A DNA stretch of 64,000 nucleotides from Acidobacteriota bacterium (GTDB lineage: Bacteria > Acidobacteriota > Thermoanaerobaculia > UBA5066 > Gp7-AA6): the NCBI GenBank assembly GCA_027307335.1, contig DAHUXD010000050.1, positions 536 through 64,535 on the forward strand. Reading direction: 5' to 3'. The translations under genes and the position numbers were made by a program. Numbering within the stretch: the first letter of the stretch is position 1; each line of letters begins with the position of its first letter. A model generated the notes under the pieces. That model worked only from the letters and a program-made list of their open reading frames with translations. It ran no database searches and was not told where the DNA came from. Positions 1 to 64,000 of this stretch are shown here, one piece after another.

Positions 1-192
1 TGGCCGGTGTGGTCCAGTGGTTTTCGGGTCTTGCCTCGAGTACTTCTCGATCTCGCGTCGTCCCGAGACGGCCAGCTTCGCGTCGCGCCGGCAGTGGCTC
101 TCGACCCTCCCTTGGCAAGATTGAGATGCGAACATGATCATCCGAATTCTCGGGATCTTGGTGCTCCGATTTGAATAAGAAAGGATCCATGG

Positions 193-2901
193 ATGGCGCG
201 TCCCGCGGATTCCCAAATTGACGCCCACGAGTCGCGTCCTCAGGTCCGGGGCGACGAAGGCGACCTCGTCGGAAGCCGGTTCGGGCACCTGCGCGTCGTC
301 GGTTTGCTCGGGAGAGGTGGAATGGGGTCCGTCTACCTCGGCTACGACGACAAGCTCCAGCGCCATGTTGCCCTGAAGGCAATCAGCGCGGCGCGTCTCG
401 ACCCGGAGGGAAAAGCACGGTTTCTGCGCGAGGCGCGTGTTCTCTCGCAGCTGAAGCATCCGAACATCTGCGAGATCCATGATTACCTCGAGACGCCGGA
501 GCACGACTTCCTTGTCCTGGAACTGATCGAGGGCCGGACGCTAACGGAGGTCATCGCGGAGCGTCCGGACCGCGCCATGAGGATGCGCATCGCCGAGCAG
601 ATCGTTGGCGTCCTGGCGGCCGTGCACGCAAAAGGAGTCGTCCACCGAGACCTGAAACCATCAAACGTGATGGTCACCGCCCGTGGGGCCGTGAAGGTTC
701 TGGACTTTGGTCTCGCCCGAACTCTTGTGGGGACCTCCACCACCCTGGAGCTGCCCCCTCCGGCCGATGGGCAGAGGGTCCTGGAGAGTGCGACATCTTC
801 AGGCGAAGAGAGCCGGGACGGGCCGGTGGTCTCCGTCTTCAGTAATGTCACGGCCGCTCCTGACGGGGGCTCGAGTGTGACCCGGATCGGCACTGTGCTC
901 GGAACACTGGGTTACATGAGCCCGGAGCAAGCCCGAGGCGCGCCGGCCACTACAGCGAGCGACATCTACTCTTGCGGCCTCCTCCTCCAGGAGCTCTTCA
1001 CCGGCAAGCCTCCATTCGAGTCGGGCCTTACACCGATGGAGCAGGTCAGGCGCGCCCAGAATGCCGAGAGCCTTCCTATCGGAGGACTCGACTCCGAGCT
1101 GACCGCGCTCATCAACAGGCTTAAGGCCCTAGAGCCGGGCGTGCGGCCCTCAGCGCTCGACACGGCCGAGCGCCTGCAGTGGATCCGGGAGACACCTGGC
1201 AGGCGCCTCAAGAAGATCGCCGCCGCGACAGCAGTCGGTCTCGTCGCTCTAATCGCGGTCGGCGCCACGTACCAGGCGTACCGGATCCGTCAGGAGGCTA
1301 GCCGCGCGAATCGGGAGGCGGCGACCGCGCAGCGAGTTTCCGGGTTCCTCATCAACCTGTTTGAGATCTCCGAACCTGGAGAGAGTCGCGGCAGCAGCGT
1401 GACAGCACGTGAGTTGCTCGACAAGGCGGCTCGGGAGATCGAGGGAGGGCTGAAAGAGGAGCCCCTCGTCAAGGGGACCTTTCTTCAGACGATGTCAAGC
1501 GTCTATACGGAGCTCGGCCTCTACCAGCAGGCTCTCGACCTAGGCGCAAAAGGTCTCGACCAGCTCCGCTCCGTCTCGCCCCCCGACGAGGCGGCGATCG
1601 GCAGGTCTCTCGTCCAACTCGCTGACATCCATCGTCGGCTTGGCCAGTTCGAAAAGGCTAAACCGCTCTACCACCAGGCCCTCGCCGTTCAGGAGAAGAC
1701 CCTCGGTCCCGATCACCCTGACGTCGGGAGAACGCTCGACAGCTTCGGCCTCTACGAGCAGGATATGGGGAAGTTCGACCGGGCCGAGCCCCTTCACAAG
1801 AGAGCACTCTCGATCTTCGAGCGGACTTCCGGTCCCCGGAGCCGTGACGTCGCCTCCAGCATGACGAATCTCGCGATCGTCTACAAATCGCTCGGGAAAT
1901 ACGAGCAAGCCGCGGATCTCCAGCGCCGTGCGCTCGACATACAGCAGACCCTTCTCGGTCCCGATCATCCCGAGGTCAGTACCAGTCTGAACAATCTCGC
2001 CGTCATCGACTACGAGATGTTGAAGTACGACGAGGCAGATGAGCTCTTCAGGCGCGTACTCGCGAGGCGCGAGAAGACGCTCGGCCCGAACCATGCCGAC
2101 GTGGCAGAGGCACTGAATAACCTGGCGAATGTCGCGCAGGCCCGGGGTGACTTCAGGGGCGCCGAATCATTGCTTCGTCGGTCGGCTGAAGTCTGGGCAA
2201 CAGCTGTCGGACCCGATTCTCCGGATCTTCTCATTGCCCAGGCAAACCTGGCGACGGTATACCGCGATCTCGGCCGCTACGGCGAGGCAGAGACGCTTCT
2301 TCGCCAGACGCTCGCGGTCAACCGGAAGACTTTTGGATACGACCAGCTCAGTGTTGCCACGGACTGCCATCGGCTCGCCGTCGTACTTCAGGACCAGGGT
2401 CGCGCCTCCGAAGCGGATCCTCTGGAGCGGCATGCGGTCGAGGTGTTCGAGAAGACGCTCGGACCAGAGCATGCGAGCGTGGCGATCCTGATGATGAACC
2501 TCGCGGACATATCCCGGGTCGAGGGCCGGCCGTCAGATGCGGAGTCGCTCTACCGACGGGCTCTCTCGATCTCCGAGAAGGCGCTCGGCCTCGAGAATGC
2601 CGACATCGCGGATCTGCGTCTCCGGCTTGCAGCGCTCTGTCAAGACCTCGGCAGAAACGATGAGGCTACTTCCTATCTTGCACGCGCCCTCGAGATCTCG
2701 TCGAAGGCGACTGCTCGGGGCGACAAGTCGCCTTATGTCCTTGTCCGACAGGCGACCGCTCTCATTCTCCTCGGCCGCAGCGCCGAAGCACGCCCGATCG
2801 CCGAGCGCGTCTTCGCCACAGGATACCGTCGCCGCCCCTTCCTCGAACTGTGCAAGAAGAAAGGCATCGCACCGCCGCCCGCGGCAAGATCCGCGACGTG
2901 A
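193..2901 (+). CDS. Membrane-anchored Hanks-type Ser/Thr protein kinase with C-terminal TPR array
   Basis: Kinase motifs GRGGMG, VALK, HRDLKPSN, DFG and GTLGYMSPE. A TM helix (AAATAVGLVALIAVGATY) is followed by about 10 TPRs of the 'LGPDHPxVAxSLNNLA' type. SD-like AAGGA upstream. Confidence 0.93.
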   Translation: MARPADSQIDAHESRPQVRGDEGDLVGSRFGHLRVVGLLGRGGMGSVYLGYDDKLQRHVALKAISAARLDPEGKARFLREARVLSQLKHPNICEIHDYLETPEHDFLVLELIEGRTLTEVIAERPDRAMRMRIAEQIVGVLAAVHAKGVVHRDLKPSNVMVTARGAVKVLDFGLARTLVGTSTTLELPPPADGQRVLESATSSGEESRDGPVVSVFSNVTAAPDGGSSVTRIGTVLGTLGYMSPEQARGAPATTASDIYSCGLLLQELFTGKPPFESGLTPMEQVRRAQNAESLPIGGLDSELTALINRLKALEPGVRPSALDTAERLQWIRETPGRRLKKIAAATAVGLVALIAVGATYQAYRIRQEASRANREAATAQRVSGFLINLFEISEPGESRGSSVTARELLDKAAREIEGGLKEEPLVKGTFLQTMSSVYTELGLYQQALDLGAKGLDQLRSVSPPDEAAIGRSLVQLADIHRRLGQFEKAKPLYHQALAVQEKTLGPDHPDVGRTLDSFGLYEQDMGKFDRAEPLHKRALSIFERTSGPRSRDVASSMTNLAIVYKSLGKYEQAADLQRRALDIQQTLLGPDHPEVSTSLNNLAVIDYEMLKYDEADELFRRVLARREKTLGPNHADVAEALNNLANVAQARGDFRGAESLLRRSAEVWATAVGPDSPDLLIAQANLATVYRDLGRYGEAETLLRQTLAVNRKTFGYDQLSVATDCHRLAVVLQDQGRASEADPLERHAVEVFEKTLGPEHASVAILMMNLADISRVEGRPSDAESLYRRALSISEKALGLENADIADLRLRLAALCQDLGRNDEATSYLARALEISSKATARGDKSPYVLVRQATALILLGRSAEARPIAERVFATGYRRRPFLELCKKKGIAPPPAARSAT

Positions 2902-2905
2902 AATG

Positions 2906-2935
2906 AAAAGGGGCCAAGCATTACCGCCTGGCCCC
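2906..2935 (-). terminator. Intrinsic terminator downstream of tRNA-fMet (between convergent genes)
   Basis: Minus strand reads GGGGCCAGGCGGTAATGCTTGGCCCC-TTTT, a GC stem plus U-tract. Confidence 0.75.
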
Positions 2936-2946
2936 CTAAATCGACT

Positions 2947-3023
<77 letters not shown>

Positions 3024-3034
3024 GCAGAGGGCGC

Positions 3035-3063
3035 ACCTTATCGGAGACGAATAGCCCCGTCAA
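3035..3063 (-). promoter_or_regulatory. Sigma70-type promoter for tRNA-fMet
   Basis: Minus strand TTGACG-N17-TAAGGT, with the -10 box ending 11 nt upstream of the tRNA. Confidence 0.7.
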
Positions 3064-3078
3064 GTCGCGCCGCGGCGG

Positions 3079-4389
3079 TCATTTGGACGGTGGCGCCAGG
3101 GTCGCGAGGCGCTCCTTGCTGATCTTCAGAACGACGCCGGCGTTGCGGTCGGCGACCTCGCTGATGCGGTACTCCGCGGCCGTTCCCAGGACCTGCGCGA
3201 CCTCCGCCGGCGTGAGCTTGTAGCGGTCGGAAAGCCATGCCGCCATGTTCGAGGTCGCGGACTTGAACGCGCCGTCGATCGAGCCGTCGAGGCCCATCGC
3301 CATGATGTGGGTGGCGTTCTCCATCCGCGGCGGCCCACCGCCGCCCGGACCCGGAACCACGTCGACGGTGAGCTCGACGTCCATCGAGGTCTCGAGCGCG
3401 TCGCCGGTGAGCTCGCCGTCACCCTGGACGGCGTGCCCGTCTCCCACGTAGAGCAGCGCGCCGGGCACGTTGACCCGCAGGTAGAGAGTCGCGCCCTCGA
3501 CGATCTCGTTGAAGTCCATGTTCCCGCCGTACCGGCCCGAGTCTCCGGTTCCGGGGGGAGCCTGCGCCGGCGGCGGTGCGACGGCGACGCAGCCGAGCAT
3601 CGGGCGGACCGGCACGGAATAGCGCGCGAGGTGCTCGGACGGCTTCTCCGGAGTCGCGACGCCCTTCTGGACGTCGAGGCGCCAGCGGACCTGGTTGCCG
3701 CCCTCTTTCATCTTCACCGCCAGATCGGAGTCGAGCCCGCGGTCGACGATCCCGTCGTCGCTGATCGCCCAGTCGCGGTTCAAACGCAGCTTCGTGATCT
3801 TCACGACCAGCGTGTCGCCCGGCGCGGCGCCCTCGACGGAAAACGGCCCCGTCTGTGGGTTCCCGCCGCGGACCCGATGCGTCCCCTTCTCGTCCGTGCC
3901 GCCCGCGTCGACCGTCGTCGTGTGGACCGTGTCGCCGGGAGCGATCGTCAGGACCGCCGGAATCGCCGGCGAGAACTGCCGATGGAACGTCGTCGGCACG
4001 AAGTCGTGGCGGCGCGGCGGTCTCGTCGGCCGCAGCGGCGCCGGCTGCGCCGTGAAGGGCTGCGTCTCGGGATGCGTCGGGTCGTTGCTGAAGGCGATCG
4101 TGATCGATCCCTTCAGAGCGCCGCCCTCGAGCCGGGCCGTCGCTTCCTCCCAGCCTCCCTGCTCGTCTTTCGCCCGGAACCGGATCTCGCTTCCCGAGAC
4201 GGTTCCCTCGAGCTTGTCGCCGCCGAAGTCGCCGGTGAGCTTGTCTCCCTGCTGCACGAGGGTCATGACGTAGTAGGACGGGACGCCGAAGGATTCCAGG
4301 GTGACGACCCACCGCCCGGCGATCGGTGGGGCTTCGGCCAGCAGGACACCCGAGCCGAGGCATAGCAGAGCAACGATCAGCCGACGCAT
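3079..4389 (-). CDS. Secreted acetamidase/formamidase family protein
   Basis: Motifs NPQTGPF, GGNMD and GDGHAVQGDGELTG..LETS. Start re-chosen at MRRLIVALL (signal peptide, GGAGG SD). Confidence 0.88.
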   Translation of the reverse strand: MRRLIVALLCLGSGVLLAEAPPIAGRWVVTLESFGVPSYYVMTLVQQGDKLTGDFGGDKLEGTVSGSEIRFRAKDEQGGWEEATARLEGGALKGSITIAFSNDPTHPETQPFTAQPAPLRPTRPPRRHDFVPTTFHRQFSPAIPAVLTIAPGDTVHTTTVDAGGTDEKGTHRVRGGNPQTGPFSVEGAAPGDTLVVKITKLRLNRDWAISDDGIVDRGLDSDLAVKMKEGGNQVRWRLDVQKGVATPEKPSEHLARYSVPVRPMLGCVAVAPPPAQAPPGTGDSGRYGGNMDFNEIVEGATLYLRVNVPGALLYVGDGHAVQGDGELTGDALETSMDVELTVDVVPGPGGGGPPRMENATHIMAMGLDGSIDGAFKSATSNMAAWLSDRYKLTPAEVAQVLGTAAEYRISEVADRNAGVVLKISKERLATLAPPSK

Positions 4390-4482
4390 TGGTCCTCCTC
4401 GTCCGTCGCCGGACGCGACACGTTCGCCGTACAACATGACGTCGTCCCACGGCGAAGGTTCCGCGCCGAGGAGCGAGCGCGG

Positions 4483-5412
4483 CTACTTGCCCGCCGCCGC
4501 CAGCGCGTTTTCCTTCGTGATCATCAGCGTCGGCAGCACGATCTTGTGCGGCACCTTCTCCCCCTTGAAGATGCGCTCCGCCGCGTCCACCGCCTCGCGC
4601 CCGCCCGTCGGGTAGACGAAGGTGGCCGACAGCTTCCCGTCCGCCACCGCCTGGCGGCCTCCGTCGAGACCCGGCAGCCCGTCGATGCCGACGAACTTCA
4701 TCTCGCCGTCGCGGCCCTTCGCCTTCGCCGCGAGGTAGGCGCCGATCGCCATCGGGTCGTTGTGCGCGTACACGAGGTCGATGTGGTCGTGGGCGGCGAG
4801 CGCCGACTCCATCTGCGCCATCGCCTCCTCGCGGAGCCAGTTCGCGACCGGATCGTGGACGATCCGGATGCCGGGGTACGCCGCGATCGCCTCGCGGAAC
4901 CCGCTGCTGCGGTCCTGCGCCGGCGGCGAGCCGGGCAGGCCCTTGATCTCGACGATGTCGCCCTTCCCGTTCAGGATCTTCGCGACGTAGGCGCCGGCGG
5001 CCATGCCGATCTGCTTGTTGTCGGCGCCGATGAAGGTCGTGTACGTGTCTCCCTCGATCGCGCGATCGAGCACGATCACGGGGATTCCGGACTCGAACGC
5101 CTTCTTGACGATCGGCGTCAGCGGCTTCGCCTCGTTCGGCGAGATCATCAGCAGGTCGATCTTCTGGCGGAGGAAGTTCTCGACGTCGGCGACCTGCTTG
5201 GCGTTGTCCTGCTGCGCGTCCGCGAAGGCGACCTCGAGGTCGGGAAAGTCCTTCGCTCGCGCGGCGACCTCGGCGTTCATCGCGACGCGCCAGGGCTCGC
5301 CGAGGTTGCACTGCGAGAAGCCGATGAGGTGCTTCGCGGACTTCGCCTTGCCGCAGCCGATCGGCGCGAGCGCGAGCGCCAGCGCTGCGGCGACGATCGT
5401 CAGCCGCCGCAT
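4483..5412 (-). CDS. Sugar ABC transporter substrate-binding lipoprotein (RbsB/LacI-like fold)
   Basis: Motifs IGFSQCNLGEPWR, ADNKQIG and AHNDPMAIGA, with a lipoprotein-like signal ending PIGC. Start re-chosen at MRRLTIV. Confidence 0.9.
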   Translation of the reverse strand: MRRLTIVAAALALALAPIGCGKAKSAKHLIGFSQCNLGEPWRVAMNAEVAARAKDFPDLEVAFADAQQDNAKQVADVENFLRQKIDLLMISPNEAKPLTPIVKKAFESGIPVIVLDRAIEGDTYTTFIGADNKQIGMAAGAYVAKILNGKGDIVEIKGLPGSPPAQDRSSGFREAIAAYPGIRIVHDPVANWLREEAMAQMESALAAHDHIDLVYAHNDPMAIGAYLAAKAKGRDGEMKFVGIDGLPGLDGGRQAVADGKLSATFVYPTGGREAVDAAERIFKGEKVPHKIVLPTLMITKENALAAAGK

Positions 5413-5416
5413 CGCC

Positions 5417-8074
5417 CTACCGCCGCCGCCGCTGGAGCCAGACCGCGCCGAGGATGATGACGCCCTTGAGGATGAGCTGCAGGTTCGCATCGACATTGTT
5501 CAACCCCATGATGTTGTTGATGACTCCGATCGTCAGCACGCCGACGAGGGTGCCGCCGACCGTTCCGACGCCGCCCGAGAGGCTCGTCCCTCCGATGACC
5601 ACGGCGGCGATCGCATCGAGCTCGTACGCGACGCCGTCGTTCGGATTCCCCTGCTCGAGCTGCGCGCAGTGAACGAAGCCGGCGAGCGCGGCGAGGGCCG
5701 CCGCGATCCCGTAGACCGACGCCTTGTGCCAGGCGACGCGGATGCCCGAGAGCCGAGCCGCCGTTTCGTTGTCGCCGATGGCGTAGAGATAGCGGCCCGC
5801 GGTCGTGCGCGACAGGTACACGTGCATGGCCGCGACCGAAGCGAGGAACAGCACCGCCGGCACGGGCACGTACGGCACGATGACGCCCGCGATCGCCCGC
5901 ATCGACTCCGGCGCGGCGCCCGGACCGAACCCGAGGGGGATCGCCGTGCCGCCGCTGACGTACCGCGCCACGCCGCGCGCGGCGCTCATGGTGGCGAGCG
6001 TGGCGATGAAGGGCTGGAGCTTCAGGCGCGACACCGCGAGCCCGTTCACCGCGCCGCAGGCGAGACCCGCGCCGATCACGAGCGCGAGGGCGACGCCGAA
6101 GGAGAGCCCGGCGCGCATGAACGCCCACGCCGTCAGCGTGGCCGCGAGCGCGAGCACCGACCCGACCGAGAGATCGATGCCTCCGGACACGACGACCGCC
6201 GTCATCCCGACCGCCAGGATCCCCTTCTCCGCCACCTGGCGGAGGATGTCGGTGAGGTTCCCGATGCCGAGGAAGACCGGCCGGCCGCCGCGCACCGGCG
6301 AGAAGACGATCGAGAGCGCGATCACCCCGGCGAGGCCGAGCAGGCTCGTCAGCCGAGCGAGGCGGCTCCGCCGCGAGGGAGCGGCCGGGGGAGGTGGCGG
6401 ATGGTGTCCCCTCACCCCTGCCCCCTCTCCCGGAGGGAGAGGGGTGTCGTTTCCCGGCATGCCCGCGGCCGCCGCGAGCACGCGCTCCTCCGTCGCCTCG
6501 TCGTGCGCGAGCTCCGTCGCCACGCGTCCCTCGCGAAAGACGACGATGCGATGGCACTGCGTGAGGATCTCCGACATCTCGGACGAGCACAGCACGATGC
6601 CGAACCCCTCGGCCGACAGGCGCCGCAGCAGCGCGTAGATCTCGGCGCGCGCCGCGAGATCGATGCCGCGCGTGGGCTCGTCGAGGAGGAGCACCGACGG
6701 CGAGGCGAAGAGACACCGCGCGAGCAGCGCCTTCTGCTGGTTGCCGCCGGAGAGGGTCGCGATCGGCGTCGTGGGCGACGCGGCGCGGACACCCGTCTCC
6801 CGCAGGCCCTTCTCCGCCGCGGCGCGCGCCCTCCCGCGGTCGATCCAGCCCGCGCGGCCGAGCTTCTCGAGCGCGCCGATGACGACGTTCTCGCCCACGC
6901 CCATGTCGGGGAAGATCGCCTGCGCCTTGCGCTCCTCGGGCAGCAGCACGAGCCCGGCGCGCCGCGCGCCCGCCGGCGTGGACGGCCGGTACTCGCGGCC
7001 GGCCAGCCGCACGGTTCCGCTCACGCCTTTCTCGATCGCGCCGGCGAGCGCGAGGAGGAAGTCGGTGCGGCCCGCGCCGATCAGCCCCGCGAGACCGACG
7101 ATCTCGCCGCGCCGGACCGACAGCGAAACGTCGCGCACGCGGAAGCCGCTGGGCCTCTCCGGATCGGCGACCGACAGGCTCTCGACGCGGAGGACCTCCT
7201 CCGCGCCGGCGGCGAGGGGCTCGAGCGCGACGTCCGGGATCGCTCGACCGACCATGAGCCGCACCATCTCCGCCTCGTCGAGGCCGGCGGCCTCCCGCGT
7301 CTGGACGAGGCGCCCGTCGCGGAGCACGGTCACTCGATCCGCGAGGCGGCGGACCTCCTCCAGCTTGTGCGAGATGTACACGACCGCGACGCCGCGCTCC
7401 GCGAGCCGCCGGATCAGGCGCTCGAGGCGCGCCGCCTCCTCGGCGCCGAGCGCGGCGGTCGGCTCGTCCATGATGATCAGGCGCGCGTCGAGCGACAGGG
7501 CCCGTGCGATCGCGACGAGCTGCCGCTGTCCGGACTCGAGGTGCTCGACGGCCTCTCCGGCCGGCACGTGCGTCTCGCCGAGCGCCGACAGCGCCTCCGT
7601 CGCGCGCGCCGCCAGCGTCCGCGCGTCCACCAGGCCCGCGCCGGTCGTCGGCTCGCGCCCGAGGAAGATGTTCTCGGCGGCCGAGAGCGGCTCGACGAGC
7701 TGCAGCTCCTGCGGGATGACGGCGATGCCGCGGGCGATCGCCTCGCGCGGATCGGCCATGCGGCGCAAGACGCCGCCGAGGCGCACCTCGCCCGCGTAGT
7801 CCGGGATCTCTCCCGCGAGGATGCGCACGAGCGTCGATTTTCCGGCGCCGTTCTCGCCGATCAGCGCGTGCACCTCGCCGGCCATGACGTCGAAGTCGAC
7901 GCCGTCGAGCGCGCGGACGCCGGGGAACTCCATGGAGATGCCGCGGGCGGAGAGGAGCGGGGCGCCATCACGCCCCTCACCTTGTCCCTCTCCCGGAGGG
8001 AGAGGGGACCCGATTCGACCCCCTCTCCCGTCGGGAGAGGGTTGGGGCGAGGGGGGCGGTTGCGCCGGGCTCAC
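5417..8074 (-). CDS. Fused sugar ABC transporter: double ATPase (RbsA-like) plus permease (RbsC-like)
   Basis: Walker A GENGAGKS, DEPT twice and LSGGNQQK, then with no stop the permease motifs GGIDLSVGS, GRYLYAIG and YELDAIAAVVIGG. The GTG start overlaps the araB stop (GTGA). Confidence 0.88.
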   Translation of the reverse strand: MSPAQPPPSPQPSPDGRGGRIGSPLPPGEGQGEGRDGAPLLSARGISMEFPGVRALDGVDFDVMAGEVHALIGENGAGKSTLVRILAGEIPDYAGEVRLGGVLRRMADPREAIARGIAVIPQELQLVEPLSAAENIFLGREPTTGAGLVDARTLAARATEALSALGETHVPAGEAVEHLESGQRQLVAIARALSLDARLIIMDEPTAALGAEEAARLERLIRRLAERGVAVVYISHKLEEVRRLADRVTVLRDGRLVQTREAAGLDEAEMVRLMVGRAIPDVALEPLAAGAEEVLRVESLSVADPERPSGFRVRDVSLSVRRGEIVGLAGLIGAGRTDFLLALAGAIEKGVSGTVRLAGREYRPSTPAGARRAGLVLLPEERKAQAIFPDMGVGENVVIGALEKLGRAGWIDRGRARAAAEKGLRETGVRAASPTTPIATLSGGNQQKALLARCLFASPSVLLLDEPTRGIDLAARAEIYALLRRLSAEGFGIVLCSSEMSEILTQCHRIVVFREGRVATELAHDEATEERVLAAAAGMPGNDTPLPPGEGAGVRGHHPPPPPAAPSRRSRLARLTSLLGLAGVIALSIVFSPVRGGRPVFLGIGNLTDILRQVAEKGILAVGMTAVVVSGGIDLSVGSVLALAATLTAWAFMRAGLSFGVALALVIGAGLACGAVNGLAVSRLKLQPFIATLATMSAARGVARYVSGGTAIPLGFGPGAAPESMRAIAGVIVPYVPVPAVLFLASVAAMHVYLSRTTAGRYLYAIGDNETAARLSGIRVAWHKASVYGIAAALAALAGFVHCAQLEQGNPNDGVAYELDAIAAVVIGGTSLSGGVGTVGGTLVGVLTIGVINNIMGLNNVDANLQLILKGVIILGAVWLQRRRR
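6408..6444 (+). repeat. Palindromic repeat (CCCTCTCCC-N3-GGGAGAGGG family), copy A, inside CDS
   Basis: CCCCTCACCCCTGCCCCCTCTCCCGGAGGGAGAGGGG, translated as TPLPPGEGAGVRG in the ATPase-permease linker. Confidence 0.85.
7973..8056. repeat. Inverted doublet of the same palindromic repeat (copies B1 and B2), inside CDS 5' end
   Basis: 7973-8007 CCCCTCACCTTGTCCCTCTCCCGGAGGGAGAGGGG and 8019-8056 CCCCCTCTCCCGTCGGGAGAGGGTTGGGGCGAGGGGGG, in opposite orientations. Confidence 0.85.
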
Positions 8075-9705
8075 CCTCTCCCCCGCCGCAGTCGCGCCAT
8101 GAAAGCGGCGCCGGGGCCGCGGCCGAAGTGGTCGTGGAGCGCGAGCCAGTCGGGGTACAGCGCGTCGTACGCGTCGGCCGCCGCCTTCTGCGGTAGCACG
8201 CGCTGCGGCTTCAGGTGCGCCATCGCGCCTGCCGCGCCGACGAACGAGGCGTGGCCGCCGCGCGACGGCCCCGCCGCGACCGCGCCCAGCATCGCGGCGC
8301 CGAGGGCCGACGCGTTCGCGGTCGCCGCGAGCGCGATCGGCCGCCGCGTGACGTCCGCGTAGATCTGCAGCAGCAGCGGGCTGCGTTCCGCGAGGCCGCC
8401 GACGGCGATCAGCTCCGTCACCGGGATCCGCTCCGCCTCGAACGCGTCGAGGATCCGCCGCGTCGAGAAGGCCGTCGCCTCGATCAGCGCGCGGTAGATC
8501 TCCGCCGCGGTCGTCGCGAGCGTCAGCCCGACGAGGAGGCCCGAGAGGTTCGCGTCGACGAGCACGGAGCGGTTGCCGTTCCACCAGTCGAGCGCCAGGA
8601 GTCCGCGCGCCCCGGGCGGCGCCGCCGCGGCCTCGCGCTCGAGCGCCGTGAAGTCGCCGCCGCCCGCGATCTTCGCGAACCAGCCGAAGATGTCGCCGAC
8701 CGCCGGCTGCCCCGCCTCGTAGCCGTAGAAGCCCTCGACGATCCCGTCGGCGACGACCCCTCCGATTCCCTGCACGGGCGCGTAGCGCTCCGAGAGCAGC
8801 ATGTGGCAGGTCGAGGTTCCCATCACCATCACCATGCGGCCGGCCTCGACGACGGTCGCCGCCGGGACGGCGCTGTGCGCGTCGATGATCGCGGCGCCGA
8901 CGGCCGTGCCGGGAGCGAGGCCGAGGCGCGCGGCCATCGCGTTCGTGAGGCCGCCCACCGAGCGGCCCGGCGGCACGAGCTCGCCGCCGAGCTTCTCACC
9001 GAGCGTCGCGAATCGCGGGTCGAGAGCGCCGAAGAACTCCCTCGAGGGAAATCCGCGGGCGCGGCTCCAGAAGCCCTTGTAGCCCGCGCCGCAGGCGTTG
9101 CGCACGCGCGCGCCGGTCAGCTCGCCGACGACCCAGTCGCCCCCCTCGACGATCGAGGCCGCGGCGGCGTAGACCTCCGGGTCCTCCTCCAGCACCTGCA
9201 GCGCCTTCGCCGCGAGCCACTCGGAGGACGTGCGCCCGCCGTAGTCGGCGAGAAACGCCTCGCCCCGCGCCTCCGCGGCCGCGTTGATGCGGTCGGCCTG
9301 CGGCTGCGAGGCGTGGTGCTTCCAGAGCTTCACCCAGGCGTGGGGCCGCTTCGCCCACCGCGCGTCGAGACAGAGCGGCGTGCCCGATGCATCGACCGGC
9401 AGCACCGTGCACGACGTGAAGTCGACGCCGATGCCGACGATCGCCTCCCTCGGCACGCCGGCCGCCGCGATCGCCTGCGGCACGGCACGCTCGATCGCCT
9501 CGATCCAGTCGCCGGGATGCTGGAGCGCCCAGTCGTGCGGAAGGCGCTCCCTCGCTCCCGGAAGCGCGGTCTCGATCACGCCGTGCCGGTAGTCGGCGAC
9601 CGCGGAGCCGCGCTCGCGGCCCGTCCGCGTCTCGACGACGAGCGCGCGGACGGAGGCCGTCCCGAAGTCGAGACCCAGCGCGCAGGGCGCCTGAGGCTCC
9701 GTCAC
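8071..9705 (-). CDS. araB: Ribulokinase (FGGY family)
   Basis: Motifs LGLDFGTASVR, IGVDFTSCT, HAWVKLWKHH, IDAH, MGTSTCH, YEAGQ and LDWWNGNRS. The GTG start overlaps the upstream stop. Confidence 0.9.
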   Translation of the reverse strand: MTEPQAPCALGLDFGTASVRALVVETRTGRERGSAVADYRHGVIETALPGARERLPHDWALQHPGDWIEAIERAVPQAIAAAGVPREAIVGIGVDFTSCTVLPVDASGTPLCLDARWAKRPHAWVKLWKHHASQPQADRINAAAEARGEAFLADYGGRTSSEWLAAKALQVLEEDPEVYAAAASIVEGGDWVVGELTGARVRNACGAGYKGFWSRARGFPSREFFGALDPRFATLGEKLGGELVPPGRSVGGLTNAMAARLGLAPGTAVGAAIIDAHSAVPAATVVEAGRMVMVMGTSTCHMLLSERYAPVQGIGGVVADGIVEGFYGYEAGQPAVGDIFGWFAKIAGGGDFTALEREAAAAPPGARGLLALDWWNGNRSVLVDANLSGLLVGLTLATTAAEIYRALIEATAFSTRRILDAFEAERIPVTELIAVGGLAERSPLLLQIYADVTRRPIALAATANASALGAAMLGAVAAGPSRGGHASFVGAAGAMAHLKPQRVLPQKAAADAYDALYPDWLALHDHFGRGPGAAFMARLRRGRG

Positions 9706-11369
9706 GCGCGGTACTTCGCCGCCTGGTGACGCTCGAGCGTCTGATCCGGGTCGCCGCAGAGGTTGACGTGGATCCCGAGCTCGCGCGCCATCACGGCCTT
9801 GCGGGCGAGCGCGCGATTCGCCGTCCTCGCGTCGGGCGCGTAGGCGACCTGGATGTGGTTCGCCATGTGCTTGGCCATCATCTGGTCGCGCGTGATGCCG
9901 TAGAGGACGGCGTGCATGATCGGCCACTGCGGCGTCGTCGCCTGCCAGCGCCGCTCGGTCTCGGCGTCCGACAGCTTGACGACGCCGCCGCGCCCGACGT
10001 CCATGTGGAGCGCGCGATCCTTGACGTACACGCGCGAGAACACGATCTCGCCCGGCCTCGACACGCCCTTTAGCGTCGAGCCGCCCTTCGGGAAGTACAT
10101 CGGCGGCTGGCGCTCGCCGCGCGCGCCCGCGTATCCGCCGATGAAGTGCGAGGCCGGCGCGGCGCCGGAGATCTCGAACACCCACACGAAGCCGTTCACG
10201 CCGCTCTCCTCGACCGACGCGCCCCAGCGCACGTCGTGGAGCGTCGTCGACGGATCGATGCCGAGGTCCGACCACACGCGGTTGGTCAGGAGCGCGTCGA
10301 CGCCGGCGCACTCGTCGACCTCGTTGAAGTGCGGAACCGCGAGGCCGTCGAAGAGCGGCCGTCCGTCGGCCCCGGCGACCGGAGGACGGTCGGGATTGTT
10401 CAGCAGCCCTTCCGCGAGGTCCGACGCGACGCAGGTGTCCTTGAGGCCCTGCTGGTACTGGATTCCGATCGCCGCGCATCCGAAGTCGTGCGCCATCCGC
10501 ACTGCCGAGTCGTACATCTTGAGGCCCTCGAGCACCTGCCACTCCGTCAACTCGGAGGCCTCGTCGCGACCGATCGCGAAGACCATGCCGCGCTTCCTCA
10601 GCCAGTCGTAATGCCGCCGCGCCACGTCGTCCGGGACCTCGCGCATCGCGGCGTAGAGCGCCGATTGGGACATGCGCTCCTTGAAGAGTCCCATGCCGTG
10701 CATGAGCTCGTCGGGGACGATCGCGTTGTACATGCCCATGCAGCCTTCGTCGAAGACGCCGAGGATCGCCTGGTCGCGCATGAGCGCCTGCCCGAGGGCG
10801 GCGCCGCGCACGAAGTCCTCCTCGTAGGACGCGCCGAGGGTCTCGTCCTCGAACCTCCGCGCGTGGCTCGTGTCGTGCGCGATCTTCCCCTGCGCCAGCC
10901 ACTGCCTGAGGCCCGACCGCGCGAACCCGTCCTCGAAGTCCTCGCTCCAGATCGAGCTGTACGGGATCCCGGCCTTGGTCAGGGACGCGTTGACGTTCAG
11001 CATCCCGACCAGCCCCGGCCACTCGCCGCTCCAGTTGGCGAGGGTCAGGATCGGCCCACGGTGCTTCGTCAGCCCCGCGAGGATGTGGCTCGTGTACTCC
11101 CACACCGCCTCGGCGACGACGAGCGGTGCCTCCGGATCGATCTGCCGGAAGATCCGGATCCCGCGCGCCTGACCGTCGATGAAACCGTGCTTCTTATCCG
11201 CGTCGTACTCGTGGCCGCGCACGATGCGCGCCCCGAGTTCGCCGAACGCCTTCTCGACCGCCCGCTCGAGCGTCTGCTGCGCGGGCCAGCATTTCTGGTT
11301 CGCCGAAAGGCGCGAGTCGCCGCTCGCGACGAGGACGACCTCCCGGGCTCCGGGCTTCTGCGTGCTCAT
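9702..11369 (-). CDS. L-fucose/D-arabinose isomerase family protein
   Basis: Motifs WPGLVG, GIQYQQG, HFNEVDECAG, TLHDVRWG and ANHIQVAY. It is the first gene of an operon with ribulokinase and a sugar ABC transporter. Confidence 0.75.
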   Translation of the reverse strand: MSTQKPGAREVVLVASGDSRLSANQKCWPAQQTLERAVEKAFGELGARIVRGHEYDADKKHGFIDGQARGIRIFRQIDPEAPLVVAEAVWEYTSHILAGLTKHRGPILTLANWSGEWPGLVGMLNVNASLTKAGIPYSSIWSEDFEDGFARSGLRQWLAQGKIAHDTSHARRFEDETLGASYEEDFVRGAALGQALMRDQAILGVFDEGCMGMYNAIVPDELMHGMGLFKERMSQSALYAAMREVPDDVARRHYDWLRKRGMVFAIGRDEASELTEWQVLEGLKMYDSAVRMAHDFGCAAIGIQYQQGLKDTCVASDLAEGLLNNPDRPPVAGADGRPLFDGLAVPHFNEVDECAGVDALLTNRVWSDLGIDPSTTLHDVRWGASVEESGVNGFVWVFEISGAAPASHFIGGYAGARGERQPPMYFPKGGSTLKGVSRPGEIVFSRVYVKDRALHMDVGRGGVVKLSDAETERRWQATTPQWPIMHAVLYGITRDQMMAKHMANHIQVAYAPDARTANRALARKAVMARELGIHVNLCGDPDQTLERHQAAKYRA

Positions 11370-11480
11370 GCTCCTCCCGCGTCGCTGGGTCGAAGGGCTC
11401 GTGGACGTGCGGACATCGGAGAGCTCCCGAATTTGCGGGAAGATTCTATGCGAGCGCGCGGGACGAGCCGCGTCGGGACG

Positions 11481-14544
<3,064 letters not shown>

Positions 14545-14561
14545 CGCCTTCGACGGGCGCC

Positions 14562-14591
14562 AAAAGAAAAGGGCGGCCGAAAAGGCCGCCC
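14562..14591 (-). terminator. Intrinsic terminator of the IPTL-CTERM gene
   Basis: GGGCGGCC-GAAAA-GGCCGCCC stem preceded by AAAAGAAAA (a U-tract on the minus strand). Confidence 0.8.
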
Positions 14592-14626
14592 GGAATCACG
14601 CGGGCCGGAAGGCCCGCGCCTCCTCC

Positions 14627-15610
14627 TTACGCCCCCAGCGAGGTCTTCCTCGCGAGAACGTATCCCACCGCTGCCAGAAGAACGACGAGACCGGCGATGC
14701 CGGCGACCGAGAGCGTCGGCACCGCGGCCGCCACGGGGACGGCCTGGCCCGTGAAGCTGACACCCGTGTCGACCACGGCCGGCACCGTCGGTGTGACGAC
14801 CAGCCCGGCCCACTCGAGCGCGGCGCCGTTGTCGATGCAGGTCGCGTCCACCGTGTTGTCGAGGTTGCCCGACGAGATCTCGTCCCAAACGCTCGAGTAT
14901 CCCTGTGCCGTCCACTTGCTGGCGGGCGTCGTGCCCTGCCACATGATCGTGTACTGAAGCTGATGACAGCTCGCGTCGGCCCCGTGGCCGCCCGCGCCGG
15001 CCGCCGAGCCCAACGAGAAGCCCTGGTCATTGTCGGCGAGATAGAGGTCGGATCCGACAAAGGCGTTCAGCGTGGCGCCTCCGCCGGGCGCGGCCGGCGC
15101 CCCGGGCGGCGGCGCAACGGCGAAGGACAGATTGATGACCGCGCCCGCCGCGCCGTTGACGTACGTCAGCGTCTCCGTCAGCCGGATGCCGAGGGTACCC
15201 GCATCGGCGACGATGACGACGGTGAACGGATCGCCCGACGTTCCGGTTCCGGTCACGGGAGTCATCGAGACGGGGGTCCAGGGCGTGTAGGTGTTCGACG
15301 CCGAGCCGCACGGGTGATTGTTGAAGTCGGGCCCGAAAATGGTGGCGCCGATTGAAGCGAAGGTCCCCGAGTCGGCGGTCTCGCCGGCGCTGCAGTCGGG
15401 AGGATAGAACTGACCCGTGCCAGGAACGTTGCTGTTGGTGACCTGGAGCGAAGTGTCGTTGCCCACCACGATCGTGAGCGGGTTCCCCGCGATCGTCACG
15501 GTCGCCGGCGCGAGCGGAGTGAACGGCTGCCGCGGCACGCGGCGATTCTTCGAAGCCCACGCCGGAGCCGCGAGGGCCAGACACACGAGCACGAGCGCGA
15601 CGCGTTTCAT
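14627..15610 (-). CDS. Surface protein with IPTL-CTERM exosortase sorting signal
   Basis: Signal peptide, Thr/Gly-rich beta body, and C-terminal VPTLS + hydrophobic helix + RK tail. Confidence 0.8.
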   Translation of the reverse strand: MKRVALVLVCLALAAPAWASKNRRVPRQPFTPLAPATVTIAGNPLTIVVGNDTSLQVTNSNVPGTGQFYPPDCSAGETADSGTFASIGATIFGPDFNNHPCGSASNTYTPWTPVSMTPVTGTGTSGDPFTVVIVADAGTLGIRLTETLTYVNGAAGAVINLSFAVAPPPGAPAAPGGGATLNAFVGSDLYLADNDQGFSLGSAAGAGGHGADASCHQLQYTIMWQGTTPASKWTAQGYSSVWDEISSGNLDNTVDATCIDNGAALEWAGLVVTPTVPAVVDTGVSFTGQAVPVAAAVPTLSVAGIAGLVVLLAAVGYVLARKTSLGA

Positions 15611-15656
15611 GAATCCGCCTTTCGTAGTCGCTTTATCGACGATTTAAGATGCGGGA

Positions 15657-15685
15657 ACCGTAGCCGAGGCGAACGCACCTGTCAA
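15657..15685 (-). promoter_or_regulatory. Sigma70-type promoter for the IPTL-CTERM gene
   Basis: Minus strand TTGACA-N17-TACGGT. Confidence 0.65.
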
Positions 15686-15910
15686 GACGTACAGGTAGGT
15701 TCTGCCCTGCTGCCCGCCCGAACAGGAGGGGCACCGAAGGGCTTCGTGGGGGGGCCGCGAACGGCCCCGCGGGGCTCCGAGGTCTCCGGACGGAGGGGGC
15801 GGCCGCCCGGGAGCATGGTAGTTTGTTCTTTTCGCCCGCCGGCACCCCGGTTGGGTCCGGCCGGCGAGGCGGCTTCCCGCCGCGAGTTTCCTCATCGGGG
15901 GGCGTGGAAC

Positions 15911-16657
15911 ATGGCTGGCTGCGCAAGCGGAGGCGGCTGCGGCATCGGGAACGCGTACAACCCGGGCCAGTACGTCGGGATCCGCATGAACGAGCACGAG
16001 GATGGCCGGAGCGTCCTCTGCGACACGACGGGCGTCGAGGTCTCCCGCAAGCAGCGGGTGATCGTCGAGGGGGATTCCGGCTTCGAATATGCCGAGGTGA
16101 CGAACTTGCGGCCGATGATCCTGAAGCAGTGCCAGCTGCGGGACTCCCGGCGGCTCGTCCGGGTCGCCACCGGCACGGACCTCGCGGCCTACCAGGCGAA
16201 GGTCGATCGGGAGGGCCGGTTTCTCACCGATGCCCGGCGGCTCGCCGGCGAGAAGCGGCTGACCATGAAGCTCATCCGGGCCGAGGAGGCCTTCGACGGT
16301 CGAAAGGTCACGGTCTATTACACTTCCGAGGCCCGCATCGACTACCGCAAGCTCGTCTCCGACCTCGCCCTCGCCCACCCCGTCCGGATCGAGATGCGGC
16401 AGGTCGGCCCCCGGGACGAGACCCGGATGCGCGGCGGCATCGGGCCGTGCGGGCTGACGCTCTGCTGCTCCACGTTCCTCAAGGGCTTCCACCCGGTAAC
16501 CATCAAGATGGCCAAGAACCAGAACCTCTCGCTGAACCCCTCCAAGATCTCGGGCATGTGCGGGCGGCTGATGTGCTGCCTCGCCTACGAGGACGAGGCG
16601 CCGGACCGGGGAGCCTCGAAGAAGCCGCAGAATATTCCGGTGCCGACCCCTGTTTGA
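15911..16657 (+). CDS. ricT: PSP1-domain Fe-S protein (RicT/YaaT family)
   Basis: Motifs RIEMRQVGPRDE, GGIGPCGLTLCC, MAKNQNLSLNPSKISGMCGRLMCCLAYE, and N-terminal GCASGGGC. Confidence 0.88.
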   Translation: MAGCASGGGCGIGNAYNPGQYVGIRMNEHEDGRSVLCDTTGVEVSRKQRVIVEGDSGFEYAEVTNLRPMILKQCQLRDSRRLVRVATGTDLAAYQAKVDREGRFLTDARRLAGEKRLTMKLIRAEEAFDGRKVTVYYTSEARIDYRKLVSDLALAHPVRIEMRQVGPRDETRMRGGIGPCGLTLCCSTFLKGFHPVTIKMAKNQNLSLNPSKISGMCGRLMCCLAYEDEAPDRGASKKPQNIPVPTPV

Positions 16658-16701
16658 CCGCTCAAGACGTCCCACCTTTTCGGGACCAAAGTGAGACAGC
16701 C

Positions 16702-17079
16702 GTGGTCAATCGAAACACATCCGGCGGCGCTTTCCGAAACGAAGACGAGGGTCCCGCCAACCGCAAGCTGATCCGCCCGAATCTGGCCGAGCTCGCCGAC
16801 CGCTACCCGACGCGCTCCTTCTCCCAGCGCAAGCAGGTGCCGCCCGAGCAGACGAACGCCGAGAGCTACTACTACCTCAAGCAGATGGCGGCCAAGACCC
16901 CGATGGTCGTGGTCCTGACCGACGGCGAGAAGATCAACGGCTGGATCGAGTGGTACGACAAGAACTGCCTGAAGGTGAACCGCGAGAGCGGACCGAACCT
17001 TCTGGTGCCGAAGGCCTCGATCAAGTACATGTACAAGGCCTCCGAGGCCGCGGGCGACGAGGCGAGCGGGAACCGCTAA
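16702..17079 (+). CDS. Atypical Hfq/Sm-like RNA chaperone
   Basis: Sm1-like KTPMVVVLTDGEKINGWIEWYD and Sm2-like NLLVPKASIKYM. Start re-chosen at GTG 16702. Confidence 0.75.
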   Translation: MVNRNTSGGAFRNEDEGPANRKLIRPNLAELADRYPTRSFSQRKQVPPEQTNAESYYYLKQMAAKTPMVVVLTDGEKINGWIEWYDKNCLKVNRESGPNLLVPKASIKYMYKASEAAGDEASGNR

Positions 17080-17089
17080 AACTCTTGTT

Positions 17090-17125
17090 CCCCCTCTCCC
17101 TCCGGGAGAGGGCCGGGGTGAGGGG
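17090..17125 (-). repeat. Palindromic repeat copy C, intergenic between convergent genes
   Basis: CCCCCTCTCCCTCCGGGAGAGGGCCGGGGTGAGGGG. Confidence 0.85.
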
Positions 17126-17153
17126 CGTCCGTTCGCCTTGCCTCTGGCGACCC

Positions 17154-18587
17154 CTAACGCGCCCCCCTCCCCGTCAGCACCGCGGGCACCGTCTTCAACA
17201 GGATCTTCAGGTCGAGGAGCGGAGACCAGGTGTCGATGTACTTCAGGTCGAGGGCCATCCACCGGTCGAAATCCACTTCGTTGCGGCCGGACACCTGCCA
17301 GAGGCACGTCAGCCCGGGCTTCATGCTGAGCCGCCGACGCTGCCAGGGCTCGTAGCGGGAGACCTCCTCGGGCAGGGGCGGACGCGGTCCGACGAGGCTC
17401 ATGTCGCCGATGATCACGTTCCAGAGCTGCGGCAGCTCGTCGATCGACAGGCGGCGCAGGAGCCGGCCGATCGGCGTCAGCCGGGGATCGTGCCGGACCT
17501 TGAAGACGGGGCCGGTCATCTCGTTCAAGTGCGAGACCTCGGTCAGGCGTTCCTCGGACCCCGCCTGCATCGTGCGGAACTTCAGCAGCGTGAATTGGCG
17601 GCCGTTCAGCCCGCACCGCACCTGGCGGAACAGGATGGGCCCGCTCGACCCGAGGCGGATCCCGAGGGCGGCCAGGATCTGGATCGGAAGCGTCACGAGG
17701 AAGAGCGCGAGCGCGAACACGAGGTCGATCGTTCGCTTGGCGGCGAGCTCGGCCGGGTTGGTCGGCGTCGTCGTGAACGTCAGGAGGGGAATCCCGTCGA
17801 GCTCCTCGAGCACGGGACGGGCGAGCACGTGGGGAAAGATGTCCAGGGAGACGTGCGCCCGCACGCCGTGCCGCTCCGCGACGAGGAGCGCGCCCTCGTA
17901 CTCGGCGAGCTTGCCCTTCTCGATCACGAAGATGACCTCGTCGACGACCCGCGACGAGAGGATGGCCTCCATGTCCGTGATCCTCCCGAGCCGCGGCCAT
18001 CGCGCCGCGAGAGCGGCCTCGTGGCCGTTGTCGTCGTCGACGTAGCCGACCACGCGGAATCCCCAGTGGGGATGCCCCTCGAGGAAATCGCCGAACTGCG
18101 CGGCCTTCGGTCCCGTCCCGACCAGCAGCGCCGTGCGGAAGTTGAACCCCCGCGCGCGGACGAACCGCGAGGCGCCCCGGAGCGCCGACTTCTCCACCGC
18201 GAGGAGCAGGAAGTTCACGATTCCGAAGAGGACGAGGAACCAGCGGCTGACGAAGTCCAGGCGCAGGCCGAAGATCAGGAGGACCAGGATGACCGTGCCT
18301 CCGAGAGACACGCGGGCGGCGGCCCAGATCTCCTCGCCGAACGGCAGCGTGCGATGGCTGCGGTAGAACCCCGCCCCGGCGAGCAGGACCCCCCAGATCG
18401 GCAGGATGAAGAAGAGGAGCAGCAGGTACTGCTCGAGCGGGTAGATCGCGAGCGGGAAGAGCCCGGGCAGCTCGGTCCGGAGCACACCCTGCCGCAGCGC
18501 CCACGCGATCGGCAGCGACGCGGCCGTCAGCGCCAGGTCCGCCAGGAGGACCCCGATCGCAATCGCGCGCGCTTTCTGTTTCAGCAT
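17154..18587 (-). CDS. Polyprenyl-phosphate sugar phosphotransferase (WcaJ/WbaP family)
   Basis: N-terminal TM helices, CoA-binding-like middle domain, KFRTM, DPRLT, SIDELPQLWNV, MSLVGPRP and KPGLT. Confidence 0.93.
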   Translation of the reverse strand: MLKQKARAIAIGVLLADLALTAASLPIAWALRQGVLRTELPGLFPLAIYPLEQYLLLLFFILPIWGVLLAGAGFYRSHRTLPFGEEIWAAARVSLGGTVILVLLIFGLRLDFVSRWFLVLFGIVNFLLLAVEKSALRGASRFVRARGFNFRTALLVGTGPKAAQFGDFLEGHPHWGFRVVGYVDDDNGHEAALAARWPRLGRITDMEAILSSRVVDEVIFVIEKGKLAEYEGALLVAERHGVRAHVSLDIFPHVLARPVLEELDGIPLLTFTTTPTNPAELAAKRTIDLVFALALFLVTLPIQILAALGIRLGSSGPILFRQVRCGLNGRQFTLLKFRTMQAGSEERLTEVSHLNEMTGPVFKVRHDPRLTPIGRLLRRLSIDELPQLWNVIIGDMSLVGPRPPLPEEVSRYEPWQRRRLSMKPGLTCLWQVSGRNEVDFDRWMALDLKYIDTWSPLLDLKILLKTVPAVLTGRGAR

Positions 18588-18629
18588 GAGACGTTGGGGA
18601 CGGCGGGGCCCGGGCCGGCCGCGCCGATG

Positions 18630-19733
18630 TTATGGGATGCCGTTTCTCCCTTCAAGGACCGCCTCGTACCGGTCGGTGACGTCTTCCCACCGGTAGCGCT
18701 CCTGGACTCTTCGCCGGGCTCGCTCCTTCCATACGGAGTGCGCGGGAGGGTCGTCCAGGACCTCTCGCAATACTTTTGCCAGCGTCCCGGGCGAGCGGGC
18801 CTCGAAGGGCAGCCCCGCTCCCCCGGCCACCTCCTCGTTCTCGGGGGTCGCGTTGTAGGCGACGATGCGTCCGTAGCCGAGGGCCTCGACCAGCGCCGGA
18901 TGGGTGCCGCCCACCTCGGTCGCCTGCACGTACGCGGCGGCGTTCGCGAGGAGCTCGCGGTAGCCCTCGCCGTAGACGGCGCCGGGAAACACGACCCGCG
19001 GATCGGCGGCCGCGCGCACCTGCGCGATGTAGCCGGCCGCGTAGGGAGCGTCGCCCACGACGACGAGCGGGGTCGAGCCCGGCACGTCGCGATACGCCCG
19101 CACGACCTCGAGCGCGTTGTTCTCGGGCTCGAGGCGCGAGACGTAGAGGACGTAGCGCTCCTTCTCGAGGCCGAGCCGGTCGAGGGCGGCGCGTCCGGCG
19201 GGCTCCGGCAGATCGCCGCCGTAGGGAATGAAGATCGAATCGACGCCGTACCGCTCGCGGTAGTAGCGCTGGATGACCGCGGCGTCCGAGACGATCGCAT
19301 CGGGCACCATCGTCGAGAGCCGCTCCGAGAAGCGGTAGGCGAGGCGGCCGATCGCGCTCCACTTCCGGCGATTCCGCTCGAGGCCGTCGACGTTCAAGAC
19401 GACGCGGGTGCGTCCGCCGAGGCGCGGCAGGAAGGACGACGCGGCGTTGATCGCGTTGCACACGAGGACGGCGTCGAACCGATCGAAGGCGGCGTCGACT
19501 CCCGAGAGGACGCCGTGGACGACCGTGTCGAGATATTTCGTCGGCACGGTCGGCAGCACCCGGATCTTCGCGCCGCGATGGACGGAGAGGCCGGGCTCCG
19601 CGTAGCGGGATCGCGTGTACACGATCACGTCGTGGCCGCGCGCGGCGAGACGCGCGGAGAGCTCCTCGGCGAGCGTCTCGAAGCCACCGTAGCGCGCCGG
19701 AATGCCGCGCGTGCCGAGGATGCCGACGCGCAT
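18630..19733 (-). CDS. GT4 glycosyltransferase (DUF1972-type N-terminus)
   Basis: Motifs MRVGILGTRGIPARYGGFE, NVDGLE, RLEPENN and EVGGTHPALVEA. Confidence 0.9.
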   Translation of the reverse strand: MRVGILGTRGIPARYGGFETLAEELSARLAARGHDVIVYTRSRYAEPGLSVHRGAKIRVLPTVPTKYLDTVVHGVLSGVDAAFDRFDAVLVCNAINAASSFLPRLGGRTRVVLNVDGLERNRRKWSAIGRLAYRFSERLSTMVPDAIVSDAAVIQRYYRERYGVDSIFIPYGGDLPEPAGRAALDRLGLEKERYVLYVSRLEPENNALEVVRAYRDVPGSTPLVVVGDAPYAAGYIAQVRAAADPRVVFPGAVYGEGYRELLANAAAYVQATEVGGTHPALVEALGYGRIVAYNATPENEEVAGGAGLPFEARSPGTLAKVLREVLDDPPAHSVWKERARRRVQERYRWEDVTDRYEAVLEGRNGIP

Positions 19734-19735
19734 GC

Positions 19736-20737
19736 TCAGAAGTCTCCCTCTCCCCCCGGGAGAGGGCCGGGGTGAGGGGCGCGACCGAGCCGCATGGACG
19801 CCACCTTCGCCTGGATCTCCTTTCGCTTCGCCCACAGCCTCCGCCGGTTCCGCCACAGCCACCCGAACGCCGGCAGCGACGAGCGCTCGACGGTCAGGCA
19901 GGCGCCGACCACGACGAGGTCGCGCGCGAACGTCGGGACGGCCGTCGCGAGCGCCTCCCCCGCCGTCTGATTGTTGATGCGCAGAAGAAATCGGTTCTTG
20001 ACCGAGTGCCGGTTCGCCTCGGCGGACATGCGCCGGCGCCGGTCGGGCGTGTTGAGGCGCCGGTGCGCCGCGACGGCCGCGGGCACGTACAGGCAGCGCC
20101 AGCCGAGCCGGCGCAGGCGCCACGCGAGGTCCGCGTCCTCGCGGTAGAGGAAGAAGTCCGCGTCGAACACGCCCGTCGAGATGCGCGCGTCCTCGAGCGC
20201 CGCCCGGCGGTAGAAACCCGCCGCACCGCTCGCTCCGCCGACCTCCTCCTCGGTCTCGAAGCGCCCCGCCGCGGCCTCTCCGGCGCCGCGATCGAAGTGC
20301 CGTCCCGAGGCTGTGAAGCGGATCCCCGTCGAGTCGAGCCGGTCGGTCCGGGCGAGCTCCGGCCCCGCCGCGCGGTAGAGCCGACCCGACGCCGAGCCGA
20401 CGTCGGCCGCGTCGGCGGCGTCGAGGCGCCGCGCGAGGACGGCGGCGAAGTCCGGCTCGAGGCGGCAGTCGGGATTCAGCGCGAGCACGTAGCGTCCCGT
20501 CGTCGCGGCGATGCCCTCGTTCATCGCGGCCGCGAACCCCGCGTTCGTCGGCAGGGCCACGACGCGCACCGCGCCCCCGAGCGCCGCGGCGGCGTCCCGC
20601 GAGCCGTCCGTGGACGCGTTGTCGACGAGCACGATCTCGCTCGCGACGCCGCGCTGCGCCGCGGCGGCCGCGAGAGAGACCGGCAGGTCCGCCGCGCTGT
20701 CCTTCGAGACGACGACGATCGAGACGTCGGGCGTCAC
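19736..20737 (-). CDS. GT2 glycosyltransferase
   Basis: Motifs VDNASTDG, GFAAAMN, LNPD and FFLYREDADL. The GTG start overlaps the upstream stop. Confidence 0.88.
   Translation of the reverse strand: MTPDVSIVVVSKDSAADLPVSLAAAAAQRGVASEIVLVDNASTDGSRDAAAALGGAVRVVALPTNAGFAAAMNEGIAATTGRYVLALNPDCRLEPDFAAVLARRLDAADAADVGSASGRLYRAAGPELARTDRLDSTGIRFTASGRHFDRGAGEAAAGRFETEEEVGGASGAAGFYRRAALEDARISTGVFDADFFLYREDADLAWRLRRLGWRCLYVPAAVAAHRRLNTPDRRRRMSAEANRHSVKNRFLLRINNQTAGEALATAVPTFARDLVVVGACLTVERSSLPAFGWLWRNRRRLWAKRKEIQAKVASMRLGRAPHPGPLPGGEGDF
19746..19779 (-). repeat. Palindromic repeat copy D, inside GT2 3' end
   Basis: CCCTCTCCCCCCGGGAGAGGGCCGGGGTGAGGGG encodes the C-terminal PHPGPLPGGEG. Confidence 0.85.
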
Positions 20738-21729
20738 TTCGAGACTCCCAGCGCGAGACCGAGCACGCGCCCGTACGCCCTCGCGGCCTCGGTCCGGGGA
20801 CGCGGCAAGCCGCGGCGGAACGGCAGCAGACCGAGCCGCAGGACCATGCCGGCGCCGAGCAGACCGCGATAGGCGGCGCGCGCCGCGGGCGAGTAGTGGT
20901 CGCGCCGATAGCGGAGGGCGTTGCGGTAGAACGCCGGGAGGAAGCGGTCGTAGCCGAGCCGCGATGCCGAGTGGCCGCCGCGATGGCGGATGCGCGCCTC
21001 CGGCACGAACAGGATCGATCCCTCGTCGACGAGCCGCCGGCAGAGCTCGACGTCCTCGTGCCAGGCCGGCACGTAGCGCTCGTCGAATCCGCCGACCCGG
21101 ACGAACGCGTCGCGCCGCACGGCCAGCGCCGCCGCCGCGGGCTGCTCGACCGGAAACGACCGGCTGCGGTCCTCGTCCGCGTAGCGCCGCATCCTTCGCC
21201 CGCGATGGTTCGGGAAGGCGTGGTCGAGCATCAGGAGCTCGCTCGCGTCGGCCGCGAGCGTCGGCAGCCGCCGCAGCTGGAACGTCGCCTGGTCCTCGCG
21301 TCCCGGCGGCGCGAGCGCGAGGGGCCCGCCTTCGGCGGAGGCGCCCTCCATCTCGACGAGCCGCGGCGCCGCGGCGACCACGCGCGGATCCTCCGCGAAG
21401 GCGCGCGCGAGCGGCGTGAACGGCTCGCCCTCGGCGCGCGTGTCGGGGTTGACGAAGAGGAGGACGTCGCCCGCCGCGCGCGCGCCGCCCTGGTTCGCGG
21501 CGGGGCCGAAGCCGCGGTTCTCCGCGTTGACGAGGACGACCGCGCCGGGCCACCGCGCCGCGACTTCCGCCGCGGGCAGCGCGCCGCCCGCGTTGTCCAC
21601 GACGACGAGCGAGACCGCGACTCCTCCCGAAGGCACGCGCGCGCGCGCCGCCGCGTAGGACGCGATCGCCTCGAGCGCGTCCTCTTCGTCCCTCCAGGAG
21701 ACCAGGACGATCGAGATTTCTCGAATCAT
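20734..21729 (-). CDS. GT2 glycosyltransferase (WbbL-like)
   Basis: Motifs VVDN, NRGFGPAAN, NPD, GGFDE and EDVELC. Confidence 0.88.
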   Translation of the reverse strand: MIREISIVLVSWRDEEDALEAIASYAAARARVPSGGVAVSLVVVDNAGGALPAAEVAARWPGAVVLVNAENRGFGPAANQGGARAAGDVLLFVNPDTRAEGEPFTPLARAFAEDPRVVAAAPRLVEMEGASAEGGPLALAPPGREDQATFQLRRLPTLAADASELLMLDHAFPNHRGRRMRRYADEDRSRSFPVEQPAAAALAVRRDAFVRVGGFDERYVPAWHEDVELCRRLVDEGSILFVPEARIRHRGGHSASRLGYDRFLPAFYRNALRYRRDHYSPAARAAYRGLLGAGMVLRLGLLPFRRGLPRPRTEAARAYGRVLGLALGVSK

Positions 21730-22667
21730 CCGAGCGGAGCGCGGCGCGGCCAGGCGTCGAGGCGCTTCGTCTCACCCGCGGACCGCCAGGCGATCCACGG
21801 CAGACGCGGCCAGACGAGAAAGGGCAGCGCGAGACCGCCGATTCCCGCCGCGCGCGCATGGGCGAGGTCCGCGCGGAGAAGAGCCGGAAAACGCCGCGCG
21901 AGGAGCCGCGGCTCGAAGTTGCGGAAGAGCGCGCGCCAGCGGTTGCGCGCGGTCCACATCGCGCGGCGGAAGGGGGTGCGCCGTCCGGTCCGCGATCCCT
22001 CGTGCCGCGCCACGGCGCCCGGATCGCACACGAAGCGCCACCCCGCGCGAGCGAGGCGGAGCGACAGGTCCACGTCCTCGTAGTAGGCGAAGAAGGCGTC
22101 GTCGAAGACCGAAGCCCCGCGCGCGACCGCCTCCAGCGCCTCCCGGCGGTACAGCGCCGCCGTCGCCGAGACGCCCGGCACCTCGAAGGGCGCGCGGGGC
22201 GCCGAGGCCGCGTCCTCCCCGTGCAGCACCGGGACGGCCTCGCCGCGGCCGTTCCACTCGAACCCGGCGGAATCCACGCGGCGGCCGTCGCCGGAGAGAA
22301 CCAGGCCCTGCGCGGCCGCGAGGCGGCCGTCGAGCTCGAGCCGCGCCGCGAGCCGCGCCACGTAGTCCGGTTCGAGCACCGCGTCGTTGTTCACGAGCAA
22401 CACGCCGGCCGAGCGCGTGCGAGCGATGCCCTCGTTGGCGCCGCCCGCGAACCCGAGATTGCGCGAGAACCCGATCACCCGCGCCGCCGGTACCTCCCGC
22501 GCGATCCGGTCTCGCTCCGCGGGGTCCGAGCCGTTGTCGATCACGACGACCGAGAGGGCCACGCCCTCCTGCCGCTCGAGCGAGGCGAGAGCGCGGAAGA
22601 GGGCGCCGCCCCCGTCGCGGTTGACCACGATGGCGTCCACGTCGGGAAGGTGCGGGGCCCCGCTCAA
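21726..22667 (-). CDS. GT2 glycosyltransferase
   Basis: Motifs IDNGS, NLGFAGGAN, NND and FFAYYEDVDL. The TTG start is uncertain. Confidence 0.85.
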   Translation of the reverse strand: MSGAPHLPDVDAIVVNRDGGGALFRALASLERQEGVALSVVVIDNGSDPAERDRIAREVPAARVIGFSRNLGFAGGANEGIARTRSAGVLLVNNDAVLEPDYVARLAARLELDGRLAAAQGLVLSGDGRRVDSAGFEWNGRGEAVPVLHGEDAASAPRAPFEVPGVSATAALYRREALEAVARGASVFDDAFFAYYEDVDLSLRLARAGWRFVCDPGAVARHEGSRTGRRTPFRRAMWTARNRWRALFRNFEPRLLARRFPALLRADLAHARAAGIGGLALPFLVWPRLPWIAWRSAGETKRLDAWPRRAPLG

Positions 22668-22698
22668 ACGGTTGACTCGGTTGGCGCGCGCGATGTGA

Positions 22699-24038
<1,340 letters not shown>

Positions 24039-24039
<1 letters not shown>

Positions 24040-24806
24040 TGCCTCAGCCTCATGTCGCCGCCGCCGTCCTTCGCGCGGCGCGGAGACTTCCCGGCTATCC
24101 GAAGCTGAGGGTTCTCGACCTCTCCGCCGGCCGCGGCGAGATCGCGGCCGCGCTCGCCCGGGACGGCTGCACGGTGCGCGGCACGCACTTCCGCGCCGAC
24201 GACTACAAGCTCGCGGGCGCGCCGCCCGAGCTTCCGCCGGGGGTTGCGATCGACCCGAACGTCGACCTCATGCGGCCGCTCCCCCATCCGGACGGCGCCT
24301 TCGACCTCGTCCTCCTCTGCGAGGTCGCGGAGCACCTGCCGACCGAGATCCCGGTCGTCGCGGAGATCGGGCGCGTGCTCGCCCCGGGCGGCCACTTCGT
24401 GCTCTCGACGCCGAACGTCGCGCGCCTGCACTCGCGGTGGCACTTCCTGTTCACGGGCACGCACAAGCTCATCCGCCGGCGCGCCGGCTGGGACCTCGCC
24501 GCCGACGATCTGTACGCCTACCACATCAACCCGATCGACTTTCCGCTCCTGCACACCCTGCTGCACCAGGCGGGGCTCTCGGTCACGCGCCTCGACGTCA
24601 CACTCTTCAAGGCGAAGCACGCGTGGATGCTGCTCCTCTATCCCTTCGTATGGCTCGCGACGCGCGTCGAGACGCGGCGGCATCGCTCGGGACCCGCGCA
24701 CGCGCGGGGCGAGGACGATCTGTTCCACTGGATGACGCGGCCGGCGATGCTCGTCAGCGAGCAGCTCCTGGTGACGGCGCGGAAGACGCCTCCTTCCGGA
24801 CGCTGA
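24039..24806 (+). CDS. Class I SAM-dependent methyltransferase
   Basis: Motifs VLDLSAGRG, FDLVLLCEVAEHL and RVLAPGGHFVLSTPN. Confidence 0.85.
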
Positions 24807-25410
24807 CGGAGGACACGGGCGGCACGAGCGCGCCGGCCGACACGATCATCTTCATCGCCTGCTCGGGAGTCATGTCGAGATAGGTCACCTTCTCCTGCGG
24901 CACGACGAGGAGGAAGCCGGTCGTCGGGTTGACCGCGCTCGGAATGAAGACGCTGCAGACCGGCCGGCCCGTCTTCGCGCTCGTTTCGCCGTCGTCGGTG
25001 GACGTCACGAACCCTAGGCCCCACGTGCCCGGCGACGGAAACTCGACGATCGCCACGCGGCCGAAGGAGCCGATGCGCGAGGGACCGAGGAGCAGCTCCG
25101 CGATCTGACGCAGCGTCGCGTAGATCTTGTTGATGAGCGGCACCCGGTGCATCAGCCGGTCCCAGAGCGCGAAGGCGCGCTTGCCGACGAAGTTCGCGGC
25201 GACGAATCCGAGGATCAGCAGCAGCAGGTTGAGCAGAACGAAGCCGAGCCCGACGACCGAGATGCCGAGGGCGCGCAGCTGGGCGCCGAGGATGTTGTCG
25301 AAGAACTGGAACAGGCTCCAGACGACCCAGAGCGTCAGCGCGGTCGGCGCGAGAACGAGGATGCCCGCCACCCAGTAGCGGCGCAGCCGCACGCCGAGAC
25401 TCGCCGACAT
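24754..25410 (-). CDS. DUF502 membrane protein
   Basis: Motifs AGILVLAP, RVPLINKIY, VEFP, VFIPSAVNPTTGF and IVSAG. Start at MSASLG. Confidence 0.85.
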   Translation of the reverse strand: MSASLGVRLRRYWVAGILVLAPTALTLWVVWSLFQFFDNILGAQLRALGISVVGLGFVLLNLLLLILGFVAANFVGKRAFALWDRLMHRVPLINKIYATLRQIAELLLGPSRIGSFGRVAIVEFPSPGTWGLGFVTSTDDGETSAKTGRPVCSVFIPSAVNPTTGFLLVVPQEKVTYLDMTPEQAMKMIVSAGALVPPVSSVSVRKEASSAPSPGAAR

Positions 25411-25512
25411 GACGTCATCGTAACTCCCCGATGAACGATCCGCGCGAGCGGACATGAACGGCCCGCGCGAGCGCACCCCAATTTCGCGCGCGAGCCCGTA
25501 CAATGGGTGGCG

Positions 25513-26886
25513 ATGCGCGCTCGCGAGACTCTCGGAATGCTTCTCTTCGGGGCCGCGGCCTCCATGGCCGCGCAGCCGGCGGGTTGGGAGAGCTTCGGCC
25601 CTCCCCTGTACCAGATCAGCGACGTCGCGACCGGTTCGGACGAGACGACCGTCTACGCCTCCGGCGCCAACACGGCGGCCGGGCAGAGCGGCATCTTCGA
25701 GAGCACCGACGCGGGCAGCCTCTGGACCGGCCTCGTCGCGGCGCCGCTCGGCGAAGCGTACGGGGATCTGCTCGTCGATCCCGGCAACTCTCAGACGATC
25801 TATACGGGGACCCTCGGCAGCGACCACAGGACGCGCCTGTACCGCTCTCTCGACGGCGGAGTCACGTGGTTCCTCGGCCAGACGCTGGGCGCGCTCTGCG
25901 TGCCCTCGTTCGCGCCGGGCGCCTCGACCGGAACCGCGCTCGTCGCGTGCGGGACCGGCCTCTGGAAGACGGCCGACTCGGGCCAGAGCTGGCAGGCGCT
26001 GTCGCCGCCGTTCACGCAGACGACGCGGCTCGCGCCCGGAGCCGCCGGAGCGCTGTGGGCCTACGGGCCGACCACGCTCTTCCGCTCGAACGACGGCGGG
26101 ACGACGTGGCAGGCCGCCGGCACCCCACCTCCCTGCGCGGGCGTCAACGCGCTCGCCGCCGACCCCACGCAGCCGAACGTCCTGATCGCGGGAACCGGGG
26201 TCGTCGGCGGATCGGGCCTGGTCTGCGGCTCGATCTATCGGAGCACGGACGGGGGCGCGACGTGGACCGGAACCACCGGTGCCACCGGCGCCTTCATCAC
26301 GGACATCATCGTGAACGCCGTCGACCCGACGCGCATGTACGCGAGCGCCGGCAACTTCCCGGGGATCCTGCCGCAGGGCGGTGTCTTCGCGAGCCTCGAC
26401 GGCGGCGCGACCTGGACGAACATGGCGCTCCCGGCGAACTCCGCCTCGCGACTCGCGCTCTCGCCGAGCGGCCAGATTCTCTACGCGGCGACTCCCGTCG
26501 GCGTGTACGAGATCGGCGTCACGAGCGGCACCCCCACGTGCACGCCGAACGACTTCACCCTGTGCCTCGACGGCGTGCGATATCGCGTGCAGGCGACATG
26601 GACCCGGCCCGACCAGACGAACGGCTCCGGCCATGCGATGGGGCTGACGAACGACACCGGCTACTTCTGGTTCTTCGATCCGACCAACGTCGAGGTCATC
26701 GTCAAGGTGCTCGAGGGCTGCGGTACGAACTCGCATCGCTGGGTCTTCGCCAGCGGCCTCACCAACGTCTTCGTCAATCTCACCGTCACGGACATCCTGA
26801 CCAACGAGGTGAAGACGTATACGAACGCGCAGGGAACGGCGTTCGTCCCCGTCCAGGACACGCACGCGTTCGCGTGCAGCCCCTAG
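25513..26886 (+). CDS. Secreted BNR-repeat (YCF48/sialidase-like) beta-propeller protein with conserved C-terminal domain
   Basis: Signal peptide, several SxDGGxTW repeats, and C-terminal LCL..RYRV..W / GYFWFFDPTNVEVIVKVLEGC..N..WVFASGLTNV. Confidence 0.8.
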   Translation: MRARETLGMLLFGAAASMAAQPAGWESFGPPLYQISDVATGSDETTVYASGANTAAGQSGIFESTDAGSLWTGLVAAPLGEAYGDLLVDPGNSQTIYTGTLGSDHRTRLYRSLDGGVTWFLGQTLGALCVPSFAPGASTGTALVACGTGLWKTADSGQSWQALSPPFTQTTRLAPGAAGALWAYGPTTLFRSNDGGTTWQAAGTPPPCAGVNALAADPTQPNVLIAGTGVVGGSGLVCGSIYRSTDGGATWTGTTGATGAFITDIIVNAVDPTRMYASAGNFPGILPQGGVFASLDGGATWTNMALPANSASRLALSPSGQILYAATPVGVYEIGVTSGTPTCTPNDFTLCLDGVRYRVQATWTRPDQTNGSGHAMGLTNDTGYFWFFDPTNVEVIVKVLEGCGTNSHRWVFASGLTNVFVNLTVTDILTNEVKTYTNAQGTAFVPVQDTHAFACSP

Positions 26887-26898
26887 ACCTTCAGAGGT

Positions 26899-26990
26899 TG
26901 GCGGAGAGGACGGAATAGCCGCCGGCAGCGCCGGCGGGGCCGACGGCCGCGGGTCGGCCGGTGGTCGGCTCGAACCCGCGCCGGGTGCTC
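26899..26990 (-). repeat. Inverted copy of the tRNA-Ser(GCT) 3' end with a hairpin insertion in the T-loop
   Basis: 26899-26913 is the exact reverse complement of tRNA positions 27139-27153. After AAT and a 53-nt double-hairpin insert, TCGAACCCG (26970-26978) resumes the match. Confidence 0.75.
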
Positions 26991-27059
26991 GGCTCGATCT
27001 GAAACCCTCAATTCCTTCCGGGCGGACAATCCACTAACATCGTCCCCCTGACCACTCGC

Positions 27060-27153
27060 GGAGAGGTGGGTGAGTGGCTGAAACCAGCGGTTTGCTAAAC
27101 CGCCGTAGGGGCCTAAACCTCTACCACGGGTTCGAATCCCGTCCTCTCCGCCA
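27060..27153 (+). tRNA. tRNA-Ser (anticodon GCT)
   Basis: GGAGAGG acceptor stem, GCGGT-TTGCTAA-ACCGC anticodon arm, long variable arm, GGTTCGAATCC and CCTCTCCGCCA. Confidence 0.96.
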
Positions 27154-27211
27154 CTATCCTTCCTCCGCGCGCGTCGTCCGCGTCAGCCGGCGTCCGTCTT
27201 GCGCCGGAAGC

Positions 27212-27460
27212 TCACAGCCGGCTTCCCGGAACGGACTCGGCAGGGGAAACGGATCGAGGACCCGCGAGCTCGCAAAGATCGACGGGATCGACGACCGGGC
27301 CCGTATCGAGCATGGCGCAATCCTCGACGTGGATGCATCGCCGCACGCCGTTGGCGAAACGCTCGAGAGCACCGAGTCGGCGGCAGCGAGGGCAGTGGAT
27401 GATCGTTCGCCCTCCGGAAACGACCGTTCCGACGACGAGTTGGGTGAAGTCGTTCTTCAT
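27212..27460 (-). CDS. Small Cys-rich hypothetical protein
   Basis: MKNDFTQLVVG...HCPRC...RCIH...C...DLC, starting about 20 nt downstream of the SLH-protein stop on the same strand. Confidence 0.5.
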   Translation of the reverse strand: MKNDFTQLVVGTVVSGGRTIIHCPRCRRLGALERFANGVRRCIHVEDCAMLDTGPVVDPVDLCELAGPRSVSPAESVPGSRL

Positions 27461-27482
27461 GGGCATGATCCCTGGATCCGGG

Positions 27483-30473
27483 TCACAGGTGGAACGTCTT
27501 CGTGAGGAACACGGCCATCTGACCGCGCGTGTTCGGGTTCGCGGGGCAGTAGTCGCCGCCGCCGCACCCGCTCGTGATTCCCTCGGCCGCGAGCTGCTCG
27601 ATCCAGTCGGCGAAGAGGCTCGGGCACGAGACGTCGCCGAAGACGCCGGTGCACGACGGCGGCGCATAAGCCGAGCCGTGCTCCGCCTTGAGAAGAAACA
27701 CCGCCATCTGCGCCCGCGTCACCGGGGTCGACGGACAGTAGTTGCGGCCGCCGCAGCCGGCCGTGATGCCTTCGCGCGCCAGCTGCTCGATCCAGTCGGC
27801 AAAGAGGCTCGGGCATGGCACGTCCGCGAAGAAGCCGTTGCAGTGAGGTGGCGCATAGCCGGAGCCGTGCTCGGCCTTCAGCAGGAAGGCCGCCATCTGC
27901 GCGCGGGTGACCGCATCGCCTCCGCAGTAGCTCCCATTGCCGCAGCCGGCGGTGATGCCGGCGCGGAAGATCTTTTCCACGAAGTCGTGAAAGGGATCGA
28001 GCTGCGGCACGTCCAGGAAGTCGGCGAAGAAGGCTTTGGGTCGAGTCGCCGTTGCGAGACTCGACCCTGTATTCGCAACCGAGACGTCGTTCAGAGTCCC
28101 TGGAGATAGGGCCGGGGTGAACAGGTACAGAAACGTCGAGTCGGAAACTGTCACATCGGTTCCCGCCGTGACGCCGACGGTCACGATGGCACCAGAAGAA
28201 AAGCCCCCGCCGAGAACGACGAGGGCCGCGCCGCCCGAGGCGGCGCCCGATGAGGGCGATACCTCATTGACGGCCAGGGGCCTGTCCGCGAAGCGGATGA
28301 TCCCTCCCCCACCGAGCGGGCTTGCTCCGCTTCCATAGATGAACCCGTCGGCCGCTTGCATGAATCCGCTGGCATAAGCGCCCGGCAAACTCGTCACGTT
28401 GCCGTCGTAGTCCATCGTGAAGACTGTCCCGGTGGGACCTGAGAACGTGCCATAGAACTTGCCCTGCGAGCCCGCCCAGAAAAGCTCCGTCGGGTTGGCG
28501 CCATCAACGCCGTTGAAGGCGTGCTTGGTGTCGAGAGCGTAGCTGTCAGGAATGGTCTTGAAAGCGGTTCCCGGTCCGGGATCGCCGCCATAGTAGGTGG
28601 TGCCCCACAGATCTCCATCCACGTACGTCAGACCGGCCATGGGAGTGGCACCGTCAAGTCCGCCGAAGCTGTACTGCGGCCAGACGTCACCGTCCATGCT
28701 CAAGCGGAAGACGATCCCCATTCCATACGCGCCGCCCTGCGAGGTGGTCCCGTAGAACTTTTCGTTGGCTGCGATGAGCGGACCGTTTGGAGAGGCTCCG
28801 TCCATCTCCGGGTTGAAGCTGGCGATCGTTGCGAAATTCCCCGACGAGTCCATTCTGAAAGCCGTGCCCCACTGAGCGCTTCCGAGGCCGCCCGGAGTGA
28901 CTCCGTAGAACTTGCCGTCTGAGGCCTGGATCAGCCCGGAAGAACTCCCACCATCGTTGCCGTCGAAGCTGTGTAGGGTCGTCACGGCACCGTCGTACCC
29001 GATCCTGTAGATGGTGCCCCACCCGCCCGCTCCTCCAGATTCCGTCGTGCCATAGAGCTTTCCGTCCGTAGCCTGAACGAGGGCAGCACGCGGATGCGTG
29101 CCGTCTGAGTCGCTGAAGGTGTGAAGCGATGTCACGACATCCAGGGAGTCCAGCCGGTAGATCGTGCCGAGGTCGTACGCGCCTCCGGTGTTCGTCGTGC
29201 CATACAAGCTACCGTCGGTGGCCTGCGTGAGTTTCCCCGGCTCGGCTCCGTCCGACCAGCCAAAACGATGCACCGTTGTGAAGCTACCGCCGATGTCGAC
29301 GCGAAAGACCGTTCCGGCGATCGAGGCAGTGTCGGGCCAGCCCCTGGTGGACGTGGTCGCGCCATAGAGGAGGCCGTCGTTATTCAGAACCATCGCGACC
29401 CTCGGACGGGCTCCGTCCTCTCCCGTGAAGGCGTGCAAGACGCTGACGTTGCCGGAGCCGTCCACTCTGTACACAGCTCCATATGGGCACGTCTCTGCGC
29501 CCGAACTGGTCGACCCGAAAAACGCTCCGTCGGAGCCCTCGACCAGACCAGCCACCGGAAGGTAACCCTCCGTGGACGGGTCGAATTGGTGGAGCACGGC
29601 TGCATCGCCGGCGAGTTCAATCCGCACAATCGTGCTTGGCCCGGCTCCGTTATCGGCGGCTTTGGTCGTTCCGAGCAGGGCCCCCGAACCAGTCTGAATC
29701 AAAGAGGAGACAGACGTGTTGATTCCGAACGAGTGAAGGACCGCAAAGTCACCGGTCGAGGTGATACGGAATACCGTCCCGCCAACGCTCGTCGTGCCGT
29801 AGAGGTTGCCATCGGCGCCTTCCCGGAGTTCCGTGAGCGGATGGGCTCCGTCTACCCACGTCGAAAAGCTGTGAAGAATCGTCAGCGTTCCATTGGTGCT
29901 GACTCGAAATACCGTTCCGTCGCCATTCGTGCCGCCCGACTCCGCCGTCCCATACAGGTTCCCGTCCGCCGCTTCGATGAGAGCCGCGCGCGGGTTCTTC
30001 CCGTTCACGCCGTCGAAGCTGTAGAGCCTCGTCACCGTGCCGCCCGCGTCCATGCGAAACACGATTCCCTGGTTGTTCCCACCGCCCCTGGTCGTCGTGC
30101 CATAGAAACTCCCGTCGGTGCCACGAACCAGTCCCGCTGCCGGATTCGCACCATCGGCGTAGGCGAAGCTGTGCAGCGTCGTCAGGTTTCCAGCGGAATC
30201 CATGCGGAAAATCGTGCCGACCCCGCTCGAGCCGCCCCAGTACGTCGTGCCGTAGAAGTAGCCGTCGGGCGCCAGGAGCAGGCTGCTGACGCTCGGCGCG
30301 TCGCCTGAGGCTGGCTGGCCCGAGGCCCGAAACGCGTGAACGATCTCGTACGTCGTCGGCGCCTGCGCCATCGCCGCGACGGCGCCGAACCAACCCACCA
30401 GGACAGCGATTAGAAATTCCCGACGAAACGCTCGGGCCTCCCGGGGAGAGAGACCGGTCGTGGAAGTTTTCAT
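27483..30473 (-). CDS. Surface protein with GloVer (Gloeobacter/Verrucomicrobia) repeats, IPT/TIG domain and three SLH-like domains
   Basis: Signal peptide, about 14 repeats of 'LHSF..DGA.P...L....DG.LYGTT..GG....GTVFR', a VSPSSG...GG TIG domain, and three 'F.DV...GITAGC....YC....TRAQMA.FL' units. AGGAGG SD. Confidence 0.88.
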   Translation of the reverse strand: MKTSTTGLSPREARAFRREFLIAVLVGWFGAVAAMAQAPTTYEIVHAFRASGQPASGDAPSVSSLLLAPDGYFYGTTYWGGSSGVGTIFRMDSAGNLTTLHSFAYADGANPAAGLVRGTDGSFYGTTTRGGGNNQGIVFRMDAGGTVTRLYSFDGVNGKNPRAALIEAADGNLYGTAESGGTNGDGTVFRVSTNGTLTILHSFSTWVDGAHPLTELREGADGNLYGTTSVGGTVFRITSTGDFAVLHSFGINTSVSSLIQTGSGALLGTTKAADNGAGPSTIVRIELAGDAAVLHQFDPSTEGYLPVAGLVEGSDGAFFGSTSSGAETCPYGAVYRVDGSGNVSVLHAFTGEDGARPRVAMVLNNDGLLYGATTSTRGWPDTASIAGTVFRVDIGGSFTTVHRFGWSDGAEPGKLTQATDGSLYGTTNTGGAYDLGTIYRLDSLDVVTSLHTFSDSDGTHPRAALVQATDGKLYGTTESGGAGGWGTIYRIGYDGAVTTLHSFDGNDGGSSSGLIQASDGKFYGVTPGGLGSAQWGTAFRMDSSGNFATIASFNPEMDGASPNGPLIAANEKFYGTTSQGGAYGMGIVFRLSMDGDVWPQYSFGGLDGATPMAGLTYVDGDLWGTTYYGGDPGPGTAFKTIPDSYALDTKHAFNGVDGANPTELFWAGSQGKFYGTFSGPTGTVFTMDYDGNVTSLPGAYASGFMQAADGFIYGSGASPLGGGGIIRFADRPLAVNEVSPSSGAASGGAALVVLGGGFSSGAIVTVGVTAGTDVTVSDSTFLYLFTPALSPGTLNDVSVANTGSSLATATRPKAFFADFLDVPQLDPFHDFVEKIFRAGITAGCGNGSYCGGDAVTRAQMAAFLLKAEHGSGYAPPHCNGFFADVPCPSLFADWIEQLAREGITAGCGGRNYCPSTPVTRAQMAVFLLKAEHGSAYAPPSCTGVFGDVSCPSLFADWIEQLAAEGITSGCGGGDYCPANPNTRGQMAVFLTKTFHL

Positions 30474-30567
30474 CGCCGCCTCCTTCCTGTCCGCGACAGG
30501 CGTTACAGGCCTGAGGGGGCTCGATGAGCGTTTCGCTAAATCGGGGAGATTTCCTGATCCAATCCCA

Positions 30568-32019
30568 TCAAGACGCCGGCGCGACGATGCGCTCGCCTCT
30601 GCGTGATTCCATTATCTGGACCATCCAACAGACGTCCGCGATCAGGAGCAGGTCGACGAGGGCGTGAAAGGAGTAGAGCGCGCGCGAATCGTCCACCGGC
30701 GCGTCGGCGAGCGCGCAGACGAAGAAGGCGAGTCCCCCCATGGCCACCAGCAGGACCACGCCCTCGCGGAAGAGGCGTTCCCCCGGCGACGCGCGCCGAT
30801 AGCCCGCCGCCGCGGCGGCGAGGCTCGCCCCGAAGAGAAGCGAGACCCAGAGCACCGGCCGCTTCCCGAGATGCTCGAGCAGTCCGCTCCAGACCGCAAA
30901 CGCGCTCGTCCGAGCCCCCGGCGGCCGGCCCGCCGAGCGCTCGAAATTCCCGAAGGAGGGCCGCAGCGTCCACAGGTCCCGGGAGGCCCGCTCCAGCCGC
31001 GCGGCCAGGCGCCTCGGATGGTGGAGATAGAAGCGGAGCACCTTGCGGTAGCCGACCCGGTGGAGAAACGCCCTCCGAAACTCGGAGCGGAGCAGGGGCG
31101 AATCGGGGGCATAGGCGTTCGTGCCGGCATAACGAAGCCAGTCGCCGTCGAGCCCCAGCTCGGCGGCATCCTGCGCCGGGCTCTCCGAACGGCCGAGGAT
31201 CTCGCCGAACACGACCTGGAACATCGTCGACTCCCGCAGCGTGTAGGGGGTGTGCCGGCCGTACCAGACGGCGAACGCGCAGAGGGCGGCCGCGAGCCAG
31301 GCCGCGCCGCTGCGCCACGGCGCGCGCCACGAGGTGCCCGCGAGGCGCATTCCGTAGAGCGCGAGGAGCGGCGCCGCGAGCCGCTCCTGGGGCTTCGATC
31401 CGACGAACAGGAGCGCGCCGGCGAAGTACGCGGCCAGCCACGGCCCCGCCAGCCGCGCACGCCGGACGGCCTCGGCGGCGACGGCCGCGGTCAGGAGGAG
31501 GAAGAGGAGCGACGCCGTCTGGCTGTAGAACGACTGGAAGGGCGCCACGTAGCCGACGTCGGTGAAGACGACGACGAGCAGAGCGGCGGCCGCGATCTGC
31601 GTCGGCGGCGCGAGACCCCGGCAGGCGCGGACGAGGCCGGCGAGGGCGAGGAGGAAGAACGCGGCGTGGAGCGCGGCGAGCGTGCGGAGATCGAACACGG
31701 CGCCGCCGCCGAGCGCGCGGTGAGCGCCCCGGGCGACGAAGGCCAGCAGCGTCTCGGACGAGTGGTAGCCGGGGCGAAACCAGCCCGGACGGACCACGGC
31801 GTATCGCGTGCGGAGAAACGAGAAGTACCGTTCCGCGTCGTCCGACGTGGTGTGCTGGAATCCCGCGTACCCCATCACCCGCTGGTAGTCGCCGTTGTCG
31901 GCGAGGCCGATCACCGGGGAAACGAAGAGCTGGACGGCGAGCGCCGCCGCGGCGAGGATCAGGACCCCGGCGACGAGAACGCGATTGGTCGTCTCGCAGT
32001 CCGCCCGCTCAGGCGACAT
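30568..32019 (-). CDS. Polytopic GT-C-like membrane glycosyltransferase (WsfD-like)
   Basis: About 10 TM helices, a first-loop IGLADNGDYQR motif, FQSFYSQ and SKPQ. Confidence 0.6.
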   Translation of the reverse strand: MSPERADCETTNRVLVAGVLILAAAALAVQLFVSPVIGLADNGDYQRVMGYAGFQHTTSDDAERYFSFLRTRYAVVRPGWFRPGYHSSETLLAFVARGAHRALGGGAVFDLRTLAALHAAFFLLALAGLVRACRGLAPPTQIAAAALLVVVFTDVGYVAPFQSFYSQTASLLFLLLTAAVAAEAVRRARLAGPWLAAYFAGALLFVGSKPQERLAAPLLALYGMRLAGTSWRAPWRSGAAWLAAALCAFAVWYGRHTPYTLRESTMFQVVFGEILGRSESPAQDAAELGLDGDWLRYAGTNAYAPDSPLLRSEFRRAFLHRVGYRKVLRFYLHHPRRLAARLERASRDLWTLRPSFGNFERSAGRPPGARTSAFAVWSGLLEHLGKRPVLWVSLLFGASLAAAAAGYRRASPGERLFREGVVLLVAMGGLAFFVCALADAPVDDSRALYSFHALVDLLLIADVCWMVQIMESRRGERIVAPAS

Positions 32020-32575
32020 CGGAGCCGACGAGCGCCCGGACGACCTCCGGCGGGATGCCCGGAACCCCCGACGCGGCGCCGCCCTGGTGCACCTCGGACC
32101 ACGCGGCGATCTCCTCGCGCCCGCCCGCCTGCCGGATCAGCCGCGCGCCGACCTCACCGTGCGTCAGGTAGAGGCCGATGCGGGCGAGGCCGGGGCGTCT
32201 CGACCGCGCGAGCCGGCGCGCCGTCTCGAGGTCGATGAAGCGGTTGACGAGCACGGCCGCGGCGCGCTCGAGGAACGAGAGGCCCGCGGCCGCCTTGCCG
32301 ACGTCGTGCATGAGCGCCGCCGCGATCCAGCGCGCCTCCCGCGCGTGGGACGTCCCCGCGAGGCGCGCCTCGAGTCTCCGGGCGACGCGCAGCGAGTGAC
32401 GGCGGTCGTACGCCCGCTGGCGAACCCAGATCGCGTGCTCCGCGGGGCGCAGGAGCGACCGGACCCACGCCTCGTCCGCGGCGCCCTCCGCATCCCGGCG
32501 CAGCGCACGCCAGACCCGCGCCACGATGTCTCGCGGCGTCGCGCGCGGCAGCGGGCGCTCGGGACCCGGGGTCAC
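32009..32575 (-). CDS. HD-domain protein
   Basis: Motifs DRRHSLRV, AALMHDVGK, THGEVGA, H and terminal D. The GTG start overlaps the upstream stop. Confidence 0.8.
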   Translation of the reverse strand: MTPGPERPLPRATPRDIVARVWRALRRDAEGAADEAWVRSLLRPAEHAIWVRQRAYDRRHSLRVARRLEARLAGTSHAREARWIAAALMHDVGKAAAGLSFLERAAAVLVNRFIDLETARRLARSRRPGLARIGLYLTHGEVGARLIRQAGGREEIAAWSEVHQGGAASGVPGIPPEVVRALVGSDVA

Positions 32576-33915
32576 GCCGTCTGCGCCCGCGACGACTCGG
32601 TCAGCGCCCGCACGGCGTCGCGGCCGAAGCGGAGCTGGTCGTGGAGGTGGCTGTACACGAAGGCGCCCGCGCGCCCGAGCGCCTCGAGGTTCGAGAAGCG
32701 CGACAGCGCCTCGCGGACCGCGGCGACGTCGTTCGCGTAGTCCCGGGTGTAGACCGGGTAGGCATTCGGAATCGTGTGCGCGCGCCACTCGACCACGAGC
32801 CGCGGGTGCACGAGGCGCAGCGCGGCGAGCTCGCGGAGGACGCGTTGCGCGAAGTCCGCTGGCGAGAGCCGCGCGACGGCATCGCCGCGGAAGCACGGCG
32901 CCTCGGCGACGAGCGCGGTCTCGTGGGCCGGTCCCATCGCGATCGAGCGGTTCTTCGGCTCGTAGATGCGGCTGACGCAGAACGCCGGATCGGGCACGTA
33001 GATCGACGCCTTGGACGACAGCCGGTCGACGCGGAGGCGCACGAACAGCAGCCGCACGTCGCGAAACCGCAGCCGGGAGGCGGCCGCGCGGGCCGCGTCC
33101 GGCACGGCGTCGCCCAGGAGCCGCGCGAGGACCGGCAGCGGCAACGTCGAGATCACGCGATCGCGCACCTCGAGCGTCTCGCCCGTCGCGCCGCGAACCC
33201 GCCGGACCTCGTCCCCCGTATGCTCGAGCGCGGCCACCTCGAAGCCCGTGCGCACCGACTCCCGCGGCAGCGCCGCCGCGAGGGCCTCCACGATGCGGCC
33301 GTAGCCGCCGCGGGGGTAGAGAAAGCTGCCGTCGATGTGCTCGGCCTTGCGGCCCGGCACGAGCAGCTCGTAGAAGAGCGACCGCAGCGTCATGCCGCGC
33401 AGGCGGCGCGTCGCGACGTCGGGCGAGAGCCGGTCGGTCGGCAGACCCCAGAGCTTCTCCGAGTAGTTGAGGAGGATGCGCCGCGCCAGCGTGCGGCCGA
33501 ACCGGCGCACCGCGAGGTCCTCGAAGCTGAACGCCGGCGGGTGGCGGCGCAGCGTCGAGCGCGCGAGATCGGCCAGGATGCGGCCCGCCTCCCGCGGCCC
33601 GTACGCGAAGACGGCGTTGAGCGGCGTCGGAGGAAAGTCGATGAAGCGCCCGCGCTCCCAGATCGCGCTCGGGGCGTCGACGCGCACGAGCTCGTCGCCG
33701 AGGAGCGCGGCGACGTCGCGCGTGATCTCGGGGTCGCGGTCGTGGAAGCGGTGGGCGCCCGTGTCGTAGCGGTGCGCGCCGCACTCGAGCGTGCGGCACA
33801 TGCCGCCGAGCGTCTCCGAGGCCTCGCCGAGGACGAATGGGATTCCCGCGCGGTGCGCGTAGAACGCCACGCCCAGACCGGCCGGTCCCCCGCCGAGGAT
33901 CGTGATGTGCGGCAT
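32572..33915 (-). CDS. FAD-dependent oxidoreductase (HemY / UDP-galactopyranose mutase-like)
   Basis: Motifs ILGGGPAGL, LGGMCRT, DTGAHRF, YSEKLWG, FLYPRGG, AYPVY and GRAGAFVY. Confidence 0.82.
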   Translation of the reverse strand: MPHITILGGGPAGLGVAFYAHRAGIPFVLGEASETLGGMCRTLECGAHRYDTGAHRFHDRDPEITRDVAALLGDELVRVDAPSAIWERGRFIDFPPTPLNAVFAYGPREAGRILADLARSTLRRHPPAFSFEDLAVRRFGRTLARRILLNYSEKLWGLPTDRLSPDVATRRLRGMTLRSLFYELLVPGRKAEHIDGSFLYPRGGYGRIVEALAAALPRESVRTGFEVAALEHTGDEVRRVRGATGETLEVRDRVISTLPLPVLARLLGDAVPDAARAAASRLRFRDVRLLFVRLRVDRLSSKASIYVPDPAFCVSRIYEPKNRSIAMGPAHETALVAEAPCFRGDAVARLSPADFAQRVLRELAALRLVHPRLVVEWRAHTIPNAYPVYTRDYANDVAAVREALSRFSNLEALGRAGAFVYSHLHDQLRFGRDAVRALTESSRAQTA

Positions 33916-34009
33916 GGCGCTCGGACAAGGATACCCTCGGCCCCGGCCGCGCCGCCCTCCCGGGCCGCGTCCGCCGGGTCCGCGCGTCGGTCGGGTACCA
34001 TGCCGGTCC

Positions 34010-36202
34010 GTGCGGCGCATCCTCCTCGTCCTCGGCCTCGTGCTCGCGGCGGCCGCCGGGTGGTGGGTCTACCAGAACGCCTCCCTCGAGCGCCTGCGCT
34101 CCCGCTTCGAGCCCTGGATGGCGAGGCTCTCCCGCTGGCGCGACGGGTGCGAGGCGGCCCGCCGGGCGCTCCGGTCCAGGGAGGCGGGCGCGGCCGAGCC
34201 CGCCGGCATCGCCGCCCTCCGGAGCTGGGCGTGGGACGGCCTCGACCGCCTCGGCTACGTCGACTACCGCGTCGAGAAACCCATCCACGACATCCGCCCC
34301 GAGCGGGAGAGGACCTCCGGCCGCGTGGTGTTCACCGTCGGCGGCTTCCGGACGGACGGGACGCGTGTCGAGCGCGCCGCGGAGACGACCGTCACGGAGG
34401 AGAAGGACGCGGTCGGTTCGCGCGTCACGATCGCGTTCGGCCGTCCGCTCTGGAACCGAGAGGAGCGGTCGCCGCGCTTCCACGATGGGACCGCGGCGGC
34501 GGGCCTCGGCGCGCTGCGCCACGACCCGCCCCTCCCGATCGTCAACCACCTCCTCGCCGATCTCTGGCCGGGCTCCGGCGTCGCGGTCCTCGACTTCGAT
34601 CGCGACGGGTACGAGGACCTGTTCGTCGCCGACGGCGTGCGCTCGATCCTGTATCGCAACGACGGCGCCGGCCGCTTCACCGACGTCACGGAGAGGGCCG
34701 GCCTCGCGAAGTCGCCGACCGAAGGCGTCGCGGCGACGGGCGTCGCGGCGGGGGACATCGACGGAGACGGTTACCCGGACCTGCTCGTCACGAACGCCTT
34801 CGGCCCCGTCCGTCTCTTCCACAATCGCGGCGACGGCACGTTCGAGGAGACGACGGCCGCCTCCGGCATCGCGGTTCCCGGAAACGCGCGCTCGGCGGCC
34901 TTCGCCGACGTCGACGGCGACGGCGACCTCGACCTCTTCGTGTGCGTCACCGGCGACTACTACCGCAAGATGCCCGACCCGCCCTTCGACGCGAACGACG
35001 GCCTGCCGAACTTCCTGTACCTGAACGACGGTCACGGCCATTTCACCGACGCCACGAAGGCCTGGGGCATCGATCGCATGACGCGCTGGTCGCTCTCGTG
35101 TCTCTTCCAGGATTACGACCAGGACGGCCGCGTCGACCTGATGGTCACGAACGACTTCGGCCTGAAGAACCTCTACCGAAACGCCGGCGGCCGCCTCGAG
35201 GACGTCGCGAAGCGCACCGGCACGCTCGCGCGCGCCTACGGGATGTCCGGAGCATGGGCGGACTTCGACGGCGACGGCCGTCCCGACGTCTACACGACGG
35301 GCACCGACACGCAGTGGTATTTCCTGCACGAGTACCCCGCGATCCCGGTCGGCTTCATGGGGCGCCTCTTCCTGCCGTTCGCGATCCGATGGTGCGAGGA
35401 GATGGCGGAGGGCAACCACCTCTTCCTGCAGAAGGCGGATCACACGTTCGAGGACGCGACGGCGCGCTCGGGCGCGCAGCATGCCGGCTGGAACTGGAGC
35501 TCGATCGCGGCGGACCTCGACGACGACGGCTGGCCGGACCTGTACGCGACCAACGGCCTTCTGGGCGACGGCCGCGACCGCGACGCCGAGCTCGAGTTCT
35601 GGTGGCAGACGCTCGCGTACTGGGACGACTACGTCGCGGGCACGAAGACCTTCCACTCGAACGGCGCCGGCGTCGCCGGCATGGAGCGCGACCGCTACTT
35701 CCACAACCGCGGCGGCGCGGCCGCCGGCGCTCCTCTCTTCGAGGACCGCGCGTTTCTGGACGGCCTCGACCTCGAGTCGAACGGCCGGGCCGCCGTCGCC
35801 TTCGACGCGAACGGCGACGGCGCGCTCGACCTCTACGTCCGCTCGAACGGCGCCCCCGAGGCGCTCTTCCTCGGCTCGCGCCGCGCCGACGAGCACTTCC
35901 TGCGGCTGCGCCTCGCGGGCTCGCCCGGCCGCGACAACCGCGACGGCATCGGCGCCGAGGTGACCGCGGTCCTCCCGGACGGCCGGCGCATCGTCACGCA
36001 GAACGTCAACCAGAGCGGGTATCTCTCGACCGGGAGCCCGATCGTCCACCTCGGGCTCGGCCGCGCGACGCGTCTCGAGGGGTTGGCCGTGCGGTGGCCC
36101 TCCGGCTACCGGCAGGACCTCGGCGCCGTCGCCGTTGTCGACCGCACGGTGGTCGTCGACGAGGCCGCCGGCGTCCGCGACTTCACGACGCCGGGGCGGT
36201 AG
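34010..36202 (+). CDS. CRTAC1 / ASPIC-UnbV family FG-GAP repeat protein
   Basis: Multiple DxDxDGxxDL repeats, LYRNxG..F.DVT, and C-terminal NRDGIGA...GYLS...VHLGLG...VRWPSG. N-terminal TM or signal sequence. Confidence 0.88.
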   Translation: MRRILLVLGLVLAAAAGWWVYQNASLERLRSRFEPWMARLSRWRDGCEAARRALRSREAGAAEPAGIAALRSWAWDGLDRLGYVDYRVEKPIHDIRPERERTSGRVVFTVGGFRTDGTRVERAAETTVTEEKDAVGSRVTIAFGRPLWNREERSPRFHDGTAAAGLGALRHDPPLPIVNHLLADLWPGSGVAVLDFDRDGYEDLFVADGVRSILYRNDGAGRFTDVTERAGLAKSPTEGVAATGVAAGDIDGDGYPDLLVTNAFGPVRLFHNRGDGTFEETTAASGIAVPGNARSAAFADVDGDGDLDLFVCVTGDYYRKMPDPPFDANDGLPNFLYLNDGHGHFTDATKAWGIDRMTRWSLSCLFQDYDQDGRVDLMVTNDFGLKNLYRNAGGRLEDVAKRTGTLARAYGMSGAWADFDGDGRPDVYTTGTDTQWYFLHEYPAIPVGFMGRLFLPFAIRWCEEMAEGNHLFLQKADHTFEDATARSGAQHAGWNWSSIAADLDDDGWPDLYATNGLLGDGRDRDAELEFWWQTLAYWDDYVAGTKTFHSNGAGVAGMERDRYFHNRGGAAAGAPLFEDRAFLDGLDLESNGRAAVAFDANGDGALDLYVRSNGAPEALFLGSRRADEHFLRLRLAGSPGRDNRDGIGAEVTAVLPDGRRIVTQNVNQSGYLSTGSPIVHLGLGRATRLEGLAVRWPSGYRQDLGAVAVVDRTVVVDEAAGVRDFTTPGR

Positions 36203-36215
36203 ACTCGGGATCGCC

Positions 36216-37817
36216 ATGGAAAGCCCGCTGCCCTCGAGCGAGACCTCTTCGTACGACGTCGTCATCGTCGGCGGCGCGGTCGCGGGCGCCTCGACCGCGA
36301 TCGTCCTGAAGCGCGGAAACCCGAAGCTGCGCATCCTGGTCGTCGAGAAGACCGACCGATTCGACTGGAAGGTGGGCGAGTCGACCGTCGAGGTGTCCGC
36401 CTATTTCCTGACAAGGGTCCTCAAGCAGTGGACCTACCTGACGCGCGAGCAGCTGCCGAAGCAGGCGTTCCGGTACTGGTTCTTCAACGACGACGTGCAC
36501 AACCTGCGCGAGGCGTCCGAAACCGGCCCGACGCAGCTCGCGCGCACCCCGTCCTTCCAGCTCGACCGCGCCAAGCTCGACACGCATCTTCTCGAGGTCG
36601 CCGGCGACGAGGGCACCGAGGTGTGGCGCCCCGCGAGGGTCACCGGCTGGACCCTCGGCGAGGGCTCCGGCCCGAACACCCTCACGGTCGAGAAGGCCGA
36701 CGGCGCGATCGCAACCGTGTCCTGCCGCTGGTTGGTGGATGCCACGGGACGGCAGGCGATGCTCGCCCGCAAGCGCGGCGGCGTCACGCCGATCGACTCG
36801 CACCCGACCGCGGCGATCTGGGTCCGGTACCGCAACGTCAAGGACATGGACGGCGTCGCCTGCGCCGGCCCCGATCCCGGCGACCCGTGGCAGCGGTCGG
36901 TTCTGGCGCCGCGGCGCCTCGCGACGAATCACTTCTGCGGCTGGGGCTACTGGATCTGGTTCATCCCGCTCCACGACGGCGAGATGAGCGTTGGTCTCGT
37001 GTGGGACAAACGGCTCGTCACCCCCGAGGGCGGCACGCCGCTCGAGAAGCTCACCCGCTTCCTCGACGGCAACCCGCTGACCCGGGAGATGATCGAGGGC
37101 GCGACTCCGATCGAGGGCGACTGCCGCTATTACGCGCAGCTGCCCTACTTCGTCGACCGGTTCGTCGGTCCCGGCTGGACCTGCGTCGGCGACGCCGGCG
37201 GATTCCTAGATCCCTTCTACTCGCCCGGCCTCGACCAGATGTCGATGTCGGTGTGGGCGCGCACCCGCCTGATCCTCGAGGACCTCGCCGGCGCGGGGCC
37301 GGAGGCGATGGCGGCGAAGTACGACGACCACAACCGGCGCTGGCACCAGTTCTTCCACTACTTCTACGAATCGATCTACCAGGACAAGTACTACGTCATG
37401 GGCGACTACGACACCATGACGACCGCGTTTCTCCTCGACACGGCCCTCTATTACTTCGCGATGGTCATGCCGCTCTACCGCTGGTCGCATGACCGACTCG
37501 GCGTGCCGCCGTTCTTCCAGGACGGCGCCAAGATCGGCTACTACCCGATCCGCTTCTACAACCGCCGGCTGACCACGATCGCCAAGCGGAAGATGGCGCT
37601 CGGCATCTACGGCAACCACAACAAGGGCCTCCGCCCCAAGTTCGTCGGCTTCTCGATCCGCAGCGCGATCTGGGTGATGTTCTTCCACGGATTCCTGCGT
37701 TGGGGGAAGGCCGAGCTCGCGAACGCCTGGACCTACGTCGTGCGCCCGCGGCCGATCGCGAAGCCCGCCGCCGCCGCCGAGCCCGTCCCCGAGCCGCGCG
37801 GCGCCGCGGCCCGTTAG
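36216..37817 (+). CDS. Flavin-dependent halogenase family protein
   Basis: FAD motif GGAVAG, catalytic Lys in WKVGEST, WxWxIP (YWIWFIP) and GDAGGFLDPFYSPG. Confidence 0.85.
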   Translation: MESPLPSSETSSYDVVIVGGAVAGASTAIVLKRGNPKLRILVVEKTDRFDWKVGESTVEVSAYFLTRVLKQWTYLTREQLPKQAFRYWFFNDDVHNLREASETGPTQLARTPSFQLDRAKLDTHLLEVAGDEGTEVWRPARVTGWTLGEGSGPNTLTVEKADGAIATVSCRWLVDATGRQAMLARKRGGVTPIDSHPTAAIWVRYRNVKDMDGVACAGPDPGDPWQRSVLAPRRLATNHFCGWGYWIWFIPLHDGEMSVGLVWDKRLVTPEGGTPLEKLTRFLDGNPLTREMIEGATPIEGDCRYYAQLPYFVDRFVGPGWTCVGDAGGFLDPFYSPGLDQMSMSVWARTRLILEDLAGAGPEAMAAKYDDHNRRWHQFFHYFYESIYQDKYYVMGDYDTMTTAFLLDTALYYFAMVMPLYRWSHDRLGVPPFFQDGAKIGYYPIRFYNRRLTTIAKRKMALGIYGNHNKGLRPKFVGFSIRSAIWVMFFHGFLRWGKAELANAWTYVVRPRPIAKPAAAAEPVPEPRGAAAR

Positions 37818-37830
37818 GCCCGACCTCTCC

Positions 37831-38610
37831 ATGCCGACCGCGCTCGTTACCGGCGCGTCGAGCGGCATCGGTCTCGAGCTCGCGGGCCTCCTCGCGCGCG
37901 ACCGATACGACCTCGTTCTCGTCGCACGAAGCCGCGAGCGGCTCGAGACGGTCGCGCGCGGCCTGGCCGAGGAGTTCGGCATCCGCGCGCGGGTCCTTCC
38001 CGCCGACCTCTCCGATCCCGCGGCGCCGGCGGCGATCGCGGCGGAGCTCTCCGCGTCCGCCACGCCGATCGACGTCCTCGTCAACGACGCGGGCTTCGGC
38101 GCCCACGGCTTCTTCGCGGCGCGGCCTCTCGACGAGCAGCTCGCGATGATCCAGGTCAACGTCGCGGCGCTCACGCACCTGACCGGCCTCTTCCTGCCCG
38201 CGATGCTCGCGCGCCGCTCGGGAAGGATCCTCAACGTCGCGTCGACCGCGGCGTTCCAGCCGGGCCCCCTCATGGCCGTGTACTACGCGACCAAGGCGTA
38301 CGTCCTCTCCTTCTCCGAGGCGCTCGCGAGCGAAACCGCGGGCACCGGCGTGACCGTGACGGCCCTCTGTCCGGGCCCCGTTCCCACGGAGTTCCAGAAG
38401 CGGGCCGGCACCGAGAAGACGACGCTCGTGTCGGGTCCGCTGTCGGTGCCCGCGCGCGCCGTCGCGGAGGCCGGCTATCGCGGCATGCTGCACGGACGTC
38501 CGCTCGTGATTCCCGGTGCCGGAAACCGGGCGCTGGTTCAGGCGCTCCGCATCTCGCCGCGCCGCCTCGTCACGAGAGTCTCGAGGAAGCTGCAGGAGAA
38601 GCGTCGATAA
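37831..38610 (+). CDS. Short-chain dehydrogenase/reductase (DltE-like)
   Basis: Motifs TGASSGIG, NDAG, and the S...YYATK triad. Confidence 0.9.
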   Translation: MPTALVTGASSGIGLELAGLLARDRYDLVLVARSRERLETVARGLAEEFGIRARVLPADLSDPAAPAAIAAELSASATPIDVLVNDAGFGAHGFFAARPLDEQLAMIQVNVAALTHLTGLFLPAMLARRSGRILNVASTAAFQPGPLMAVYYATKAYVLSFSEALASETAGTGVTVTALCPGPVPTEFQKRAGTEKTTLVSGPLSVPARAVAEAGYRGMLHGRPLVIPGAGNRALVQALRISPRRLVTRVSRKLQEKRR

Positions 38611-38633
38611 AGGCTGCTGATACCATCGCCGCG

Positions 38634-41600
38634 GTGCCCCTCTCCTCCTTCCATCCCGCGGTCCGAGACTGGTTCTCCGAGCGCCTGGGCGAGCCGACCG
38701 AGTGCCAGCGCGCGGGTTGGCCCGCGATCGCTGCGGGCGAGAACGCGCTGATCGCCGCGCCCACGGGTTCGGGGAAGACGCTCGCGGCATTCCTCTGGGC
38801 CGTCGACCGGCTCCTGCGCCGGCCGGTGCCGCTGCCGGATGCGACCGAGGTCCTCTACGTCTCGCCGCTGCGCGCGCTCTCGAACGACGTCCACAGGAAC
38901 CTGCAGGCCCCGCTCGCGGAGATCCGGGCGCTCGACGCGTCGCTGCCGGAGATCCGCGTCGACGTGCGCACCGGCGACACGCCCCCGGCCGAGCGCGGCG
39001 CGATGACGAAGCGCCCGCCGCACATCCTCATCACGACCCCCGAGTCGCTCTACCTGCTGCTGACGAGCGATGGCGGCCGCCGCATACTCGCCTCGGTCCG
39101 CACGGCGATCGTGGACGAGATCCACGCCCTCTACCGGGACAAGCGCGGCACGCACCTCGCGCTGTCGCTCGAGCGGCTCGAGGCGCTCGTCGGCCGCCCG
39201 TTCCAGCGCATCGGCCTCTCCGCGACCACGAAGCCCCTCGACGAGGTCGGCCGCTTCCTCGCCGGCGCGGGCCGAGCGTGCCGCCTCGTGGACACGGGCA
39301 CGTACCGGGAGCTCGACGTCGCGATCGAGGTGCCGCCGTCGCCGCTCTCGACCGTCTGCTCGCACGAACAGTGGGAGGAGATTTACGCGCGCGTCGACGC
39401 GCTCGTGCGCGCGCACCGCACGACGCTCGTGTTCGTCAACACCCGCAAGATGGCCGAGCGCCTCGCCGGCAAGCTCTCCGAGCGCCTCGGCCCGGATGCG
39501 GTGACGAGCCACCACGGCAGCCTCGCCCGCGACCGCCGACTCGACGCCGAGGAGCGGCTGAAGGCCGGCAAGCTGCGGGCGCTCGTCGCCACGGCCTCGC
39601 TCGAGCTCGGCATCGACATCGGCGACGTCGACCTCGTCGTCCAGATCGGATCGACGCGCTCGATCTCGACGTTCCTCCAGCGGGTCGGCCGGTCCGGCCA
39701 CGCGCTCTCGCGCGTGCCGAAGGGGCGCCTCTTCCCGCTGACGCTCGACGAGCTGGTGGAGGGCGCGGCGCTCGCGGGGGCGGTCCGCCGGGGGGAGCTC
39801 GACCGGCTCGTGCCGCCGCCGCCGGCGCTCGACATCCTCGCGCAGCAGGTCGTCGCCGCGTGCGTGGCGGGCGAGTGGACGGAGGACGCGCTGTACGCCG
39901 CGTGCGTCCGGGCGGCCCCATACCGCGATCTCTCGCGCGCCGACTTCGATGCGGTGCTCGCGCTCCACTCCCGCGGCCGCCAGGCCCTGCTCCACCGCGA
40001 CGGCGTGGGCGGCCGCGTCCTCGCGACGCGGCGCGCGCGCCTGACCGCGCTCCTCGGCGGCGGCGCGATCCCGGACGCCGCCGACTACCAGGTGAGGCTC
40101 GAGCCCGAGGGCCACCTCGTCGGCACCGTCAACGAGGACTGGGCGATCGAGTCGAACCGCGGCGACATCTTCCAGCTCGGCAACGCCTCCTGGCGGATCC
40201 TCCGCGTCGAGCCCGGCGTCGTGCGCGTGGCGGACGCGCACGGGCAGCCGCCCTCGCTCCCGTTCTGGCTCGGCGAGGCGCCCGGCCGGACCCGCGAGCT
40301 GGCCGACGCCGTCGGCGCCCTGCGCGAGAGGGCGGCCGCCGCGCCGACCGTCGAGGACGCCGTCCGTCGTCTCGCGGAGGACTGCGGCGACGCGCTCCCC
40401 GAGGGCGCCGCGGTCCAGGTCGCCGAGTACGCGGCGGCGGGCGCCCGCGCTCTCGGGGCCGTCCCGACGCGGCGGCGCGTCGTCCTCGAGCGCTTCTTCG
40501 ACGAGAGCGGCGGGACGCAGCTCGTCGTGCACGCGCCGTTCGGCTCGCGGATCAACCGGGCGTGGGGTCTCGCGCTGCGCAAGAAGTTCTGCGTCGGGTT
40601 CGGTTTCGAGCTCCAGGCCGCCGCGAACGAGGAGGCGATCGTCCTCTCGCTCGGGCTCCAGCACAGCTTCGAGCTCGCCGACGTGTTCGAGTACCTGCAC
40701 CCCGACACCGCGCGCGAGGTCCTGATCCAGGCCGTTCTCGGCGCACCGCTCTTCGAGACGCGGTGGCGCTGGAACGCGCAGCGGTCGCTCCTCGTCGAGC
40801 GGTACCGCGGCGGCAAGAAGGTGCCCGCGCCGCTCCTCCGCATGCGCGCGAACGACGCGCTCGCCGACGCGTTCCCGCAGGTCCTCGCGTGCCCCGAGAC
40901 GCTGCCGGGCGGCCCGATCGAGGTCCCGCGCGACCATCCGATCGTCGCGCAGACGATCGAGGACTGCCTGAACGAGGCGATGGACGTCGACGGCTTCCTC
41001 GCGGTGCTGCGGGGCCTGCGGGACGGCTCGATCGAGCGCGTCGCGGTCGACACGGTCGAGCCCTCGGCGTTTGCGCGCGGCATTCTGAGCGCCCAGCCGT
41101 ACACCTTCCTCGACGACGCGCCGCTCGAGGAGCGGCGGACGCACGCCGTGTACGCGCGGCGCGTCCTCGGCCCCGACGCCGCCGACCAGATCGGCTCGCT
41201 CGACCCCGACGCGATCGCGCGCGTTCGCGAGGAGGCGTGGCCGCGCCCCGAAAACGACGAGGAGATCCACGAGGCGCTCCTGTGGATGGGATACGTCGAG
41301 ACCGCCGAGGCGCCCGGGTGGCGCGAGGGCCTCGAGCGCCTCGCCGCCGTCGGTCGCGTCGTCGCAGAGGATGGCCGGTGGTTCGCCGTCGAGGCGAGCC
41401 GCGACCCGAAGGCCGTGCTGCGGGGCCGCCTCGAGGCGCTCGGTCCGATCGAGAGCGGCGACCCGCTCCTGCTCGCGCTCGAGAGCGAGGGCGTCGTGAT
41501 GCGGACGCGCGTCGGCGGAAAGACCGTCTGGTGCGACCGCCGCCTCCTCGCCCGCATCCACCGCTACACGATCGAGCGCCTGCGGCGGGAGATCGAGCCG

Positions 41601-42542
41601 GTCAGCGCGGCGCAGTTCGTCCGCTTCCTCGCGCGGTGGCAGCACGCCGCCGACGCGCACCGCCTCGACGGGCCGCGCGGCGTCGCCGCCGCGGTCGCGC
41701 AGCTCTCGGGATTCGAGACGCCCGCGTGGGCGTGGGAGGGAACGGTGCTCCCCGCGCGCGTGCGCGGATACAAGCGCGAGTGGCTCGACCAGCTCACGAC
41801 CTCGGGCGAGCTCGTGTGGGCGCGGCTCTGGGGATCCGGGCCCGGACCCCTGCGGCGCGCGCCGATCGCCCTGCTGCCCCGCGAGGATCTCGACGCCTGG
41901 CTCGGCCTGCGAACGGGCGAAGCCGCGCCGCCGCCGGTCGGCTCCTCCTCGAGGGTCGTCGACGCCCTCGCGCGCCGGGGCGCGATGTTCTTCGCCGAGT
42001 TGCGCCGCGCGACCGGAGCGGCGTCCGCGGAGCTCGAGGCGGACCTCGAGGAGCTGATCGCGGCGGGCGCCGTGACCTGCGACGCCTACGCGGGACTCCG
42101 CGCGCTCCTCCTGCCCCCGTGGCGCCGCCGGCCCGAGGCGCTCTCCGTCGGCCGCTGGAGCCTCCTCGCCCGCGAGGAGGCCTCCCCGACGACGATCTTC
42201 TCGAAGCCCGACTTCGTCGCGCGGAAGCTCCTCGCGCGCACGGGCGTCGTCTTCCGCAGGACCCTGGAGCGCGAGAAGCAGCCCGTGCCCTGGCGCGAGA
42301 TCGCGCGCGCGCTCCGCGTCCTCGAGGCGCGCGGAGAAGTCCGCGGCGGCCGTTTCGTCGCCGGGTTCGACGGCGAGCAGTACGCGCTCGCCGACGCGGT
42401 CGCCATGCTCCGCGACGAGCGGCGGCGCGGCGGAGAGGAGCCGGTCACGGTCTCCGCCGCCGATCCCCTCAATTTCCGGGGAATCCTCACGCCCGACGAG
42501 AAGGTCTCCCCCGCGACGCGCCGGCACGTCCTCGTCGCCTGA
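38634..42542 (+). CDS. lhr: Lhr-family ATP-dependent helicase with C-terminal extension
   Basis: Motifs APTGSGKT, ITTPESL, DEIH, SAT, LELGIDIG, QRVGRSGH, and C-terminal EARGEVRGGRFVAGFDGEQYA and SAADPLN. Confidence 0.93.
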   Translation: MPLSSFHPAVRDWFSERLGEPTECQRAGWPAIAAGENALIAAPTGSGKTLAAFLWAVDRLLRRPVPLPDATEVLYVSPLRALSNDVHRNLQAPLAEIRALDASLPEIRVDVRTGDTPPAERGAMTKRPPHILITTPESLYLLLTSDGGRRILASVRTAIVDEIHALYRDKRGTHLALSLERLEALVGRPFQRIGLSATTKPLDEVGRFLAGAGRACRLVDTGTYRELDVAIEVPPSPLSTVCSHEQWEEIYARVDALVRAHRTTLVFVNTRKMAERLAGKLSERLGPDAVTSHHGSLARDRRLDAEERLKAGKLRALVATASLELGIDIGDVDLVVQIGSTRSISTFLQRVGRSGHALSRVPKGRLFPLTLDELVEGAALAGAVRRGELDRLVPPPPALDILAQQVVAACVAGEWTEDALYAACVRAAPYRDLSRADFDAVLALHSRGRQALLHRDGVGGRVLATRRARLTALLGGGAIPDAADYQVRLEPEGHLVGTVNEDWAIESNRGDIFQLGNASWRILRVEPGVVRVADAHGQPPSLPFWLGEAPGRTRELADAVGALRERAAAAPTVEDAVRRLAEDCGDALPEGAAVQVAEYAAAGARALGAVPTRRRVVLERFFDESGGTQLVVHAPFGSRINRAWGLALRKKFCVGFGFELQAAANEEAIVLSLGLQHSFELADVFEYLHPDTAREVLIQAVLGAPLFETRWRWNAQRSLLVERYRGGKKVPAPLLRMRANDALADAFPQVLACPETLPGGPIEVPRDHPIVAQTIEDCLNEAMDVDGFLAVLRGLRDGSIERVAVDTVEPSAFARGILSAQPYTFLDDAPLEERRTHAVYARRVLGPDAADQIGSLDPDAIARVREEAWPRPENDEEIHEALLWMGYVETAEAPGWREGLERLAAVGRVVAEDGRWFAVEASRDPKAVLRGRLEALGPIESGDPLLLALESEGVVMRTRVGGKTVWCDRRLLARIHRYTIERLRREIEPVSAAQFVRFLARWQHAADAHRLDGPRGVAAAVAQLSGFETPAWAWEGTVLPARVRGYKREWLDQLTTSGELVWARLWGSGPGPLRRAPIALLPREDLDAWLGLRTGEAAPPPVGSSSRVVDALARRGAMFFAELRRATGAASAELEADLEELIAAGAVTCDAYAGLRALLLPPWRRRPEALSVGRWSLLAREEASPTTIFSKPDFVARKLLARTGVVFRRTLEREKQPVPWREIARALRVLEARGEVRGGRFVAGFDGEQYALADAVAMLRDERRRGGEEPVTVSAADPLNFRGILTPDEKVSPATRRHVLVA

Positions 42543-42626
42543 CCCTTGCGGCGCGAAACGCCGCGTCGGATTGAGGTCGATGCAGCCGAGGTTGACCTCT
42601 CCCGGAGAGAGGTCTCCGTCCCGGCG

Positions 42627-43502
42627 CTATCCGCCGGCGTCCTGTCTCGCGAGATCTCCGACCGCCGACCAGTCGAGCCTCTCGCCGCCTCGCGCGAGGA
42701 GCGTCAGGAAGCGGTCCCTCAGCAGGCTCGCGAGCGGCATCGGCACGTGCAGCCTCTCGGCGGCCTCGAGCGCCAGTCGAATGTCTTTCTGCCCGAGCGG
42801 CGCCGCAAAGCCGGCAGGCTCGAACGCCCGTTCCGCGATCAATCTTCCGTAGTTGCGGTAGACGGGAACGTCGAAGAGCGAGGACGTCAGCAGCTCCAGA
42901 AAACGGCCGCGATCGAGGCCCGCCTTGCCGATCAGAGCGAGCGCCTCGCCGAGACTCTCGACCACCGCCGCGAGGAGGAAATTCCCGGAGAGCTTCACGA
43001 GATTGGCGTCCTGCGGGCGATCCGAGACGACGAAGGTCTTCTGCCCGATCGCGTCGAAGAGCGCCTGCGCCTCCCCGACCGCGCCGGCCGCTCCCGCGGC
43101 GACGACGAAGAGCTTGCCCGCGGCCGCGGCCTCCGGACGTCCGAAGACGGGCGCCGCGAGGAAACGCCGCCCCGCATCGGCATGCGAGAGCGCGAGCCGC
43201 TCCGACAGCACCACCCCGATCGTGCTCGAGGAGACGTGCAGGGCGCCGGGAGCGAGGTGACGCAGCAGCCCGTCGTCGCCGAACACGACCGCCTCGAGCG
43301 CGGCATCGTCGGACAGCATCGTGAAGACGACCGGATTCTTCGCCGCCTCGGCGATCGAGGGGACGACCCGCGCGCCCTGCTCCGCGAGCGGGCGGACCTT
43401 CGAAGGAGTCCGGTTGTAGACGGTCAGCTCGTGACCAGCGCGGAGGAGACTCCCGGCCATCCCGGCGCCCATTCGTCCCAGACCGATGAATCCGACTTTC
43501 AT
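42627..43502 (-). CDS. NAD(P)-dependent beta-hydroxyacid dehydrogenase family
   Basis: Motifs FIGLGRMG, YNRT, APVFG, VKLSGN and KD. Confidence 0.9.
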   Translation of the reverse strand: MKVGFIGLGRMGAGMAGSLLRAGHELTVYNRTPSKVRPLAEQGARVVPSIAEAAKNPVVFTMLSDDAALEAVVFGDDGLLRHLAPGALHVSSSTIGVVLSERLALSHADAGRRFLAAPVFGRPEAAAAGKLFVVAAGAAGAVGEAQALFDAIGQKTFVVSDRPQDANLVKLSGNFLLAAVVESLGEALALIGKAGLDRGRFLELLTSSLFDVPVYRNYGRLIAERAFEPAGFAAPLGQKDIRLALEAAERLHVPMPLASLLRDRFLTLLARGGERLDWSAVGDLARQDAGG

Positions 43503-43528
43503 GGGAGACCTCTGTGTCGAAGAGACGT

Positions 43529-43618
43529 TGGCGGAGGAGGAGGGATTCGAACCCCCGGTACCGTTCCCGGTACAGCGGTTTTCAAGACCGCCGCCTTAAA
43601 CCACTCGGCCACTCCTCC
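43529..43618 (-). tRNA. tRNA-Ser (anticodon TGA)
   Basis: Minus strand GGAGGAGTGGCCGAGTGGTTTAAGGCGGCGGTCTTGAAAACCGC...GGTTCGAATCCCTCCTCCTCCGCCA. Confidence 0.97.
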
Positions 43619-43768
43619 GAGCGTTCCAGTGTAGCGAACGCCGCCCACGTGAGCACGCCGCCGCCTGCCGGGGGTCCGCCTCGGTGGCGGACCCGTCGCC
43701 CTTGACACCTCCCCACACGCCGGGCCCTGGCACTGATAGCGTTCACAAACAGATCAAGGAGGACGGTC

Positions 43769-44281
43769 ATGGGAATCATGGAGAACCTCAGCAACCTGGC
43801 GAGCCAGTTCGCGAGCGGCGCCGCGTCGGAGCGCGACGTGCACGACGCCTACGATCAGACCGCCACGGCGGTGCCGCAGGGGTCGCTGGCCACCGCGCTC
43901 TCGCACACGTTCCAGTCGGACCAGACGCCGCCCTTTCAGCAGATGATCGCGGGGCTCTTCCAGAACTCGAGCCCCGAGCAGAAGGCGGGGCTCCTCAACC
44001 AGCTCGCGGCGGCGCTCGGTCCCGGCGGCCTCGCCGCGCTCGGCGCCGCGGGCTCGGGGGCCCTCGGCGGCCTCCTCTCCGGAGGGACCGTGACGCCGCA
44101 GCAGGCGCAGCAGGCCTCTCCCCAGCAGGTCCAGGTCCTCGCCGAGAAGGCGGCGACGAAGAACCCGTCCATCGTCGACACGGCCGCCGGCTTCTACGCG
44201 CAGCACCCCACCCTGGTGAAGGCGATCGGTGCCGGAGCGCTCGCGCTCCTGATGTCGAGGCTCTCCGCCTCGAGGAGGTGA
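43769..44281 (+). CDS. Gly/Ala-rich hypothetical protein (possibly DUF937/YidB-like)
   Basis: Strong AAGGAGG SD, high-GC3 codon pattern, helical sequence with hydrophobic C-terminus. The family assignment is tentative. Confidence 0.7.
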   Translation: MGIMENLSNLASQFASGAASERDVHDAYDQTATAVPQGSLATALSHTFQSDQTPPFQQMIAGLFQNSSPEQKAGLLNQLAAALGPGGLAALGAAGSGALGGLLSGGTVTPQQAQQASPQQVQVLAEKAATKNPSIVDTAAGFYAQHPTLVKAIGAGALALLMSRLSASRR

Positions 44282-44284
44282 ACG

Positions 44285-44536
44285 ATGGGGATCATCTGGT
44301 GGCTGATCGTGGGTCTCATCGCCGGCTGGCTGACGGGCAAGATCATGGGAGGTGGCGGCAAGGGCGCGCTGATGGACATCATCATCGGACTCATCGGCGC
44401 GCTCATCGGCGGCTTCCTCATGCGTCTGCTCGGCTTTTCGGGCGAGGGCGGGATGATCTACACGATTCTCGTAGCCACGCTCGGCGCCATCATCCTGACG
44501 TGGATCGTACGGAAGATGTCCGCGAAAACCGCCTGA
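44285..44536 (+). CDS. GlsB/YeaQ/YmgE transglycosylase-associated membrane protein
   Basis: WLIVGLIAGWL..KIM, DIIIGLIGALIGG and VATLGAIIL. Confidence 0.9.
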   Translation: MGIIWWLIVGLIAGWLTGKIMGGGGKGALMDIIIGLIGALIGGFLMRLLGFSGEGGMIYTILVATLGAIILTWIVRKMSAKTA

Positions 44537-44552
44537 CGGGTCCGTGTCGATC

Positions 44553-44583
44553 GGGGGACCGCTCCGCCCCGGGGCGGTCCCCC
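44553..44583. terminator. GC-rich hairpin between convergent genes (probable terminator)
   Basis: GGGGGACCGCTCCG-CCC-CGGGGCGGTCCCCC, with no clear U-tract. Confidence 0.5.
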
Positions 44584-45419
44584 TAACTTGCCAGCTTCTC
44601 CTTCAGAAACGCGACCGTCCGCGGCCAGGCCTCCTTCGTCGCCTTGAGGTTCGCGCCGTCGCGGCCGGACTGATCGCGCAGGAATCCGTGGCCCGCGCCG
44701 GGGTAGACGTGGACCTCGAAGCTCTTCCCGAGCTTCTTCATCTGCGCCTCGGCCGGGGGGATCGTCGCGTCCACGCGCTCGTCGTCGCCGCCGTAGTGGC
44801 CGAGGACCGGCGCGCGGATGGCGTCGATGACCGCGGGATCGGGTGAGGTGCCGTAATAGACGACGGCCCCGGCGAGGCCGGGCCATGCGCCGGCGTACGC
44901 GAAGCTGATTGAGCCGCCCCAGCAGAAGCCGACCGTCGCGACGCGGCCGTTGCCGGCGGGGATCTTCACGGCCCAGTCGCGCACCGCGTTCAAGCGCTTG
45001 TTCGCCTCGTCCGGCGTGATCTTCCGCACGAGGGCGACGACGTCGTCGCGGCTCGGCACCGAGTCCGTGCCGCCGCCGTTCGGCCCATAGCCCGACACCA
45101 TGTCCGGCGCGACCGCGATGAAGCCCTCCTTCGCGAGCTGGTCCGCGACGCCGCGCAGCCAGTCGGTCAGGCCGAACACCTCCTGGATCACGATGACGAC
45201 GCCGGCCTTGTCCCTGCGCTCCGGGTAGGAGATCCAGGTCCTGAGCTTCGGTCCGCCCGCATAGGGCACGTCGACGTACTCGCCGTGCCGCGGAGACGAC
45301 TCGAGCGCCGCCTTCGCCGTCTCGGCGGAGGGCGGGAGCGACGGGTCGCGCGGCGGCGCCGGAGCCGGCGCGGCGGCCTGCGCGAGAACGGCGGAGACGA
45401 GCAGAACGGCGGAGATCAT
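44583..45419 (-). CDS. Secreted dienelactone hydrolase family protein
   Basis: Motifs QEVFGL, GFCWGG, YYG, D and YPGAGHGF. Signal peptide. Confidence 0.92.
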   Translation of the reverse strand: MISAVLLVSAVLAQAAAPAPAPPRDPSLPPSAETAKAALESSPRHGEYVDVPYAGGPKLRTWISYPERRDKAGVVIVIQEVFGLTDWLRGVADQLAKEGFIAVAPDMVSGYGPNGGGTDSVPSRDDVVALVRKITPDEANKRLNAVRDWAVKIPAGNGRVATVGFCWGGSISFAYAGAWPGLAGAVVYYGTSPDPAVIDAIRAPVLGHYGGDDERVDATIPPAEAQMKKLGKSFEVHVYPGAGHGFLRDQSGRDGANLKATKEAWPRTVAFLKEKLAS

Positions 45420-45456
45420 GCGGTCCTCCTCCCGGAAGAACGGAGCTTACGCCTCG

Positions 45457-47373
45457 CTACGGCTTGCCGCCCGCGCTCGTCAGCGGCTTTCCGATCGCCG
45501 AGACCCAGTCCGTCTTCGACTCGTCGCGGACGAGGTGGGGATACCGCTCGCCGCCGTGGTAGTCCACCGCGTACGTGCGGAACATCTCCACGTTCTCGAC
45601 GAGGAGCTCGATCGGCGCCCTGGCGTCGCGCGCCGCGCGCAGCGCGTCCCGCAGGACCCGCTCGGAATAGCGCCGGCCGTTGACCGCGACGAGGCGCATG
45701 CCCGGCGCGACGCCCGCCGCGGCCGCCGGCAGGCCCGGCACCACGTCGCGGATCGTGCCGCCGTCCGCGTCGCCCCTGCCGCCCTCGCCGTCGACCATGA
45801 TCCCGAGCGAGTACCAGAAGTCGTAGACCTTGGTCTCGGCCTCCCCCGCCTCGGTCAGGTCCGGCTCGACGTCGTTGTAGGCGAGCCTCCAGCCGCCGCT
45901 CTCGATGCCGCCGAGAGGCGCGCGCGGCGCGACGCTCCGGACGCGCGTCTCGAAGAAGCCGTTCCAGTCGTACGGCAGCACGGACTGCAGGGCCGCGATC
46001 ACGTCGGCGTACTCGTATGTCCTCACCTCGGGCGCACCGCCCGGAGGTCCGTGAAACGTTCGCACGAAGTCGTCGAGCGACTTCTTCCCGCCGGTCTTCT
46101 CGCGGATCAGGACGTCGGCGTCGAGCCAGATCAACTCGCTCTCGGTGTAGAAGTCGACGCCGCGGCGCCAGTCCGCCCAGTCCGCGCGCGCGTCGTACAG
46201 CAGCTGCGCCGCCGTCGCCGTGTCCTCGAGCGGCCGCCACTCGCGGCCCTTCTGGTAGTCCATGCTGGCGGCCGCGAGGGCGAGGTTCTCGCGGTAGAGC
46301 TCGGGCGAGCGCAGTCCGCTGCGCGCGCCGAGGACGTCGCCGTAGTACTCGGTCAGCCCCTCGTAGACCCAGAGGAGGCGGCTGTCCACCGGCTCCTGGT
46401 AGTCGGCGGACACGCCCGAGACGAGCCCCTTCGGCCGGCGGTACTTCCCATTCCACGAGTGCACGTACTCGTGCGAGAGGAGCGTGCCGAGGATCTTTCG
46501 CGGCCCGTCGTCGAGGAACGACCGCTCGAGGCCGCGGTTGTCGCTGGCCTCGTGATGCTCGAGACCGTTCGAGGGGACGTGGTCGGAGAGCGTCAGCAGA
46601 AAGTGGTAGTCGCGATAGTGCCGCGCGCCGAACAGCGCGTACGCCTCGGCGACGAGGCGGCGGTAGTGCGCGACGTCGTCGTCCGGAATCGCGAGCGCGG
46701 CTTCGGAATCGGCCGCCAGGTGGAGGTAGTGAGCCGGCGTCTGACCCGGCGTGAGTTCGATCGTCTTGAAGTGCGCGCCGGCGAGCACCGGCGAGTCGAT
46801 CAGCATGACGAGCGAGATCGGCTGAAAGACGACCGTATCCCCATTCGTCCGCTCGACGGGAAGCGCCGTGCCGAACTTCCATCCGGCGGGAAGCCGGAGC
46901 GAAGGCGTGAAGACGGTGGCGTCGTCATCGGGTCCGACGGGATACACCAGGAGCGGCCACCAGTTCGCGACGAGCAGGCGGTCGGTCGCCGTCGTCCACG
47001 CGTGCAGGGGCGGCGTGTAGTCGAAGGCGACATCGACCTCGTGGACGCCCGCCGGCACGTCGCAGGTCACGTTCCACATCTCGGTGGGCACGCGCCTCCA
47101 CGGCACCGGCTTCCCGGCGGCGCTGATCTTCAGGCCGACGAAGTCGGTCACGGGGCCCGCCGCGCTGTGCTCGCCGGGAATCCACTTCGGGTAGGCGAGC
47201 GTCAGCAACCCCGGTACCGCCGGGATCGTCTCCCGGACGTGGAAGATGTGCCGCGGGGCCTCGGTCGCGTCGACGGCGATCGTCACCGGGCCGCCCGAGG
47301 CGAGCGCGCCGGCGGCCGGGATCGACAGGGTCGCCGCGAGGGCCACGAACGGGACGATCCGGAACACACGCAT
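45457..47373 (-). CDS. M61 family metalloaminopeptidase with PDZ domain
   Basis: Motifs PKWIPG, LIDSP, GLEH, HEYVHSWN and LWVYEGLTEYY, with a C-terminal PDZ domain. AGGAGG SD before MRVFRI. Confidence 0.92.
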   Translation of the reverse strand: MRVFRIVPFVALAATLSIPAAGALASGGPVTIAVDATEAPRHIFHVRETIPAVPGLLTLAYPKWIPGEHSAAGPVTDFVGLKISAAGKPVPWRRVPTEMWNVTCDVPAGVHEVDVAFDYTPPLHAWTTATDRLLVANWWPLLVYPVGPDDDATVFTPSLRLPAGWKFGTALPVERTNGDTVVFQPISLVMLIDSPVLAGAHFKTIELTPGQTPAHYLHLAADSEAALAIPDDDVAHYRRLVAEAYALFGARHYRDYHFLLTLSDHVPSNGLEHHEASDNRGLERSFLDDGPRKILGTLLSHEYVHSWNGKYRRPKGLVSGVSADYQEPVDSRLLWVYEGLTEYYGDVLGARSGLRSPELYRENLALAAASMDYQKGREWRPLEDTATAAQLLYDARADWADWRRGVDFYTESELIWLDADVLIREKTGGKKSLDDFVRTFHGPPGGAPEVRTYEYADVIAALQSVLPYDWNGFFETRVRSVAPRAPLGGIESGGWRLAYNDVEPDLTEAGEAETKVYDFWYSLGIMVDGEGGRGDADGGTIRDVVPGLPAAAAGVAPGMRLVAVNGRRYSERVLRDALRAARDARAPIELLVENVEMFRTYAVDYHGGERYPHLVRDESKTDWVSAIGKPLTSAGGKP

Positions 47374-47416
47374 GCCGAGACCTCCTGTCATCGCGGGGGG
47401 TTCCGAGGCGGCGAGT

Positions 47417-48709
47417 CTATCGCGCCCGCCGCGACTCCGGCGGGATCTCGAACCCCACGGCCGCTTCGGGCGATGGGTAGAGGCGCGTCAGGATCGGCGT
47501 CGTGATGACCGTCGTGAACAGCGCCATCGCGACGAGCCAGAAGAAGGCGGCCGGCGAGATCACGCCCATGTCCGCGCCGATGTTGATGACGACGAGGGCC
47601 ATCAGCGCGCGCGTGTTCATCAGGAGGCCGATCGACAGCGACTCCTTCCACGGCAGCCCGCTCGCCCGGGCCGCGAGCGCCGTCGACCCGAACTTCGACG
47701 CGCAGGCGACGCCGATCACGAGGACGAGCGCGATCCAGAGTGCCGCCGTTGCGCCGAGCGAGCCGATGTCGGTGCGCAGGCCCGAGAAGACGAAGAAGAT
47801 CGGCAGAAACAGCACCGCGACCAGATCGCCGATCGAGTTCCGGATTGCCTCGGCGAGCCCGCGATGGAAGGAGCCGGCGATCCCGCAGAGGAAGCCGCCG
47901 AAGATCGAGAACACGCCGAGCGCGTTGGTCGCGGTCGCCGCCGCGAACACGACGACGAGGAGCGCCGCGAGCTCCGCGGGCGGAAGGCCCCCGGCCGGGG
48001 TCCTCCGGATCGTCAGGCGCGACAGGCCGAATCGGCCGAGCGCCCAGAACGCCGTTCCGAGAACGGCGACGCCCGCGAGCGAGAGGACGAGCGAGCGCGC
48101 ATCCGCGCGGCCGTGCGTGGTCATCGCCACGACGCCGCCGAGGAGGATCCAGCCGAGCACGTCGTCGATCGCGGCCGCCGTGATCGACGTCAGCCCCATG
48201 CGCGTGCGCGTCAGCCGCGTGTGCATGAGGATGCGGCCCATGATCGGGATCGCGGTGATCGAAACCGCCGTCGCGAAGAAGAGTCGGAACGCGAGCTCCG
48301 GCGCCGCCACGGGCGAGAGCCGATAGAGGTATCCCGCGAGCGCGTAGCTCGCCGCGAAAGGCACCGCGATGCCGGCGACGGCGACGAACACCGACGCGCG
48401 CGCCGCCTCGCCCAGGCGGTCGAAGGGAAACTCGAGGCCGATCAGGAGCATCAGCAGCACGAGCCCGACCTGCGCCATCGCGGCCAGCACCGAGGACGTC
48501 GCCGGGGTCAGCATCGTCTTCATCGCGCCCGGGTAGAACCGCCCCGCCACCGAGGGCCCGAGGATGACGCCCGCGAGGATCTCGCCCACGACCGGCGGCT
48601 GTCCCACCTTGCCGAAGAGCCAGCCGAAGACGCGGGCGGATCCCACGATGACCGCGAGGTCCGCGCAGAGGAGGAGCAGCGTGTGCTCGAGCGCGAGGTA
48701 GGAGTCCAC
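47417..48709 (-). CDS. Cation:proton antiporter (CPA2 / Na+/H+ exchanger family)
   Basis: Motifs GQPPVVGEILAGVILGPS, SITAIP, AAIDD, FGGF and LMNTR. Start re-chosen at GTG. Confidence 0.88.
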   Translation of the reverse strand: MDSYLALEHTLLLLCADLAVIVGSARVFGWLFGKVGQPPVVGEILAGVILGPSVAGRFYPGAMKTMLTPATSSVLAAMAQVGLVLLMLLIGLEFPFDRLGEAARASVFVAVAGIAVPFAASYALAGYLYRLSPVAAPELAFRLFFATAVSITAIPIMGRILMHTRLTRTRMGLTSITAAAIDDVLGWILLGGVVAMTTHGRADARSLVLSLAGVAVLGTAFWALGRFGLSRLTIRRTPAGGLPPAELAALLVVVFAAATATNALGVFSIFGGFLCGIAGSFHRGLAEAIRNSIGDLVAVLFLPIFFVFSGLRTDIGSLGATAALWIALVLVIGVACASKFGSTALAARASGLPWKESLSIGLLMNTRALMALVVINIGADMGVISPAAFFWLVAMALFTTVITTPILTRLYPSPEAAVGFEIPPESRRAR

Positions 48710-48716
48710 CGGCGGC

Positions 48717-49928
48717 TCAGCCTTTCTTCGGGGCGGCGCCGCCGGCGAGCTGCTGCCGGATGGCCTTCGACAGCGGCACGAGGGCGGCGGCCCTCTTCTG
48801 CGTCGCGCGGTCGTACGCCTCGAAGAACGCGCGGGGACCGCCGGCGAGCGCCGCGCGGTACCCCTCGACGCCGAGAAACTCGAAGATCCCATCCGCGAGA
48901 AACGAGCCCGACGGGCCGGCCAGGTTCGCGGTGAACTCCGGCTTCTGGATTTCGGCCGCCACCTCCATGCGCGCGTCGAGATCGCCGCCCGCCGCCGCGA
49001 TGCGGTCCGCGTACCGATTGAGCTCGTCGATCGAGTCGCGCATCGGCTGCCGCAGCCACACGGCGAGCGGAAAGAAGTTCTCGTCCACGGCGTAGAGCGC
49101 GATCGGGCCGGCCTCCGCGACCTTCCGCAGGAGCGGCTCGAGCGTGCCCAGCGAGGGATCGTGCTTCTGCCAAGCGGGGCTTCCCGTCCGGTACGTGGCC
49201 CAGGCGAGCCGGAACGCCTCTCCCGCCATCATGCGGGACAGGTGCTTGACCTGCTCCTCGGGCGCGGCGGACGGCTCGTCGGAGAGCTCGCGCGCGACGT
49301 CCGCGACGACCGACCAGCTCGCGCCGTCCGGCGACCCGATCGCGACGTGGTCCGCGCGGCCGGGGAGACCGAACGTGAAGAGGATGGGCTCCCGCACGGA
49401 GACGGCGCGGTCCGAAGGCATGAGCGCGCGGGCCCGCTCCGACGCGATCCGGGTCAGGTCGACCCGGCGGCCCGCGATCATCGCGAGCAACGCGCTCCAG
49501 CGCGACCGGTCGTCGCGAATGCGGTGAAAGTCGAACAGCGTCGTGCGCGCCTTCTCGTCCCACGCCGACCCGAGGTCCTTCTCCCACACCTCGGGGCCGC
49601 GCCGGGACTCCCGGATCGCCGCCTCGATCGCGGGCAGCGTCTCGAGCGAGCGCGCGCGCTCGAGGTCGAAGGCCGGCTGGGAGAGCAGATCGAGGAGTCC
49701 CTGCGCGGCCTCGATGTCGAGAGTCACCTCGATGGCGACGTTCGGCGCGGGCGGCCCGTCGTACGGGGCGGGCGACTTCGCGCCCGACGCTCCGGGATTC
49801 GTCGCGGCGGGAGAACGCCGCGTCGAAGCCCCGACCGAGCGAAGCGAGGGCCGGGCTTCGAGAAAAGACTCCGCGGAAACGGGAGCGAGGCCGAGAGCGA
49901 AGAGGATCCCGGCGAGGAGTCTCTTCAT
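48717..49928 (-). CDS. Secreted hypothetical protein (possibly DUF5700-like)
   Basis: Signal peptide MKRLLAGILFALG, ATGA overlap with the HAD gene, and a C-terminal G.FLA..I..........FFEAY pattern. Confidence 0.6.
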   Translation of the reverse strand: MKRLLAGILFALGLAPVSAESFLEARPSLRSVGASTRRSPAATNPGASGAKSPAPYDGPPAPNVAIEVTLDIEAAQGLLDLLSQPAFDLERARSLETLPAIEAAIRESRRGPEVWEKDLGSAWDEKARTTLFDFHRIRDDRSRWSALLAMIAGRRVDLTRIASERARALMPSDRAVSVREPILFTFGLPGRADHVAIGSPDGASWSVVADVARELSDEPSAAPEEQVKHLSRMMAGEAFRLAWATYRTGSPAWQKHDPSLGTLEPLLRKVAEAGPIALYAVDENFFPLAVWLRQPMRDSIDELNRYADRIAAAGGDLDARMEVAAEIQKPEFTANLAGPSGSFLADGIFEFLGVEGYRAALAGGPRAFFEAYDRATQKRAAALVPLSKAIRQQLAGGAAPKKG

Positions 49929-50644
49929 TCCACGATCGCCGAGAACGCCCTTTCGGTGTCGGCGAAGCTCTCGAAGATCGCGTCGGGCCGCTCCGCGGCC
50001 AGCCTCTCGACGCTCGTGATGCCGGTGGCGACCGCCACGGCGCGGACGCCGAGCGAGCGTCCGCAGGCGACGTCGTGGACCGAGTCGCCGACGATGACGA
50101 CCGACTTGCCCTCGAAGCGGCGGCCGCAGTGCGCGTGCGCGCGCTCGACGGCGATGGGCGGCAGGAGATAGCGGTCCGCCGAGTCGCTGCCGAAGGCGCC
50201 GAACGGAAAGTATCGGTTGAATGCCGGCGGCGCGAGCTTCAGCCGCGCTCCCCGCTCGAGGTTGCCGGTCAGGAGCCCGAGCGTGACGCGGGGCTCGGCC
50301 GCCAGCCGCTCGAGCAGCGCCTCGATGCCGGGCTTGGGCTGGACGGTCCCGGGCAGGAGCTGCCGCTCGAGCTCCTCGAGATAGATCTCGAGGGCGCGGG
50401 GCAGGCCCTTCTCGAACCGGTCCGCGCCGACGTCCTCGAGGACGAGCTCCCGGACGATCTGCGGGTCGGTCTTGCCGGAGAAGTCGAATTTCCCGCGGTC
50501 CTCGTGGTCGGGCGTGTAGCTCCAGCCGAACGAGGCCTGCAGAGAGCGCAGGATCGCGTCGCGCGCGACGCGTCCCGCCGACAGCAGCGTGCCGTCGATG
50601 TCGAAGAGAACGAGCCGATGCCCGTTCGAAGAGGCCCCACTCAT
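49925..50644 (-). CDS. HAD-family hydrolase (phosphoglycolate phosphatase-like)
   Basis: Motifs LFDIDGTL, GKTD, LTGN and VGDSVHDV. Confidence 0.92.
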   Translation of the reverse strand: MSGASSNGHRLVLFDIDGTLLSAGRVARDAILRSLQASFGWSYTPDHEDRGKFDFSGKTDPQIVRELVLEDVGADRFEKGLPRALEIYLEELERQLLPGTVQPKPGIEALLERLAAEPRVTLGLLTGNLERGARLKLAPPAFNRYFPFGAFGSDSADRYLLPPIAVERAHAHCGRRFEGKSVVIVGDSVHDVACGRSLGVRAVAVATGITSVERLAAERPDAIFESFADTERAFSAIVE

Positions 50645-51540
50645 GAGGGGGGATCATATTCAAAGCGGGCGCCGTGCCACGCGAGGATGTCCATCATCGC
50701 GCCCTTCCAGTAACTCCAGTCGTGGCCGCCCCGCTCGAGGACGACGGTCGTCGGAATCCCCCGCTCGTTCAAGAGCATGCCGTACTGAGCGGCCACGCGG
50801 TCGAGGCCGTAGAAGTCCTCCGTGCCGGCGCGCAGCTCGACGGAAAACGGAGGCGCGTCGAAGCAGAGCCGCCAGATCAGGAGCCACGCGTCGTTCGCGT
50901 CGAGCGAGTTGTCCTCCTCCGTGCGGCCGAAGGTGCGCATCAGCGTCCACCGCGCGACCCAGCTGTAGCGTTTCAGCTCGTTCCAGCCGAACGGGATGAT
51001 CGCGCCCGAGAGAGCGGACACCGTCCCGTAGAGGTCGGGGTGCTGGATCGCCGTCTTGACCGAGCCGTAGCCTCCCATCGAGATGCCGGTGATTCCGCGC
51101 GACGCCTTCGCCGGGATCACGCGGTACTTCGCCTCGATCGTCCGCGGAAGGTCCTGCGTCAGGTACTGCTCGAAACGGCGGACACCGTCGTGCGAATCCG
51201 AGAACCACGTGCCGGGTCCGTCCGGCGCGACGATCAGGAACTCGGGGAGACGGCCGTCGCGCATGCGCGCGAGCGCCTCCGCGGCCACCCCCCGCCGCTC
51301 GAGCGAGAGGCCGTCGCCATAGCCGTCGTGGAGGAAGTAGAGCACCGGGTATCGCCGGCCGGGCGACGACTCGTAGGACGGAGGCGTGACGACGAGGACC
51401 TCGTTCGGGGAGGGCAGCGACCGCGTCGGGACCATCTCGACGCGCATCCCCGGCGGCGGCGCCGTCGCGCAGGCGGCGGCCAGCACGGAGGACAACGCCG
51501 CCGCCCGGATCGCGACGGCGAGAAGCGAGGCTCGCTTCAC
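50641..51540 (-). CDS. Alpha/beta-hydrolase esterase lipoprotein
   Basis: Motifs YPVLYFLH, GISMGG, GTED and GGHDWSYW. Lipobox-like LAAAC. Start re-chosen at GTG. Confidence 0.88.
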   Translation of the reverse strand: MKRASLLAVAIRAAALSSVLAAACATAPPPGMRVEMVPTRSLPSPNEVLVVTPPSYESSPGRRYPVLYFLHDGYGDGLSLERRGVAAEALARMRDGRLPEFLIVAPDGPGTWFSDSHDGVRRFEQYLTQDLPRTIEAKYRVIPAKASRGITGISMGGYGSVKTAIQHPDLYGTVSALSGAIIPFGWNELKRYSWVARWTLMRTFGRTEEDNSLDANDAWLLIWRLCFDAPPFSVELRAGTEDFYGLDRVAAQYGMLLNERGIPTTVVLERGGHDWSYWKGAMMDILAWHGARFEYDPPS

Positions 51541-51619
51541 GGCCCGATCATAATTGCTGTCGAACGCCCTCGCTCGTCCCCCGTCTCGCCCCATTCTTTT
51601 CGCCATACACTCATGCTCG

Positions 51620-52099
51620 ATGACCGAGTTCCGTCGGATGCCCCGGGAGATCGAGATCGCCTTCTCGGGCGTCGCGTTCCGGCGGCGCCGGCGGCTCGTC
51701 ATTCCGCTCATCACCATGGATCCGAACGGCTTTCCGCGGGTCGCGCTTCTGACGATGGGCGAGGTGCGCGCGGTGTCGCCCGTGCGGATGGCCGTCGCCG
51801 TCATGGCGGGCAGCCGGACCGCCTTCAACCTGGTCCGGCGCGGGACGGCCACGGTCCTCTACCTCTTCCGGAGGACGACCGCTTCCATTCAGGCCCGCGC
51901 GGGGCACGCACGGGTCTGCCGCACGGATCCGCGCCGGCGGCTCTTCCCGCTCGACATCGAATCGGTGCGCCTCGATCAGCCCGCGCAAGGCGAGGAGGAC
52001 GTCGCGCTCCTGATGGGTCCGACCTTCGGCGGCCGCGACTCGGCGCGCCTCTTCTCCGACGAGCTGTACGGCGAGCTCGGGACGGTCGCGGGCGCATGA
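51620..52099 (+). CDS. Pyridoxamine 5'-phosphate oxidase-like split-barrel protein
   Basis: Motifs LITMDPNGFPRVALL..GEV and GSRTAFNLVRRG. Confidence 0.7.
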   Translation: MTEFRRMPREIEIAFSGVAFRRRRRLVIPLITMDPNGFPRVALLTMGEVRAVSPVRMAVAVMAGSRTAFNLVRRGTATVLYLFRRTTASIQARAGHARVCRTDPRRRLFPLDIESVRLDQPAQGEEDVALLMGPTFGGRDSARLFSDELYGELGTVAGA

Positions 52100-52827
52100 G
52101 GTTCGAGAATCGGACCGTCCTCGTCACCGGCGCCGGGCGCGGCATCGGGCGGTCGATCGCGCTCCGTTTCGCGGAGGAGCGCGCGCGCGTCGCGGTCGTG
52201 TCCCGGACGGCCGCCGAGCTCGCGCAGACCGGCGCCCTCATCGAGGAGATCGGCGCGAAAAGCGCGGTCATTCCGGCGGACATCACGGTGCCGGGCGCGG
52301 CCGAGGCGTGCGTCGCCCGGGCGGAGAGGGAGCTCGGTCCGATCGACGTCCTCGTCAACAACGCCGGGATCTTCCTGTGGCGGCCGTTCCTGAAGCTCAC
52401 GCCGGAGGACTGGGACCGCGTCATGGCGACGAACCTCTCCGGCGCCGCGGCGTTCTGCCGAGCGGTGCTGCCCGGGATGGTCGAGCGCCGGCGCGGCAAG
52501 ATCGTGAGCGTGTCCTCGATCCACGGCATGCGCGGCGATGCGAACGTCGTGGCGCAGAGCGCCGCGAAGTTCGGCCTGATCGGCATGACCCAGGCGCTCG
52601 CCCGCGAGTTCCGCTCGCACAACATCGCCGTCAACGCCGTCTGCCCCGGCACGGTCGAGAACCGCAAGGACGAGGGCGATGGCCTGCACGCGGAGCCGCT
52701 CGCGGAAAAGCTCTGGCCGCGAGACGTCGCGAAGGCCGTCCTCTTCCTCGCCTCCGACGACGCGGCGGGGATCACCGGCGCGGCCCTCGAGATCTTCGGC
52801 GGCACGCACCTGGTGATCCAGCCGTAA
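52096..52827 (+). CDS. SDR family oxidoreductase (FabG-like, catalytic Tyr replaced)
   Basis: Motifs TGAGRGIG, NNAG, SS and VNAVCPG, with QSAAK at the YxxxK site. ATGA overlap with the upstream gene. Confidence 0.88.
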   Translation: MRFENRTVLVTGAGRGIGRSIALRFAEERARVAVVSRTAAELAQTGALIEEIGAKSAVIPADITVPGAAEACVARAERELGPIDVLVNNAGIFLWRPFLKLTPEDWDRVMATNLSGAAAFCRAVLPGMVERRRGKIVSVSSIHGMRGDANVVAQSAAKFGLIGMTQALAREFRSHNIAVNAVCPGTVENRKDEGDGLHAEPLAEKLWPRDVAKAVLFLASDDAAGITGAALEIFGGTHLVIQP

Positions 52828-52831
52828 AAAG

Positions 52832-52900
52832 GGGGGGCCCAAGGGCCGCCCCACACGATTTCCGGACCTGGACCGTAGGGGCGGGGCTTGCCCCCGCCCC
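52832..52900. repeat. Pair of REP sequences upstream of RAYT
   Basis: 52875-52900 GTAGGGGCGGGGCTTGCCCCCGCCCC, plus a degenerate minus-strand copy at 52832-52856 (GTGTGGGGCGGCCCTTGGGCCCCCC). Confidence 0.8.
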
Positions 52901-52921
52901 CGTCTCGCGACAAATCTTCAT

Positions 52922-53386
52922 GTGCTCCCTTCTCGGAAGCGAATTCGCCTTCACGACCACGCGTACCGCGAGTCGGGCCGCGCCTTCTCGGTCACCATCG
53001 CTGTCGCTGAGCGACGACGGATCTTCGAGGATCTCGGGTTCGGCCGAGAATGCGTCGAGCTTCTCCAGAAATGCTGTCGGGAAATGGATTTCCGGTGCCT
53101 CGCCTATTGCTTGATGCCAGACCACGTTCATCTGCTCGTCTGCGTCGGAGGCAAGAACTCGCTCACGGAGCTCGTGGGAGCTTGGAAGTCGCTGTGCGCG
53201 CTGGCGGCCCGTCAACGAGGTAAGCCCGCCGGTTTATGGCAACGGAGCTTCTTCGACCATGCCCTTCGCTCAGAGGAGAGCCTTCAGGCCGTCGCCGACT
53301 ACATCCTCGCCAACCCCGTTCGGGCCGGTCTGGTGACTCGACAGGCCGACTACCCCCTGTCCGGATCTTTCGAATACGTCCTTTAG
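52922..53386 (+). mobile_element. rayT: REP-associated tyrosine transposase (RAYT, HUH Y1 family)
   Basis: RKRIRL...Y, VT, LMPDHVHLL (HUH), WQRSFFDH and catalytic YILANPVRAGLV. Flanked by inverted GTAG-REPs. Confidence 0.92.
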
Positions 53387-53392
53387 TCGTGC

Positions 53393-53417
53393 GGGCGGCC
53401 ACGAGGGCCGCCCCTAC
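53393..53417 (-). repeat. REP downstream of RAYT
   Basis: Minus strand GTAGGGGCGGCCCTCGTGGCCGCCC. Confidence 0.85.
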
Positions 53418-53533
53418 AGGTGGCGAATAGCTGGAGCGGCACCAGAACCGTCCCGCCTTCTCGTCGTAATAATCTTCCGGCGGTCTTTCCCGTCTCTGGC
53501 CGCCCCTTGTTTACCGAACGGAGGAGGTCCCGG

Positions 53534-54283
53534 ATGCTCGGACGCACCCTGACCGCGCTCGCCCTGTCGGCCGCGCCGATTCTCGCCCAGCAGCCCGCCG
53601 CCGCCCCACCGAGCGCCGACGAGATCGTCGCGAAGTACGTGGAGAAGGTCGGCGGCATCGCGAAGATCGAGGCCGTCAGGACCCTGAAACGCAGCGGCAA
53701 GTTCCGCGGCGGCGGCGGCTTCGAGGCGAAATACGTCCAGGAGAACAAGCGGCCGGACCTCGTGCGCGAGGAATTGACGTATCAGGGTCTGACCGGCGTC
53801 AACGCCTGGGACGGGAAGACCGGCTGGAAGATCGACCCCTTCGGGGGGAAGAAGGACCCCGAACCGCTCGGCGAGGACGAGCTCAAGGACATCATCGAAG
53901 ACTCCGTTTTCGATGGTCAGCTCGTGAACTACAAGGCGAAGGGCAACGCGATCGAGTTCGCCGGAGTCGAACCGGTGGAAGGAAGCGACACCTGGAGGCT
54001 CAGGGTCACGCTGAAGAACGGCGACGTGACCTACTACTACATCGACACCGAGGATTTCGTTCCGATCAAGATCGAGTACAAGCGGATGATCCGCGGCGCC
54101 GAACAGGTGACCGACGTTTATCCCGGCGACTACAAGGCGGTCGACGGCTGGTACATACCGCACTCGTACGAGCAGGGGCGGCCGGGAAGCAGCCAGCGCT
54201 CGAGCGTCGTGTTCGAGAAGATCGAGGCCAACGTCCCGATGGACGATTCGCTCTTCGCCAAGCCGGCGGGGCCGGGACAGTGA
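53534..54283 (+). CDS. Periplasmic LolA-like / outer-membrane lipoprotein-sorting family protein
   Basis: Signal peptide, ADEIVAKYVEKVGG, WDGKTGW, YYIDTE and DYKAVDG..PH. GGAGGAGG SD. Confidence 0.65.
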   Translation: MLGRTLTALALSAAPILAQQPAAAPPSADEIVAKYVEKVGGIAKIEAVRTLKRSGKFRGGGGFEAKYVQENKRPDLVREELTYQGLTGVNAWDGKTGWKIDPFGGKKDPEPLGEDELKDIIEDSVFDGQLVNYKAKGNAIEFAGVEPVEGSDTWRLRVTLKNGDVTYYYIDTEDFVPIKIEYKRMIRGAEQVTDVYPGDYKAVDGWYIPHSYEQGRPGSSQRSSVVFEKIEANVPMDDSLFAKPAGPGQ

Positions 54284-57200
54284 GGACCAGAACGATGAGA
54301 ACGCCCGTGCTCCCCGGGATTCCCGCGGCCCTCCTGCTCGCCTCGGTGACGGCGCTCGGACAGACGAAGCCCGCGTCGACCGCCGCGTCCCCCTCGCCCG
54401 TCAGGGTCGACTCCGAGACCATCTCGGGCCTCGGCGCGCGCAACATCGGATCGGCGACGATGAGCGGCCGAATCGCGGCGATCGACGCCGTGCGCGAGGG
54501 CTCGCGCCTGACCGTCTACATCGGTTCGGCCTCCGGCGGCGTGTGGAAGTCGGTCAATGGAGGCACGACGTACAAGCCCGTCTTCGACAAGCAGCCCGTC
54601 CAGTCGATCGGCGCCATCACGATCGACCCGAAGAACCCCAAGGTCGTCTGGGTCGGCAGCGGCGAGCCGTGGACGCGCAACAGCGTTTCGATCGGCGACG
54701 GGGTCTACAAGTCGGTCGACGGCGGCGACAACTGGGTCAACGTCGGCCTCGGCGGCACCGAGCGAATCGCGAAGATCCTGGTCGACCCGACGCACACGGA
54801 CACCGTGTACGCCTGCGCGCCGGGCAAGCTCTGGTCCGACTCCGACGACCGCGGCGTCTACAAGACCACCGACGGCGGCAAGACGTGGACGAAGGTGCTC
54901 AAGGGCGCCAACGCCTCGACCGGCTGCTCGATGATCTCGATGGACTCGCAGAACCCTCAGACGCTGTTCGCGGGGACGTGGGACTTCCGGCGCCAGGGCT
55001 GGACGTTCCGCTCGGGCGGCGAGTCGTCCGAGGCGCCGAGCGCGAGCGGACTCCTGAAGTCGACCGACGGCGGAGCGACGTGGCAGGACCTCGACGAGAA
55101 GTCGGCGAAGGGATTGCCGCCGAAGCCGTGGGGCCGCGTGGCCGTGACGGTCGCGCCCTCGAAACCGAACGTGGTGTACGCGTTCATCGAGGCCGTCATC
55201 CCAAGGAACGGGCTCTACCGCTCCGACGACGGCGGCGCCACCTGGCAGGCGATGGACCGCAGCCAGTGGATGGTCTGGCGGCCGTTCTACTTCGCGAACC
55301 TGATCGTCGATCCGAAGAACGAGAACAGGGTCTACAAGCCCGACCTGACGCTGATCGCGTCGAACGACGGCGGCAAGAGCTTCTCGGTCGTCGGCGGCGG
55401 CGCGCACGGCGATTTCCACTGCGTGTGGATCGATCCCGACAACCCGGACCGCCTCATCGCGGGCGACGACGGCGGCGTCTGGTACTCGTACGACGGCGCG
55501 AACACCTGGTGGAAAGCGGAGAACCTGCCGGTCTCGCAGTTCTACCACGTCAGTCTCGACATGGACCGGCCGTACCACGTGTACGGCGGACTGCAGGACA
55601 ACAGCTCGTGGGTCGGCGACTCGGCCTACCCGGGCGGCATCGCGAACGCGCAGTGGGAGAACATGTACGGCGGCGACGGCTTCTGGATGTTCGCCGACAC
55701 CGCGGATCCGACGTACATCTACGCCGAGGCGCAGGGCGGCGAGATCGGCCGCGTCAATCGCAAGACGCACGAGATCCGGCGTATTCAGCCGCTCCCCGGC
55801 TACAAGGAGGGGAAGCTCCGCTGGAACTGGAACACGCCCATCCACATGAGCCCGACGCAGGCGGGCACCGTCTACATCGCTGCGCAGTATCTCTTCCGGA
55901 CGCGCGACCACGGGCAGACGTGGCAGCGCATCTCGCCGGACCTGACGACGAACGACCCGGCGAAGCAGAAGCAGGAGCAGTCGGGCGGCGTCACGATCGA
56001 CAACTCGGCCGCCGAGATGCACGAGACGATCTACGCGATCGCCGAGTCGCCGAAGGATCCGAACGTCATCTGGGCGGGCACCGACGACGGCAACCTCCAG
56101 CTGACGCGCGACGGCGGGAAGACGTGGAAGAACGTCGTCGGCAACGTCGCCGGTTTGCCGAAGTTCGCATGGGTGTCGTCGATCGACGTGGGCCACTTCG
56201 ACGCGGGCACGGCGTACGCCACGTTCGATCTGCACACGTTCGGCGACATGCGGCCGTACGTCTACCGCACGACCGACTTCGGTGCGACGTGGACCCCGCT
56301 CACGACACCCGACGGCGCGATGAAGGGTTACGCGCACGTCGTCAAGGAAGACCTCGTGCGCAAGGACCTCCTCTTCGTCGGCACCGAGCTCGGACTGTGG
56401 GTGTCGCTCGACGGCGGGAAGCAGTGGGCGCAGTACAAGGGCGGCGAGATGCCGAATGTCGCCGTGCGCGACCTCGCGATCCATCCGCGCGACCGCGCGC
56501 TCGTGATCGCGACGCACGGCCGCGGGATCTGGATCGTGGACGACATCACGCCTCTGCGGTCGCTGACCGCGGAGATGCTCGCGAGGGAGGCGGCGTTCGT
56601 GCCGGCGGCCCCGGTCGTTCAGCGCATCCCCGCGTTCGGCGGCTGGGTCAACGGCGACGCGGCGTTCGAGGGACCGAACCCGCCGTCGGAAGCCCAGATC
56701 GTCTATTACCAGAGGAAGCGCCACATCTTCGGGGACCTGACGCTCGAGGTGTTCGGACCCGACGGCAAGAAGCTCGCGGACATCCCCTCCTCGAAGCGCC
56801 GCGGCCTGTCGAAGGCCGGCTGGTCCATGCGCCTGAAGCCTCCCCGCGTCCCCACCGCGGCCCAGGCGGCGGGCGCCGGGCTCGGCCCGCGGGTCCCTCC
56901 GGGCACGTACACGGTGAAGATGACGAAAGACAAGAACGTCTACGAGACGAAGATCCAGGTCGTGGCCGATCCGCGCTCGAAGCACACGCCGGAGGACCGG
57001 CAGGCGCAGTTCGCGCTCGCGATGAAGCTGTACGGCATGCTCGGCGACATGACGTTCGCGGTCGATCGCATCAACGGCGTGCGCGGCGCGCTGCTCGAGC
57101 GCGCGGGCAAACTGCCGGCCGGCGATCCGCTCGCGGCCACGCTGCGCGCGGACGCGGACCAGGTCGACGCCATGCGGAAGAAGATTGTCGCGACGACGGA

Positions 57201-57528
57201 GGGCGGCGCGATCACGGGCGAGGAGCGCCTGCGGGAATACCTGTCGAACCTCTACGACAGCGTCGCGCGCTACGAGGGCCGGCCCTCGGCGACGCAGGTC
57301 CAGCGCACGGACGCGCTCGGGCGCGAGCTCGGCGACGTCGTGGCGGAGTTCGACGCGTGGACGGCGAAGAACCTGGGCGGAATCAACGACCAGCTCAAGG
57401 CGAAGAGCCAGCCGCCGATCGAGCCGCTGACCCGCGCGGCGTGGGAAAAGCAGGGGTCGGAGGACCAAGGCGGGGGCGGGAGCGGCGCGGTGTCTCTGGA
57501 GACCGAGCGGCTCTTCGAGCGCGACTAG
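54280..57528 (+). CDS. Large secreted BNR/VPS10 (sortilin-like) glycosyl hydrolase-repeat protein
   Basis: ARNIGSATMSGRI, many S/TxDGGxTW repeats, GGLQDN, GGDG, RWNWNTP and ATHGRG, then a C-terminal beta domain and helical tail. The start may be ATG 54295. Confidence 0.88.
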   Translation: MRTRTMRTPVLPGIPAALLLASVTALGQTKPASTAASPSPVRVDSETISGLGARNIGSATMSGRIAAIDAVREGSRLTVYIGSASGGVWKSVNGGTTYKPVFDKQPVQSIGAITIDPKNPKVVWVGSGEPWTRNSVSIGDGVYKSVDGGDNWVNVGLGGTERIAKILVDPTHTDTVYACAPGKLWSDSDDRGVYKTTDGGKTWTKVLKGANASTGCSMISMDSQNPQTLFAGTWDFRRQGWTFRSGGESSEAPSASGLLKSTDGGATWQDLDEKSAKGLPPKPWGRVAVTVAPSKPNVVYAFIEAVIPRNGLYRSDDGGATWQAMDRSQWMVWRPFYFANLIVDPKNENRVYKPDLTLIASNDGGKSFSVVGGGAHGDFHCVWIDPDNPDRLIAGDDGGVWYSYDGANTWWKAENLPVSQFYHVSLDMDRPYHVYGGLQDNSSWVGDSAYPGGIANAQWENMYGGDGFWMFADTADPTYIYAEAQGGEIGRVNRKTHEIRRIQPLPGYKEGKLRWNWNTPIHMSPTQAGTVYIAAQYLFRTRDHGQTWQRISPDLTTNDPAKQKQEQSGGVTIDNSAAEMHETIYAIAESPKDPNVIWAGTDDGNLQLTRDGGKTWKNVVGNVAGLPKFAWVSSIDVGHFDAGTAYATFDLHTFGDMRPYVYRTTDFGATWTPLTTPDGAMKGYAHVVKEDLVRKDLLFVGTELGLWVSLDGGKQWAQYKGGEMPNVAVRDLAIHPRDRALVIATHGRGIWIVDDITPLRSLTAEMLAREAAFVPAAPVVQRIPAFGGWVNGDAAFEGPNPPSEAQIVYYQRKRHIFGDLTLEVFGPDGKKLADIPSSKRRGLSKAGWSMRLKPPRVPTAAQAAGAGLGPRVPPGTYTVKMTKDKNVYETKIQVVADPRSKHTPEDRQAQFALAMKLYGMLGDMTFAVDRINGVRGALLERAGKLPAGDPLAATLRADADQVDAMRKKIVATTEGGAITGEERLREYLSNLYDSVARYEGRPSATQVQRTDALGRELGDVVAEFDAWTAKNLGGINDQLKAKSQPPIEPLTRAAWEKQGSEDQGGGGSGAVSLETERLFERD

Positions 57529-57539
57529 CTCCCATTGTT

Positions 57540-57568
57540 CCCTCTCCCCCGCAACGCGGGGGGGAGGG
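57540..57568. repeat. Variant palindromic repeat copy E, intergenic between convergent genes
   Basis: CCCTCTCCCCCGCAACGCGGGGGGGAGGG, preceded by TTGTT like copy C. Confidence 0.65.
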
Positions 57569-57600
57569 CCGTCATGGCGGTGAGACGATTTGCGATCGCC

Positions 57601-57762
57601 TCACCATGGTCCGCGCCGCTCCGGTTCCTCCTCGTCGGTGTAGTCGCTCGCGGCCCGAGCCGGCGCTCGGGGACTTATGCGCCGCGCCCGGCGCATGCGG
57701 ATCGTCATCAGCACGAGCACGCCGACCAGTACGGCGGAAATGACCATGTTCGATACGGTCAT
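57601..57762 (-). CDS. 53-aa single-pass membrane protein (absent from ORF track)
   Basis: MTVSNMVISAVLVGVLVLMTIRMRRARRISPRAPARAASDYTDEEEPERRGPW*. The ATG is 4 nt after the giant gene stop, with GAGG upstream. Confidence 0.55.
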   Translation of the reverse strand: MTVSNMVISAVLVGVLVLMTIRMRRARRISPRAPARAASDYTDEEEPERRGPW

Positions 57763-57766
57763 GGCC

Positions 57767-60700
57767 TCAGTTCACCGTGATCGCCTTGCTGTTGACGTTG
57801 TTGGTCTCGTTGTACTCGGGCTGGGCATTGCCGTCGTCGGACACGACCACGATGTAGTAACTGCCTGGCGTCGACGGCAGAGTGACGGAGAGCGCGGGTG
57901 ACGTATCGATGGAGCCGACGCCCAGGCCGGCGGCAACCGTGCGAGTCGCCTTCACCGCTCCCGACGGCGACGTCGTCGTCGAGATGTAGACGTTGCTCGC
58001 CGTAGTCACGGTTGTGGGCGCACCACCCTGGTTCTTCGTCTTGACCGTGACGGAGATCGTTGCGCCATGGATTCCCGAAGTCGGCGCCGAAATCGCCGAG
58101 ATAATCAGGTCGGGGCCGATCGAGATCGCCTTCGCGCGCGTGTTGTTGGTCTCGTTCGTCTCGGAGACGACGTTGCCCGAATCGGCCGCGGCAATGATGT
58201 AGTAGCTGCCGGCCGCCGTGCCTGCCGGGATCGTCACGTTCGTCGCCGCGGTGCTCGAGCCACCCGCCGCGATCACGCCAGGCGCGAGGCTCCCCAGCAG
58301 CACGTCCGAAGCATCCAGGACGTTGTCGGTCGAGAGATAGAAACTCGTCGTCGATGCCGCGGCGTCACCGCCACCCCCGTTGGACGTCGTGTCGGTGATC
58401 GCAAGCGTCAGGCCGGCGCCGGAGCTCGCGGGCGCGGTGAGGCTGGAAACCGTCAGATCGGGCCCGATCTTGACCGCCCCGCTCGCCCGCGTGTTGTTGT
58501 TCTCGTTCGTCTCGAAGATTGCGTTCGGGCCATCGGCCTTCGCAATGACGTGATAGGTCCCGGTCGGCGTGTTCGAGGGGATCGTCAGGCTGAGAATCGG
58601 TCCCGAGTCGCTGGCGCCGGGCGCAAGGGCTGCCACGGACCGGCTCCCGAGGAGTACGTCCGAGGCGTCGAGCGTCGTGTCTGTGGACAGGTAATAGCTC
58701 GTGCTCGATGCGGGCGCGGGGCTCATCCCCGCCGCGTTGTTCGTCGTGTCGTTGATCGCGATTGGATATCCCGCGCCGCCGGATGCGGGCACCGTCAACG
58801 CGGTGACCGACAGGTCGGGGCCAATCTTGATCGCTGCGCTCGCCCGCGTGTTGTTGTTCTCCAGTGTCTCAGGGACGTCGCCATTGCCGAGGACGGGCCC
58901 GTTCCCGTCCGCCTTGGCGATGATGTAGTAGGTGTTCGGCGCCGTTCCCGCGGGGATGGTCAGTGTCGTGGACGCCGCGCTCGTCGCACCCGAAGCCAGA
59001 GGGGGAACCGCTCGCGTCCCCAGCAACACGTCGGAGGCATCCAGTGTCGTGTCCAACGAAAGGAAGAAGGCTGTCGGCACTCCCGGCGTGACCGTTCCCC
59101 CGGCGAAGTTCTTGGTGGTGTCCGTCACCGTGATCGGCTGCCCCGCTCCGACGGGGCCCGTGGCCGACAGCGCGGTGACGCGATAGTCCGGTTTGGCGAC
59201 GATCGTCACGACCACCGTGTTTGAGACGCTCGGCTGGAAATTCGAGTCGCCCGCGTAAGAGACGCTCAGGGAATGGCTGCCGAGCGCGAGGCTCGAGGTG
59301 GGGAAGATGACAGAGGGCGGGCCGTCGATGCCGATCGTTGCGAGCACCGTTGAGCCATCTTTGAAAGTCAGAACCCCGGTCGGGCTGCCTGAGTAAGCGG
59401 GGGAAACGGTTCCCGTCAGCTTCACCGTTTGTCCCTGCGCAGCCGAAGTGAAATCGACCGTCAGCGTCGTCGTCGTCGGCGCGGGCGCGATCGTCAGGTC
59501 TCCGCTCGCGCTCGAAGCGCCAAGCGTGATGTCCCCCGCAAACGACGCCTGAATCGCTCCCGGATAGGAGCCGGCCGTGAAGCTCGCAATGCTGATTCCC
59601 CCGGCCGACGCAAGGCCGGCGCCGTCGGTGACCCCCGAACCGACGACGTTTCCGCCAACGACGAAGGAGACAGTCTTGCCGACCACCGGAGCGCCCTGCG
59701 ACGTCAGTGCCGCCGAAAGGGCGACGTTGCCGCCCATTACTCCCGTTGTCGGCGCCACAGTCAGTGCCGACACCGGCACTGGCTGCCACAGGGTCGCATG
59801 CGACGCCGTATCGCCGACCACGTTCGACTCCCCAACGATCTGACCCAGGTTATTCACTCCGTACGCATGAGCCTGGCTTCCGCCGAGGCCCCCGGGATCC
59901 TGAAGAGCAGCGCCATTCGACACGAATGCGCGGACTATCCCGCTCGACAATTGAACTTCGCCGACAGTCAGTCCTGAGTCACTGAGACCATTCGCCTCGT
60001 TTAGCGCGCCTCCGTCAGAGCCGAGGTCATAGCGCCCGAAGTCCCCACTGCTGTTGTCGAGGAGGCCGCCCGACCACAATGCAACGTGTTCATAATTCGC
60101 CGGTGGATAGGTGAAGTAGCCTCCAACAACTCCAGCGTTATTGATCGCAAACGCCGCCGCATCGATGGATAGCGTACCCAGATCAATCGGGGGCTGAGCA
60201 AATAGAACCGAGTGATACGCCACATTGTAGGGAATGTCCGAAAACCCGACGATCTGGCCAGTGGCATTGATCCCATACGCGGCGCTCCTGGAGCCTCCGA
60301 GAGTTCCCAGGGACTGCAACGAGCCTCCCGAATAGAGGAATGCTTGGTAGGTTGCGTCTCCGGCTAGGAACGAATATCCGACGACGTTGCCGTCATCATT
60401 GATCCCATTCCCGATTCCCATGCTTCCGCCCAAGGTACCCAGGTCAGTCATCACACCGCCCGAATAGAGGAACGGATGGTAAGACGTCGACGACGACCAA
60501 TAGGCGCCCGTCACCTGGCCGCTTGCATTGATGTCGGCCGCTTCACTGTCCGTCCCGAGCGAACCGAGATCATTCATCGCCCCTGCGGAACTCAGGAACG
60601 CATGAAATCCGCCGCCCGAGAGGTCGGATCGCCCGACGATTTGACTCGAGTCATTGATCTTGGTCGCATAGCTGTTCGGGCCGCCCAGGGTTCCCAGATC

Positions 60701-63700
60701 CACGGCGAAATAGGTTCCTGGGCTTATCGTTTGCGAAATGGGGGATGCGCCGCTCGAGCCAAACGTCGCATCGCCCAGATAATTCGCGGTGATCGAGTAG
60801 GTACCGGGCGCCAGTGTGGCGCCGCCGTGCACCGCGATGCTCTGGCCTCCTTTCACGAAGACAGGCGAAACCCCCAGGGAAACGCCGTCCGCGAAAAACT
60901 CGACCTGACCGGTCACCTGGAGCACCGGTGGCGTTGCAATCACGGTCGCGGTGAATACGGGTGGCGCGGAAGTGAGCGCAACAGGTTGACTGGTCGACAC
61001 GTTCGTCGTGGTCGTCACGTTCGTCAGCACCGTCACGGTCACGGTAGGGGCATTTATCGAGGAACAACCGTTCCCATCCAGGACCGTCAGCGTGTAGGTC
61101 GTCGTCGAGGTGGGAGTGGCCACCGGAGTGCAAGACGAAGGGTCATTCAGACCGGTCGCTGGGACCCATGAACAGGACACGCCGCCCGAGCCGAGAAGCG
61201 GGGCCGAGCTGCCGGCCGTAATCGAAGCCGACCCGGAGGCGGATGCGACCGGTACGCCGCAAGTCACGGACAGGTCGGCGGAACCCGCGCTGGGTCCGAG
61301 TCCCGCGTCCCCTGCGAAGCTGGCGGCGATGGCGTTTGGGTAACCACCCGACAAGATGCCGACCAAACTGACGCCGGCCAAGGTGGCCTTTCCCGAACCA
61401 TCGGTGACCGTCGACCCGACGCTTGCGCCGTTGATCGAGAACATCACGGCTTCGCCGACAACGGGATTTCCCGCCGACGCCAAAATCGCAGTCAACGTCA
61501 CCGTTGAATTCTGGAGAGCCGTGACCGGCGCAACCGAAAGAGCCGTGGCTGGCACTGGGCTCCAAAGGACGGCGCGCGATCCACCGGCGAACCAGTACGT
61601 GCCGGCGATCTGTCCGGCATCATTTACCGCGACTGTCTGGCTGGCGTACCCCCCCAGATTCCCAAGGTCGATGACTGAGCCGGCCACGAATGCCACGCCG
61701 TGGGTGTTGCCATCGCTCGCCGCTGCATATCCGACGACCACGCCGGCATTACTGATCGCCGCGCCGTAGCTGAACCCAACGAGCGTCCCGAGATCGCTCA
61801 TCTGGTTGCCCGAATAGAGAAACGCATGTTGAGCGGAGTCGCCGGCGATCGTGGCTAACCCGGTGACGTCCGATCCGGCGTTAACGGCGGTAGCCTGACT
61901 GAGGGAGCCTCCCAAGGTTCCGAGGTCCGTCATCGTTCCGCCCGAATAGACAAACCCGTGGTAAGTCGCGTTGCTCGTGAGGTACGAATAGCCCACGACC
62001 GGTCCCGCTGCAGAAACGGCAACCGCCTGACTGTAGGTTCCGCCCAACGTGCCGAGATCGCTCATGGTCGCGTCGTCCAAGAAAGCGTGATTCCCATTCC
62101 CGATGGCTGAGGTCCCTACGATCCGACCGTCGTCGTTGATCGCCGCGACCTGTGCATTCGCACCACCGAGGGTACCCACATCGGACCATGTGCTGTTGAT
62201 GTCCACGAAGCCGCGCCCGCCCGCGTTACACAGAATCACACCGTCATCGTTCAGAGCGACGCCGAAGCCGTCCGCGGAGCCGCCGGGCACTCCGAGATCA
62301 GCAAGATCTCCGGGAACCCATGAAATCACCCGATCGTGATAACTCGGTCCGTAGCAGCACTGACCTCCGAAGATGCCGCAGTTATAGGACGTGCATCCAT
62401 ACGTGACATAGTCGGCCGTTCCGACGAGACGGCCTGAGTCGTTGATTGCTACGACCGAAGACTGATCTCCCCCGATCGCGAAGAGCACTCCGATATCCAC
62501 CATGGATGACCCGTCGTAGCGGAATCCGTGCTCCTGGCCCGACCCGATCACCGAGTTTCCTGCAACTTGACCGAGATTGTTGAGGCCGGTCGCCTGACTC
62601 CACGTGCCGCCAAGGGTGCCGAGTACGGTCGGGTAATAGCTTCCGGCCGCCACCGTCTGAGGAATTGCACCGGCGGAGCTCGTTCCGAACAGCGAATCGC
62701 CGAGGTACGACGCAGTGATCGAGTAGCTGCCGACTCCAAGCGTCGCACCGCCGCGAAGCGCGACGTATTGACCGTTCTTGAGAAACACCGGCGAGCGACC
62801 AATCGATTGGCCGTTCGAGAAGAACTCCACCTGTCCGGTCGGCGCCCCGTCGACGGAGAGGACCGGCGCGACGATCGCCGTGAAGATCGGGGGCTGAGTC
62901 GTCAGAGCCGAGCCCCTGTTCGTGCTCAAGGTCGTCGTCGTCGAGGCTGGGAGGACCGTGATCGTGACGTTCGCAGGATTCGCGGACAGGCATCCCGTGC
63001 CGTCTCCGACCACCAGGTTGTAGGTCGTCGTGGCCTCCGGGCTCGCATTGAGCGAGCATGAGTTGGGGTTGTCGAGACCGGTCGAGGGCGACCAGACGCA
63101 GCTCGTACCGCCTGCCCCTGCGAGCACGGCCGACTCTCCACGATGGATCGTCGCGGAGCCGGTGGCGACCGCGACCAGAGGCATGCACGTGATCTGAAGA
63201 TCTGCGGTCGCGGTGGCGCCTCCGAGGGTCGGGTCGCCTGCGAAGATCGCGACGACGCCACCCGGGTAGGAGCCGGGCGGGATACCGACGAGGCTCACGT
63301 TCGGCAGTGCGGCCGTTCCGGTCGCGTCGGTGACTGCCGAACCCGCGGGATTCCCGTTGACTGTGAACGTAATCGACTTTCCTGCAACCGGCGAACCGAC
63401 TGACGTCAGGGTTGCCGCAAGAACAACCTGCCCGCCGGCCGGAACAGTAAACGTCGACATCGTCAGAACCGATGCTGGGACCGGTTGCCAGAGCGTCGCG
63501 TGGGATTCGCCTCCCGAGGTCGTCGAGTCGCCGACGATCTGTCCTGAGGTATTGATCGCCCGACCGGTGCTAAAGCCACCCGGCGTCCCCAGATCCAGCA
63601 TCTGACCTGCCGAATACGCGAAGGCGTGTTGGGTTCCCCCGACCGGCGTCGATCCTGTAACAAGTCCGGCATCGTTTATCGCGAGCCCCTGCCCGACGAT

Positions 63701-64000
63701 GCTGACTGTCTTGGCAGCGACCCGACCGGTCTTGCCGGTCGCCGTACCGGTCGGCGCTCGGTCCGCCAGGACTATCGTGATCCCGGCCGGGCTGGGGAGA
63801 GAACCCAGGTCGATCATCTGACCGTTGGAGTAGAGAAAGGCGTGCTCCTCGGTCGCCGTATAGGCAGAGCCCGTCACCTGACCGGCGTTGTTAAGAGCCA
63901 ATCCCTGACTGTAGCCGCCTCCCAGGGTGCCGAGGTCCGCCATCTGTCCGTTCCAGTACAGAAAGGCGTGCGTCTGCGCATCGCCGGACGTGCTGGCATA
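57767..64000 (-). CDS. Giant surface protein: HAF-repeat propellers, Ig-like domains and 4 CARDB domains (5' end outside window)
   Basis: Repeats 'HAFLYS.G.M.DLGTLGG..S.A..IN..GQ', Big-like 'TTTTL...PTG.V.F...Y.GD' and CARDB 'PDL.V...ETNE.NN'. The frame stays open to position 64000. Confidence 0.9.
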   Translation of the reverse strand, partial: YASTSGDAQTHAFLYWNGQMADLGTLGGGYSQGLALNNAGQVTGSAYTATEEHAFLYSNGQMIDLGSLPSPAGITIVLADRAPTGTATGKTGRVAAKTVSIVGQGLAINDAGLVTGSTPVGGTQHAFAYSAGQMLDLGTPGGFSTGRAINTSGQIVGDSTTSGGESHATLWQPVPASVLTMSTFTVPAGGQVVLAATLTSVGSPVAGKSITFTVNGNPAGSAVTDATGTAALPNVSLVGIPPGSYPGGVVAIFAGDPTLGGATATADLQITCMPLVAVATGSATIHRGESAVLAGAGGTSCVWSPSTGLDNPNSCSLNASPEATTTYNLVVGDGTGCLSANPANVTITVLPASTTTTLSTNRGSALTTQPPIFTAIVAPVLSVDGAPTGQVEFFSNGQSIGRSPVFLKNGQYVALRGGATLGVGSYSITASYLGDSLFGTSSAGAIPQTVAAGSYYPTVLGTLGGTWSQATGLNNLGQVAGNSVIGSGQEHGFRYDGSSMVDIGVLFAIGGDQSSVVAINDSGRLVGTADYVTYGCTSYNCGIFGGQCCYGPSYHDRVISWVPGDLADLGVPGGSADGFGVALNDDGVILCNAGGRGFVDINSTWSDVGTLGGANAQVAAINDDGRIVGTSAIGNGNHAFLDDATMSDLGTLGGTYSQAVAVSAAGPVVGYSYLTSNATYHGFVYSGGTMTDLGTLGGSLSQATAVNAGSDVTGLATIAGDSAQHAFLYSGNQMSDLGTLVGFSYGAAISNAGVVVGYAAASDGNTHGVAFVAGSVIDLGNLGGYASQTVAVNDAGQIAGTYWFAGGSRAVLWSPVPATALSVAPVTALQNSTVTLTAILASAGNPVVGEAVMFSINGASVGSTVTDGSGKATLAGVSLVGILSGGYPNAIAASFAGDAGLGPSAGSADLSVTCGVPVASASGSASITAGSSAPLLGSGGVSCSWVPATGLNDPSSCTPVATPTSTTTYTLTVLDGNGCSSINAPTVTVTVLTNVTTTTNVSTSQPVALTSAPPVFTATVIATPPVLQVTGQVEFFADGVSLGVSPVFVKGGQSIAVHGGATLAPGTYSITANYLGDATFGSSGASPISQTISPGTYFAVDLGTLGGPNSYATKINDSSQIVGRSDLSGGGFHAFLSSAGAMNDLGSLGTDSEAADINASGQVTGAYWSSSTSYHPFLYSGGVMTDLGTLGGSMGIGNGINDDGNVVGYSFLAGDATYQAFLYSGGSLQSLGTLGGSRSAAYGINATGQIVGFSDIPYNVAYHSVLFAQPPIDLGTLSIDAAAFAINNAGVVGGYFTYPPANYEHVALWSGGLLDNSSGDFGRYDLGSDGGALNEANGLSDSGLTVGEVQLSSGIVRAFVSNGAALQDPGGLGGSQAHAYGVNNLGQIVGESNVVGDTASHATLWQPVPVSALTVAPTTGVMGGNVALSAALTSQGAPVVGKTVSFVVGGNVVGSGVTDGAGLASAGGISIASFTAGSYPGAIQASFAGDITLGASSASGDLTIAPAPTTTTLTVDFTSAAQGQTVKLTGTVSPAYSGSPTGVLTFKDGSTVLATIGIDGPPSVIFPTSSLALGSHSLSVSYAGDSNFQPSVSNTVVVTIVAKPDYRVTALSATGPVGAGQPITVTDTTKNFAGGTVTPGVPTAFFLSLDTTLDASDVLLGTRAVPPLASGATSAASTTLTIPAGTAPNTYYIIAKADGNGPVLGNGDVPETLENNNTRASAAIKIGPDLSVTALTVPASGGAGYPIAINDTTNNAAGMSPAPASSTSYYLSTDTTLDASDVLLGSRSVAALAPGASDSGPILSLTIPSNTPTGTYHVIAKADGPNAIFETNENNNTRASGAVKIGPDLTVSSLTAPASSGAGLTLAITDTTSNGGGGDAAASTTSFYLSTDNVLDASDVLLGSLAPGVIAAGGSSTAATNVTIPAGTAAGSYYIIAAADSGNVVSETNETNNTRAKAISIGPDLIISAISAPTSGIHGATISVTVKTKNQGGAPTTVTTASNVYISTTTSPSGAVKATRTVAAGLGVGSIDTSPALSVTLPSTPGSYYIVVVSDDGNAQPEYNETNNVNSKAITVN

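Follow-up and report, generated by a model that had tools for sequence, protein, structure and literature searches.

The window (the whole 64-kb stretch of DNA that was analysed) lies on contig C60 of an assembly of 4.37 Mb in 65 contigs with 70% G+C. ARAGORN called 53 tRNAs in the whole assembly, and the window carries the sole gene with a GCT anticodon, an intact tRNA-Ser. Between this gene and an upstream BNR-like gene we found a partial, inverted copy of that tRNA's own 3′ end, termed the relic below. It is split by a copy of a repeat that we named E. The features of the window that are used in the text are as follows.

26899-26916, minus strand: relic 3′ piece, 17/18 complementary to 27136-27153, the first 15 exact
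26917-26969, minus strand: diverged copy of repeat E, in the T-loop of the relic between positions 58 and 59
26970-26979, minus strand: relic 5′ piece (T-stem 5′ strand and TTCGA of the T-loop), 9/9 complementary to 27127-27135
26979-26997, no strand assigned: incomplete repeat of the sequence where the T-loop meets the left end of E, forming a direct repeat (D1) with 26955-26973 at 84% identity
27012-27040, plus strand: putative tRNA promoter (TTCCTT, 17 nt, TAACAT)
27060-27153, plus strand: intact tRNA-Ser(GCT) (ARAGORN; Rfam tRNA, 58 bits)
27139-27153, plus strand: right arm of the exact 15-nt inverted repeat, formed by the tRNA 3′ end
52922-53386: RAYT-like Y1 transposase gene, 154 aa (PF01797, E 9.5e-14)

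The block around 'aatccactaacatc' upstream of tRNA-Ser(GCT) was conserved in most relatives. A consensus scan of the tRNA upstream region returned no sigma-70-like site, and a scan of the locus returned no terminator-like site. The relic begins 12 nt past the stop codon of the upstream BNR-like gene.

The preliminary description reported that 26899-26913 exactly matches the reverse complement of the tRNA 3′ end through CCA (27139-27153), and this was confirmed. With up to one mismatch allowed, the 15-mer occurred at only 2 sites in the 64-kb window, shuffles gave an expectation of 0.03, and none of 100 shuffles of the window reached two matches. The inverted repeat is real and non-random. Its left arm is contained in the relic 3′ piece, which covers T-loop positions 59-60, the 3′ strands of the T-stem and the acceptor stem, the discriminator and CCA. 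The match to the tRNA resumes, as had also been described, at 26970-26978 (9/9), beyond a GC-rich insert of 53 nt (26917-26969). The tenth base of the relic 5′ piece is a transition; a G-T pair is kept on the minus strand, and 5/5 T-stem pairs are present. Read on the minus strand, the 5′ strand of the T-stem and TTCGA come first; past the insert follow AT, the 3′ strands of the T-stem and the acceptor stem, the discriminator and CCA. This puts the break exactly between positions 58 and 59 of the T-loop, which agrees with the earlier placement of the insert there; in Thermoanaerobaculia, E recurs at precisely this site, between A58 and A59, in partial tRNA copies. The GC hairpins ascribed to the insert were reproduced by folding. 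When 26887-26999 was folded as single-stranded DNA, z was -2.5 for the plus strand and -3.7 for the minus strand.

Over its 28 tRNA-derived nucleotides the relic shows only 2 differences from tRNA-Ser(GCT). The 5′ half of the tRNA is missing from it and no complete cloverleaf is formed. ARAGORN called no minus-strand tRNA gene at the relic, an Rfam search with E values up to 10 gave no match over 26899-26980, and no further tRNA fragments were found in the 64-kb window.

A scan of the other tRNA genes for similar interrupted copies had been proposed. The last 14 nt of each of the 53 tRNAs of the window genome were searched for within 1.5 kb of the gene, which gave 2 inverted cases and 2 ordinary direct repeats, the latter after tRNA-Glu(CTC) and tRNA-Ala(GGC). 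The second inverted case was at tRNA-Arg(TCT) on contig C16 (9223-9310). At this locus the inverted 3′ end of the tRNA lies upstream of the gene, and its T-loop is split by a related insert. The first lead to the repeat family had come from the same place: blastn of the intergenic region against the window genome gave a 19-nt exact match upstream of tRNA-Arg(TCT) on C16.

Repeat E is a structured, GC-rich sequence of ~58 nt, with a conserved 5′ module and a GTAGG tag immediately followed by an 8-bp hairpin. Pairing of the hairpin over 37 copies reached 95.5%, both sides had changed in 29 cells, and 0 of 500 shuffles equalled this. For a second, short helix the compensatory changes amounted to 3/37. 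The hairpin is at the 3′ end, terminal inverted repeats are absent, and no short target duplication was seen. The junction is constant, with (C/G)GA on the left of E and A on its right. As in GTAG-tagged REPs, the family consists of short GC-rich palindromes with many intergenic copies.

The nhmmer profile and a covariance model (R1) each detected 8 copies of E in the window genome. The copy at the relic scored 43.4 bits with R1 (E 7.9e-07, 26917-26971) and 13.4 bits with nhmmer. It is the most diverged of the copies in its own genome; typical copies of E scored about 80-88 bits with R1. It does not carry GTAG and reads GTCGG at that position. R1 detected E in 43 of the 44 genus genomes, with copy numbers from 1 to 113. 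The exact junction pattern of T-loop and E was found in 14 stretches among one-per-species genome records, and all of these were from Thermoanaerobaculia or Acidobacteriota MAGs. The tRNA part of the relic is near-intact and its E part is far from the family, which hints at gene conversion or at constraint on the tRNA-like part.

We then recorded the sites that E occupies. In relatives, E was found in the T-loops of partial copies of tRNA-Ser(GCT), tRNA-Ser(GGA) and tRNA-Arg(TCT), and in the anticodon loops of 5′ partial tRNA-Ser(GGA) and tRNA-Ser(CGA) copies that consist of the promoter and positions 1-36. Some of the anticodon-loop units were in tandem, up to four units, and one genome (G022) had E in one nearly full-length tRNA-Arg copy. 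Tandem arrays of a partial tRNA with E were present in three genomes, with 4 units at a period of about 151 (G018, L021), 3 units at about 122 (G008, L022) and 2 units at 106 (G014, L018). In the trailers of two further loci (L082 and L085) T-arm halves occurred in alternating orientation. The insert thus belongs to a repeat element found time and again in tRNA loops, in line with the tRNA-targeting element that had been considered.

E is not specific to tRNA genes. Relatives also carried it at many non-tRNA sites, and of the other six copies in the window genome two were in REP hairpin loops, three in another palindrome and one beside a gene end. For 46 copies, a set whose collection favoured tRNA loci, the flanks could form a perfect stem of at least 5 bp in 30, compared with a mean of 14 when the pairings of the 46 were shuffled. 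The loop preference has exceptions, and several copies were inside the arm of another repeat.

The left flank of E was repeated on its right in 16 of 58 copies. All of these were in tRNA loci except one, the gene-end copy of the window genome (contig C7), which has a flank duplication of 27 nt. Because duplication is confined to tRNA loci with this one exception, we read it as survivorship. An insertion into the sole essential copy of a tRNA presumably cannot persist, and E would for this reason be seen only beside a second, intact copy. A long target-site duplication as a property of E was accordingly considered and rejected.

tRNA genes are classic landing sites of integrating elements, and the known scars are direct repeats of the tRNA 3′ end. 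Among 29 T-loop units, 20 were direct and downstream of the intact tRNA, at 9-285 nt (first units at 9-46 nt), 5 were inverted and upstream, and 1 was direct and upstream. The remaining 3 had no tRNA on the stretch examined, which leaves 26 tRNA-linked units. Of these, 5 were inverted and upstream and 0 were inverted and downstream. The five inverted-upstream cases were the window, the tRNA-Arg locus of the same genome, tRNA-Ser(GCT) in G006, and tRNA-Ser(GGA) in G005 and at L081. Both E-split tRNA fragments of the window genome are consequently of this kind.

The five cases look independent, concern three tRNAs, and seem more numerous than random rearrangement would lead one to expect.

Orientation in relatives was compared, as the preliminary description had advised. 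The flanks of the window locus were conserved in most relatives, with a BNR/Sortilin-Vps10-like gene on the left and a gene for an FG-GAP/ASPIC protein on the right, and the direction of tRNA-Ser(GCT) varied between these same two genes. The tRNA was on the plus strand between them in G008 and G006, and on the minus strand in G009, G023 and G007, in which the orientation of the flanks was unchanged. G018 also had both flanks and a minus-strand tRNA, with a short match to the right gene. Only the right flank was matched in G003, G014 and G024, and only the left flank in G022. On the tree of the right-flank gene (one gene, 10 rows), tRNA orientation must have changed at least twice.

The tRNA-Arg(TCT) locus, between flanks A and B, gave a comparable result. 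A minus-strand fragment followed by a minus-strand tRNA was present in G017, G381 and G008 (the G008 contig begins inside the fragment array and does not include flank A). In G012 a plus-strand tRNA was followed by plus-strand fragments. In the window genome a minus-strand fragment is followed by a plus-strand tRNA. Gene order shows that, relative to the common arrangement, only a cassette of ~150 bp with promoter and tRNA has evidently been flipped between conserved flanks at both loci of the window genome. As judged from synteny, cassettes have flipped at least twice at the tRNA-Ser(GCT) locus and also at the tRNA-Arg(TCT) locus.

In the window genome a segment of ~6.9 kb (27154 to about 34000), which encodes an SLH/TIG protein, a membrane protein and an amine-oxidase-like protein, parts tRNA-Ser(GCT) from the right gene. 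G008 and G006 have 41-75 bp in its place. No tRNA repeat was found at the far end of this segment. Homology of the spacer beside the relic with the tRNA trailers of relatives was once taken as an inversion breakpoint and was dropped, since the junction copy D1 explains it better.

The preliminary description had proposed that recombination between the two 15-nt arms would flip the tRNA. The state predicted from such a flip is left gene, minus-strand tRNA, promoter and plus-strand fragment, and it was found in no relative. G000 and G006, the only two genomes with the inverted repeat at the window locus, both show the other state, yet they are non-sisters on the flank-gene tree. Relatives with the other tRNA orientation either do not have the fragment or have a direct repeat.

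Orientation within populations was assessed on assembled Logan contigs. Two probable source runs each gave one contig of 3598 nt that covers 26500-27609 with 0 differences, and no strand-changing joint was present in 26899-27153 in these contigs. Contigs drop rare variants, so the single orientation is weak evidence. A third run, from another study, gave a 151-nt record (26826-26976) with the same left junction and 1 difference.

We compared the T-stems of the fragments with those of intact tRNAs. In the window genome, the Arg fragment has the T-stem GCTGG/CCAGC and tRNA-Arg has GCAGG/CCTGC. Intact tRNA-Arg has GGCGG/CCGCC in G008 and G017, and GCTGG/CCAGC in G012 and G381. T-stem alleles of the Arg fragments are therefore working tRNA alleles in some other genome. 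Among 401 genomes of the class, 7 had the allele of the window genome's Arg fragment with an unbroken T-loop, and 0 had ACTGG/CCAGT, which the G008 fragments carry. T-stem pairing in 23 parsed T-loop units was 5/5 in 16 and 4/5 in 5; of the other two, one looked recombinant, with 3/5 pairs, and one was mis-parsed.

Compensatory T-stem changes had been considered as proof that the fragments are under selection. This idea was dropped, since the "compensated" allele exists elsewhere as a genuine allele of tRNA-Arg (the one found in 7/401 genomes). The T-stems are real tRNA alleles, either old or from other lineages, and they provide no evidence of selection on the relic. Integration of a minicircle with crossover between positions 58 and 59 was also discarded. 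It predicts chimeric, mismatched T-stems, but the stems of tRNA and fragment are self-consistent alleles.

The earlier remark that the window holds no recombinase stood in part: no tyrosine or serine recombinase gene was found on the whole contig, but the window does encode the RAYT-like Y1 transposase. Its gene lies 26 kb from the relic, between GTAG-tagged REP hairpins that belong to a different family. A second Y1 gene of the same genome, on C16, is flanked by yet another repeat. The genome had 6 matches to PF00589 and 3 to PF00239, none of them on C60 or near 9 kb on C16. Integrase genes adjoin other tRNAs of the genome, on C38 and C57.

Y1_Tnp was matched in 21 of 31 genomes of the genus, and E was found within about 1.5 kb of 0 of 30 RAYT loci. 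At five further short-RAYT loci, E was downstream in 2, on one side only; at one of these two (L100, in G003) E was nested in the loop of another REP. G022 (95% complete) and G005 (94%) carry E and had no Y1_Tnp match. RAYT was rejected as the mobiliser of E because of the 0/30 Y1_Tnp loci with E and because other repeats flank the RAYT-like genes of the window genome. The scanned Y1_Tnp loci included no parent IS with ends like those of E. IS91-type elements reportedly insert beside GTTC or CTTG (PMC13181058). The GTTC junction in the T-loop and the CTTG junction in the Ser(GGA) anticodon loop fit such an origin, but the other junctions do not, and PF04986 was matched in 1 of 31 genomes of the genus; an IS91-type origin was therefore discarded.

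These findings suggest that the structure is probably a relic tRNA fragment that was colonised by a REP-like miniature element and lies beside an evolutionarily flipped tRNA cassette, and that it is not a demonstrated switch. The left arm would be what is left of a redundant, incomplete tRNA-Ser(GCT) copy that spanned the T-arm through CCA, and not a designed recombination site. E, apparently a selfish REP-like miniature repeat that often lands in DNA hairpin loops (tRNA T-arms, anticodon arms, REP palindromes), would have inserted into the T-loop of this redundant copy. An insertion into a working, sole essential tRNA would presumably be lethal, and E in tRNA genes would survive only where a partial or duplicated copy is redundant because an intact gene stands next to it. 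The starting state may have been the E-split fragment as a direct repeat 9-46 nt downstream of the tRNA. The later in-place inversion of the ~150-bp promoter and tRNA cassette, the step that gene order shows, would have left the old fragment upstream and inverted, which makes the 15-nt inverted repeat a by-product of the stranded fragment. At the window locus the relic probably has no function, or at most acts as a REP-like hairpin at the 3′ end of the upstream mRNA. Set against this reading are the repeated inverted-upstream outcome, the unequal drift of the tRNA and E parts of the relic, the lack of E at the 30 RAYT loci, and the exceptions to the loop preference. Of the first reading of this locus, the repeat in a tRNA loop and the varying orientation of the tRNA were retained, and the switch through the 15-nt repeat was not supported.

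Another explanation is that E, or the enzyme that mobilises it, drives the rearrangements, with insertion into tRNA loops coupled to partial duplication, tandem amplification and cassette inversion. A possible route would be recombination at the palindromic TTCGAA core of the T-loop; the tRNA loci would then be hot spots and the window one outcome. The arrays of partial tRNA copies with E in G018, G008 and G014 are in line with this, as are the restriction of inverted tRNA-linked units to upstream positions, the three arrangement states at tRNA-Arg(TCT), the alternating T-arm halves in the L082 and L085 trailers, and the shuffling of Arg(TCT) fragment and tRNA alleles among genomes. There is also a precedent, in that inversions driven by integrases are reported at tRNA genes of Thermococcales (PMC5495485). 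However, only 1 E copy outside tRNA loci has a duplicated flank, which points to survivorship and not to a property of insertion. In addition, no E-linked enzyme was found, C60 and the region near 9 kb on C16 have no PF00589 or PF00239 gene, and the observed states could not be derived on paper from recombination at the T-loop core. We therefore regard this explanation as rather unlikely. It is equally doubtful that E is a hairpin-loop-homing element of Thermoanaerobaculia that colonises tRNA T-loops and anticodon loops, generates partial tRNA duplications, arrays and cassette flips and so constitutes a system for remodelling tRNA loci.

The interesting part is the pattern at the level of the family: E in tRNA loops at four tRNAs, tandem arrays, and recurrent cassette flips. 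If the repeat and the flips are linked, they would represent a new way for selfish DNA to reshape essential RNA genes and a source of structure-targeting DNA enzymology. If they are unlinked, the locus is a well-documented relic, which annotation pipelines should not call a switch or a pseudo-tRNA.

A role at the RNA level, in which read-through from the BNR-like gene pairs with the 3′ end of the pre-tRNA, or the hairpins stabilise or end the upstream mRNA as REPs do, appears improbable. The short distance from the upstream stop codon is compatible with it, and a transcript of 26887-27160 is predicted to form a 15-bp long-range helix (-140.6 kcal/mol, z = -4.75). REPs are reported to be mostly downstream of coding regions and plausibly transcribed (PMC3733652). 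However, the conserved promoter-like block sits between the relic and the tRNA, so a normal pre-tRNA would not include the relic. A terminator-like site, as noted, was not found at the locus, and the RNA runs that were compared contained only 0.05 of the words. In most relatives the fragment is on the other side of the tRNA or absent, which indicates that no position-specific role is conserved.

A programmed switch at the tRNA-Ser(GCT) locus is unlikely, and a live exchange between the 15-nt arms that flips 26914-27138 within populations and redirects tRNA transcription is very hard to credit: the exact repeat does bracket the promoter and most of the tRNA, a flip worked out on the letters leaves the tRNA intact, and tRNA orientation does vary among relatives, but the contigs and relatives described above show no such flip, the contig encodes no invertase or integrase, and 15 nt is short for RecA-dependent exchange.

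The preferred reading, a colonised relic beside a flipped cassette, was finally compared with known systems. The locus resembles an inverton in that inverted repeats (15 nt exact, 17/18 overall) bracket a promoter-bearing segment. It differs in having no recombinase gene nearby, and its arms appear to be a fortuitous tRNA relic. Like an att scar, it combines an intact tRNA gene with a second copy of the tRNA's 3′ end; relatives have this second copy in direct orientation and downstream, and fragments carry tRNA alleles of other lineages. In contrast to an att scar, the repeat of the window is inverted, upstream and only 145 bp from the tRNA, and no integrase is encoded on the contig. The tRNA lies between the relic and the strain-specific 6.9-kb segment, whose far end carries no repeat. 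The fragment is split by a repeat exactly in the T-loop, and the direct repeats of relatives are only 9-46 nt from the tRNA.

Enterobacterial "TRIP" elements, to which the preliminary description had pointed, were not described in the top-ranked matches of a full-text literature search. Nor did the top-ranked matches of literature searches outside subscription journals describe a repeat that occupies one set T-loop position in partial copies of bacterial tRNA genes.

E shares several features with REP and BIME sequences. It is short, GC-rich and intergenic, reaches >100 copies per genome, and forms an imperfect palindrome with compensatory changes. The consensus has a GTAG tag beside the hairpin, as described for GTAG REPs (PMC3733652), and the window genome encodes RAYT-like genes flanked by GTAG REPs. 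However, E, at about 58 nt, includes a conserved 5′ module besides the hairpin. A REPtron has a cognate RAYT flanked by the same repeat, and this was seen at 0 of 30 RAYT loci for E. E is also itself nested in the loops of another REP type.

In behaviour, E parallels mobile elements that target palindromes, since repeats able to form hairpins receive it at a constant position. Tobes and Pareja 2006 (PMC1525189) report that ISPpu9, ISPpu10, ISPa11 and others insert specifically into REPs. Small mobile repeats of Haloquadratum (PMC3119063) have no room for a transposase gene, insert into other elements and leave the target unduplicated. A PATE or MITE derived from IS200/IS605 would be consistent with the 3′ hairpin of E, its lack of terminal inverted repeats and of a visible short target duplication, and its target between (C/G)GA and A, but the parent IS was missing from the Y1_Tnp loci scanned. 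Compared with palindrome-targeting IS and PATE-nested repeats, E is a 58-nt non-coding element of Acidobacteriota whose targets include the T-loops and anticodon loops of partial tRNA copies.

The genome that holds the window (G000) contains a second inverted copy of a tRNA 3' end split by E, the dispersed GC-rich structured repeat of ~58 nt. At this locus (L093, contig C16, positions 9223-9435) the copy derives from tRNA-Arg(TCT), and the fragment lies 54 nt upstream of its tRNA-Arg(TCT) gene. The T-stem allele that it carries is the working allele in two relatives, G012 and G381. Outside tRNA loci, only one E copy has a duplicated flank (L097, C7:186400-186650): its hairpin is enlarged, and it stands between two copies of a 27-nt sequence that forms the end of an SLH-type gene.

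A degenerate E-like stretch was observed immediately 5' of another tRNA gene in the window:

43529-43618, minus strand: tRNA-Ser(TGA)
43636-43694, minus strand: degenerate E-like stretch (20 bits and E-value 0.038 with R1, the covariance model of E)

This placement is similar to the layout of the 5' arrays in relatives, in which E is followed by a promoter. Two partial tRNA copies in G000 lack E. One follows tRNA-Glu(CTC) (C7:145853-146060) and is decayed, its variable region and its T-loop both carrying insertions; the other is a clean direct repeat of 28 nt that lies at +236 after tRNA-Ala(GGC) (C28:54100-54560).

The window tRNA-Ser(GCT) is separated from the FG-GAP/ASPIC gene, its conserved right-flank neighbour, by a segment of ~6.9 kb (27154-~34000). 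This segment, which is missing from relatives G008 and G006, has neither an integrase nor a tRNA repeat at its far end. It contains:

an SLH/TIG protein of 996 aa
a membrane protein of 483 aa
an amine-oxidase-like protein

Partial 5' copies of tRNA-Ser(GCT) were found upstream of tRNA-Ser(GCT) in four relatives (L007, L016, L019 and L020, in G009, G007, G016 and G024, respectively). Their D-loop is split by a GC-rich two-hairpin insert different from E; L019 has one such copy, and in L020 there is one together with a piece of another at the border of the sequence read. Upstream of tRNA-Ser(GGA) in another relative (L021, G018:C2:1342600-1346400) are four tandem units of ~151 nt, each of which joins a promoter to tRNA positions 1-36 and carries E in the anticodon loop; a single E-split 3' fragment lies downstream of the gene. 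In two Thermoanaerobaculia MAG records (L082 and L085), T-arm halves of alternating orientation occupy the trailer between tRNA-Ser(GGA) and the E-split fragment, building short palindromes centred on TTCGAA.

A Y1 transposase gene resembling RAYTs, the transposases linked to REP palindromes, was also present in the window:

52875-52900: GTAG-tagged REP hairpin
52922-53386, plus strand: RAYT-like Y1 transposase gene
53391-53417: GTAG-tagged REP hairpin

Elsewhere in the genome, loops of this REP type hold E copies. A second Y1_Tnp-like gene, with an open frame of 350 aa, lies at C16:106300-108300 and has GGGGTCAGGTCT-type repeats on its flanks. These repeats resemble the GGGGWSAS-bearing inverted repeats of acidobacterial tyrosine transposases, as described in PMC3733652.
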